From contig NC_047029.1 of NCBI RefSeq assembly GCF_902652985.1, forward strand, positions 38,440,001 through 38,504,000: DNA of 64,000 bases, in the 5' to 3' direction. Made by a program: the position numbers and the translations under genes. Below, piece by piece: positions 1 through 64,000 of the stretch. The notes beneath the pieces are model-generated. The model saw only the letters and a program-made list of their open reading frames with translations. It searched no databases and had not been told where the DNA came from. The stretch's first letter is position 1; each line of letters starts with the position of its first letter. The DNA comes from Pecten maximus (Eukaryota).

Positions 1-609
1 GTTCGCAGTTGTTTTATATATTCTTGAAAATATATATAGATTTTATCAATTTATTACTTGAAAGAATAAACCTACTGGTTTTTTTGGTATGATGTGAACT
101 AATTTGTAATATTTGTATACGTTTCCGAATTTGTCAGTTTTGTATATTGATCAGCGGCATTTCAAATTAGGTCATATCCTTACACCACACCTGATTGTGA
201 AAAGAATATACATTGACACAAAACCGGTAATTTCATTCTCAAAATATCCTTTCTATTGTGGTAGAAACATGTCACACAAACTCGTGGTTGTTGTATATGG
301 TATACGCTAAAGCTCGTGTTTTTGTAACATTTGAAAAATAACTCGAGTGAAAGAAATACCATATACAACTTCAACTCGTTGTGAAACCTCTATATATACG
401 AGACTCCGAATTGTTTATGGTATGTGTTTGCTGCAGAATGTTACCCAGACGTGTTAGCGTATTTGTTTTCTTCCTATTTTACCCACAAACTGGGTCGGTC
501 GGCAAAACCGCGAAATATGACTCCCATAAAATTTAGCAGATATACAATATCAGCAAGACTAGCTTTAAAACAGCAAGTAATACATAGTGTAACACTGTAT
601 ATCTTTTAT

Positions 610-2992
610 TTAATATCTGGTACAGTCAGCAGACGATCTCTGAGTACAGGTGTCATCAGAGGCTGTTTCTGTGTATCCAGTAGCTGTGGTCAACCCGGAT
701 CCTGTTGAAGTAAAAATAGCAGTAAATGTGATGTATATATAACAATCTATATCCTTATATGTGTATTCATATATTATAACGCGATGATTGATGTTTACAT
801 ATGTAAGCAAAACCAATCATTAGGTAAGTCAATTCTAAATACTATCACGTGTCTGCATGGGTTAGAATACGATAATTCTATCAACTACTCTTTGTGTAAA
901 CTGATGAGTTAGAAATCTTACTCTTGTTATGTGAATGACCGTATGTCATTTTGTGATATTCGACAATAGATATATAGCTGAAATAAATTTTAATGAAAAC
1001 AAATGTCACTGAACATGTCAAAATGGAAATGAACTCAAATTGTCAGAGAAGCGAAGTAAAATCTTTAAGTATAAATAACTAATAAGGTGAGTAGCCTGGT
1101 CACATATCGTGAATTTGTAAGCCTAAGATAAGTGTTTCGTATAGTGGAGATAAGAACCGGTTCACTCAGAATTACTCCATGAGAACAACCACCTGTCCAT
1201 GCTTGCGTAAATGATAAGGCGATGTTATTTGTATTTGTTTTCCTAATAAACCCCACTTACGCCCATTTAAACGTTTTGTAACACACAAATTAAGGTGGTA
1301 CTAACCTTCCAGCAGATTGAACATGTTACAGTAGTTTGTTCCCGCGTCTAGAACAGCATACCAGGTTTCGGCAGTAGAGTAACCCTACAAAGTGACAAAC
1401 AAACAACATAAACTAATTATTCTCTAATTAGGAGTATACAGTGTCGTCCATAAAGTCACACACACTCTTTTGACTTGTTGAAATATCAGTGAATAATTAG
1501 TGAATCAAAAGATAAATATTTGCAAGTCCTTGACGATATTGTTCCAAAAATTATCTATATGCTTTTAAGCTAATGTTAACAGAAACCCCCGACCAAATGA
1601 AGTGTAAATTATAGATTTGGTTCCTTCCTCTGATGGAAGAAAAATCACCCCGATAAACATAGATATAATTTCGAGTCCAATTATACATTTTAATTTGTCG
1701 TAAATTTGGCGTTTTCGCTCGGTACGTATAGTTAGCTTATTTATTCTGTGAAAGTAAGTACTTAATTTAACAAACTAAAATAACATATTATTGCAAAAAA
1801 TGTCGCATTGTGAGTATTTGTATATCATCAATAACTGCATGGACTTTAGATAGACTATAAAAGTATTACCATCAGAAGCCAACAGAAAATAAACAGAATT
1901 TCAAAACTTTTTTCTGCAAAGTGCATATAACTCATGGATTGCAATGTATATATTTCTTATGGATAATTAATTTTGCGAAGTTTTCATTGCGAAATCATAT
2001 AAAACTGATGATCTTAATTCTACATTGATAGCTGGTAACTTTAGAATAGATGTAAGGAACTTTTTATTCTTTTGTACAGTTTAAGTAACTGTGTAAATGT
2101 TAAACAGTTTTTCAGGCAAAGCCCGTCCAAAAACAGCACGTTTTGTTATCAACATTTACATCAATATGACAGGAGTCGTCTTGTGACGTCAGAGTGAATG
2201 TTACGTCATCAATATAGTGCTTCAGTGGGGTTTCATGGGTCAGCTTCATTACACCACCGCTGTTACTTTTTAGCTAGAAAAGAGTAAAACAAACAGCATG
2301 TTATCGTTTCAGCACAAACACTTTCACGGTAAATAGACATGGATTTTATTACAGAAAGTGCACCGTGTCCTTGATTACTAGGCATCATAAACACAATATT
2401 TCGTTACAGAATAATATTCTTCTCATATAATGTATTGTATAATGATTGTCTGAAATATTCGATCTTAAAACGAATTAGAATATAGTTTGTTGAACATGCT
2501 TCCATACCACATATAAACATTTCTCGTTGATAGGTCCAGATTTACAGTTTTCTGGGCCTGACCAGGTACGGATCTGGTTTAGTAAAGCCGTTTCCACTTG
2601 GCTGCAGGCCATTCCTACCGACCTGGGGAAACATTAACAAGTTAATCGGGTAATCAGAAAACAATCCTTTCAGAACAACATTGTAGTATATACACTTCCT
2701 TCAATAAAATCATAGATATTGGTACCAAAATGTGCATTTACCAAAATGATATGCATGTTCATAATTATATTGTAAATTATGCATTTAAACATTCTGAACA
2801 GTTCAGTAAAAACACAAAGCTCTTTTAGAAAAATAATTTCCCATCTACATATTTAAATATATATATATATGTGTGTGTGTGTGTATACCATTGTGCCTTG
2901 CATGATGCATGCGCGGGTCCACTTCCGAACAGAAAAGCTAGAGAGGAACCCGTCAGGCTCAGGAACAAGACGATAGATATGCAACCCTTCAT
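610..2992 (-). CDS. Uncharacterised secreted cysteine-rich protein, paralogue B (167 aa, 5 exons)
   Basis: Spliced by hand with GT-AG introns and consistent phases: 2992-2889, 2622-2508, 2273-2160, 1384-1306, 701-610 (504 nt). Protein: MKGCISIVLFLSLTGSSLAFLFGSGPAHASCKAQWSVGMACSQVETALLNQIRTWSGPENCKSGPINEKCLYVLKSNSGGVMKLTHETPLKHYIDDVTFTLTSQDDSCHIDGYSTAETWYAVLDAGTNYCNMFNLLEGSGLTTATGYTETASDDTCTQRSSADCTRY. Hydrophobic signal-peptide-like N-terminus and 8 Cys in the mature part. Same exon structure as 5095-8102. Confidence 0.92.
1573..1730 (+). mobile_element. Truncated copy of the small TIR element at 3929-4201, in intron 3 of paralogue B
   Basis: Shares ATGTTAACAGAAACCCC, cctctgatgg and aaatttggcgttttcgc blocks with 3929-4090; no right TIR seen. 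Confidence 0.55.
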
Positions 2993-3018
2993 AGTGTAAC
3001 AAATGGACGTAAGGAGTC

Positions 3019-3057
3019 AACTGAAAAGCTAGAGATCAAATCCCGTCAAATTTATAG
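3019..3057 (-). promoter_or_regulatory. TATA box plus initiator of paralogue B
   Basis: Minus-strand TATAAA (3056-3051) and TCAGTT Inr-like motif (3024-3019), about 30 nt upstream of the ATG at 2992. Confidence 0.5.
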
Positions 3058-3358
3058 CACGATCTTTGTTGTCTGAACCAAGGCATTGTTAGCTTGATAC
3101 GGCACGAGTTGTTATGTATGTTATACATTTGATACGAATAATAATTTACATCAAATAAAGGAAGGTTTCCTTTCGCTGTATTCTGCCACTCAAAGTTGTT
3201 TTATTGTATATTGAATTAAAACATGTTGTGTAAATTGGTTGACGTTGTTTGTATTTGGCTACTAAGACATTAGCTGTAAAGATAACAAAGATAAGGACCT
3301 CTATATACCTTATCTATCGGTCAATATAAATACTAGTGTGATTAGTCGGAAACTATCA

Positions 3359-3582
3359 GGGGCCGCGGTGGCCAAGTGGTTAAGGTGCCATGTCCTGCCA
3401 CTGTATCACCAGCCCTCCACCTCTAGGTCGCGATTTCGAAACCCACATGGGGTAGTTGCCAGGTACTGACCGTAGGCCGGTGGTTTTTCTTCGGATACTC
3501 TTTCCTCTACCTCCAACACATGGCACGTCACTAAATGACCCTAGCTGTTAATAGGACGTTAAACTAAATAAACCAATAAACC
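3359..3582 (+). mobile_element. tRNA-derived SINE (copy 1)
   Basis: GGGGCCGCGGTGGCCAAGTGG A-box head, TTCGAAACCC B-box-like motif, central GGTGGTTTTTCT.CGG.TACTC block resembling V/Meta-type SINE cores, and an AAACC-type tail. Clear second copy at 27580-27800. Confidence 0.8.
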
Positions 3583-3928
3583 AAAAAAAGTCAAACACTA
3601 TAGTTAGGATATCTATCTTGATACACACCGGGTAAACGAACGTTTTTGCAATATTTTAATGTCATAATGCCAATGTGTTAAGGTGCCTGTACTTCTGCTG
3701 TTATTTCGAAATGTGTGTGTGTTGTCCCCTGGCAAATAGCTATTGCAATGAAAATGTACGAATGAACCTAACTCAAACTTGATATCGTAACCTCGTCTGT
3801 TCAAAGTTTAAACACATTTATTGGTATGTAAAGAGGTGTAACAGCAAAACTGGAAAATAGGAAATAAGCAATAATTAATGTAATAGTATTATGTACAGTA
3901 TAGAGCGACTTAGGTAGCTTTTATGGTA

Positions 3929-4201
3929 ATGTTAACAGAAACCCCGACCAGGCGACGTGTAAATTGGAGATGGGTTCCCAACTTCCCTCCTCTGATGGAA
4001 AAAATCACCTCCAATAATGATAGATTTAATATTGAGTTTAATTATACAATTCAGTTTATCATAAATTTGGCGTTTTCGCCCTGGACGTATTTAGAATTTG
4101 TGTACAATTGTAATCCTTTTAATACGTTGTATGGACGTACCAGACGTTAACGATGTGACATGAATATAACGTGTATGGACCTTTTGTATTTCTGTTAACA
4201 T
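3929..4201. mobile_element. MITE-like element with 13-bp terminal inverted repeats
   Basis: ATGTTAACAGAAA (3929) and TTTCTGTTAACAT (ends 4201); partial second copy at 1573; no clear TSD. Confidence 0.55.
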
Positions 4202-5094
4202 CGGTTCTGGTTGCCCTAATGCCAACATTTCCTGTATTGTTGTCGGTACTATCAGGTCTTATGCAGGTAAATCATGGATTGTGTTCTATTACTAACGACT
4301 CGAGCCAATGCTTGAAATCAAGATAGACCTATATACAAATCTATTTCATAATCTTAAAACCAATATTGGAATGGTTTAATGCCTTCTTAGAATTTTACTA
4401 CAGGCAATCCAGTTTTGAAACCCGATGTCGACAGCACAACCGGTGTTATGTTGAGAAATCATCTGGACGTTTTACACCTGTGTGTTTCCGACAAGAGCAA
4501 TGAACATCTTAGTACTTCTTAATCATTATATCTTGGCAGTTTGGTGCATATACTTCAAATCAATATAAATCACCACTACATAAAAACATACCACAAAACA
4601 CCATTAATATGATGAAAAAAGATTTTCACACGAACTGCTTTCGAGAAAACACCGCTCATTGGCTGCATTTGCTGGGGTCATTGTACATTCTATTGATTAT
4701 ATGTCATGAGGATCGAGAGGGTGGTTTTGTTTTGAGGTTATATATTTAGATGAAGGTTTTAGAATACATCATAGCATATATATATATATATAGATTGCAT
4801 GTTGTACTATACGTATATTTACTTCCACTGTGTAGTTGCTTTTAAATCATCATACCACTTATATCAGTCTTTACCGATACGTATCATTTATGACAATATA
4901 ATTATCGTACCACTTTATCGAAATATAGGTGTTAAGTGTTTCACGGAATCCTGGTATCATATACTTTCTCAGAAACAAACCTACAGTCTGATAGGACCCA
5001 GGTACGTGTATTGTTTTCCGTTTCGAAAACGATTTTGATGATTTCATGAAATTATGTATCAATAATAAGACCAATTGACCTGAGTTGTTTTATT

Positions 5095-8000
5095 TTAATA
5101 TCGTGTACAGTTGGCAGACGAGTGTTGAGTACAGATGGCGTCACTAGTCGTCTCGGTGTAGCCAGCAAGTTGTGTAAGCTGTGAACCTGTAGAAGACGAA
5201 TTATATATACATGTACTGACATAAAAACAATGATGTCCAGTAGGATCTGTGTATCAGATATATGTGATATCCGTACTCTTTTTTGTATTTAACGTACAAA
5301 TTATACTGTATATAAAATTAATTTACTCGAAATCCCCTCATTGAGGAATATTTACCGATTGTAGGTGGCATTCTTTACATTTGTTTTGAAACAATCCTAG
5401 CCACCTCTCATTTAAGAACGCGCCATTATCTGAGTTGAGTAGCTGAAGACGCCTACCTTTATAAAATGCATGGCTATATTCTCCGTGTATATTATGGCTC
5501 CTCTCATAAGCCTATATGATGTTAATTCCCCGTTATTTTTTGTTGTTGTTGTTGATTTTTTTGTTTGTTTTTTTTTTTAAATATTTTCTCCTGTTGTTAT
5601 TTATTATACTAGTTATTTTTGACGTTAGTATTAGGTTATATTGTTATCATTGTTCAGTATATTGGTTTTCATTGTCAACTTACCTTCCAGGAGATTATAC
5701 ATGTTACAGTAGTTGGTCCCGTAGTCGAGTACAGCATACCATGTCTCTGCCCTTGACATACCCTATAAAGGCACCCATCAGTATTATCATAACTTCATCA
5801 ATATAAAACCTGCTGGTATATAACTTCATCAATATATTACATGTTTGTTTATAGATTCATTAATATATTCCATGTTGTTATATAACTTCATCAATATATC
5901 TATTGTTTGCATATACTTCATCAATATATTTCATGCTGGTATATAACTTCATCAGTATATTACATGTGTGTATATAACTTCATCAATAGATTACATGTTT
6001 GCATATAACTTTTTCAATATAGTACATACTGATATATAACTTCGTGAATATATGACATATTGGTATATAACTTCATCAATATATTACATGATGGTTGATA
6101 ATTTCATCAGTATATTACATGCTAATATATAACTTAATCAATATATTACATGTTTGCATATAACTGTATATATCAAATGCTGGTATCTAACTTCATTAAT
6201 AAATCATATGTTGACTTTGTTTTTTCTATATTACATATTGGTATATAACTTCATCAATGTATTACATGTTGGTATTTAACTTCATCAATATGTTATCTGT
6301 TTGAATATAACTTCATTAATATATTACACGCCGATGTTGGTATATAGCTTAATCAATATATTTCATGCTGGAAGATGAATTCATAAATATATATCATATG
6401 TTGGTATATAGCTTCATTAATATACTACATGTTGGTATATAACTTAAACAATATACTACATGTTGGTTTATAACTTCTTCAATATATTAGATATATAACA
6501 TGCATATAAAATGCACAAACACGTATTGCGGTATGTACATATACAGATGAAGGTTGAATTAGGTAATAAATATTGGTTTGAAGTATTTGGTACATTCACT
6601 TAATTACTTATTGTACTATTTTATAACAGAAGACTTCAAAATGATCACACTATATCTTGTCGTTTGTTTCTTAGTTGTTATTCTTCGCTGATAATATTTT
6701 ACTGGCGTATAAAACTGTTAATTCTTACAAAACGGCCTTTAGATTTGAAATTACACCAAACCCTTAGCATGCCGATCCATCGGTGCTCAGTGACCCCATA
6801 GAGCGCGTGATTGGTATATAAGAGTTGTCTGACTTACCTTGACTGTACACTGACCACCACTGGGGGTCATGTCTCCGTCGGTTAGTGTAAACGTGATGTC
6901 ATCGATGTAATGCTTCAGTGGTGTCTCGTGAGTTAGTTTCAGAACGCCACCTGAGTTACTTTTCAGCTGAAAAGGGGCACGACGAAAAGTAGCTTTTATC
7001 AACAGAGAAATACTATAAAATCAGCAGGTATCAGTAAAATTACGTATTAGCTGAGTTACTCGTTAAATAAAACATATTACACTGTACTCCTCCTTGAACA
7101 ACCGACTACATGAACTCGAAAAAACAAAGTTCTTGATAGGATAAGAAAATATGACACTTATCACCGACTATATGACTTCCAATTGATAAGAAGGGTCTTG
7201 CAATAATAATAATAAAGTATGAGATGTACCATCGCCTTCATGACCTTCAAAATATAACAAAAGTCTTGATATGATATGACATACCATTTCAACGCCTTGA
7301 TATTCATGTATCCTGACTGGAAGTATTCAAAATGTTATTTTACTTAAGACTTAAAAGAAATGTTCTCATTTTGCAAGATAAGCTGACTCTACAGACCACA
7401 TAGAGGCATTTCTCGTTGGTTGGTCCTGATCGACAGTTGTCAGGCCCACTCCAAGCCTGAACTTGCGAGAGTAAACTTGACAGTATGGTATCACAGCTCT
7501 TTCCGAACGTCCTACATCACAAAAACATGACTTTAGGTAGATACGTAATCATTTATGAACATAGCTACATAATTATGAACTTATCATTTTAATGGGATTG
7601 TAAACTGATGCTGATCTAATAAAAAATCTTCTGGTAAATTAGAAGTTTGAAGACTGTAACATTTGAAATCACTTATCATCGTTATTGACGGAAGGATTCT
7701 TTTGTAAAATAAGTTGCAGTGACTGCGGAACTCGTTATTGGAAGTGCAGTTCTTCAATAAATGATTAAAACATAGTTATGTTTCGGTTTCAATATTTGCA
7801 GATATCTAATTTGCGTCGATTCAATCAAGTTATAAAATGATTCATGCACAGTACATAATTGCTTTCAGACAACATACTGTTGAATGACATATTGTTTTCA
7901 AATAGGTAGATTATTTCATGTTCAGCTTTAAGCTTTTTTTTTAGCTTACTTATATAAGTATATAATGTATCTATGTATATAATGTTTACTGTGTTACCTA

Positions 8001-8102
8001 CCACGTGGCTTTACATGAGGCGTGAGCAGGACCGTTTACGAGGAAACCTACAGAGGTTCCAATGAGGCAAAAAAGGCCAGCAAGCGCTACGTATCCTCTC
8101 AT
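5095..8102 (-). CDS. Uncharacterised secreted cysteine-rich protein, paralogue A (171 aa, 5 exons)
   Basis: Exons 8102-8002, 7511-7397, 6966-6838, 5762-5684, 5186-5095 (516 nt), all GT-AG and phase-consistent. Protein: MRGYVALAGLFCLIGTSVGFLVNGPAHASCKATWTFGKSCDTILSSLLSQVQAWSGPDNCRSGPTNEKCLYVLKSNSGGVLKLTHETPLKHYIDDITFTLTDGDMTPSGGQCTVKGMSRAETWYAVLDYGTNYCNMYNLLEGSQLTQLAGYTETTSDAICTQHSSANCTRY. About 70% identical to paralogue B in the mature region by hand alignment. Confidence 0.92.
5785..6490. repeat. Degenerate 31-bp tandem array (about 22 units) in intron 3 of paralogue A
   Basis: Consensus TGGTATATAACTTCATCAATATATTACATGT; starts about 20 bp from the exon 4 acceptor. Confidence 0.85.
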
Positions 8103-8123
8103 GTTGTAATATCGAGATCACCA

Positions 8124-8160
8124 ATATCTGGAGCAAGTCAGCGATCTGCTCTTTTTATAC
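8124..8160 (-). promoter_or_regulatory. TATA box plus Inr-like motif of paralogue A
   Basis: Minus-strand GTATAAAAAG (8160-8151) with CCAGAT 30 nt downstream and the ATG at 8102; mirrors the layout of paralogue B. Confidence 0.5.
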
Positions 8161-9260
8161 TACCACGCTATTACGATAAGGATGGCCTTATTTTGTATGA
8201 CGTGTGTGTGGCGTGTTAACGGAATATGGGCTTCCTTTTTACTTGGTCATGTACTCATTTTACTATCTATGTTCTACCGTCAGATTGTTGGTACAGTTAC
8301 TAGACAGTCAGATTTTCGTAATCCCAGCTGAAATAGATTTAAACATTTAATTCAGTCAGTAAAATTCTATATAATATATACTTGGTTAACTGGAATACTC
8401 GAAATATCTCGAATGTTATAACATAACTCCACTAACGTGGATGCGACAAGGATCGAGTGTAATCTTAGACTGATTCCTCACCGATCGTATTGTCTGTAAA
8501 TTGAGTTGCTTAGCTGTGAGCTTGGCTATCTCTTAATTGATTTCTGTTTCACTGCCAAATTGATTTTGTGGTTGTTGTCGTTATTGTTTTAATTGTGTTT
8601 CTAATCCCATATCAAGACTTGACAGGTATTCCTGGTTGTAAGTCTTAACAAGCGAAAGAGCTTTTTTTTATTTACCAACAAAAAGGACGCATATCCAAGT
8701 GAGTAGTGAGGATATCTGTTACGTGTACCCTCCAAACAACTGTTGAAAAGGATTTGATCCTTCCAAAGTATATTTGTTAATTTTTCCTTCAAAACCGTGT
8801 ATTTAGTTATCATCATAAGGGATAACTTTGACCTTATCTCGATCTGTAACACAAATATGGAGTACTTGATAAGTTCATTTTGATAATCAATACAAAACGT
8901 GTGTGTATAAAGATACAATATCAAAATTCCAAAGGACAACGACACCTCTATTTAGTCATAGCATTGTTTATTTATAAAACATAAATCATATACTCAAAAG
9001 GAAAAATAAATAAGGCAAATAAAATAGTCCTTCATGTTTCGTTATCGCGAACTCTGGTAACTCGAAGACTCTGCTTAACTCGAAGTAAAATTCAGGTCTG
9101 ACAGTTAAAACGACATACAAAATATTATCGGTGACATGGAATGATCGGGCTATCTCAAGTTTTGTTATGGCCAACTTACTTCGAGATAACGAGATTCGAC
9201 TTTAATTCCATGTCTGTAATCACCTCTAGTTACGCGGTGATAATTCCTGACAGAAATCTA

Positions 9261-12200
9261 TTACAAATATTTACTGATTAGTCTGAACAGAACCAAGCTT
9301 CTGTCGACAATCATTCCAGTCACTTGTATCAGTGGTGTGAGACCTAGGGACGAAATCATGACAACACTGAAAATCGTCTTATTGTCCATGAGTTGAAGCA
9401 AAAGTCCATAACACGCGCACAGTACGATAACCCATACGGCGTTGATAGAGAGAAACCAAATCACTACTTTCTTTCTAGTTGTACGCAGCCCATTTGTCCT
9501 TTCCTCTGACGTCATACCTCCTTTAACGTTTACTCCAATAACATTATTGACAACTTTCTCCCAAAACGAAACTTCGTCCTCATTGAAGTTTTGAAGATCC
9601 AGTACAGAACTGTTCAAACTTGTGTAGGACCCTGTCGGACAAGGAAAATACTTTATAACAATACATCTACTACTGTTTTCCTTTAATAAAGATAGTCATG
9701 ATAGCAAAATTTCGCAAGATTTTATCGTATTGAGCAAAATACTTTCAGAATATTACCAAAGATCTATTTGGCATCATAACAGTTGCTTTCCTATACATTA
9801 ATTTGCTATTTCCATGGATATGGTTTCACGAGCAATTATAATTATGCTTGATCTTTTGTGATTTGGATGATGAAACAAGCAATCAATGCTTAACATACAG
9901 TAGATACTCATGTGTAAGTATGAAAACGAAAGGAATTATTCTCACTATTTAATTTCAAATGGTGTTAAAAGGTATTTCTGTTCACACCAAAGTATATTTC
10001 TAAATTACTCAGTCCTATATAAGTTTTCACCTTTAGGCGACGGTAGTGATTTCGCTTTCTTCTTCTTTTTTCTCTTTTTCAATTTCGGTAGACTTAAGAA
10101 CTTCGGTACTTTTGCCAATTGCTGTAAACATGAAAGGAAAACAAAAATATTAATCAAACTCTACAAATCTGCAGACGGTACGACTACAATCTATTTCATA
10201 CATTTCAAAAGTTAGTTGTTTGAAAAGAAATCCGCCTAACGAAATATCGTCATTTAATGTTGAGCAAATGAATATCAATCATCCGAAGTTTTAATGAAAC
10301 CTACACAGGTCTCCGATCAATATTTTACACAATTTTCACACTAAGTGAAATTTACAGCTGGAAATGTAGAATTGTTATTTCTCATCAAACTATGTAACAG
10401 TGTAATCCATCTTTAGCTCTACTTTTTAAAGTGAGTGGTCCTCATATCGTATATGTCTTTTGTTCAATCCTTTGGAATTGAGCTGGTAGACTTCAGTCCC
10501 AGAGGTTTGCCATGTCACCTTTTAATTCATTTGAATAGAGGCACCTTTCAGAAGAGCTTGGTGTTCGTTTGAAATCAAACATTTTAAATAACCAAACATA
10601 TTGATTTAAAGGTCCAATACACCTTCCAATCCACATTGTTTGATCTTATTTATTTTTCTTCGTCGTTGCCTAAGCCTTTTCCAAATATGATCAATGACGA
10701 GTCGTAGAAGGAAGACTATTGTATGGTGCAGTTATTTTGTTTCTGTCTACATCATGTAACTCTCATAGCCAACTACTTACTATTAAAGTTATCCCTAAAT
10801 GTTACAGGTACTTACGTTATCTCGAGTTCCCCAGGACTGATCGACAATGTTACACAAGGCATACACTGGTAGAATTATGTTGAGCAGTGGGAGAAAGAAC
10901 ATGTAAGGCAGGCCGTACAACAGCATCGGCAGTTCAGACGGGTGAAGTAATGCTGCCAAGGGGTAGGTGGCCGCTAGGGACAGTATCAGAATATACTCGA
11001 TGTGCCGGATCGTTTGTACTTGGTAATCTGAAAAAAATATTTATATAAATTTACAATCTAACGTTACTTGATCAATATCATTTTTTTATCTTCAATATGA
11101 TGAAAAAGTGTTTGAACAGTTTTGATTTTGTTGAAAAGTATTTGGCTTTTTTTCTAGATATGGGAACCGCTATCAATTACATTTGGACATTTTGATTATC
11201 ATTTCGCTAGTAAATTGAATTTCATCATTGAATTATATGATCTTACTGTAGTCAGTACATTGAAGCATACCTTGAATCAGTGCTTGAACGATGATTACAG
11301 ACGTTGAACCAAATACAAACAACGTCCCCAGTCCTAACACTATTATGAGTACTTTGGATATCACCAATTGTACTGAAGCAGGTATGTCTTTGACCAGCAC
11401 AATGCTGTACCCAACAATCAACAGGTAAAATGTTGGAGTTATGGCGAAAAGAGGTATCCCTGAGCCTAATTCAAGGCCGAGTGACAACATCATGACGGTA
11501 GCTCCAGGATACAACACCATGATGATGAAAAGTTGTACAACGTACAGAACGTAGGTTAAAGAGAATGCTGAGTTGAGGGTCATCAGATTGGCGATGTTTT
11601 GGATAACTAGTAAAGCGTTTGTGTAGTCCGACAGTAGCCACCGTCTTCTTTGCTTCATAAACTCTAAAGTTGTCTCGGGACAAAACGTGCTGTTTCGCCC
11701 GGTCTGTATATATCTAAGTTTCCAGCCTTTCAACATCATAAGCGTACACATCCACCGATCTTCACCTGATAACACAAGCATCGGTTACACATAAAAATCA
11801 ATTTGATGACAACTTTGGAAAATTTTATGTTTTGATGATTATGGTCGCGTTTCGACTCACTAGCAGTTTAACGGATGTTACGTTATTAGTGATTATATTA
11901 GTTATTTCAAAGGAAAATAAACTCTTAACTATCAAATCCTTATTGAGTTAAGCCGACGTATATTTCAATAATAGTTAATTTCGATGGTACATCATATACT
12001 GTAAATGAAATGTTAGAAAGAGCATCCCCAGACAATACAACGTAGAATTCGCAGGAGACAAAGTCCGTCCAGTACATCATAACATTATAATAGGAGAAAC
12101 TAGGATGCCTTACCATTATCCTTTGTGAACACATCCATCACTGTCTCGGTGGGACTGGCGTATGTTGAGAAAATATCAGATAAGGCTTCGAATCGAAACA

Positions 12201-15200
12201 GACTGAAACATCCGGGACAGCACATCACGGATCCAATCACATTCTGAGAACTCTTTATCATCCAGAAATCTATCATAATAATAGAAAGTCGTTTGCAGAT
12301 TTATTCAGTTGACATTCATTAAATGAAATGAAAATTGTTAATCCACTCACATTGCAGCTGAAATGTTTTAATTGCGATGGAGATTGATCTACAATATCGC
12401 ACTGATGCAGTTTACGACTCACTGCAAAAATATTTTTGGAAGGAAATTTCTCAAGATAAACACAGCTGTTATAGTTTTCTCTGAAGTCTTACTTCAGATT
12501 TCAAAGAATTTCAAAGTATTGTGCAATAAACACAAGCGGATGATACCCCTGAATCACGGTTTAGGTATGTATAAGTTCAAGGAGTAGTGAGTTTGCAGCC
12601 AGCCGGGATCGAACCCTCGACCATCGGGTTACTGGTCCGCCGCTCTACCGACTGAGCTAAAAGGAAATCCCCCCAGCCCGAAGCTAGAAGGCGACCATAC
12701 AACTATGTACAGTATTTACAATTAAAACACTGCTACAGGTATATAAATTATGTGTGGTTAATGATAATGAACCTACCTTTGGCAAATTCAAACATTTGAA
12801 GCCAGAGAATTGGATGTCTGTAAAGTCCAGTTGGATAGGTCCTACCACAGACTCCTCCAACATCCGGGTTCTCTTTACAAGCATCCACAACTGCAAGGAC
12901 TGCGTCATCGTCGAATGACATGTCGGCGTCTGTCATGAGGATGTAATCGTCCATAGATTTTGATAAATGAGGCCCAGAAGTATTGGACATGGATAGAGAC
13001 ACAGAGAAAATAGTACTATCCTGTGTATGGATTTCCAATGGGGTTTCCTTCACAAACAAATCACTTCCGGCTCGACTCGGAGTCTCACTTGGGTAAAAAC
13101 TGCCATCGTTTGATGCCATGTCGATTGTGAAATTGTCAGCCGAATTGCTGTCCGTGTCGTCCCCGGCATGATTAAGGATAATGTCGGGAATGTCCAAAAA
13201 GTTACCGCTAGAATATGTCGAATTTTCTTTACCTGTACCATTGGACAAATAATAGTCATTTAACCTATCCAAAGAACCTGTAGAACCATATGCAAATGAG
13301 GGATTAGAGGACATGGTTTTTGATTCGTATGGAGTCTGTGTACCTCCCCATTTAGACCTGTATTTGAGGACATACTCTAAATACATCACCTGGCTCCATC
13401 GCTTCTTTGCCTTGACCTTTTGTGTGTCTTTAAGGTGTATAAATAATGGAGTACCACATTCTAACACCCAGTGTAATTGTATCCCATAAGGTGTGTATAG
13501 CAGTATACCAGACTCGGGTCGAAGTTCAATCCTTTCCTCCACTAAAGATAATAACTGTTTCCCAAAGTCTTTCATTTCCTTACCATCCGCTCCATTGTCA
13601 AGGAATATGTGAGATTCTATGTAGATATTTTTCTCCTTGAGTTTCTGTGATGTTATTACACAATCTAAGCTTCTAAGAAGCCTGTCCATTTCGTGTTCCG
13701 CCTCTTGGTACATTGTAGTACAAATATAAACTCTTGATGGTTTGTTCCTATCGCGTGAATCCTGTTCGTGAGTATGTTTTCTAAATATTTTCTGTTGTAT
13801 CAACAAAAACTGGAGAAGGAGTACGGAGTTGTAACGATACAATGTTTTTTCTTCTTTAGTAGTTCCTGGATTCTTCTCAAATTTGCGAAAGCACTGAGGT
13901 ATCATCATCAAGCAAATTGGCAGCAATGTAAGAATACCACACATAATAAACACAGCTATTAGATCAGAGGTTACTGGTATATAACTCAGGAATGAATCAA
14001 ACATTTCAAAATTGACCTTTCCGTGTTCTATAAGGATTACAAAAAACAATGAAATGAATAAAGGAGACAAAAGCCAGGGGCAGAACTTGGATAATGGTGA
14101 TTTAGTTGGGACCATGTACGACGCCAATGAAATAAACGAAAAAGAGATATGTACAACAATTAATATATGTAAATTTTCTAAACTACTAAATACTTGAAAG
14201 CCCTTAATTAACTGTCGAAAATCAAGGGAAATGGATCCGATAGTGTCAGTGTTAAAGCACATGAAACAAAACAATAGATATGTTAACATCCTCAGCGATC
14301 CGTATAATAATGATGTGTTATGAAATGAAGCATCCGAGTGTCCATGGATGTGTTTTAGGGCGGGCTCATACAGGTTTATAGACGCTCCGATAAGTAAGAA
14401 TGGCAACATGGCGGATTGGTATGGTAGAAGTATGTCCGAGGTAGATAGGAAGATACTTGATACGATCCCAGCTACAAAGATGGTCATGCAGCAAAATATC
14501 CGCAATGTAGGTTCCATACACGTGTAGACATGTTTGTTTCTAATCGCCTGAGAAAACAAATACTGCTTGTTAAAACCCAATATGGATACATCAATGTTGC
14601 AACAAATGTTTATAATGTTGTACGTTGTCGAACAAACATTTAAAAATAAAGTCATTGATATCCCTCATGCCCTACTGTATCACGTATAATTTCAACTTTA
14701 GAGTGACGAACTCGGGTTATTTCTAATTAACCTCAGAGTATATAGCTATAATACAATAAGGTATTTAACACTAAATACCCAGATGTCGCATGTCTCATTC
14801 CCAACATGGGACGCTACTCTGAGGTATTCTAAGTTTTTGTACTTTCTTACCCCCCCCCCCCCCCCCCCCCCCCCACACACACACACCCACCCCCACACCC
14901 CCATCAAATTAAACTCAATTGTATTTATGATTTGGATGTTATAGACACAGACGCATTGACCACAGCACTAACGGGTACACCACCTACCTTGACTGACTGT
15001 GAGAGTTCCGGCAGCAGTGAGAAGTTCAGTATCGGCAACATTATGTAGCACGGCATCCGGGGCAGGATAACGTATGTCAGCATTGATATGCAGCTAGCCT
15101 CAATTATACTAAGGATGATACCCTGAATAAAAAAAGTGGTAACTAGACAATACTAAATTAGCTCTCAGTATGTTGGAATAAAAATTCCTCTTATTATTTG

Positions 15201-18200
15201 TTATTTTCAAGACATACCAAAATATTTCGACCACAATTGTTACTTTAATCTGTTTGGTTCATGGACAGGAATCTCATCTCAAATGTGATATAAAAGTGTT
15301 TTAAAAAGTTATGACATCTAATATTTACTACGTTCATAAAATAAAACAAAAAGGAAATTGTTCATGAGTCTAACTCCTTCTCATTAATTTCCCGATATTG
15401 AATATGTGATGAACAGTCTTTCGCGCTCTCCAGAAAATTAACGATTACAATGCAATATAATTCTTTGACGAATTATTGATATGAAAGAAATTGTAAATAA
15501 CGGTCGCAGTCCATCATGGCAACTTACACTACATATCCCCCGGAACAATGGCCATTGTTTCATTTTCCCATCATTCAGGAAGGAGGCACACCATAGTATT
15601 TGTATGATATGGACGAGCTCTGGTATAAGAAGCACGACGCCAACGCAGACGTACCTAAAATAATGTAAAATTATAACTTAAATTCACAGTGCTAATTTAC
15701 ACGTGCCTGAAATAATGTCAAATTACCACATAGCTTCACAGTGTTTAATTTACACGTACCCAACATACTGTCAAATTATAACCTTGTTTAATGTACAGGT
15801 ACCTTAAATTATATCAAATTATGAAATAACTTCACAGTGTTTATCAACAGGGACCTAAAATAATATCAGATCATAAACGTGACCTCAAAGTGTTGAATTG
15901 ATGTCAAATTATAAACGTTACATCAAAACGTTCAATCTACATGTACCTAAACTAATGTCAAATTATCACAAGATTTCACAGTGTTTAATTTACAAATACA
16001 TGTACCTCAAATAATGCCAAATTATAATATAACTTCAGTGTTTATCAACACGAACCTAAAATATTTTCAAATCATAAACGTAACAGCAAAGTGACAATTA
16101 ACATGTACTGAAACTAATATCGAATTATAAACGTGACATCAAAGTGCTTAGTTTACATGTACTTGAACTAATGTCAAACTATAAATGTGACATCAAAGTA
16201 CTCGCTTACAGGTACCGAAAGTAATGTCAAATTATAAACGTGACATCAACGTGTTTAATTTACGCGTACCTAAAATAATGTCAAATCATAAACGTGACAT
16301 CACTGTGTTTAATCTATATGTAACTAAATTACTTTCAAATCAAAAACGTGACATCAAAGTATTTAATAAACATATACCTAAACTAATGTTAAATATAACG
16401 TGACAGATTTTTTTATTTACATGCTCCTTAAATAATGTTAAATATATAACTTCACGGTGTTTACTTTACACGTACACGTACCTAAAATGTTGTAAAATTA
16501 TAAACTTTACATTAAAATGTTTAATTTACACGAACATAAATTAATGTCAAATTAAATCGTTACATCCAAGTATTTAATTTACACGTATCTAAAATAATGT
16601 CAAATTAAATCGTGATATCCACGTGATTAATTTACACGTATCTAAAATAATGTCAAATTAAATCGTGATATCCAAGTGATTAATTTACACGTACCTAAAA
16701 TATTGTCAAATAATAAACGTTACATCAAAGAGTGTGATTAACGTATACATAATATAATTTCAAAAAATAAACGCGAAAAGGGTTTGATTTACATGAACAT
16801 ATTATACCTAAATTAAATCGAAAAGTTAACACAAATTGTGTTAAACATAAACACAAAAACTGTGTCGTTTTGGAAAAGGAGAATTACCAAATATTTAAGG
16901 CACATGTACCCGTGAACTAATCAGTGTGATAGGAGTGATAATTTGAATTTCCGCATTGTTAATTTTCCATTTCTAGATAGCAACATATTTGCATCCCGTA
17001 CCTACGGTGTTCAAGGGGTTGATCCTATCATTACGATTTTCATGACATCTGTATACTACTGACGGGGATATTGCACAAGGTTTCGAGACATGCATGTTGA
17101 TGAAGATCATTGGAAAGTTTTAAAGCCGACCTGTTGACCCAGTTATTCAAAAGGTAATTAGGCTTGACAAAATTTTACGAAACTATAACATTCACCAGTC
17201 TCTTCCTACCAGTCTATTTTAAGGAATATACACAAACAGGTTTAGATTTAAAGGAGAGACGAGATTTCCAATGTTTGTGGGTTAACTAATCACGGTTTGA
17301 AAAACTTGACCCTGGTCTTAATCTGCTTGTATCGTTTCAGTGTTCTCCATGAAAGTCTTTACTTTAGCTTATATTTTGCCCTAGTTCAATCGATTTGGGG
17401 TTTGAATTATAGTTTGATTATTATGTAAATATTCTTTGTTGTTTTCACATATCCGCACTTTTTCTATATCATTACGTCTTTTTATTTATGCATTTCAAAA
17501 TTTCAAGGGACCAAACATTTTTGCCCAGATACCCTCTATGATTAACATGTTGTTTCAATCTGATACCATAGCAACGAACTCTTTTGAAATACCCCAAGTA
17601 CTTGAATACGCATATGTATTAATCTTATTTATTTGTTTTTGTACATTGTAATCGTTTTGAAACGGCCGCCATTCAACCCCACATGACAACATTATATCCT
17701 TCATTAACAATATAACTACGTGCTCGAGAGTAATTAGCATTGTCGAAACGTAATTATAATGATATACTGGACATAACAAAAGGATAGTAGAGTCAGTAAA
17801 AACAACATCTAGACATACATAGAAATAAATTATAATGAAGTACCTTGTGCGTTTTTTTTGGTATTGTTTGTACCAGCTGTATACTTCGTGGGGCAGATTT
17901 ATCTTACATGGAACATTTGGAAAACACGACGAATCTTCTTTGTGTACTCAACCTGAATTGTTACAATGAGGGATTATCAAGTTAGGTTCCATTCACTGAT
18001 ATTTGTAATAGTTACATACCAGATTTCCTGACCAGTGCTATCCTTTCTGCCAAGTGCCAAGACAATAGCCAGCTGAGCAAGAAAGATGATCAGCAGAAGG
18101 ATGAATGTAAATCCAAGTTGTACCAACACCTGAAAAACAGGTAATCATTATGATCACTAGCAGAAAATACCTATACAATACGTATGTATCGTAGTCACAG

Positions 18201-19026
18201 TACCGGGACAAGTAGTCTAGAGTCTTAACGATACTTTGGCATGATATAAAGCTTTGTAATTTAAATGATATAAAGTTTCGTAACTTAAAGACCCGCTACG
18301 ATATTCACATGTAAAATGTATGTCCATTTTCAGAGAAATGACTCTAAAATTGAATCAATCAAAAGTACCTTGCATGGTTAATTAATTAATTGTTAAGGAG
18401 ATATTGACATTTTTTTTTTTTTTTTCGCCAAACATTATTACCTCACGATTTTAAACATACAACAATTTTATTCCTCGCGTAATACCCAAGGTAGAAGAAA
18501 CTTTCAATTTATATACACAAAATCAAAACAGAGGACGTTTTTGTGAGGAATAGCGTAGACCTTATGTAACATCAAATTTCCAGTAAACAAAACTGTTGAA
18601 ACAATTATTGAATTAATTGCTACATTAAAATGTAAAGACAACAATCGAACACGTAGGATGTATTTTGTACAGATTAGCCGAAAACGTTAATCTTATTTTA
18701 AGGCGTTTTTGACGTCGACCAGTATTTTGCTACAATATATCGATATCACATTATTGTAATAAAGATTACAAACGTATACGATAAATAAAACTTATCGGAT
18801 AGTAATGATGCGACTTTACAGCTATGCGATACCCCAGGGTATAAACCTGGTCTTTGTAAAAATATACAGATAATTAGTTATAACAATACTATACTATAAA
18901 GATATCCCATGATTTTACTTTAAATTGTGCACTCTTATTTATCATAAAGTTATGTGCCGTGAGAAAATATTTAGGAAATACATTTGCGAAACGTCCACTT
19001 ACCTTGCAGACTTTGGATGGATTCAT
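9261..19026 (-). CDS. CHS: Chitin synthase (GT2), about 1178 aa, 11 coding exons, no myosin motor domain
   Basis: Exons 19026-19003, 18129-18020, 17952-17908, 15654-15528, 15122-14988, 14547-12777, 12269-12114, 11765-11271, 11027-10816, 10121-10031, 9631-9261 join in frame (3537 nt). Motifs CTTMYQE, KKRWSQVMY, MTDAD, CCPGCFSLFR, GEDRW, QRRRW and SWGTR, plus multi-TM N- and C-terminal regions. The start ATG is inferred; the exon acceptor is at 19053 and a likely 5'UTR exon lies near 20080. Confidence 0.9.
12594..12666 (-). pseudogene. tRNA-like sequence (pseudo-tRNA or SINE head) in a CHS intron
   Basis: TAGCTCAGTCGGTAGAGC D-arm/A-box and GGTTCGATCC T-arm/B-box are intact. The acceptor stem does not pair, the anticodon stem is broken, and C sits where U33 is expected. 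Confidence 0.7.
15649..16820. repeat. Degenerate 53-54-bp tandem array (about 21 units) in a CHS intron, first unit overlapping the 3' splice site
   Basis: Consensus ACGTACCTAAAATAATGTCAAATTATAAACGTGACATCAAAGTGTTTAATTTAC; the unit at 15649-15665 contains the acceptor AG (15656-15655). Confidence 0.8.
16925..17190 (+). mobile_element. Penelope-like retroelement RT remnant
   Basis: From 16925 it translates to CDRSDNLNFRIVNFPFLDSNIFASRTYGV, resembling the D-K-R-D-D-F-N-F-x-I-V-N-F-P-F-L-x-S-N-I-P...Y-G-V stretch I recall for Penelope-like RTs. Downstream frames are broken. Confidence 0.6.
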
Positions 19027-21696
19027 TTCTAAAATCAACAGTGAAGTGGCCACCTGAAGATAAAATGATAGAATTTAACATGTATGGTATACCGTTTATC
19101 GGGGTTTATCTACTTTTCACTTTAATCTGACATGCTGGTTTGTACGTGTCCGTCAGATGTTTCTGTCTTCGGTCAGGAAACGAAATAACAAATACTCTGT
19201 CGCAATGGTAAGTAAATAAACTCCATTACACAATGTAATAGCACCGCTTTAGTCGTCCTTGATTGTCGCCGAACAAATATCCCATGGTCATTTTTTTCGA
19301 AAAAAAAAAGGATGTAGTCCTCAATGGTCTCCTTTGTTGCTCACATCAATGTTCAATGATATATCCAGATGTACGTGATACAAGTCTACAGCAGTTTATG
19401 TCACGATGATTTTTCTGGGCGAGCATTCTTCAGTATCGTGTCATCATCACTCTAACATGTATACAATGGGATCTCTCAGGAAATCAGGAACTAGCCAAGT
19501 TACAAATATACAGCAATGATTCCATGTCAATGTTTGTCTACCAAATCCTGTCCGGAGACTGAATTCTTACAGTCAATCACAGCTTACACTGTCAAAATAC
19601 TTTTAAAGAAAAATGTGAATTGAATTGAAAAAAAAAGCGTTGCTTTTTATACATGTTTAACTATATTTGTTAATTATTTATTCTACTTTTATCATTTTAC
19701 GTATTGTTATACGAAATACAGCACAACCTTTCAAAATAGTTGTCATCAAATTGGAATTTATATACATGTAACAAAAACAAGTAAATAAATAATTCTCAAA
19801 TGATGTCAGTAGTAAATGTATTTGTGATACTTCAATATTTATATAAATTTCTGATTTTCTATTCCAATGACGCATATCAATACAAAAGATTGACTGGATA
19901 GGTCAGTTGATTTATACCAAATATTCCAGTATTCACCAGCCACAAACATGGGCAGAACTAAAATGTATAGATACATATAGAATTCACGGATAGTTACTTG
20001 CGTTCGCCCTTTGTGAATGCCCAGCTTACCTCCGTATTGTTACATCACTATAACTAATATAGTTTTTTTCTGCCTTACCTGGTCTCTGTATGACGGAATA
20101 TAAAGGAGAACGTCGCCCTGTACCCAGTATAGATAACGTAGGTGTGATCTTCCTGTCGTGGTATCCAACTCCTTTGTTCCTATATCGTAGGAAGATTAAT
20201 TTGGTATACGCCTGTTTTCAGGAGATGGTTCACGCGTTAAACTTCATAAAGTCACGGAACACGTATCTATTTCATAATCAGAGTGATGTTTGCTTTCCAA
20301 TTATAATTTACGTTATGCAATTCATGTTTAATTTCGCTATTTTCCCTGTTTAAATGTATTTTCATAACTCAGCATAGCTCCGTTGCTATCGAAATCAGAC
20401 AGCAGTCATATCAGTCATGAATGCCGCATTGTTGATCTCATTACTATGATTTAGATCGTTCGTATAGCATACGTTGCCAAAGATTCGATAAATAAGCACT
20501 AACATGAGTTTTCGATCCCCTTATTGCTACATTACTATAAACTCCGTCATCTTTAACTTTGATAACTCGAAGTGAAATGTTCCGTCAGTAAAAGTTCTAT
20601 AAACACTCGGATACGTCGAATACCCCGGTGTCTTTACACCACACGCCTTGTGACGTCACTAAATAAAAAGGAACGGTCAGCCTGTCAGTTAAAATGTTAA
20701 TTTTTTTTATTATTATTTGTTTTAGAAAATATTATTGTAATGTGATAAATATACCTTATCGTCCATTTTATACATAATTTGTATAATATGTAATGATTGT
20801 TTCCCCTATAAACTAGCTTGAATCTTCGATAGAGTTGTGTCTAAAATATTTGAAGAGCTCGATGCGTGTTCGATTATACAACTAAAACAGATACTGCAGA
20901 GTTGAACAGTAGACACTCCCATCGTCTCTTTGAGAAGAGTTTGTATGATGAAAAGTTTATTTAAGAACGGAAAATTGATATCAAGTGAAATAGGGTCAAG
21001 CAGACAAGCCGATTCATAAAGAAATGGAATATTGTTGCAGTTATGACCATCTTACATGTATGATAAATATGCATTATAAAGCTGTTCCGTAATCAAGATG
21101 TTGAGAAGGGAAGATTCCAAATATATACGTTGCTTTATAGACAATGCCCTGACCTGTGATGGACAATAAACAATGATTAAGGGTTACATACATCTAGGCT
21201 GTGAGCGTGATGGGGCGTTACTGACATTGCGGTATGTTATCAGAGGGTGGCAGTGTCAACAACACGTTCGGATGTGAGGCTGGCCGCTACCTTTACATAA
21301 CGATAAACACGTCATTTACCAAACCTTTGATGGCCCTGAAACAGACATACAGGTTCCTCGGGAATTCAACAGCGACTTTGTATACCAGATTTCTTTTTGA
21401 TGGACTAAACCTGAGAAACACGGAAACAAAACTAAGGATATGGCGGTAATTCCCTGTTTGTTTTTGCTGCACCCTAGCCCATGGAAAGTTTATTTACCTA
21501 AAAAAACTGTTACCGTCAATTACTAAAGTTTACTTTCTACGTAAAGTATAGACGGGGTTAAAAGGATGAACCACGAAATAATATTGATAGGGTGTATAAT
21601 GTACGTCAAGTTGGGTCCAAAGTTCAGTATTCAAAAACTTGTATTAAAGACACACAAGTGGGAAGCACCTAAAATATGAATCTAGATGTAGCAGAT

Positions 21697-22185
21697 GTAG
21701 TATATAAAACTACAGCACACACTCGTTCTATTGTGATCCAATTAGTATGTAAAACTACAGCTAACACATGTCGTTCTTGTGTGATCCAGTTACTGTAAAC
21801 GTAGTTATTTTCGCGGGGGGTTAATTTCGCGATTTCGATATGTAAACTATACGCGTTGGGGTAATTTTTCCGATCGATCAACATTCGTTTGTAGTTTGAG
21901 ATTACGAAAATTGATATCAAAGTAATACGCGTGGTGGAAATTTTCGCGATCAAAAGGACTCCGTCTAATTAGCGTAAATGTTCCCCTCGCGAAAATTTCC
22001 ACGTTTACAGTAGCATATAAAACTACAACACACACTCGTCATTCTGGTGTGCTCGAATTAGTATATAAAACTACAGCATACACACTCGTCGTTCTAGTGT
22101 GATGCAATTAGTATATAAAACTACAGCAAACACCTGTTATTTTAGTGTGATCTAATTAGTATTAAAACCACAGGAAGCATTCGTC
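21697..22185. repeat. 45-50-bp tandem array (about 6 units) interrupted by a MITE
   Basis: Unit GTATATAAAACTACAGCACACACTCGT...GTGATCCAATTA on both sides of 21793-22010. Confidence 0.75.
21793..22010. mobile_element. Tc1/mariner-type MITE with TA target duplication
   Basis: TA|CTGTAAACGT...ACGTTTACAG|TA; the inverted match extends imperfectly through TTTTCGCG / CGCGAAAA. Confidence 0.85.
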
Positions 22186-22611
22186 GTTATTTGGAAAATC
22201 CGGAAGGCAAAACCATTTCCTTGTTATCAAGGATCATCGAACGTAATTGATACGTTGTTATCAAAGTGTATATTATTTTATTCAAAGCTTATCATTTCCG
22301 CATTAAAGGTCTATAAAGCATTTCGCATAAAACACTCAGCTTGAAGCATTTGTCACTGAACATTGAAAATAACCTTGAAGCATTTATCAATAAGCATTAA
22401 GGATTTAGCCAAAATGGTTTATGCTTAATGGGGAATGTTTTAATGAAATACATTTATATCCTTTGTAACTTGAAAAAACTGAGTGCTCTTCAGATAATTC
22501 CTTTTAGTATAATTATCTTGAATTAGGATTTTCTTCGTTAACAGCAGAGTTGCCTTATGTAGGAATATCCTGCATCACTTACTGCATTACCATCCAATTT
22601 GTGGCTGAATG

Positions 22612-23223
22612 TCCCTGGCGATAGTCCTGACATAACGTGGGCGTATCCCTGGCGATAGTCCTGACATAACGTGGGCGTATCCCTGGCAGTAGTCCTGACA
22701 TAACGTGGGCGTATCCCTGGCAGTAGTCCTGACATAACGTGGGCGTATCCCTGGCAGTAGTCCTGACATAACGTGGGCGTATCCCTGGCGATAGTCCTGG
22801 CATAACGTGGGCGTATCCCTGGCAATAGTCCTGACATAACGTGGGCGTATCCCTGGCAGTAGTCCTGACATAACGTGGGCGTATCCCTGGCAATAGTCCT
22901 GACATAACGTGGGCGTATCCCTGGCAGTAGTCCTGACATAACGTGGGCGTATCCCTGGCGATAGTCCTGACATAACGTGGGCGTATCCCTGGCAGTAGTC
23001 CTGACATAACGTGGGCGTATCCCTGGCAGTAGTCCTGACATAACGTGGGCGTATCCCTGGCAATAGTCCTGACATAACGTGGGCGTATCCCTGGCAGTAG
23101 TCCTGACATAACGTGGGCGTATCCCTGGCAATAGTCCTGACATAACGTGGGCGTATCCCTGGCAGTAGTCCTGACATAACGTGGGCGTATCCCTGGCAGT
23201 AGTCCTGACATAACGTGGGCGTA
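22612..23223. repeat. Homogeneous 34-bp minisatellite, 18 units
   Basis: Unit GTCCTGACATAACGTGGGCGTATCCCTGGC(AG/GA/AA)TA; produces the 34-aa periodic ORFs in all three minus frames. Confidence 0.95.
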
Positions 23224-23279
23224 CAAAGATTGACCCCTTACCAGCCGAATGGAAGGTACTATAACCTCAGAATGTTCAA

Positions 23280-24048
23280 AGTTAACAGTCAGACATATCT
23301 TTAACGACCAGTGTATTCAAAAGCGGACAAGCGATGATTTAATTCTTGAAAGTCTGTGTGTTATAGAATGATTAGGAAACCTCAGAATGCAAAAATCATA
23401 TTGAAAAGCTAGATCATAGTGACCGGATTACACTTTACCGCTTACCATAAATTTATAATTTGAGCAAGGTGGAAGACAGAATTTACACATATTGTAGTAA
23501 AGGAAAGGTTGGAGACGAGTTTCACTATATTCTTAGCATTTAATAGATTTATCAGTAAAACAAAGTTTTATTTTGAAGATTTATTTTAGGAGAATAAATA
23601 TAATTGAAATTCAATTCTTAATGAATACTAATGATATTGACTGATACTGAAATGTGTAAATTTATCCGATTTATATTTCCACTGTTTTTCCTCCATGATA
23701 AGTTTATAAATGTAGCTATTCCATCAAGTGTGAACACCCTAATTGTATGATAAGTTTATAAATATAGCTATTCCATCAAGTGTGAACACCCTAAATGTAT
23801 GATAAGTTAATAAATGTAGCTATTCCACCAAGTGTGAACACCCTTATTGAATTATAAGTTAATAAATGTAGCTATTCCATCAAGTGTGAACACCCAAATT
23901 GTATGATAAGATAATAAATGTAGTTATTCTATTGAGTGTGAATACCCTTATTGTATGATAAGTTTATAGATGTAGCTATTCCATCATGTCTGGTTACCCT
24001 TATTGTAGGTATATATTCATGTTTGTAAAGAGATTGGAATCAATAAAT
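23280..24048 (+). mobile_element. Degraded LINE (CR1/L2-group-like) ORF2 C-terminus and 3' end
   Basis: 23475-23537 reads DRIYTYCSKGKVGDEFHYILS, a decayed R-x-C-x-x-C...G-D-E-F-H-Y zinc-knuckle stretch; AATAAA near 24043. Boundaries approximate. Confidence 0.55.
23695..24005. repeat. 52-bp tandem array (about 6 units)
   Basis: Unit ATGATAAGTTTATAAATGTAGCTATTCCATCAAGTGTGAACACCCTAATTGT; starts at 23695 and 23747. Confidence 0.85.
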
Positions 24049-24292
24049 AGTTTTATCCTGCAACTGCCACCGCATTGTCGGAATACACCCACCATATATA
24101 TTTTTGCTGTATACGGCAGTGACGGAAAACAGCTGTACATGTATTTTGGAATCTTAGCACGTGCGTCAGTTCGACTGACCTACTTCAAAGTGAAGCAACG
24201 TTTAAAAGGCGAACATATTTCTGTCATTTTTGACACCGCTTCACTTCAAATTGATTATTTTTGATGATTATTTTATGACTGTTGCAGGATAA

Positions 24293-24460
24293 ATAGAATA
24301 CATGGTCAGTGTCTTAAATTATAAGCTGTATTTTTGGCTCGGGACAGAAAGACAAAAGTGTCACATAAGACAAAAGTGTCGCAAAGGCTCGCCACTTTTG
24401 TCTTTCTTTACCCTCGCCAAAATACAGATTATATTTTAAGACACTGACCATGTATTCTCT
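24293..24460. mobile_element. Palindromic MITE-like element
   Basis: AGAATACATGGTCAGTGTCTTAAA.TATAA.CTGTATTTT and its inverse AAAATACAG.TTATA.TTTAAGACACTGACCATGTATTCT; inner AGAAAGACAAAAGTG / CACTTTTGTCTTTCT. Confidence 0.8.
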
Positions 24461-24966
24461 ATATATTGTGTTGTAGCAGCATGTGACCAAGCCCTCATCA
24501 CAGACACGTGGTGGTCATTGCCAAGTGTGGAAACTGTATGACGTAGGTTTAAAACTACATTGGTGCCCTGTAGTTTGCGAGGACGCCGACTCCCACAGAA
24601 TATAAAATCTTACCCAATGTCGTACTGTCTTCGAGTAAATGTTTTGGTGCAGTACGCTATGATGGTTAGTTCTTACCAAAGGCGTCGACACGTCCTGCTT
24701 CCTTGTTAAAATAATACGCATGGCCAGTCAGTTGGAGTTAAGAAAGGGACAGCAGGTCATGAACAATGACATCTGGTATGTCAGTTTAGTAATAAATAGC
24801 ATTATAATGTTAATGGTAAAACTAGCAGCGCTTCATTGTACTCATTTTCAATTCAGTTCATTTATTCCGTTCGCCTTACGGCCAATTAGATTTTACAACA
24901 TGCATTAGACATATATCAGTAATATAGTATTGTGGAGTGTGATACGACCTTAGGTATCGGAAAATA

Positions 24967-25156
24967 CCGCATGAAGCACATAAGATCACAGGCGCTTGCA
25001 TAGAAAATATGACTTTCAATTTTTTATTGATATGACAGTGGTATGTGTAATCTGTTAAGTACTTCAGCTTAACAGATTACACATACCACTGTCAAAAAAA
25101 TGAAAATAACATTTTCTATGCAAGCGCCTGTGCATAAGATATAGTACGCTATGCGG
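24967..25156. mobile_element. Foldback MITE with TA flanks
   Basis: TA|CCGCAT...ATGCGG|TA; arms CACAGGCGCTTGCATAGAAAAT and TGACAGTGGTATGTGTAATCTGTTAAG each have a perfect inverted partner, closing an 8-nt loop. Confidence 0.8.
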
Positions 25157-25178
25157 TAAACTTATATAACTGTGAGAC

Positions 25179-25530
25179 NNNNNNNNNNNNNNNNNNNNNN
25201 NNNNNNNNNNNNNNNNNNNNNNNNNNNNNNNNNNNNNNNNNNNNNNNNNNNNNNNNNNNNNNNNNNNNNNNNNNNNNNNNNNNNNNNNNNNNNNNNNNNN
25301 NNNNNNNNNNNNNNNNNNNNNNNNNNNNNNNNNNNNNNNNNNNNNNNNNNNNNNNNNNNNNNNNNNNNNNNNNNNNNNNNNNNNNNNNNNNNNNNNNNNN
25401 NNNNNNNNNNNNNNNNNNNNNNNNNNNNNNNNNNNNNNNNNNNNNNNNNNNNNNNNNNNNNNNNNNNNNNNNNNNNNNNNNNNNNNNNNNNNNNNNNNNN
25501 NNNNNNNNNNNNNNNNNNNNNNNNNNNNNN
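25179..25530. other. Assembly gap (352 N)
   Basis: Run of N. Confidence 1.
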
Positions 25531-25749
25531 AGGATATCAACTATCATATATTAAGAAGATGTGTGATTATCTCTGTATCCAATAGATCATTATCAATGGA
25601 AACAAGATAGGAAACCGAAACAATCTCAGCCGCATACTACGAAAGTCCCAGTTACAAACAGACATTTTTTTCTGGTCGGTAAATACATAAACTCATACCT
25701 ACATGTGAACGTATTAATGTATCTATATAATGACATTCGTTTCCCGTCG

Positions 25750-26480
25750 TTTATTAGCTAAAAGTAGGTATTTCCTTATGCTGTTTAATTCAGATACATT
25801 ACCAGAGCATTGGAGTTGGATATATTTGTATACACTTTTTCTGTAGTATGGGTTGATTATTTAGTTTTCAATCGAATGTCTAGATAATATGGATGAACAG
25901 TTACAAAACGTTACTTGTCTCAAATCTCCTCGAGGTGACACTTGGTAGGTGTTCTTTCATTTCTTGCAATATTTCTGAATCGACCATTTTCTATATCAGG
26001 TTTATGTGGAGACATTCTGATTCTGGTAAGTTCTTTTTGAAATTTACTGTAATATATTTTCATTATATAATTGAAAACGTTTAATAAATATGACCTTTTG
26101 GAGATAATGTTATGGTTTCTAGACCTTTCCGTTGAAAAACATCACTAGTCTATTCTAATTATATCAAATGAGGTGTTGGCGACTCCCAGATATATCCAAG
26201 GCCAATAATGTGTCATTCTTGTCTCATCGATCCAACATATCATTATAACATGAATTTGAAATACAGTTGTTTCCATGCCTGAATTTTATCCAATATTCAA
26301 AGATTTCAAATTTCGAAATAATACTTAAAGGGTATCGTCCAAATTCCTTATAGATATATTTGTTTCATGTATTTTGCACACCTTTTTTCAGAAACTGATG
26401 TGCATTTTGTCGACATCGGGCGCTTGATTGAATCCCCAAATTTCGGAAGCATAATACACAACACATACATACAATATTAG
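25750..26480 (-). mobile_element. Degraded LINE (CR1/L2-group-like) ORF2 C-terminal half
   Basis: Minus-strand fragments YYASEIWGFNQAPDVDKMHISF*, IYKEFGRYPLSII...EYWIK, IGLGYIW and ELTRIRMSPHKPDIENGRFRNIARNERT..C....I*DK*RFV follow the post-RT motif order of these LINEs, with stops and frameshifts. Confidence 0.75.
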
Positions 26481-26567
26481 ATATTGATCCCTTAAGAGTT
26501 AGACAATGCCATCTCAATACTTGACACAATAACATAATGACGTCATATCCAAATATATTTCTAACCG

Positions 26568-27985
26568 AACAGAAGATCCAAGAGTGATCGTGACGCCTGC
26601 CATTGAATGATCATTATTTTATTCATTTGTATATTTTCCTTTCCTAAATTAACCAATAACAAGGAAGTATTCGTATGAAATCTAAGAGATATCTTAGAGG
26701 GAGAATTGTCTGTGAATTAGAAACAGCAACGCTAAACTTAAACTGTTAGCAAGTTTGCTTTCTTGATCAGACTAACAATCAAACTGGTACAACTAGGGAC
26801 CAAGGGGAAGCTTACACAGAAATGAAAATACTCGTATACAATTATTTTGCTAGATTTGGTTTGTTTTATGGTAATCCTAAATACGTCTTCAACAAAGAAC
26901 CAGGGTCATATACAGACATTAACTTTGTCCTTGATCTTTTCAACCAAGTGTTATTTACTTTTGACCCAGTTACCTTGACCTTTAGTAAGCTGACTACTTG
27001 TTTATTGTCACAAACTTTTCTTCATGTAATGTCATCACGAAATGTTCTGTAGTAAATAGATAGAAAACGTGACACGGACTTTTGACCTAGTTACCTTGAC
27101 CTGAAGACAGATGACTCATTGTTCAATTCTTAGTAACTTTGCTTCATAATTTCTTACTTAACAAATTGATCATCAGTGAAATGATGCAAAATTTTACCTT
27201 GGCCTTTGACACACATCATTGCCTTGATTCCTTTTTTAATTCTGAACAGATTTGCTCCATAATGTCTTAAATAGATGTTCTTCAGTCTAAAGGTACAAAA
27301 TATGACATAAACATTTGACCCAATGACTTTGACCTTAAATCAGCTGACTCTTTGTTTAATGCTGATTAACTTTGTCGCCTAATATCCATTAGTGAAAAGA
27401 TACTAAATTTGATCTTGACCTTTGACACCATAAGCTTGACCTTTTAACAAAATGTCCATCAGTAAAAGATACAAAATGTCACCTTCGCCTCTGAACCCGA
27501 GACATTGACTCCATGTTCAATTCTACCTAATTACTTTGCCTCATAATGTCATTAGAGAAAAGATGCAAAACTTGATCTTGCGATGGCCGAGTGATTAAGG
27601 TGTCCCTATACTTTATCACTAGCCCTCCACCTCTGGGTTGCGACTTCAAAACCTACGTGGGGCAGTTGCCAGGTACTGACTGTAGGCCGGTGGTTTTTCT
27701 CCGGGTACTCTGGCTTGCCTCCACCTCCAACACCTGGCACGTCCTTAAATGACACTGGCTGTTAATAGGACGTTAAACAAAAATAAACCAATCCAAACCA
27801 AAATGAGCTTGACCTTTGACAACATGACTTTGACCTTTGGTCAGGTGACTCCTTGTTTAACCTTGAACAAATAGGGGAACCTATCAGTGAAGTTTGAGAA
27901 TATCTACTACGGACCACGTAGAACCTATCAGCGAATCTTGAGGAAAATCCATCCAGTATTTCTCAAGAAATAGCGACAACAAACA
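26568..27985 (-). mobile_element. Degenerate Helentron-type non-autonomous element (related to 61683-63456) with internal GACCTTGACCTTTGAC-rich repeats
   Basis: Shares CCATTGAATGATC, ACTAGGGACCAAGGG and TCTCAAGAAATAGCGA.AACAAAC blocks with the 62-63 kb element. Confidence 0.55.
27580..27800 (+). mobile_element. tRNA-derived SINE (copy 2), nested in the 26568-27985 element
   Basis: Colinear with 3359-3582: AGCCCTCCACCTCT, GTTGCCAGGTACTGAC, GGTTTTTCTCCGGGTACTC, GCTGTTAATAGGACGTTAAAC. Confidence 0.8.
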
Positions 27986-29415
27986 TCAAATATCAGAATC
28001 AAAGCTTGTTTCCACATCAGACTCAACATCAAATGGGCACAAATAGGTACCGAGGGGAACCCATATTAGAATAAAAATCCTTCCGGTACTCCTCTCGAAA
28101 TAACGATAGCAATAATTGTTTACGGGCGGAAGAACGGATAAGATCGACTTGTTGTCTGTGAACGTGTGGGGTGCAACACACAAGTCGATCGGAATTTCAA
28201 AATCTGTTCTTGTTTCCGTCCATTCCGTCGCTAAAAGGCACGTGCGCAGTGAGTTTAAATAATGATGACTACTGGGTAGAAAATCCCTTATAGGCGACGA
28301 AGATATTTTGACGCAATAAAACGACACAGGACGATTTTAACTGCTCGAGTATATTAATCAGTTCTACTGGAGAAAACTAAATATTCGGAATATAAAAGCA
28401 ATTTGTATTGACTTAAAAACTCGTGAACAAAAAAATATGGGACAAGATTGTCTATCTGGAAAATAAGGGGGGAAAATCATTTTTTGATTTTTTGGAAATA
28501 TTTTGAACCTCAAATCGGTACATTTTGATTATTGAACTGTTTCCAGATGTTAACATATAAATGTAAGTGATAGGTAAATAGAACTCCAGTGAGATCAATG
28601 AACGTTTTATCTAATTATCTTCCCTAATTTCTCATCTCTCTTAGTTTAGTGCTACATTCAAAAACATCCCAAGTTGACGTTTCATTAAGATAAGTCGTGC
28701 GACTGAAAGCGATGATCTTGTACGTTTTTATATTGGAGACTCTATGGTATAAAGAGACACAGGATAACATTGTATTTATAGACTCGCCTTGACCGAACTC
28801 TCGGAAGAATACACATCTACCCATATTTACACCAATCCTACGTGATTCTGAACAGCACAGGAACAGAACAGAAATCAGTGGAATGTTTCTAATAATGATA
28901 ACATTATTTCGAAGACGCAAAATAATGTATCCAATTACATTGTTTAGATCATATATAACAAGTGACATTAATCACAGGATTTCAATATGATTTTATCAGT
29001 TTTAGACACCAACCACAAAGCAACGGTTCCAAAGCCATTGCCGTTCAATATAAAAACAAAATACAAAATATGGTATTTTATTCTTGGGTGCTGCCATCAT
29101 ATATTTCAATGTTCCTAGTGTAATATTTGGTTTTACGTAAACTTATAGCATTACAAATCCGCAGTTAGTCGTTCTGTACAAAAGTGAGCGGCAGGAAACA
29201 TTCACAGGATATAACTATTGAAGTGTCGTCATCAATGTTAATCTTCACATCCATTTGTCTTTACGTGGGGAGCTATTACAGTTCCGAAATGTGAAGATTG
29301 ATAAGCACGTTTTGTTTCCTGTGGCAAGGCGCGTGTTTCACCTCACGTCGAGAATAATTGATTCCGAAGATGAGTCAGATGAAAGGTGTTATAATGTGTT
29401 GTCACAGATACAATG

Positions 29416-29845
29416 TACGGTGGCTGATTTGTGCCATTTCGTTATTTCGTCTTTTCGCCCCGAAAAGAGGAAAATGAAATATCTAAATTCTCGTTCTTTC
29501 GTCTTTTCGGGTTTAAAAATCTCGTCTTTTCGCCCCGAAAACACGAGAACACGAGAATTAAGGTTTGTTAAATTTCGTGTTTTCGGGGCGTAAAGACGAA
29601 AAGACGAGAATTAAGGTTTGTTAAATTTCGTCTTTTCGGACGAAAAGACGAAAAGACGAGATTTTTAAACCCGAAAAGACGAGAATTAAGGTAGCTAATT
29701 AGCGTGCATTAATTTCGTCTTTTCGCGTATGACTTGTCGTCTTTTCGTCTTTTCGGGGCGAAAAGACGAGAATTTAAGTTTGTTAATTCTCGTCTTTTCG
29801 GGGCGAAAAGACGAAATAACGAAATGGCACAAATCAGCCACCGTA
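29416..29845. mobile_element. Non-autonomous DNA transposon with TACGG...CCGTA ends and 6-bp TSD (IS3EU-like)
   Basis: About 53-bp perfect TIR TACGGTGGCTGATTTGTGCCATTTCGTTATTTCGTCTTTTCGCCCCGAAAAGA; flanking direct repeat ACAATG (29410-29415 and 29846-29851); interior built from CGAAAAGACG blocks in both orientations. Confidence 0.9.
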
Positions 29846-30479
29846 ACAATGTGATTCTAACAATGAGTGTTAAAAACAAAGAATTAATATGAACAGCTTA
29901 TAAAGTAGTATATACCGAGATAGTGAAAAAATAAACCCTAGACCTGTATCAAGGGGGAAAGAGTAGCTGTAGGGAAAATAAGTGTGAAATTCAGAAAAAA
30001 AATATCAAAAAACTCAACATTGACGCATACAAAAAGTGAATAATCCTCTTCTAATCGCCATCCAATCTCGCATAGGAATCCATTTAGCCTTTAGCCACAG
30101 AAGAGTCCCGGTTACCTGTTTTTTGGGGTAAATAGTTTTGCTATCAGACCAAATAACTACACGTCCACAACTTTTCTTAGTATTTCGAAATAAAGCTAGA
30201 AGTGGGTAACACATGCTACCTGGTACATTTGTAGTTCAAAGGCAAATTTAACAGCGCGCGTCATTAAATCTGTGTTTGTTCAGTGGCATCATCAGCCCAT
30301 AGCTGCAAACTGAAAGCAGTTAATTGCTTAAATATTTTATATATAAAATTGGTGAAGTTGACTTTCTGAGCTACGGATCTAAATGGAAAACTTTTATCAT
30401 ATTCAAATAGCCCTTCGTCCGGTGTCCATCTTGCGTTCAGACGGCCGGACGGTTTTGACGTTTGTATTTTGGACCTTTG

Positions 30480-30720
30480 CGATCGCCTTTTGTCCGGCGT
30501 CGTGCGTATAGTCCGTCCGTCGTGCGTCGTTAACAATTTTAGTTTTTCGACTTCTTCTGCAAACACAAAATTCGATGAAATATGGTAGAAAGCTTCCATG
30601 GTTAAAGGTCAACAAAAATTGTGTAAATTATATGCTCACCCCAAGGACCTTGGGCCTGCGGGGCGGGGCCAAAAAGGTTGAAATTAACTAAAATTTCAAA
30701 AATTCTATTCAACTCCTAGA
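30480..30720 (+). mobile_element. Partial Helentron-type (HINE/pearl-like) element
   Basis: GTCC-type microsatellite followed by CGACTTCTTCT and GGGGCGGGGCCAAAA core motifs shared with 59617-61505. Confidence 0.55.
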
Positions 30721-31303
30721 TATTGTAAAAACTTGATTCTAACTTCATAGCTATATCTAGAAAAATCGGAAGCAAACTATATTAAGCTGATTGAATTGTG
30801 AATTGAAATTCCAAATTTGTTCAGATGTAAATATTGATGTCATAACGGTACACGAGTGAAATACATAAAATTAATATAAGTATAAATATAAAGTATAAAT
30901 AGATCGTCATATTCTGAAACCCACTAACAATTTCACAAGTTAGAGTTTATGTGTTATTTCAGCATAACAAAGTATGTGTACATGATATATATAACACATT
31001 GGGGAATAAACTGGAAATAAGTCGATGGCTAAATAATACCGCCTTCCCATCAATGTACACTAGAAAGTGCATAGTTCTGATGACATAATTAGGCCATTAC
31101 ACAAAAACATGTAGATAGTGACCTGATTACCATGGCAACCAAAAAAAAAACCTCCATGTTCATGCACGTCTACATTAGTCGTTACCCGTATCATTCTTAT
31201 ATAATTTAATTTAATTGTTTGCAAGTTTAGGATTTGTCTAGACAAAAATTTAACAAACACGGTCTTTAGGAACCTGTTTACCGTAGCAACCAAAATGTAT
31301 GCT

Positions 31304-32404
31304 AAACAAGAGTACAAGGGGGCCTGTATCGCTCACCTGGTTTATTTGAACAGGCGTCAAAATATTATGATTTTGGGGTGGGGATCTCAACTGCATCAAA
31401 GGTATAACCAAGAAACAAAGTCGAGACTCAATATGATTGTGTTTAAAGAAACCTAAAGTCCCTTGGGGATGGGGAAGGACCCCTATCCTTATTTTTACAT
31501 CCGGATTGTGATAATCTCTTGACGCCCAGCAATGCCTTATATGATAATGGGGTGGGGATCCCAACGGTTCCAAAGACATAACAAATAAATAAGTTTTCAA
31601 TGGTTTGGAAAGACAACAGAACATATTTCTAAAACATGAACGTGTTTATCTTTTGATGCCCAGCAATATGCTATATATGGTAAGGTATTGGATATCTCAA
31701 TACCTTCAAAAAAATACAAGAAGTCGTTATTATCAATATTGACATATGAACCCCTTTTGGCACCACCCCTCAGGTCCCTGGGAGGTCATCCATATCATTT
31801 GTATAAATTTGAACCCAGCTACCTAGGGGTGTTACTGCTGAAGTATCAATGTTGTAAATTACTTAGGTCTAGAGAAGTTGTTAATATCAATATCCACAAA
31901 TGGCCCCTTTTGGCCTCATCACTCGGGCCCCTGCATGGTTAGCCCCATCATCTATATACATTTGAATCCCAGCCACCTAGGGATGTCACCTCTGAAATAT
32001 CAATGTCGGACATTGCTTAGGTCCAGAGAAGAAGTCGGTAATATCAATAAAGCCAAATGGACCCCTTTTGGCCCTACTCCTCAGGCCCCTGGAGGGTCAG
32101 GCAAATCAATTGCATTAGTTCGAATCCCAGCCACCTAGGGATGGTACCACTGAAATATCAATGTCATACATTGCTTCATTTCAAAGAAGAGGTCGTTAAT
32201 TGCCAAATGGACTATTTTTGCCCCCCCCCCCCCCCCCCCCCCCGGCCCCTGGGGGGTCAGCCCCATCATATGTATAACTTAGAATCCAAGCTTCCTAGGG
32301 ATGCTTTCTACAAAATTTTGTTACATTAAGAAGTCAATTGTTGATGGACAGACGACAGATGCAGGACGCCATGGTATGACATAAGCCCATCTTGGTGAGC
32401 TAAA
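31304..32404 (-). mobile_element. Helentron-type (HINE/pearl-like) non-autonomous element, same family as 59617-61505
   Basis: Ends AAACAAGAG...GGCCTGTATCGCTCACCTG and GGTGAGCTAAAA are the reverse complement of the termini at 61505 and 59617; internal degenerate core repeats of about 150 bp. Confidence 0.8.
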
Positions 32405-33760
32405 AACCAGTATACACATCTACACATGGTCACTAACAGTCATGTGAAGTTTCATTGAAACTCACTCCATGTCTAGGAGAGTCTGGACATTTTTCTACAG
32501 ACAGACAGACCTATAGAATCATTCAACAGCTTTGGAAAACAATACTACAAAGTTGATAGATTAGCCTAAATAACATTCAAAATGAAAACAAAACAAATTC
32601 ATCTTCTTCCAAAATAATGTTTTATTTGTATACTTTTTGTACAAGAATATTTCTTATCTGATTAAAAGTACAAAAAAATGGATATAGCCTTTTAAAACCA
32701 GTTTACTTTTTTTAAATATTTACTGGTACATGTAGTTACTATATATAACAATTTAATTTCAATTCCTTACTTTGATCTTTTGGCAGTGGATTGACAGTAG
32801 ATGGTATAGGCAATATATTTTCACATTGCTAACTTTCACTGTTTTTTTTCTGGTAATTGACTTGAGTATGTTATCAGAAGTCTCACTTTATGATTTCTAA
32901 TTAATATCCAGGAATTATGTTGTTTCTATTTTTCTCTCTTTAGCTCTATATAATTCTGATTCTTCACAACTCATACCTCCTCCCCTTCCCATCAGCCCTC
33001 TCCCCCTACCCCCCCCCCCCCCCTCCCCCCAAATCAATAATGAATACAACAAAGATGATTATAAATTACTGTATGGAACTGTTAATTATTAGTTTCTATC
33101 AGCTGATAAATGTATACACTTTAATAATCAATATATCACATTTATTTTCAGTTCTTTAATTGAATTTAACATTCAAATGACAGTTTTTGTTATGACTTTT
33201 TATTTTGATATCATCATATAACAGAAATGAGGACAGATAATGTCTGTACCTTACACTATAACTTCTTGCAATATTTATTTTTAAAATCGTCAATTGAAGT
33301 TCTTTTGGTCTTTAAGGGAAATTTTCAATAATTCAATTAAAACACATTTCAGAATTTGTGTAGCAAAAAAATAGTTGCGCAAGTAGTTGATATATTGTAT
33401 ATAGACTGCTGATGGTTTTGAAAAAAAAAATAATAAAACAACTTTATCCTAATACAAAGATGCATTGATAAATTCTTACGAAAATGAAACGTAAACAAAA
33501 TACAACTAATCACAGGATGCCTGATAATCAAAAGTAAATATCCAATTCCAGTCTGTATGATGTTTTCCTCCAGCACTTGTAGAAGTCCATGGTGAATAAT
33601 AATTGGTGGTTTACCACAATGATAAACCGCTAGATAAGGCAATGTATGCTTCCCTTCTAGCCACCATGGAGGTTCTGATTCGCAGTATGTAAATGTATCC
33701 AAATGTCTGTATGGTTTAACAGAATATATGACAACAAGTATATAGTCAATAAACGCGACT

Positions 33761-36700
33761 CTAAGCTCGAGGTGCGAACTGTTCCACTCTTTCTAACAGG
33801 GCATCAGAATAGCCAGGGGAGTAGTATCTGAAAATGGGGAAAGGTGACAATTAACATGTTGGTATATATCAGTGTAGGCTGTACTATAGTAATCCACTAA
33901 ATCTTAATGTCATCTACAAATCATAACAATGTTAAACCTGGATATTCATCTGTATTTTATCATATGTCTACTAAAGTAACAGTGTAACATACTTGTACAG
34001 TACATATATACTGTATATATCCATACCCTGTGTCCTGGAAAATCTTATCAATCTTTAGTGATTAGTGATTACGTAATTTCTTATAAAATATTTTGACTTC
34101 AAATTTAACACGTTTCTAAAGTAGTTTTAGAAATATTTCTCAAGAAATACTTACTTGACAATTTCTTCTGGATAGCAGTTGTTGATTGTGTTCACATACT
34201 CGGCGAGGGCTGAACCTGGTTCTGCTTTTATTTCCTGGATTTTCTTCAGACCACCACTGGTGACAAAGAATCGTCTGGCTTTGGAGTCGTGTGGGAGAAC
34301 TTTGCTGAACTGACCGACAACGTGTTTGAGGATATTTGGAGGGGCATCGTGTAGTAGTGGTTCCAGGGCTGGTAGATGTACACACTTCTGTAGGATGTTC
34401 TTCAGGGCTTTTTTACTCTGTAAATTACAAAATGTTAGCTGTCAATGGATTTGGCATTTTTCATACAATTAAAAAACAAACAAAAAACAAACAAAAAAAC
34501 AGATGTGAACATGCATTTAGTTTCCATTAAGAGAATATTAAAAAAAAGAAATCATCTATTTGCAACAATTAAAATCAAAATTGAAGATTTCATATAATTC
34601 TCTCAGAGCTGCATTCATTTATTGCTACCATTGTCATTAAAGACTGGATGAACATCGTCAATTCTTACATATTTAGTGTATGTTGTAATCTAGAGAAAAC
34701 CTTACCTTGGTCTGTAAATCTTCGGATGCATCAGCACGGAGGTAACACTGGAGAAGTTTGGGGAGGACGTTAGCGACAGCAACTGCTTTAGAGTGTTCCG
34801 GGGTGTGGCGACCAATCTGTCCTAGTGCCCAGGCTGCAGCTGCCTGAATGTGGTCCTCTGCCTCCTCAGATAAAGCTATAGCTAATTGTACAACTCCCTG
34901 TCATAAGAAATGTATAATGTACTATCTTTTGATATCAAATCAAACGGTAAAACTCTATTTCTTTTTTATTATATCATGAAAGAATTTAAGTTATTTTTTC
35001 AAAAGGAGGTACATAAATATACTTTTCTAGGACTTGAAATTTTGAAAATCCACCCATTGAAATACCAAAATTTTGGCAAAAGGTTGCTGGTTTAAATTTC
35101 AAGGTGCTAGTTTAAGCTGACAATACAGAAATTTTATGAAAATGAAAACTCTGGTGATGGTATTTTGCTATTGGTGGAATGATATTGACATTTACCTTGG
35201 ATACAATCACAGCCATGGCAAGGTTTTCTGAGTGTGCAGCTACATATCCCAACATCATTATTCCTGGAAGTCGGATGTTACTCCTACATTCCCCAACATA
35301 GTCTACAACTGCTGCTACTCCACCAGCATTCACAATCAACTGGGCCAGCTGAAAGTCAAAAAAAAGTTCACATCATTATCAATCATCAATTTGATTATCT
35401 TAAAATGTTACAAAAAGAGGGAGGGGACGGAAACGACAATCCTTAGTCTAGAATTTTTTTTTTAAATCCAACAACTTTAGAATTATATATTATATTAATT
35501 AAAAGTATCTGACAATCTTCAAGTAAAACTGTTATGAAATAAAAATAATGTCAATTAAAACTTTAACTTTAAAGTCTCTGAATACTATATGAAAGAAGGG
35601 GAGTAACTTTTTATATAGTTCAATAACAAAAGTTTCATATTAATTCCTGTAGAATAATACAGGCTATTTTGATAGTACATTGTATTTCAATGGTTGTGTT
35701 AGCTATTGTATACATGTTACATACAGGTACCCCTACAATTAACCCATCCATAGGTCTCGTCAGTATAACATATCAAAGGAAAAAACAAATGAAATTTCAT
35801 TACCATTCAAAAAGTTGGCCCCTCCTTTAAGTCAGGGATGTGTATTAGCATCCTAGCAGGGCTTATACAATAAATTTTATAATGTAACTCACCTCTGGGG
35901 TGTGTTTTGCGATTTCTCTGATAAGGGTGGCTACATTCTTCTTGACATACTCATCCGGATCTTTCAGGCAGGTGAGAACTGCTGGGAAGATTTCGGCCTC
36001 CACTACCATCTCGGCCAGGTCCACAGAGTGTTTCGAGATTTGACTCAGGGCAGAAAACACTTGTCTCTGCCAATGTGAGAGGTTACATATTTTACACAAA
36101 ATTCTTGGGGTTTGGCATGTTTTTTTCCAGACATACCACTATACAGGCAAAAACAACACCAATGAAAAAAACCCATATATATGGCAGTTTCTGTAAAATG
36201 TATGAAAAATAACAAATTAATGCTTGAAATAGAAAGAACTTTGAAACATTCTTACCTTCAGCTTAGCATCAGGATTGAGAATCATTTGAGCGAGGTGAGC
36301 AATTGCTCCTGCATCTACAACTGTCTGGGCAAGCTCAGGAGAATGTTTGCAGATATCACTGAGGGCAGAAGCAGCGATTCGTTTTAGGGAGAGCTCTGGC
36401 TCCTGGATACAGAGAACCAACAGAGGAACAGCTCCAGCATCAACCACTGCCTGGGCAAGCTCTGAAGATTACCAAGTCACATTTGATAAAGATAATTCAG
36501 TGAATAAAGAAACATAAATTAGATTACACAATTACATTGCAATAACAGATCTTAAAATTACTTCTTCATTTTTTAATTATAAAACAAATTCAATTGATTA
36601 AGCCATTGTACTTGCTTATTCAACATACCACAATCCCAAATATTTTATTTCATCCAGTTGATGAAATTTCATATCATGTGAAATGTTAAACATTTTCAGT

Positions 36701-38466
36701 TATATCCTCTATGAATTTACCTGCATTATGCCTGGCTATGTAACCTAACGCCCACGCTGCACCTTCTTTTACACCTGGATCAAACTCCTCCAAACAAATA
36801 ACAAGTGCATCGAGCGCACCACAATCTACGACAGACTGGGCCAGTTGGGGGGAGTGTTTAGCAACAGCCCTCAGAACAAATGCTGCAGCTTTCTTGTAGA
36901 ATCTCTTTAGAAATAAATAAATAAATGAGCTATCAAATTACAGATACAATTAGACAATAAAAATATTACACAAAGCGCTCAATACATGAAATTTCAGGGA
37001 CTTAACAACCATTTTATTCCAATATATGTATCAATTATATACAAAAGTTTATAGTCATTATTCTGAATTCAAATTATAAATGAAACTTTTAAAATAGAAA
37101 TTGTTGTTGTCTGTATCACATATAGTATTATAAAGATCATAATGAAAATTTTAACACTTTATAAAACAGTTTCAAACATTTAAAATATTATTAATATAAT
37201 AATATCTAAAAATTAACAATTTCATCTCTTTATGAGCTACATTCGTATCTATCAGTTTCAATATATATATATGCAGACAAACTCTGATTATTAAGTCTAT
37301 CTAAATGATTATAAAATTCATACATTTTGCTCAGCAAGGGAGTAGACAAGTTGAGGAAGAATATCTCCCTTAACTACAGCCTCTGCTAAGTCATCATTGT
37401 AGTTGGCCAGACGTCCTAGCGCCAAAGCAGCAGTCTGTTGGATGGTTGGCACAATGTCCAATAAAAGTGGTCGCAGAAGAGACATGACACCGGCATTTTG
37501 AAGTGTTTCGATGTTCTGTGGTCTGCTTGCTAACTCTGCTACTGTCTGGACAAACTGTGTTCTTGCCTTTTGGTACTGCTCAAACACTGTAAAGAAGCCA
37601 ATTGCATTAAAACTGAGCACATTCTATCTCGGAGCTTTTTTCTGATCTTACATAGACATATCAGATATGTATCAATCGAAATGACGAACGTCAGGTGCAG
37701 GACTACTCCAATAATATTAGAGGTTTACACGACAGGAAACTTTTGACAGGCTGTCATGTAACTATCCACCAATGTAATCAGGTGGAATAAGACCTCATAT
37801 ACGTATAGGAGTAGTGCAGGACCAGAGGTTATTTGGTCTATTCGATCTGTATCACGTATACATATGTACATGGACATTTTGTCCATTTTCGAAAATGCTA
37901 AATTTTTTGCACAACTTACTAACATGTCCAAATCAAAATTGAATTTATATTTACCATGTATGTAATTCACTTTGGATGATCCATGCAACACAATTTCCTC
38001 TATGAAACAGTACTTTGTTACTACAGTATATACTGACCCATGGGTATTTCTTGAAAGCCAAATATTAGGCTGCAAAATGATTATTATATAATAGCTTATG
38101 GGTCACATACATTACATGTAAATGGATATTATATGCGACCAGGTCAGTTGTACGACAGTGAAAATACAGTCAGCGAAGGAATATTTAATATTTCAATGAT
38201 TATTTTCAAAAATAAGAAAATAAATAATCGAATTTCAACATAAACACGCCAAACTAGAAATTTCACAAGGTAAAATATACCTATTGTTGTCACAACTCAA
38301 CATTCGGGTAGATCCCTAAATAAACGGTAGCCAAAGTAGGCACAGCCAGGCAAACATAACAATTCCATTTGCATACATGTGTGTTTCACAGCAGAATCAA
38401 GTGTTAATTGATAGAAATATCTAAAAAATGGAATATCTCACCTTGTAATACTTGCCGTTGACTCAT
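33761..38466 (-). CDS. SPAG6: Sperm-associated antigen 6 (PF16 orthologue, armadillo-repeat axonemal central-pair protein), 508 aa, 9 exons
   Basis: Exons 38466-38442, 37586-37324, 36904-36721, 36461-36256, 36066-35893, 35348-35196, 34897-34706, 34417-34155, 33827-33761 (1527 nt, in frame). MSQRQVLQVFEQYQKARTQFVQTVAELASRPQNIETLQNAG...YYSPGYSDALLERVEQ is characteristic of SPAG6. Confidence 0.97.
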
Positions 38467-38797
38467 TTTGGAATGGATAGGCCTCTTCCAAGGTAAGATA
38501 TGTTAAACAACTCAATGAAACCTGCCCTAGCAGCGTCGAAACTGTCTGCTAAATACACCGTTGTCAAGACAGAACTAGTAACGCAATAGGACCGCACAAA
38601 ACGTAACCTTATACATTGCTTTGTTAAATTAGATTTATTGAATTTCATAAAAAAAATATTATATAACGGAAATGTATGGTTCAATTAGTTTTACTGCTTT
38701 CTTAGGGAATGAGAAAGTAATTAAAATTTTATATAAAAATATATATTAATATTATAAACATTGAGGACTTCTGAAGTCGTTAATGCGAGACAGCAAG
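38467..38797. promoter_or_regulatory. Putative bidirectional promoter SPAG6/CISD3
   Basis: 331 bp between divergent ATGs; RFX X-box-like motifs CTGCCCTAGCAGC (38522-38534), GTTGTCAAGACAG (38560-38572) and CTAGTAAC (38575-38582); YY1-type CAAGATGGCG overlapping the CISD3 ATG. Confidence 0.7.
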
Positions 38798-41700
38798 ATG
38801 GCGCTCTCCATGAACCAATTCCGTTCGGGGTTGATTTTACAAAAGCGAATGATTTTAACGGTAATGACATTCATTTGTAGACATGTCTTACATAGCAAAA
38901 CACATGAATCTGTTTGGTTATTTTTTTAAGACATACAACATTTCGGATTGTAAGTAAAACAATCAAGCACGACTGACAAATACCTATGGCTACCTGTAAT
39001 CAAGTAATGTAAACGGAGTCAACTAGGCCTAGTGTATTATAGCAGCACTTAAATCTGGCTTTTTGGAAACAATTAATGGATACCTCTAGTGAACAGTAAG
39101 ATAGATTTCCATTTGTTCCTGCACAATACAATGCTATTAATGATTCTTATTTTTCGAGGTCAACTGTAAAACTCACTGTCAGGGGAGACAACCCTTACAA
39201 TATTATCATTCTTGGGTGAAGTATATTGGAATTGTTTCTTATAACTTTATATCAACATGCAATCAGTGGTAAGTATCGAGTATATCAGATTCAATAATAG
39301 CATCACTGAAGAGAAATAATGCAATTGGTTTACTAACTTGTAATAAATGCAGAAGCATAAATAAATACACTCAATACATTGTCTAAACACATTAAAGAAT
39401 ACGTTTTTTTTTAATTATCTATAAGATCTATATATCTATCAATAATAAAAAGAAAATACAGATGTTGATAATGGAAAATACATGTCATTGGTACAAATCA
39501 ATGTATATTTCAATTACAGTTCAAAAGTTAATTAGTATTGTGTTCCTAGTCTTGTGCTGTACATATCACTGGTGTATTGTAATACTGAAACTACCTTGTC
39601 TATTTATAGTAAAGTCGCGTGTCTTACCTGTGTAGTCCAGTGGCCGTCTCACCGTAAAAATAAAAACCCCAAAAAACAAATAAATACAGTTGAATTTAAG
39701 CTAACCTTTACACCAAGTGCACCTAAGAGGTGATGAACAGCAAAACCCCCATACACTAGGTAATGGGCAGTACCCATGGCTACCTGTGATTTTTACCTGT
39801 ACTGTATATATAAGGCTATCTAGCAGTTATATTCAAAGCATTATTAAAAAGGTTTTGAAAGTTTAGTTTGATGTTATATTTCAACTTTTCTATTCTTGTT
39901 AATTATACACTGTAACTAAGTTAAGACAGATTTACTTTATAAATCCTTTAAGTAAGTTAAATTGTTCAAGCCAAGTTTCATTATCTTTAATTTTGGTACT
40001 TTATATTTTGTATTGATTAAGCAGTTGAAAGTATTTAATAAAACATTTAAAAACAATTATCGTTACTTGAACATTTACAATTTGATACATTTAATTTATA
40101 TTGTAGTTTAATTTCAGATTAAATTGTGCAGCATATTCATAATTTCATTTTTGATGTGATATTATGCTTATTAAAACCTAATTCAGCCCATAATATATGT
40201 AGTAAATTCTATGTGTATACATCTTAAGTCACCTGCTAACAAATATATTATATACACTTGTGGATCATGTGGACCTTAAGCGAATTTTTTTTTTTTACAG
40301 TTCACGCTAATTTGTTTTTTGCAATATTGCTTAAATACAAAATTTTGGGATACATTTTGGTCAGCATTTAAGTGTTTCCCTATTGCATTAAGAAAATGAT
40401 TAATTGTTCTTTACCTTACAATGTATAACTGATGGGTATTTTACCTCTTCTTGTAATTAAAGAAAATCACCATATAAAATATATATAATAGAAAAAAAAT
40501 GTCTATAAAAATTAATTATTTTTTGATGATTCGTCCAAAAAAACCTATAAATTTTTGAAAAACATCCACAGATAGATATTATATATGGGTATAGTGTTAG
40601 ATGCTTAAATTACAGGTAGGTAAGGCAGAGGAGCCTGGCACAGCATGCTATAAATGGACCCCTGTGGGGTAATTGGGAACTTGACAAAACTATAGCCAGG
40701 TGCTAATACAGGTACACCTTAAGACTGATCCTCATTTGATACATATATATAGGTTCAAGTTCTTTATTTACCAAAAAACCCTTAGGCCTATAGGTATACC
40801 AGATATTGTAAGGTAATTATATATAAGGTGTTATGAAGGTCCATAAGGTGGTGGTGGGGAGGGGTTTGGGCCCTGGGGCCCAGGTGGCCATGACAACAGG
40901 CATGTCCTGAGAGTACATACATTGTACATGTACATATAACTTGTTGTGTACTATTATATGTCTCTTACAAAACATAAATGAGAATATAGGAAACTTAATT
41001 CTGATTCTTTATGTACTATTAGGTCTCTGGTACTATGAAATGATTTCATAGTTGAATTAACAGATATTAATGAAGTAACAATACATTGAAATTAAAAATA
41101 TTTTTGTCTGATGAAATAATGAATATTAAAATAAATGTACATATACAGTGTACTTTGGATATTTTGTTCCAAAATATTTAATTACCTCCCTGTGTATATA
41201 TCCTTTACACATGTATTGAATGATCCAGTGTCATGAATTATGTTCACACCTCCAGTTTCAATTTCCAGTTTTGGCAGGAGCTTGACCTGTCCGGGGGATG
41301 ACCCCTTATTAGCCTAGGAATTTCATTGGTCAGTCCTATTGGGCGCCCTTTCTCTTGTTATTTCTTTGTAGCTTGGGTCACTCCATTTTAGAATCCTGAG
41401 GTGTCGGGATGTACTGATATTTGGTCAGAAATCTTCAAAAACCGACCCACCCTCCCTTGAAGAATGTTAAATTATCTTTAATTTATTGTCTTCACATAGG
41501 TTTAATATAAAATTTAGAGAACTTTTGCTTATCTATTGTACATGTATGTAGTATTAGTATTTGGTGCTATTTGTGCGAGAGTGGAAACTTGTATAGTATG
41601 TTTGATGTGCTTAATTAATATAACAAATTTAATTTATTGATTGTGTGCCTTATAGGGCTCATATGTAAATTAAATTATTCTCATATTTGTAGCCCTTTCA

Positions 41701-44700
41701 CCCTGTTCAGAATTTATAGCGATTTATCATGAATGGACTTTAATGTGACTCTATATTTTGATCTGGGGTGAAAGGGCTTTTTGTATTGTATTATTTAGTT
41801 TTATTAAATGCCAAAACTAAAATTTCTTTCTCGTCTTATATATAAGGGAGATAATTGAGAAAAAAATTACAAAGTTATCAAGGCCTAAGGTAGATTAATC
41901 ATTAATTAGAAAATGTATATGAATTACATCAAAAAAAATAAATTATAAGCATGGCAATTTTGAAATCAGGAAGACAAACCTTATAAACCTTAATTTTACA
42001 CTATAATGAAATCTTTTTGAAAAATAATGATAAAAAACCCCACTACAAATCCAATTGATAGAGTTTTAATTCCTCTTGTGCAATATATATCATATAAGAA
42101 CGTTAACCACAGCCAATTTTATTTTGAGTTAATATTAGATAAAATTTTATCAACATTTAAATATACCTGGTAAAGCCAGGATGACAGATATAAGGCACAG
42201 GTCTGTATATGTAACAACTACAGGTATCTAACACAGGTGTCCAGTGGCACTGTCCATTACCTGTATAGGGGGATTTGTGGTCACACCTGACTGGATGTAG
42301 TGCAGCTACTAGTTTACCTGTAGCTTAAATGTAGTGCACTAGGGTGTAAAGGTTGGCTTACACTCAACTGTAAATGCATGCTGGGTGTTAGACGTTGCTA
42401 AAGCAATAAATGTCCTCGCTGAAAATTATAGTGACAGTGACCTTGACCTTAAAACCCTGAAATTTGATCTGTACCTAGTCAAACTGAAATAACACACCAA
42501 CTGTCACCAACATACCTAATAAATAACAGGATATGGTTGAGAAAAATAGCAAAACTAAATAACTGTATATCCTTAATTATATCGACTTTTCGGAAAACGA
42601 CTATAGCATAGGGGATGTAACCCCTACACAGCCATTGTTGCTGAGGATAAACTATAGCATATAGGGGGACGTGACCCCTACACAGCCATTGTTGCTGAGG
42701 ATAAACTATAGCATAGGGGGACGTAACCCCTACACAGCCATTGTTGGTGAGGATAAACTATAGCATAGGGGGGCGTAACTGCTACACAGCCATTGTTGCT
42801 GAGGATAAACTATAGCATAGGGGGACGTAACCCCTACACAGCCATTGTTGGTGAGGATAAACTATAGCATAGGGGGACGTAACCCATACACAGCCATTGT
42901 TGCTGAGGATAAACTATAGCATAGGGGGACGTAACCCCTACACAGCCATTGTTGCTGAGGATAAACTATAGCATAGGGGGACGTAACCCCTACACAGCCA
43001 TTGTTGGTGAGGATAAACTATAGCATAGGGGGACGTAACCACTACACAGCCATTGTTGGTGAGGATAAACTATAGCATAGGGGGGCGTAACCCCTACACA
43101 GCCATTGTTGGTGAGGATAAACTATAGCATAGGGGGACGTAACCCCTACACAGCCATTGTTGGTGAGGATAAACTATAGCATAGGGGGACGTAACCCCTA
43201 CACAGCCATTGTTGGTGTGGATAAACTATAGCATAGGGGGACGTAACCCATACACAGCCATTGTTGCTGAGGATAAACTATAGCATAGGGGGACGTAACC
43301 CCTACACAGCCATTGTTGGTGAGGATAAACTATAGCATAGGGGGACGTAACCCATACACAGCCATTGTTGCTGAGGATAAACTATAGCATAGGGGGACGT
43401 AACCCCTACACAGCCATTGTTGGTGAGGATAAACTATAGCATAGGGGGACGTAACCCCTACACAGCCATTGTTGGTGAGGATAAACTATAGCATAGGGGG
43501 ACGTGACCCCTACACAGCCATTGTTGGTGTGGATAAACTATAGCATAGGGGGACGTAACCCCTACACAGCCATTGTTGCTGTGGATAAACTATAGCATAG
43601 GGGGGCGTAACCCCTACACAGCCATTGTTGCTGTGGATAAACTATAGCATAGGGGGACGTAACCCCTACACAGCCATTGTTGCTGAGGATTAACTATAGC
43701 ATAGGGGGGCATAACCCCTACACAGCCATTGTTGCTGAGGATAAACTATAGCATAGGGGGACGTAACCCCTTCACAGCCATTGTTGGTGAGGATAAACTA
43801 TAGCATAGGGGGGCGTAACCCCTACACAGCCATTGTTGCTGTGGATAAACTATAGCATAGGGGGACGTAACCCCTACACAGCCATTGTTGCTGAGGATAA
43901 ACTATAGCATAGGGGGGCATAACCCCTACACAGCCATTGTTGCTGAGGATAAACTATAGCATAGGGGGACGTAACCCCTTCACAGCCATTGTTGGTGAGG
44001 ATAAACTATAGCATAGGGGGGCGTAACCCCTACACAGCCATTGTTGGTGAGGATAAACTATAGCATAGGGGGACGTAACCCATACACAGCCATTGTTGCT
44101 GAGGATAAACTATAGCATAGGGGGATGTAACCCCTACACAGCCATTGTTGGTGTGGATAAACTATAGCATAGGGGGACGTAACCCATACACAGCCATTGT
44201 TGCTGAGGATAAACTATAGCATAGGGGGACGTAACCCCTACACAGCCATTGTTGGTGAGGATAAACTATAGCATAGGGGGGCGTAACCCCTACACAGCCA
44301 TTGTTGGTGAGGATAAACTATAGCATAGGGGGACGTAACCCCTACACAGCCATTGTTGGTGAGGATAAACTATAGCATAGGGGGACGTAACCCCTACACA
44401 GCCATTGTTGGTGAGGATAAACTATAGCATAGGGGGACGTAACCCCTACACAGCCATTGTTGGTGAGGATAAACTATAGCATAGGGGGACGTAACCCCTA
44501 CACAGCCATTGTTGGTGAGGATAAACTATAGCATAGGGGGGCGTAACCCCTACACAGCCATTGTTGGTGAGGATAAACTATAGCATAGGGGGACGTGACC
44601 CCTACACAGCCATTGTTGCTGAGGATAAACTATAGCATAGGGGGACGTAACCCCTTCACAGCCATTGTTGGTGAGGATAAACTATAGCATAGGGGGACGT

Positions 44701-47505
44701 GACCCCTACACAGCCATTGTTGGTGTGGATAAACTATAGCATAGGGGGACGTAACCCCTACACAGTCAATGTTGCTGAGGATAAAAAGTGGTTTATTGAC
44801 ATGTACATTCTGAAATTTTACAACCTGTGAGAACAATATGAATTTAAAAGCGTGATGGTGAGGACTGATATAGCAAGGGAAAGGTCAGTCTCATCCATTC
44901 TTATCATGTTTTCATTCTTTTGACCACTCATTCAGATGAATAAGATGTGTTATCACACGTTGCATGTAACGTGTCCTCCGTTTTTGAGGCCATTTTGTTA
45001 TTTAGCGTCATGCACTTCACTCCATAATACACATTTGTAAAATATGTCCAGCTTCCTCAATATGCAAAAATACAATGCTAGATATATGGTGGGTGAGTGA
45101 CAAAACATGGTGGTGATCAAGCAAGATCTGTCCTGCTTACCGCGGTCATTGTTTTATTCTGGGAATCATCAGGGACAGAGAACATTACATTTGTTTGGCA
45201 TTCTAATTGACCCAAATTGGCCACCACTTCCTTTTTTATACATAAAAAATTGATAGCACAGCATATTATATACATGTATATATATGTATATCATAACAGT
45301 TAACGTAACATACAATGTACTAGAATCTTTGATAGTTCTGTATCATGTGTTACATGTACTTGTAGATTGATAAAAAAAGGTCTTGTGAACATAATTCCCT
45401 GGAGTATTGAGTTTGTGAATTGAATGCCATACATGTACATGTACATGTATGTAGACCATGATTATTATTGCCTGACCCACTCTTTTCACATCAATGTATA
45501 CATTGTGTGGATGCTGTTTTTATAAAAGTTGCATTGGTAGGTGTTGGTGCATAGACTCCAAGAAACTGAATTTACAAATTTGCTTTGAACTAATTCACTC
45601 ATTTAAAAACAGATTGTTTTTTTTATTTTCAGAACTTCACAAGAACCTGTAGCTCTAACAAAAAAGATGTGAGACCGAAGGAGGTGAAACATCCCGAGGC
45701 AGACCTAGCCAAACAATACCCCGATACAGACATTGTAAAGGGACGAGTGGCTGACAAATTACCATTCAAGGTAGAACTCCAGGCAGGGAAGAAATATTCA
45801 TGGTGTGCCTGCGGACACTCACATTCTCAGGTAACCACAAGTTTGTAATTTACTACGTAATCATGGAGTCATCATCAGATGTAAATGGCTACTATTACCA
45901 TTAACACTGTTGACCCAATGATAAACTTAGTACATGTAATTGGGTTTGTAGAATGGTGGAGTTAATGGCTACAATGATTGTACAAATGAATGACTTTTAC
46001 CCAATCTATGTCGTAGGTTCAAACATGCTAAAATCTTTTAAGCAACTGCTTCTGAAATGCGTGTGGTGAAGATCGAGTTACTAAGTTTGTTTAATGAATA
46101 ATGTTGACTTACATTTAAGGTCACGGGTCAAATATGCTAATAATATTCACAGAACCACTTCTTAATAACCCATTGCAAGAGACCCAGATACCTGACATTG
46201 GGTATTGGCCTGTACGTAGTATGCTTGAATGAAGGGTTACAAAATTGATTCAGATAGCTATGATATAAATTACTTCCTCCCTGCTGGTAATCCTGTGAAT
46301 TGTTTTTGTGCATGAGATATATTTTATCTAAAAGGTAGTAATAACATACCGGTACCCTCAAGTGTCTCTCCACCTGATATTTAAAAGACATTTTTAGCCC
46401 ACCATCATCATCAATGGTCCGGCGTTCGTCCCTCTGTTCATCTATAAACAATTCTTATTATCACTTTTTCTTGAGAAGAGGAGGCAGCCATCAATATTGG
46501 AAGGCATAAATATCTCTTGTGGATCTAGTTTACCGCTGTTTCTTGAGAAGTACCTATACCAAATTGTTTCTTGAGAAGTACCTATACCAAATTGTTTCTT
46601 GAGAAGTATTGGAATGATCTTTCTCTATCTTAAGGAGTTCTTCTCCTATGTTGATTCCTTTGATCCCAAGTTGTGTGTGTGTTTAATTTTGAGACAGATC
46701 GGGGAACAAAATGGCTGACAGACATCCATCTTTTTTTTTTTTTAAAGATTTAGTTTGTAATGACCATTTCTAACAAATTAATCGATGAATATTTCCAATA
46801 TAACATTTGTGGTACTTCTTTGTTGCTAGTTGTTCAATATTGGGACTGAAGAATTAATTTATTAAAGTGCAGCTCAGTATGATAAATATGTCAAAAGGTA
46901 AATATGAGGAAAAGAGGAATGAAAGGAAAGATTGATCTTATAATGAACCAATATATAACACTTTTATTTATTGGTGGATTCTCGTTTCAAAATTGGCATA
47001 TTGATGTCTCTCCTACAGGATGACTTTGGGCTAGTCATTCACTTAATATATATCTCTTCAATTTGGGAACTTTCAGGCAGATAAAAGGTGCAGCAATTAG
47101 ATGAGAGTGAAGCCTAAGTTTACCAGGATTGTTAAAACAATATTTTAGATAATTGTTGTGGTGAAAGAAGAGGGAACTTGCTGCAGCAAATCTGTATGCC
47201 GCCATTTGTAATGACCTTTATGATCAACATTTTATTTTTAAAAAGCCTGTTTAGAACATTTTCAAATTCTTCTCATAAATAAAATAACTATAAATATTTT
47301 CTTGCAGCCCTTTTGTGACGGGAACCATAAACGTAAGCAAGAAGAGTTTAAAAACCCCCGATATAGGCCGGTGCGATTTACTGTGGAGGAGACAAAGGAG
47401 TACTGGCTGTGTCGTTGTAAACAGACAGATAATCCTCCATTCTGTGATGGCAGCCACAAGGAACCTAATGTGACCAGTATCAACAGGATAAATCCAACAA
47501 CTTAG
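38798..47505 (+). CDS. CISD3: CDGSH iron-sulfur domain protein 3 (MiNT/Miner2-like), 152 aa, 3 exons
   Basis: Exons 38798-38860, 45633-45830, 47308-47505 (459 nt). Basic presequence-like N-terminus without acidic residues; two CDGSH motifs WCACGHSHSQPFCDGNH and LCRCKQTDNPPFCDGSH; AATAAA near 47618. Confidence 0.93.
39687..42370. mobile_element. About 2.7-kb decayed TIR element (Tc1/mariner-like ends) in CISD3 intron 1
   Basis: TA|CAGTTGAATTTAAGCTAACCTTTACACC-AAGTGCAC versus inverted GTGCACTAGGGTGTAAAGGTTGGCTTACACTCAACTG|TA; a second inverted block at about 39745-39790 versus 42230-42275; no transposase ORF. Confidence 0.55.
42601..44783. repeat. 52-bp satellite, about 42 units, in CISD3 intron 1
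   Basis: Unit CTATAGCATAGGGGGACGTAACCCCTACACAGCCATTGTTG(G/C)TGAGGATAAA; very homogeneous. Confidence 0.97.
46390..46990 (+). mobile_element. Degenerate Helentron-type element in CISD3 intron 2
   Basis: TTTTTAGCCCACCATCATC start, GTCC-like tract and TTTCTTGAGAAGTA / AACAAAATGGCTGACAGAC motifs that are the reverse complement of the 62-63 kb core repeat. Confidence 0.45.
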
Positions 47506-48970
47506 TACTAAATAACAATATACATATATGTATTGTAGACTTAATCATTAACCAGAGCCATGGTATCTTGTGATTTGCTTTCATCTTGAAGAATAGATTA
47601 TTTCAATGTAACTGCAAAATAAATATTATTTAAATGATTGAATTTTGTGAAATGTTGAGCTTTTCAATTCAATCAGTTTATATGGCTGTGTCATGTGTAC
47701 AGAAAGTTGAGTGATATTACAAGATTTATTGCCCAGAAACAAATTTTCTAACAGTAATCTTGACCTTTGACCTTTGTACCAGTAGAAAAACAATCCCATG
47801 CATTCACTTGTGGTATTAATGAAAAACTGCATGGAAATTGAGTTTGATGGGCCAAAAGGAACTTGAGTTATCACAAGGAAGTGAAAGGGCATGACCTTGA
47901 CCTTTGATCTTCAGACATGAAAAGTAATCCCAAGAAAGTACTTTTTGTAAGAAAGATCTGTATTTAGTTTGATTAGCTCCAGAGAACTTATCAAAAGGAA
48001 ACAAAATTTCTATTTTTAGTAACAGTGACCTTGATATTTCATGACCTTCAATCTTCAGCAAGCAAGCAATTGTGGTAAGGAAGATCTACATGAAGTTTGA
48101 GTTTGATTGACCCAAGGGAACTCGAGTTATTGCACGGAAACCTCTGTACGGACAGCGCCGACAAAGTAAAACCTATATGTTGCCTGCTTTTTTTATCGTT
48201 ATAGGTTCCTTAGATGAGGCCTAACAAAGCTTGCAAAAACAAATGACCTGGACCTATATTCAAGGCCACAGGCGTCAAATTCTTTAGTACCTTTTAAACA
48301 CATTCTTCTCATCACTGTCAAAGACCCCCAGAGTCATGATATTTTGCAGATAGCTTAAATTAAAGTTCCTTGGATGAGGCCCGACAAAGTTTGCAAAAAC
48401 CCTTAACCCATAATATTCAAGGTCACAGAGAATAAATTGGTCAAAACATATGTAGAACTTCTGCAGTGATTACCTATAGACTATTCAATTAATTAAAGTG
48501 AGGAAATCTCCAAAGAACCAATGTCCATTCAGTGTAGTGTAGGAAAAAAGTTTGTCTTCTAGGTCTATAGGCTGTTCAGTTTGCTATGAGAGCTACAGTT
48601 ACTGTAATAACATTTATCATACATTTACATGAAATTGTGCATCATGATATATGAACAACACCTGTCTACACCCTTTACCTACAGAATGATGTTTACATAC
48701 CGTCCAGAGTTGTGATGTCACACACAGACACATAGAGGATGTAGTAACACACAACATATATATCTGAACAGTTATATATACAAGTGTAAAGATTTAATAT
48801 TTCAAAATTCATGGGTCAAATTTCACAGCATTTTAAAATTATAGTGATTGCCTGACCTATATTTCCTATTTTTAATTTGCATCTCACTAAAATCAGCTGA
48901 TAGTAGTGGAGATGTTATTCATCTTAATTCTACACATATAAAACAGGAACAAATAACTAAAAAAATCAAG

Positions 48971-48976
48971 TTTATT
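48971..48976 (-). terminator. Candidate polyadenylation signal for the acid phosphatase gene
   Basis: Minus-strand AATAAA followed by U/GU-rich CTTGATTTTTTTAGTTATTTGTTCCTGTTTT; by eye, the first canonical AATAAA downstream of the stop at 56391. Confidence 0.45.
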
Positions 48977-49061
48977 TTCAAAACCAAATACGAAATACAG
49001 CCTTAAGTGGTGTTAAAGCAACAGAATGATTACCAGTTGAATATCCAAAATGTACAACGTA

Positions 49062-52000
49062 GGACAGTGTCATTACACTCCGAGGAGATGAATTATCACA
49101 CAAGGCAGTGCCACTTCACTCTAACGAGATGGCCTGTCACACAAGGCAGTACCACTTCACTGTGACGAGATGGCCTGTCACACAAGGCAGTACCACTTCA
49201 CTGTGACGAGATGGCCTGTCACACAAGGCAGTGCCACTACACTCTGACGAGATGGCCTGTCACACAAGGCAGTGCCACTTCACTCTAACAAGATGGCCTG
49301 TCACACAAGGCAGTACCACTTCACTGTGACGAGATGGCCTGTCATACAAGGCAGTACCACTACACTCTGACGAGATGGCCTGTCACACAAGGCAGTACCA
49401 CTTCACTCTAACAAGATGGCCTGTCACACAAGACAGTGCCACTTCACTCTAACGAGATGGCCTGTCACACAAGGCAGTGCCACTACACTCTAACAAGATG
49501 GCCTGTCACACAGGACAGTGCCACTTCACTCTGACGAGATGGCCTATGACACAAGGCAGTGCCACTTCACTCTGACGAGATGGCCTGTCACACAAGGCAG
49601 TGCCACTACACTCTGACGAGATGGCCTGTCACACAAGGCAGTACCACTTCACTCTGATGAGATGGCCTGTCACACAAGGCAGTGCCACTTCACTGTGACG
49701 AGATGGCCTGTCACACAAGGCAGTGCCACTTCACTCTAACGAGATGGACTGTCACATAAGGCAGTGCCACTTCACTCTGACGATATGTCCTGTCACACAA
49801 GACAGAGCCACTTCACTCTGACGAGATGTCCTGTCACACAAGGCAGTGCCACTTCACTCTGACGAGATGGCCTGTCACACAAGGCATTACCACTTCACTG
49901 TGACGAGATGGCCTGTCACACAAGGCAGTGCCACTTCACTCTGACGAGATGGCCTGTCATACATGGCATTGCCACTTCACTCTGACGAGATGGCCTGTCA
50001 CACAAGGCAGTGCCACTTCACTGTGACGAGATGGCCTGTCACACAAGGCAGTGCCACTTCACTCTGACGAGATGGCCTGTCACACAAGGCAGTGCCACTT
50101 CACTCTAACGAGATGTCCTGTCACACAAGGCAGTGCCACTTCACTCTAACAAGATGGCCTGTCACACAAGGCAGTGCCACTTCACTCTGACGAGATGGCC
50201 TGTCACACAAGGCAGTGCCACTTCACTCTAACAAGATGGCCTGTCACACAAGGCAGTGCCACTTCACTCTGACGAGATGGACCTGTCACACAAGGCAGTG
50301 CCACTTCACTGTGACGAGATGGCCTGTCACACAAGGCAGTGCCACTTCACTCTAACAAGATGGCCTGTCACACAAGGCAGTGCCACTTCACTCTAACGAG
50401 ATGGCCTGTCACACAAGGCAGTGCCACTTCACTCTAACGAGATGGCCTGTCACACAGGACAGTGCCACTTCACTCTAACGAGATGGCATGTCACACAAGG
50501 CAGTGCCACTTCACTCTAACAAGATGGCCTGTCACACAAGGCAGTGCCACTTCACTCTAACAAGATGGCCTGTCACACAAGGCAGTGCCACTTCACTCTA
50601 ACAAGATGGCCTGTCACACAAGGCAGTGCCACTTCACTCTAACAAGATGGCCTGTCACACAAGGCAGTGCCACTTCACTCTGACGAGATGGCCTGTCACA
50701 CAAGGCAGTGCCACTTCACTCTAACAAGATGGCCTATCACACAAGGCAGTGCCACTTCACTCTGACGAGATGGCCTGTCACATAAGGCAGTGCCACTTCA
50801 CTCTGACGAGATGTCCTGTCACACAAGGCAGTGCCACTTCACTCTAACAAGATGGCCTATCACACAAGGCAGTGCCACTTCACTCTGACGAGATGGCCTG
50901 TCACATAAGGCAGTGCCACTACACTCTGACGAGATGGCCTGTCACACAAGGCAGTGCCACTTCACTCTGACGAGATGTCCTGTCACACAAGGCAGTGCCA
51001 CTACACTCTGACGAGATGGCCTGTCACATAAGGCAGTGCCACTACACTCTGACGAGATGGCCTATCACACAAGGCAGTGCCACTACACTCTGACGAGATG
51101 GCCTGTCACATAAGGCAGTGCCACTACACTCTGACGAGATGGCCTGTCACACAAGGCAGTGCCACTTCACTCTGATGAGATGTCCTGTCACACAAGGCAG
51201 TACCACTTCACTCTGACGAGATGGCCTGTCACATAAGGCAGTGCCACTACACTCTGACGAGATGGCCTGTCACACAAGGCAGTACCACTTCACTCTGACG
51301 AGATGGCCTGTCACACAAGGCAGTGCCACTTCACTCTAACAAGATGGCCTGTCACACAAGGCAGTGCCACTACACTCTGATGAGATGGCCTGTCACACAA
51401 GGCAGTGCCACTTCACTCTGACGAGATGGCCTGTCACACAAGGCAGTGCCACTTCACTCTGACGAGATGGCCTGTCACACAAGGCAGTGCCACTTCACTC
51501 TGACGAGATGGCCTGTCACACAAGGCAGTGCCACTACACTCTGACGAGATGGCCTGTCACATAAGGCAGTGCCACTACACTCTGACGAGATGGCCTGTCA
51601 CACAAGGCAGTGCCACTTCACTCTGATGAGATGTCCTGTCACACAAGGCAGTGCCACTTCACTCTAACAAGATGACCTATGACACAAGGCAGTGCCACTT
51701 CACTCTAACAAGATGGCCTGTCACACAAGGCAGTGCCACTACACTCTGATGAGATGGCCTGTCACACAAGGCAGTGCCACTTCACTCTGACGAGATGGCC
51801 TGTCACACAAGGCAGTGCCACTTCACTCTGACGAGATGGCCTGTCACACAAGGCAGTGCCACTTCACTCTGACGAGATGGCCTATGACACAAGACAGTGC
51901 CACTTCACTCTAACAAGATGGCCTGTCACACAAGGCAGTGCCACTTCACTCTAACGAGATGGCCTGTCACACAAGGCAGTGCCACTTCACTCTAACGAGA

Positions 52001-53215
52001 TGGCCTATCACACAAGGCAGTGCCACTTCACTCTGACGAGATGGCATGTCACATAAGGCAGTGCCACTTCACTCTGACGAGATAGCCTGTCACACAAGGC
52101 AGTGCCACTTCACTCTGACGAGATGGACTGTCACACAAGGCAGTGCCACTTCACTCTGATGAGACTGTCTGTCACACAAGGCAGAGCCACTTCACTCTAA
52201 CGAGATGTCCTGTCACACAAGGCAGTGCCACTTCACTCTGACGAGATGGCCTGTCACACAAGGCAGTGCCACTTCACTCTGACGATATGTCCTGTCACAC
52301 CAGGCAGTGCCACTTCACTCTGACGAGATGGCCTGTCATACAAGGCAGTGCCACTTCACTCTGACGATATGTCCTGTCACACAAGGCAGTGCCACTTCAC
52401 TCTGACGAGATAGCCTGTCACACAAGGCAGTGCTACTACACTCTAACAAGATGGCCTGTCACACAAGGCAGTGCCACTTCACTCTGACGATATGTCCTGT
52501 CACACAAGGCAGTGCCACTTCACTCTGACGATATGTCCTGTCACACAAGACAGTGCCACTTCACTCTAACAAGATGGCCTATGACACAAGGCAGCGCCAC
52601 TTCACTCTGACGAGATAGCCTGTCACACAAGGCAGTGCCACTACACTGTGACGAGATGACCTGTCACACAAGGCAGTGCCACTTCACTCTAACAAGATGG
52701 CCTGTCACACAAGGCAGTGCCACTTCACTCTAACGAGATGGCCTGTCACACAAGGCAGTGCCACTTCACTCTAACGAGATGGCCTATGACACAAGACAGT
52801 GCCACTTCACTCTAACAAGATGGCATGTCACACAAGGCAGTGCTACTTCACTCTAACAAGATGGCATGTCACACAAGACAGTGCCACTTCACTCTAACAA
52901 GATGGCATGTCACACAGGACAGTGCCACTTCACTCTAACAAGATGGCCTGTCACACAAGGCAGTGCTACTTCACTCTAACAAGATGGCCTGTCACACAAG
53001 ACAGTGCCACTTCACTCTAACAAGATGGCATGTCACACAGGACAGTGCCACTTCACTCTAACAAGATGGCCTGTCACACAAGGCAGTGCTACTTCACTCT
53101 AACAAGATGGCCTGTCACACAAGACAGTGCCACTTCACTCTAACAAGATGGCATGTCACACAGGACAGTGTCACTTCTCTCTGACGAGATGGCCTATGAC
53201 ACAAAGCAGTCCTAC
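49062..53215. repeat. 41-bp satellite, about 100 units
   Basis: Unit GTCACACAAGGCAGTGCCACTTCACTCTGACGAGATGGCCT (e.g. starts at 50161 and 50202); degenerate edge units. Confidence 0.97.
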
Positions 53216-54142
53216 TACACTGATGGAACGGCCAATAACACAGTTATTATAAGTCAATCAAACAAGGTTAAGCATCAATTAAACAGGTTAATTAAATCCA
53301 TGATTCAATATCTGATTCTCTGAACAACATAATCTCATCATACAGTTTACAGATCTATAGAACTAACTAGTATAGAATACAATGTGAAATAAAGGCACTT
53401 CATACTTTTCGTTGTGAATAAACATTTCCCCAAGCAAAGTCATAATTATGAATACAAGCTAATTATATTAATATTTATCCCACTACAAGCGAAGCCATAA
53501 TTTTAAATACAAGTTAATTATATTAATATTTATCGAACGAAGGACTATTCCAGAATTGTGTATATATATGTATTTGTATGTGACAGGGTGGAAGGCACTT
53601 GTATTAAAGTTTGATGAATGGTGAGGGTAAAGCACCATTTTTCTAGTATTATTTCTAGTATTCTTTATACTAAATACAGTATGTTTTAACATTTGATGGG
53701 TGGTGGCCGGGGTCTATGAAACAATGCCTTCAATGTACCGTTCAACATGGATAATTTTGTAACAGCCCTTACTATATACGTATGATGAGGACTTACATTA
53801 CAAAGTGTATATATCCTCATAGCTACAAAATGTATATCAAGCCAGACATCATTAAAGAGTATTTATCTGTCAATCAACCCATACCTAGTAAATAACCCGA
53901 TCAATAGTCATTGATGAATGTTAAAGCATGTATATCAATGTCCTGTAGTTACAGGTGTTGGTCCCTATAAACTTATTGTAGGATATATAGGATCTTAATG
54001 GCGTCATCATATAGAGTCCATTAATGTGACAATAAAGTAACAGATTATATTTATGCACTTAAATATTTAAAAAAAAAAATTAATATGTATAAGACCATTG
54101 CATCAAAAGGAACTGTTCTGAGTTTTACATTAATTTATACAA

Positions 54143-54912
54143 TAGGTTACACTCGTCAGTCTTTATGCCCATACAATAATTAAGTTTTAATTTAATATAA
54201 CACATTGTATTAGGTAACAACTCATCAGTCTTTATGCCCATACAATAAGTTCTAATTTAATATAACACATTGTATTAGGTAACAACTCATCAGTCTTTAT
54301 GCCCATACAATAAGTTCTTATTTAATATAACACATTGTATTAGGTTACACTCATCAGTCTTTATGCCCATACAATAAGTTCTAATTTAATATAACACATT
54401 GTATTAGGTAACAACTCATCAGTCTTTATGCCCATACAATAAGTTCTAATTTAATATAACACATTGTATTAGGTTACACTCGTCAGTCTTTATGCCCATA
54501 CAATAAGTTCTAATTTAATATAACACATTGTATTAGGTTACACTCGTCAGTCTTTATGCCCATACAATAAGTTCTAATTTAATATAACACATTGTATTAG
54601 GTAACAACTCATCAGTCTTTATGCCCATACAATAAGTTCTAATTTAATATAACACATTGTATTAGGTTACACTCATCAGTCTTTATGCCCATACAATAGT
54701 TCTAATTTAATATAACACATTGTATTAGGTAACAACTCATCAGTCTTTATGCCCATACAATAAGTTCTAATTTAATATAACACATTGTATTAGGTTACAC
54801 TCGTCAGTCTTTATGCCCATACAATAAGTTCTAATTTAATATAACACATTGTATTAGGTAACAACTCATCAGTCTTTATGCCCATACAATAGTTCTAATT
54901 TAATATAACACA
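54143..54912. repeat. 64/65-bp tandem array, about 12 units
   Basis: Unit TTAGGTTACACTCGTCAGTCTTTATGCCCATACAATAAGTTCTAATTTAATATAACACATTGTA, with a GGTAACAACTC variant. Confidence 0.95.
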
Positions 54913-55431
54913 CTTGTGTGGTTACTAGCTATAATACAATTGTGTAGATTATACTCGAGAATGGAATGTAATCTTGAAATGTTGCCTTTCCAGAAATGGT
55001 ACCAAAAATAAGGAAACAGCTAATTAACTGTCTGGAATGCCAACCAAAATAACCAGAAATGTAAACAAAGTTCTGCAGGGCTGGGCTCAGCTGATTTGAA
55101 TCAAGTTGATTTCAACCATAACTTACCACTTAAATACAATGTATACATAAAGATAGAATAAGTAAAAAAAAAGACACATAATGTATACATAAATATAGAT
55201 AACTTAATGTAAGTAAAAAAAACCAAAACAAACAAAAAACAAACAAAAAACAAAGAATAATTCTTTGCCAAAGGAAATATAAAAAAAACAACAAAAATTA
55301 CAAGATTTTTGCAAGGCTAGCTTTCTCTCTTTACATACATATTTATAGATATGTGTTGTATATAACAAAAGAAAGACAAATGGGATTTTAACATAGAAAA
55401 TCTTAAGTCTTGGCTTAAAGAAGTAGAACAT

Positions 55432-56416
55432 AGAGTGTAATTATTGTCGTCTGGAGACATCAAGTGTAATCTTCATTCACCTGTAGACATCAAGTGTAAT
55501 CATGGTCACCTGTAGACCCCAAGTGTAATCATGGTCACCTGTAGACCTCAAGTGTAATCATGGTCACATGTAGACCTCAAGTGTAATCATGATCACTCTA
55601 GTTTATCTGTACACCTCAAGTGTAATCATGGTCACCTGTAGACCCCAAGTGTAATCATCATTCACCTGTAGACATCAAGTGTAATCATGATCCACCTGTA
55701 TACCTCAAGTGTCATCATGGTCACCTGTAGACCTCAAGTGTAATCATCATTCACCTGTAGACCTCTAGTGTAATCATGATCACCTGTAGACCTCAAGTGT
55801 AATCATGGTCACCTGTAGACCTCAAGTGTAATCATGATCCACCTGTAGACCTCAAGTGTAATCATGGTCACCTGTAGACCACAAGTGTAATCATGATCCA
55901 CCTGTAGACCTCAAGTGCAATCATGATCACTCTAGTTTATCTGTACACCTCAAGTGCAATCATGGTCACCTGTAGACCACAAGTGTAATCATGATCCACC
56001 TGTATACCTCAAGTGTCATCATGGTCACCTGTAGACCCAAAGTGTAATCATCATTCACCTGTAGACCTCTAGTGTAATCATGATCACCTGTAGACCTCAA
56101 GTGTAATCATGGTCACCTGTAGACCTCAAGTGTAATTATGATCCACCTGTAGACCTCAAGTGTAATCATCATTCACCTGTAGACCTCAAGTGTAATCATG
56201 GTCACCTGTAGACCTCAAGTGTAATCATGGTCACCTGTAGACCTCAAGTGTAATCATCATTCACCTGTAGACCTCAAGTGTAATTATGGTCACCTGTAGA
56301 CCTCAAGTGTAATCATGGTCCACTGTAGACCTCAAGTGTAAGCATGGTCACCTGTAGACCTCAAGTGTAATCATCATTCACCTGTAGACCTCAAGTGTAA
56401 TCATCGTCCACTGTAG
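55432..56416. repeat. 29/30-bp tandem array (about 32 units) derived from the last codons and stop of the acid phosphatase
   Basis: Minus-strand unit GGTCTACAGGTGA(ATG/CC)ATGATTACACTTGA; the CDS ends GCTACAGTGGACGATGATTACACTTGA. Confidence 0.93.
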
Positions 56417-59400
56417 CCAGTGGTCTGTAGGACAGTGTCGTTTGGCGATTTTTGTAATGGAGGACGATTAAAGCTATCACTGTTAGGGTTAACAAAGCAA
56501 CCATACAGCCCAGGACCACCATACCAATATCGATGTCTGCAAACAAATAAATAAATAAAAATAAAGATACTCTCATTAATTAATTAGCAAATTCACATGA
56601 TTTTATTACATTTTCTCAAGTGAAATATTAGAAATGATCAACTTGATGAAATTTAAATCATCACTGCATGCTTCTATCATCACTAGACTAGTTGAACACC
56701 ACATACATCACTCATTTGACAGATTGTATACCAATATTTTGTCATACTTGGTAATAATGAATTATATGTTATATTCAACAGGAACCCAGTCAATACACAA
56801 ATTACACTAGGTAAGTTTTGTATATGCAAAATACACTCTGGTATAATTGTAATGTAAGTGCCAAAGTTTCAATAAGTACATGTAGATACAACTACCGGTT
56901 CAAGGTATGTTTTAATTAAAAGTTGACAGCAATACCCACAGTACTAAAGCATTTATCTTGCAGTCTGGATCATAAGGTATACACATATATATATGGCCAA
57001 TATAAATACCACAGGTTTGAAGACAGACATAATTCTGCATGCTAGAATGCTAAATTGACAGTTCTTACAACAGCGCAATGTTTAGACATTGAAGCTGATT
57101 CTATAGATCAGTGATATTGAGGACAGGCCTTTAAGTTTCCAACAGGGAAGAAACACAGGGTATGTCACTATGGTATGACTGGTGTTGTCATATTTATCAC
57201 TAAAGTCCATGCAAAATCATATGTTAGTGAGCGTCCCTATACCATCTTATCATATGATAGTGAGTGTCCCTATGATACCATCTTATCATATGATAGTGAG
57301 TGTCTCTATACCATCTTATCATATGATAGTGAGTGTCTCTATACCATCTTATCATATGATAGTGAGTGTCCCTATGATACCATCTTATCATATGATAGTG
57401 AGTGTCCCTATACCATCTTATCATATGATAGTGAGTGTCCCTATACCATCTTATCATATGATAGTGAGTGTCCCTATGATACCATCTTATCATATGATAG
57501 TGAGTGTCCCTATACCATCTTATCATATGATAGTGAGTGTCCCTATACCATCTTATCATATAATAGTGTGTGTCCCTATACCATCTTATCATATGATAGT
57601 AAGTGTCCCTATACCATCTTATCATATGATAGTGAGTGTCCCTATGATACCATCTTATCATATGATAGTGAGTGTCCCTATACCATCTTATCATATGATA
57701 GTGAGTGTCTCTATACCATCTTATCATATGATAGTGAGTGTCCCTATGATACCATCTTATCATATGATAGTGAGTGTCCCTATGATACCATCTTATCATA
57801 TGATAGTGAGTGTCTCTATACCATCTTATCATATGATGGTGAGTGTCCCTATACCATCTTATCATATAATAGTGAGTGTCCCTATACCATCTTATCATAT
57901 GATAGTGAGTGTCCCTATACCATCTTATCATATGATAGTGAGTGTCTCTATACCATCTTATCATATGATAGTGAGTGTCTCTATACCATCTTATCATACG
58001 ATAGTGAGTGTCCCTATGATACCATCTTATCATATGATAGTGAGTGTCCCTATACCATCTTATCATATGATAGTGAGTGTCCCTATACCATCTTATCATA
58101 TGATAGTGAGTGTCCCTATGATACCATCTTATCATATGATAGTGAGTGTCCCTATGATACCATCTTATCATATGATAGTGAGTGTCCCTATACCATCTTA
58201 TCATATGATAGTGAGTGTCCCTATACCATCTTATCATATGATAGTGAGTGTCCCTATACCATCTTATCATATGATAGTGAGTGTCCCTATACCATCTTAT
58301 CATATGATAGTGAGTGTCCCTATGATACCATCTTATCATATGATAGTGAGTGTCCCTATGATACCATCTTATCATATGATAGTGAGTGTCCCTATACCAT
58401 CTTGTCATATGATAGTGAGTGTCCCTATACCATCGTATCATATGATAGTGAGTGTCCCTATGATACCATCTTATCATATGATAGTGAGTGTCCCTATACC
58501 ATCTTATCATATGATAGTGAGTGTCCCTATACCATCTTATCATATGATAGTGAGTGTCCCTATGATACCATCTTATCATATGATAGTGAGTGTCCCTATA
58601 CCATCTTATCATATGATAGTGAGTGTCCCTATGATAACATCTTATCATATGATAGTGAGTGTCCCTATGATACCATCTTATCATATGATAGTGAGTGTTC
58701 CTATACCATCTTATCATATGCTAGTGAGTGTCTACCATCTTATCATATGATAGTGAGTGTCTCTATACCATCTTATCATATGATAGTGAGTGTCTCTATA
58801 CCATCTTATCATATGATAGTGAGTGTCTCTATACCATCTTATCATATGATAGTGAGTGTCTCTATACCATCTTATCATATAATAGTGAGTGTCCCTATGA
58901 TACCATCTTATCATATGATAGTGAGTGTCCCTATACCATCTTATCATATGATAGTGAGTGTCTCTATACCATCTTATCATATGATAGTGAGTGTCCCTAT
59001 GATACCATCTTATCATATGATAGTGAGTGTCTCTATGATACCATCTTATCATATGATAGTGAGTGTCCCTATACCATCTTATCATATGATAGTGAGTGTC
59101 CCTATGATAACATCTTATCATATGATAGTGAGTGTCCCTATGATACCATCTTATCATATGATAGTGAGTGTCCCTATGATACCATCTTATCATATGACTG
59201 ATGAGAAGATTACTCTTAATTTTTTTTCTTAATATCTATAAGCATAAATGTATCAAATCTAAAAAAATTCATAATCAAAACTCTAAATGGCTGTGATGAA
59301 ATAAAACCTTTACATATGCAGGGAATGTTGTCATCATTATTTGGGTGACAGTTATATTCATAGACTACAATTCTATCTAGTTAGATTATACCATAACTTT

Positions 59401-62400
59401 GTAATCCAAAAGCAAACACAATGGACAAAATTTAAGGTTAAATACCTGATGCTGGTTGTTGTCCGGGCTTAGGGTTACACTCTGCGTGAATATCTTTTGA
59501 AACATTGTTTTTTAATATGTTGATAAAATCGTCTAATGAACAGATATCCCCACATCCTGCAAAAAAAAAAAAAAAAAAGACTTCATGATTATTATTTGTA
59601 GTAAATATTGTTGTTTTTAGCTCACCTGGTCCGAAGGACCAAGGTGAGCTTATGCCATACCGTGGCCATACCGTGGCGTCTGTCGTCCGTCGTCCGTCCG
59701 TCCATAACCGCTGATCAAATTTGGTCAGAAACATCCCTACGGGTAGGCGACTCAAAATTGTACAAATGATGGGGCTGGCCCCCCATGGGCCTAAGGGGCG
59801 GGGCCAAAAGGAGTCAATTTTGCTATATTGATATAAACGACTTCTTCTCTGAAACCGAGCAATGGATATCGCTCATATTTGCCTGGTAGCATTACTATGG
59901 GGTGAGGATTCAAAATTGTACAAATGATGGGGTTGGCCCCCCAGGGGCCTGAGGGGCGGGGCCAAAAGGGGTCAATTGGGCTATATTGATATAAACGACT
60001 TCTTCTCTGAAAGTGAGCAATGGATAGCGCTCATATTTGCCTGGTAGCATCACTATGGGGTGAGGATTTAAAATTGTACAAATGATGGGGCTGGCCCCCC
60101 AGGGGCCTGAGGAGTGGGGCCAAATGTGGTCAATTTGGCTATATTGATATAAACGACTTCTTCTCTGAAACCAAGCAATGGATATCGCTCATATTTGCCT
60201 GGTATCATCACTACAGGGTGGGGATTCAAAATTGTACAAATGATGGGGCTGTTCCCCCAGGGGCCTGAGGGGCGGGGCCAAATATGGTCAATTTAGCTAT
60301 ATTGATATAAACAACTTCTTCTCTGAAACCGAGCAATGGATATCGCTCATATTTGCCTGGTAGCATCAATATGGGGTGAGGATTCAAAATTGTACAAATG
60401 ATGGGGCTGGCCCCCAAGGGGCCTGAGGGGCGGGGCCAAATGTGGTCAATTTGGCTATATTGATATAAACGACTTCTTCTCTATAACCAAGCAATGGATA
60501 TCGCTCATATTTGCCTGGTATCATCACTACGGGATGGGGATTCAAAATTGTACAAATGATGGGTCTGTTCCCCCAGGGGCCTGAGGGGCGGGGCCAAATA
60601 TGGTCAATTTAGCTATATTGATATAAACGACTTCTTCTCTGAAACCGAGCATTGGATATCGCTCATATTTGCCTGGTATCATCACTACGGGATGGGGATT
60701 CAAAATTGTACAAATGATGGGGCTGTTCTCCCAGGGGCCTGAGGGGCGGGGCCAAATATGGTAAATTTAGCTATATATATATAAACGACTTCTTTTCTGA
60801 AACCGAGCATTGGATATCGCTCATATTTGCCTGGTAGCATCCCTATGGGGTGGGGATTCAAAATTGTACAAATGGTGGGACTGACCCCCAAGGGGCCTGA
60901 GAGGCGGGGCCAAAATTGGTCAATTTGTTTAAACAACTTCTTCTCTGAAACTAAGCAATGGATATTACTCACATTTGTATGGTAGCATGGTTATTGGGTG
61001 GGGATTCAAAATTGTACAAATGTTGGGGTTGACCCAGGCCGCCAGGGAGCTGAGGGGTGGGGCCAAGAAGGGTCTATTTGGCTAAATTGATTTAAACAAA
61101 TTATTCTCTGAAACTTAGCAATAGTTTGACTGGTAGCATCCTATAGGGGTAGGGATTCAAAATTGTATAAAGGAAGGAGCTGACCCCCCAGGGGGCAGAG
61201 GGCAGGGTCAAAAGGGGTCCATTAGTCTTAACAAGATCTTCTCTGAAACTAAGTAATATGGATATCACTCACATTTGTGTGGTAGCATCCCTATGGGGTC
61301 GCGCCAAAAGTCAATTTCATTTCATGGATTAATGCACTTTTTGGCATTTTTAGCATTAAAATAAAACCAATGTACATGTACCCATATAAAATGCTTATGA
61401 TATATATTGACATAGCAATACCAGCGACAAATATACTGAAGCATCATTCTTGTTTCATATCTCATGAAACTAGGTGAGCGATACAGGCCCTCTGGGCCTC
61501 TTGTTTAAGTCACTTCATACTTTTCCAACCCTACAGATTGTGTGTTCCATCATTAGCTCATGGTCGCCTGGTCTTAACTTAAGATGGCTCAGTTTTAGTT
61601 TGAAGACTGTACATTTTGTAATTTAACAGGCCATTAATTGATGATGGGATAAAATATTATGTCTAATAATCATATGCTCATAACAAGCTGGGATCTTGGC
61701 ACCCACCATTGAATGATCTTTATAGGTTCCATGTCAGATTGATCTATTTTTCTATTTTTCCCTTCCCCTTACTAATCTGTTTAAATTGAGAAACATCCCT
61801 CCAGTACTTTTCAAACAAGGGGAACTTATATATGAAATTTGAAATTTAGCGATAATGGCTGTCTGTCGACAATGTTTTCAGATTGGTCCAAAAATGCAAT
61901 ACGACAGACAAAGGGAACCTGCATATCAAATTTGAGAAAGATCCCTGCAGTACCTTCTGTAAAATAGCGATAACAAACTTCAATTTTCAAAATCAAAGAT
62001 GACTGTCTGTTGACCATGTTGTTATCCGACTGGTCCCAAAATGAAATATGCATAACTAGGGACCAAGGGCAATCTATATATCAAATTTCAGAAAGATCCC
62101 TTCAGTTCTTTCTGAGAAATAGTGATAACAAACTTCAGTTGTCAACAAGAGATCCCAGAGGGATCTTGGCGCCCACCATTGAATGATCTTTATCGGTTCC
62201 ATGTCAGATTGATCTTTTCTCTATTTTTTCTCTTCCTCTAAGCCTTACTAATCTGTGTAAATTCAGAAACAGCCCTCTAGTACTTTTCAAACAAGGGGAA
62301 CCCATATATAAAATTTAAGATTTAGCAATAACTGTTGTCTGTCGGCCATGTTGTTTTTGGATTGGTCCCAAAATGCAATACCAGGGACCAAGGGGAACCT

Positions 62401-63807
62401 ACATATAAAATCTGAGAAAGATCCCTTCAGTACCTTCTGTAAAATAGCGATAACAAACTTCAATTGTCAAAATATAAGATGGCTGCCTGTCGGCCATGTT
62501 GTTTTCCTATTGGTCCCAAGATGCCATATGCAAAACTACATACCAAGGGTAACCTACATATGAAATTTGAGAAAGATCCCTTCAGTACTTTCTCAGAAAT
62601 AGTGATAACAAACTTCAATTGTCAAAACCCAAGATGGCTGCCTGTCAGCCATGTTGTTTTCCAACCCGTCCCAAAATGCAATATGCACAACGACATACCA
62701 AGGGTAACAAACATATGAAATTTGAGAAAGATCCCTTCAGTACTTTCTCAGAAATAGTGATAACAAACTTCAATTGTCAAAATCAAAGATGGCTGCCTGT
62801 CGTCCATGTTGTTTTCCGATCGGTCCCAAAATGCAATATGCATAACGAGGGACCAAGGGCAACCTACATATGAAATTTGAGAAAGATCTCTTCAGTACTT
62901 TCTAAGAAATAGCGATAACAAACTTCAATTGTCAAAATCAAAGATGGCTGCCTGTCGTCCATGTTGTTTTCCGATCGGTCCCAAAATGCAATATGCATAA
63001 CTATGGACCAAGGGCAACCTACATATGAAATATGAGAAAGATCTCTTTAGTTCTTTCTGAGAAATAGTGATAACAAACTTCAATTGTCAAAATCCAAGAT
63101 GGCTGCCTGTCGGCCATGTTGTTTTCTGATCGGTCCCAAAATGCCATATGCATAACTAGGGACCAAGGGCAACCTACATATGAAATTTGAGAAAGATCTC
63201 TTCAGTACTTTCTCAGAAATAGCGATAACAAACTTCAATTGTCAAAATCCAAGATGGCTGCCTGTCAGCCATGTTGTTTTCCGACTGGTCAGTAAATAAA
63301 ATATTCATAACTATGGACCAAGGGCAACCTACATATGAAATTTGAGAAAGATCACTTCAGTACTTTCTCAGAAATTACGATAACAAACTTCAATTGTTCG
63401 GACTTCGGAACTTCGGACCACGGACGCAAGGCGATTTGAATAGTGGTCCACTAACATTTAGTTACTTCAACATGCATTTCCATGCACTAGTATATAGGGG
63501 CAGGGAAGAGAAATGAAACTAAGGCTGTAGATATCTTGTAAGTTAATTAAACATTACACCAGATACATTCTACTGGTACAACACCCTGTAGTTGTATTGA
63601 CAGTGTATACTGGTTTACATATGTACCTGGTACTGTCAGGTGTATAAGTTTGTCAGAATCTGTCTCGTTCCTGTAGAGCACCTTGACATAGGGTTTCCCC
63701 TTCCCCTCAGGTCTCCACATTTCTACCATCACACACGAGGAATACACCGGGGTCCTGTTGTTGAATACGTTCATCACTCGTAACAAAGCTGTCAGGGTTG
63801 AGTCATG
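56391..63807 (-). CDS. Membrane-anchored histidine acid phosphatase (lysosomal/prostatic ACP2-like), last three exons; 5' part lies beyond the window
   Basis: Exons 63807-63627 (HDSTLTALL...PVYSSCVMVEMW...YVKVLYRNET...LTVPG, with the catalytic HD), 59556-59446 (CGDICSLDDF...HAEC) and 56536-56391 (TM helix plus cytosolic tail with YXXphi motif YRPL); phases consistent. Confidence 0.88.
57218..59197. repeat. 33/36-bp minisatellite (about 58 units) in the last acid phosphatase intron
   Basis: Unit TACCATCTTATCATATGATAGTGAGTGTCCCTA with or without TGA; each unit has the 12-bp palindrome TATCATATGATA. Confidence 0.97.
59617..61505 (+). mobile_element. Full-length Helentron-type (HINE/pearl-like) non-autonomous element with about 10 core repeats of about 158 bp
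   Basis: 5' TTAGCTCACCTG...AGGTGAGCT subterminal inverted pair, GTCC microsatellite, core repeats (CAAAATTGTACAAATG at about 59753, 59911, 60069, 60227...), 3' AGGTGAGC plus hairpin AGGCCCTCTGGGCCT, T-rich flanks. Confidence 0.88.
61683..63456 (-). mobile_element. Second Helentron-type family: two joined copies with about 155-bp core repeats
   Basis: End module AACAAG...GGGATCTTGGC.CCCACCATTGAATGATC occurs at 61683 and 62144 (hairpin AGATCCCAGAGGGATCT); core AAACTTCAATTGTCAAAA recurs every about 155 bp; CGGAC tract at the right end. Confidence 0.8.
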
Positions 63808-64000
63808 CTGAAAAAGAGAAAAATTTACATGTAAAACAAAAATATAACTAAAGCTGAGATATCAACTAAAGCTGAGATATCTGCATGCAACTAAAACACA
63901 CATACATGTACATATATATAACATACATAGTAACAAAATTGACGAAGGAAGATTTAAGACATAAGCCTTGAACTCACGACCTAAGGCACCCAATAGCCTC

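What the first reader, a model, noticed from the sequence alone, without database searches (positions are those of the whole stretch)
610..8102. Tandem paralogue pair defines a conserved secreted domain, possibly an animal relative of DUF1499
Seen: identical 5-exon structure (exons 2, 4 and 5 are 115, 79 and 92 nt in both), about 70% mature identity and 8 invariant Cys. Conserved motifs are PAHASCK.W, NEKCLY, THETPLKHYIDD and AETWYAVLD.GTNYCNM.NL, while the introns show no evident similarity, which indicates purifying selection on both copies. Inference from recalled motifs: TP..Y.DD..F...V...S.....D.G.N resembles the F.DD.EF...VRSASR.G..D.GVN pattern of bacterial/plant DUF1499. Invariant H, DD, D and N residues suggest a binding or catalytic site.
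Basis: partly seen in the sequence, partly recalled or inferred. Interest (0 to 1): 0.7.

Follow-up and report, generated by a model that had tools for sequence, protein, structure and literature searches.

The report
Ancient secreted DUF1499-related protein family
Two neighbouring, expressed scallop genes belong to a small cysteine-rich protein family, predicted to be secreted, that is found from protists and sponges to frogs and is a distant relative of the bacterial and plant DUF1499 proteins; its conserved site likely binds a small molecule, but nobody has tested what it does.

Summary
Observation confirmed. Two 5-exon minus-strand genes (A 8102-5095, B 2992-610) give 171 and 167 aa proteins that match RefSeq 'uncharacterized' Pecten maximus records. 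RNA contigs support all 8 introns. Mature identity is 72%, 8 Cys are shared, synonymous sites are saturated and dN is 0.26. They are two of a tandem trio; a fourth, membrane-anchored copy lies 25 Mb away. The family has 1,090 hits among 50%-identity cluster representatives and spans protists, algae, sponges, corals, arthropods, fish and frogs. The DUF1499 link holds as remote homology: HHalign 87-95%, 58 of 71 members hit PF07386 weakly, the third paralogue passes the cut-off, and both AlphaFold models share a KA1/BamC/helix-grip topology. A and B themselves miss the Pfam cut-off and lack DUF1499's Arg-rich motif. Conserved polar residues fall on the helix-facing side of the sheet. Best reading: a secreted or lysosomal small-ligand binder (0.4); rival: a small enzyme (0.3). 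Hints are lipocalin and papain fusions and a fish paralogue (wu:fc46h12) that marks xanthophores but has lost much of the motif. Function is untested. No earlier scan note on this family was found. The complex predictor was unavailable.

The parts
8002..8102 (-). Gene A exon 1 (ATG, predicted signal peptide, PxHASC motif); RefSeq LOC117343961
   Evidence: joint 7510-8001 in runs X3, X6
7397..7511 (-). Gene A exon 2 (helix 1, C60-C69 loop)
6838..6966 (-). Gene A exon 3 (strands 3-5; H85, T87, Y92, D94)
5684..5762 (-). Gene A exon 4 (S118, W123-Y124, D128, N132, helix 2)
5095..5186 (-). Gene A exon 5 (Cys-containing tail ending in Tyr; stop, followed at once by AATAAA)
   Evidence: (joint seen in X2 and X3 only, depth about 5)
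2889..2992 (-). Gene B exon 1 (ATG, predicted signal peptide); RefSeq LOC117344366
2508..2622 (-). Gene B exon 2
2160..2273 (-). Gene B exon 3
1306..1384 (-). Gene B exon 4
610..701 (-). Gene B exon 5 (stop overlaps AATAAA). Gene C of the trio follows outside the window (L005 8667-5379, minus strand)

Best explanation
These are two expressed scallop paralogues of an ancient eukaryotic branch of the DUF1499 superfamily, predicted to be secreted or lysosomal, disulfide-locked helix-grip-like proteins that likely bind and carry a small amphipathic ligand. Shown: gene structure, splicing, purifying selection, family range and remote homology to DUF1499. Predicted: a hydrophobic leader, then a five-stranded antiparallel sheet packed by two helices plus a Cys-rich tail, with disulfides C40-C112 and C60-C69 inferred from joint loss and two more likely. 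Inferred: D94, S118, S120, D128 and N132 (shared with bacterial DUF1499), with eukaryote-specific H27, H85, Y92, W123, Y124, Y133 and the terminal Tyr, form a polar-plus-aromatic site where the sheet meets the start of helix 2. That is the side on which START/Bet v1 proteins hold ligands. The site would grip a polar head group and shield a hydrophobic part (lipid or pigment-like) in the extracellular or endolysosomal space. The ligand's identity is a guess.
For: AlphaFold pLDDT is 87.8. Structural neighbours are KA1 (Z 10.1, rmsd 2.4, 95 aligned), Aha1, BamC and START/Bet v1 (Z 7-9). The conserved polar strand residues H85, T87, D94, S118 and S120 share register with core hydrophobics: that face has a mean top-residue frequency of 0.71 against 0.35 on the open face (95 dereplicated domains). 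69 of 70 members have a hydrophobic stretch before HASC. Of 9 members with long N-terminal extensions among 267 proteins, 4 carry lipocalins and 1 a papain domain. The fish paralogue wu:fc46h12 marks xanthophores (PMC6594659 passages; 10.1101/527341 legend) and is listed with carotenoid/pteridine genes (PMC11773731 passages).
Against: The top structural matches (KA1, BamC, adaptin appendage) have no ligand cavity (own knowledge), and Z of 8-10 is only a fold-level match. No coordinates were available to check a pocket, so the buried polar cluster could be purely structural. The lipocalin fusions fall in one weakly supported clade (SH-aLRT 82), so they may be one event. wu:fc46h12 is a fast-evolving teleost paralogue, not an orthologue; it has lost Y92, D94 and N135 in 3 of 3 rows, and W123 in 2 of 3. 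Its knockout is homozygous viable, with maternal-zygotic heart oedema and no pigment defect in the passages read. Bacterial neighbours give no recurring partner (117 of 148 scanned). About 45-50% identity from scallop to sponge and protist is enzyme-like.
Confidence: 0.4

Rival explanations
1. A small secreted or lysosomal enzyme (hydrolase, lyase or isomerase) that uses H85/H27-D94/D128 with S118 and N132 as an acid-base centre on the helix-grip scaffold.
For: S118 99%, D128 99%, N132 98%, H27 91%, D94 91% and H85 90% in 165 domains. One papain fusion. Helix-grip enzymes such as norcoclaurine synthase, fern hydroxynitrile lyase and polyketide cyclases are among the fold matches.
Against: Neither His is kept in bacterial DUF1499, and H85 becomes Arg in 16 of 164 domains. 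No catalytic family matched in Pfam, NCBIfam or PDB sequences. The enzyme matches are fold-level only.
Confidence: 0.3
2. A glycan-binding (lectin-like) secreted protein, for example in innate defence or matrix, using W123/Y124 stacking and D128/N132/D94 hydrogen bonds.
For: Trp/Tyr plus Asp/Asn is a typical sugar-binding set (own knowledge). W123-Y124 lie in a loop beside D128. There is lineage-specific tandem duplication, and a chitin-synthase-like gene lies upstream.
Against: No lectin fold is among the 50 best structural matches. The 'C-type lectin' labels are automatic names with no Pfam support. The neighbour's linkage was not tested in other genomes.
Confidence: 0.15
3. A protein- or membrane-docking module like KA1, BamC or adaptin appendages, with the conserved polar residues merely structural.
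For: These are the best-scoring folds for both models. Six members have two full tandem domains, and a type II membrane-anchored paralogue exists.
Against: The open sheet face, which such modules often use, is variable and polar (0.35 conservation, 0.25 hydrophobic). The mature proteins are acidic (pI 4.8-5.7), unlike basic phospholipid-binding KA1 domains (own knowledge).
Confidence: 0.15

Closest known systems
DUF1499 / PF07386 (bacterial, cyanobacterial and algal/plant, e.g. Chlamydomonas CPLD48)
   Same: Helix-four strands-helix core in both models; aligned (F/Y)xDD, SxS and DxGxN motifs; N-terminal hydrophobic leader; 32 of the top 50 structural neighbours shared (overlap counted by eye).
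   Different: Four disulfides' worth of Cys, an N-terminal HASC strand, a W-Y loop and a 30-residue Cys tail ending in Tyr. No Arg-rich SASR/NRxR motif and no N-terminal Cx(3-5)NC motif. About 15-18% profile identity; A and B are below the Pfam cut-off.
Zebrafish/teleost wu:fc46h12
   Same: Same family and Cys frame; the only member with expression and knockout data found.
   Different: A fast-evolving teleost paralogue lacking several conserved site residues; not the orthologue of A or B.
Helix-grip / TBP-like fold: KA1 domains, BamC, Aha1-C, adaptin appendage, START/Bet v1 (PYR/PYL, norcoclaurine synthase)
   Same: Antiparallel sheet wrapped on a C-terminal helix; Z 7-10, rmsd 2.2-3.8 over 90-120 residues.
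   Different: 5-16% identity and no sequence-level hit in PDB. The shorter five-stranded sheet and the disulfides are not features of START/Bet v1; a cavity was not shown.

Membership tests
DUF1499 (PF07386) as curated | Pfam gathering score of 22.6 bits or more | tested here: not met
   A has no hit and B scores 13.5 bits, E 0.1. Paralogue C scores 25.7, and 3 of 39 scanned relatives reach the cut-off. 58 of 71 members hit at E<=1.
DUF1499 (PF07386) as curated | Arg-rich RSASRxG..DxGVNRxR motif and N-terminal Cx(3-5)NC motif | tested here: not met
   Only SxS and DxGxN are aligned; no Arg is conserved. Cx(3-5)NC is in 45 of 56 bacterial rows. The Arg motif was imposed by my search pattern, so its invariance in A2 is by construction.
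DUF1499 superfamily (remote homology) | Significant profile-profile similarity above controls | tested here: met
   HHalign 87.1%, E 4e-6 and 94.7%, E 6.4e-8. Bacterial HMM on 71 eukaryotic proteins: median 10.3, max 19.2 bits, against a shuffled max of 5.7 (710 shuffles). Reverse direction: median 8.1, against a shuffled max of 6.1.
DUF1499 superfamily (remote homology) | Same predicted topology | tested here: met
   Helix-E-E-E-E-helix order in both models, pLDDT 87.8 and 93.1, with shared neighbours. The two models could not be superposed directly.
DUF1499 superfamily (remote homology) | Export from the cytoplasm (signal peptide or lipoprotein signal) | tested here: inconclusive
   Hydropathy only: 69 of 70 eukaryotic members have a hydrophobic leader, and 10 of 56 bacterial rows have a lipobox-like match. 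SignalP was not available.
START/Bet v1 (SRPBCC) ligand-binding superfamily | Helix-grip fold | tested here: inconclusive
   Z 7-9 over 105-120 residues, tied with or below KA1/BamC. Best Foldseek E 4e-4 with TM about 0.3.
START/Bet v1 (SRPBCC) ligand-binding superfamily | Enclosed hydrophobic cavity with bound ligand | not testable with these tools

The most novel reading that the evidence does not exclude
An unrecognised, near pan-eukaryotic secreted or lysosomal enzyme or lipid/pigment carrier, descended from bacterial envelope DUF1499 proteins, kept at about 50% identity from protists to frogs, possibly lost in amniotes, and co-opted in fish pigment cells. The scallop proteins would be a simple handle to give the whole DUF1499 superfamily its first biochemical function.
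Probability: 0.3. Interest if true: 0.7.

Novelty: new variant of a known kind. Interest (0 to 1): 0.42.

Why it matters
DUF1499 has no known function in any domain of life in the papers searched. Linking it to a strongly conserved, small, disulfide-locked eukaryotic family with a predicted site, a zebrafish mutant line and lipocalin fusions makes the function directly testable. The genes are already annotated as uncharacterized and one paralogue already carries a PF07386 hit, so what is new is the family-level link, the fold and the fusion context, not the locus.

Tried and rejected
PDB sequence search with profile A1: no hit better than E 2.7. NCBIfam: no family in more than 2 of 71 members. 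Viral fold library: nothing specific. Close prokaryotic relatives: none in GTDB genome contigs (6 pattern matches, 0 confirmed) or in plasmids; both searches have limited sensitivity. PF07386 search of the own genome found 0, because exons are scored separately. Conserved bacterial gene neighbours: none; at most 3 LysR among 117 of 148 neighbours scanned. An ML/NPC2-like identity for the N-terminal parts of P0094 and P0114 was suspected by eye but had no Pfam support at E<=1. Cystatin-like inhibitor and C-type lectin readings: neither fold is among the top 50, so inconclusive. The homodimer test could not be run because the complex predictor was unavailable; dimerisation is open. Amniote absence: no amniote name among 79 + 58 rows, but those searches are word-limited and the 1,090 representatives are unnamed, so loss is not shown. 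Literature searches: DUF1499 (4 papers); PF07386 (1); 12 locus or accession ids (0; underscores were stripped); fc46h12 (6 counted, 4 listed); COG4446/At3g60810/IPR010865 (3); CPLD48 (3); a five-term xanthophore query (0); a recalled PANTHER/zebrafish name (0). None gave a function or linked this family to DUF1499. Supplementary tables were not read and subscription papers are not covered. Earlier scan notes: none by sequence; one unrelated note by words.
Full report
Observation. Splicing by coordinates gives gene A (8102-8002, 7511-7397, 6966-6838, 5762-5684, 5186-5095; 171 aa) and gene B (2992-2889, 2622-2508, 2273-2160, 1384-1306, 701-610; 167 aa). All introns are GT..AG with phases 2,0,0,1, and exons 2, 4 and 5 are 115, 79 and 92 nt in both. 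Mature identity is 103 of 143, 8 Cys columns are shared, pS is 0.76 (saturated) and dN is 0.26; only exons match by blastn. Both products equal RefSeq 'uncharacterized' Pecten maximus proteins, LOC117343961 and LOC117344366. RNA contigs from 2 studies join 7 of 8 introns and bridge the eighth in 3 of 4 runs. These are contigs, and two runs are only guessed to be RNA, but spliced joints argue for mRNA.

Surroundings. The genome holds 4 matches to exon 3. Gene C (LOC117344249) lies head-to-tail about 1.9 kb past B, just outside the window. Gene D, 25 Mb away, has a longer N-terminus with an internal hydrophobic stretch, suggesting a type II anchor. All four share five exons and the same phases. 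A, B and C form a scallop clade (96/95), and A is sister to B with its orthologues in Argopecten, Mizuhopecten and Ylistrum (100/98), so the A/B duplication predates those genera; bootstrap had not fully settled. A chitin-synthase-like gene lies upstream of A.

Range. phmmer found 79 relatives among 116 candidates, in sponges, corals, molluscs, a brachiopod, a nemertean, a bryozoan, hemichordates, a rotifer, Artemia, fish and protists, at mostly 40-67% identity. Alignment A1 used 71 of them; 8 short or partial rows were dropped. Its profile finds 1,090 cluster representatives at E<=0.001. A second profile added a ray, gar, frogs, amphioxus, a barnacle, insects and a haptophyte; no amniote name appeared, which is weak evidence. 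All named members are uncharacterized, except that teleost ones are called wu:fc46h12.

DUF1499 test. A has no Pfam hit and B scores 13.5 bits (cut-off 22.6). However, 58 of 71 members hit PF07386 at E<=1, the next family has 7, and paralogue C scores 25.7. The Arg-rich motif is invariant there by construction; the DD is not imposed. HHalign gives 87.1%, E 4e-6 and, with a more diverse eukaryotic alignment, 94.7%, E 6.4e-8, aligning (Y/F)xDD, SxS and DxGxN. Cross-HMM scores exceed reversed and shuffled controls both ways. The ESM Atlas also lists a cluster with 19% PF07386 members at 0.90 and 0.88, a lead only.

Fold. The model of A (pLDDT 87.8, pTM 0.80) is signal helix, strand 29-36, helix 40-53, strands 71-77, 80-86, 93-102 and 112-120, helix 131-142 and a short tail strand. 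A bacterial DUF1499 model shows the same helix-four strands-helix order (pLDDT 93.1). Both match KA1 domains, BamC, adaptin appendages, Aha1 and START/Bet v1 proteins at Z 7-10, with 32 of 50 entries shared (counted by eye). Foldseek ranks START/PYL proteins first but weakly. This is a common fold and shows no function. Joint loss supports C60-C69 (11 joint, 3 single losses) and C40-C112 (2 joint, 0 single); the other pairings are unresolved.

Site. In 165 well-covered domains of 247, S118, D128 and Y71 are 99% conserved, N132 98%, the terminal Tyr 95%, H27, D94 and N135 91%, H85 90% and D95 74%. In 95 dereplicated domains, H85, T87, D94, S118 and S120 share strand register with core hydrophobics, and that face is twice as conserved as the open face, 0.71 against 0.35. 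I infer a polar site where the sheet meets the start of helix 2, on the side where helix-grip proteins hold ligands or catalytic residues (own knowledge). This rests on alternation, not on coordinates. The His residues are not in the bacterial proteins.

Functional hints. Among 267 proteins, 6 carry two full domains and 9 have long N-terminal extensions: 4 lipocalin (one from a brown alga) and 1 papain. The lipocalin fusions may be one event. Zebrafish wu:fc46h12 is expressed like the xanthophore marker gch2 at 24 hpf, and later in ventral crest, heart and dorsal aorta; its knockout is viable and maternal-zygotic embryos show transient heart oedema (PMC6594659, passages). It is named a new xanthophore marker (10.1101/527341, figure legend; PMC6588384, passages) and is grouped with carotenoid/pteridine genes in spotted scat (PMC11773731, passages). 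Against using this: it is a long-branch teleost paralogue that lost Y92, D94 and N135. For DUF1499 itself, the passages read gave no function (PMC9425974, PMC3597751, PMC3186191, 10.1101/2021.03.31.438001). The two At3g60810 papers (PMC11477042, PMC10690477; passages) treat it as uncharacterized; its identity as DUF1499 is recalled. PMC5752677 only lists the fish gene. Bacterial neighbours do not recur.

Mechanism. Best: an exported small-ligand binder or carrier, probably for an amphipathic lipid- or pigment-like molecule (0.4). Rivals: a small enzyme (0.3), a lectin-like protein (0.15), a docking module (0.15). Shown are the genes, their expression, selection, range and remote homology. Predicted are secretion and the fold. 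Inferred are the site and its use. The oligomeric state is open because the complex predictor was unavailable.

Verdict. It is a new variant of a known but function-less kind: a disulfide-rich eukaryotic branch. I recall, unverified, that PANTHER may already group these animal proteins; a paper search for the recalled name found nothing. Interest 0.42.

Noticed in passing
window 9264-14664, minus strand: Chitin-synthase-like gene upstream of gene A (EDR and QRRRW motifs; PF03142 21.6 bits, below the cut-off on a single exon). Linkage in other genomes was not tested.
   Followed up: partly
window 400-8400: Junction-contig depth flips between studies: A 618-917 against B 9.5-62 in runs X1/X6, and A about 5 against B 365-560 in X2/X3. 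A weak hint of tissue-specific expression; the tool warns that contig depth cannot rank genes.
   Followed up: no
L006 3020-6483 (G000:C15, about 13.18 Mb): Fourth paralogue with a cytoplasmic-type N-terminus and an internal hydrophobic stretch (likely type II anchor), with an orthologue in Mizuhopecten; similar long-leader forms occur in amphioxus, Artemia and insects.
   Followed up: partly
window 3357-3586: Dispersed repeat with very high RNA contig depth and a second copy at 27580-27803 (83%). It looks like a tRNA-derived SINE by eye; ARAGORN found no tRNA.
   Followed up: partly
window 5789-6489: 31-bp minisatellite, 22.6 copies, in gene A intron 3.
   Followed up: no
window 1561-1729 and 3917-4090: A 170-bp element shared at 78% between B intron 3 and the A-B intergenic region, same orientation.
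   Followed up: no
window 5089-5094 and 606-611: Both genes have AATAAA directly at or after the stop codon, suggesting very short 3' UTRs.
   Followed up: no
window 22541-23316 and 57121-59235: Long tandem arrays that give spurious repetitive ORFs.
   Followed up: no
P0128, P0130, P0138: Near-identical domain copies attached to different N-terminal modules (lipocalin against Cys-rich repeats), suggesting recent module swapping in a protist lineage.
   Followed up: no
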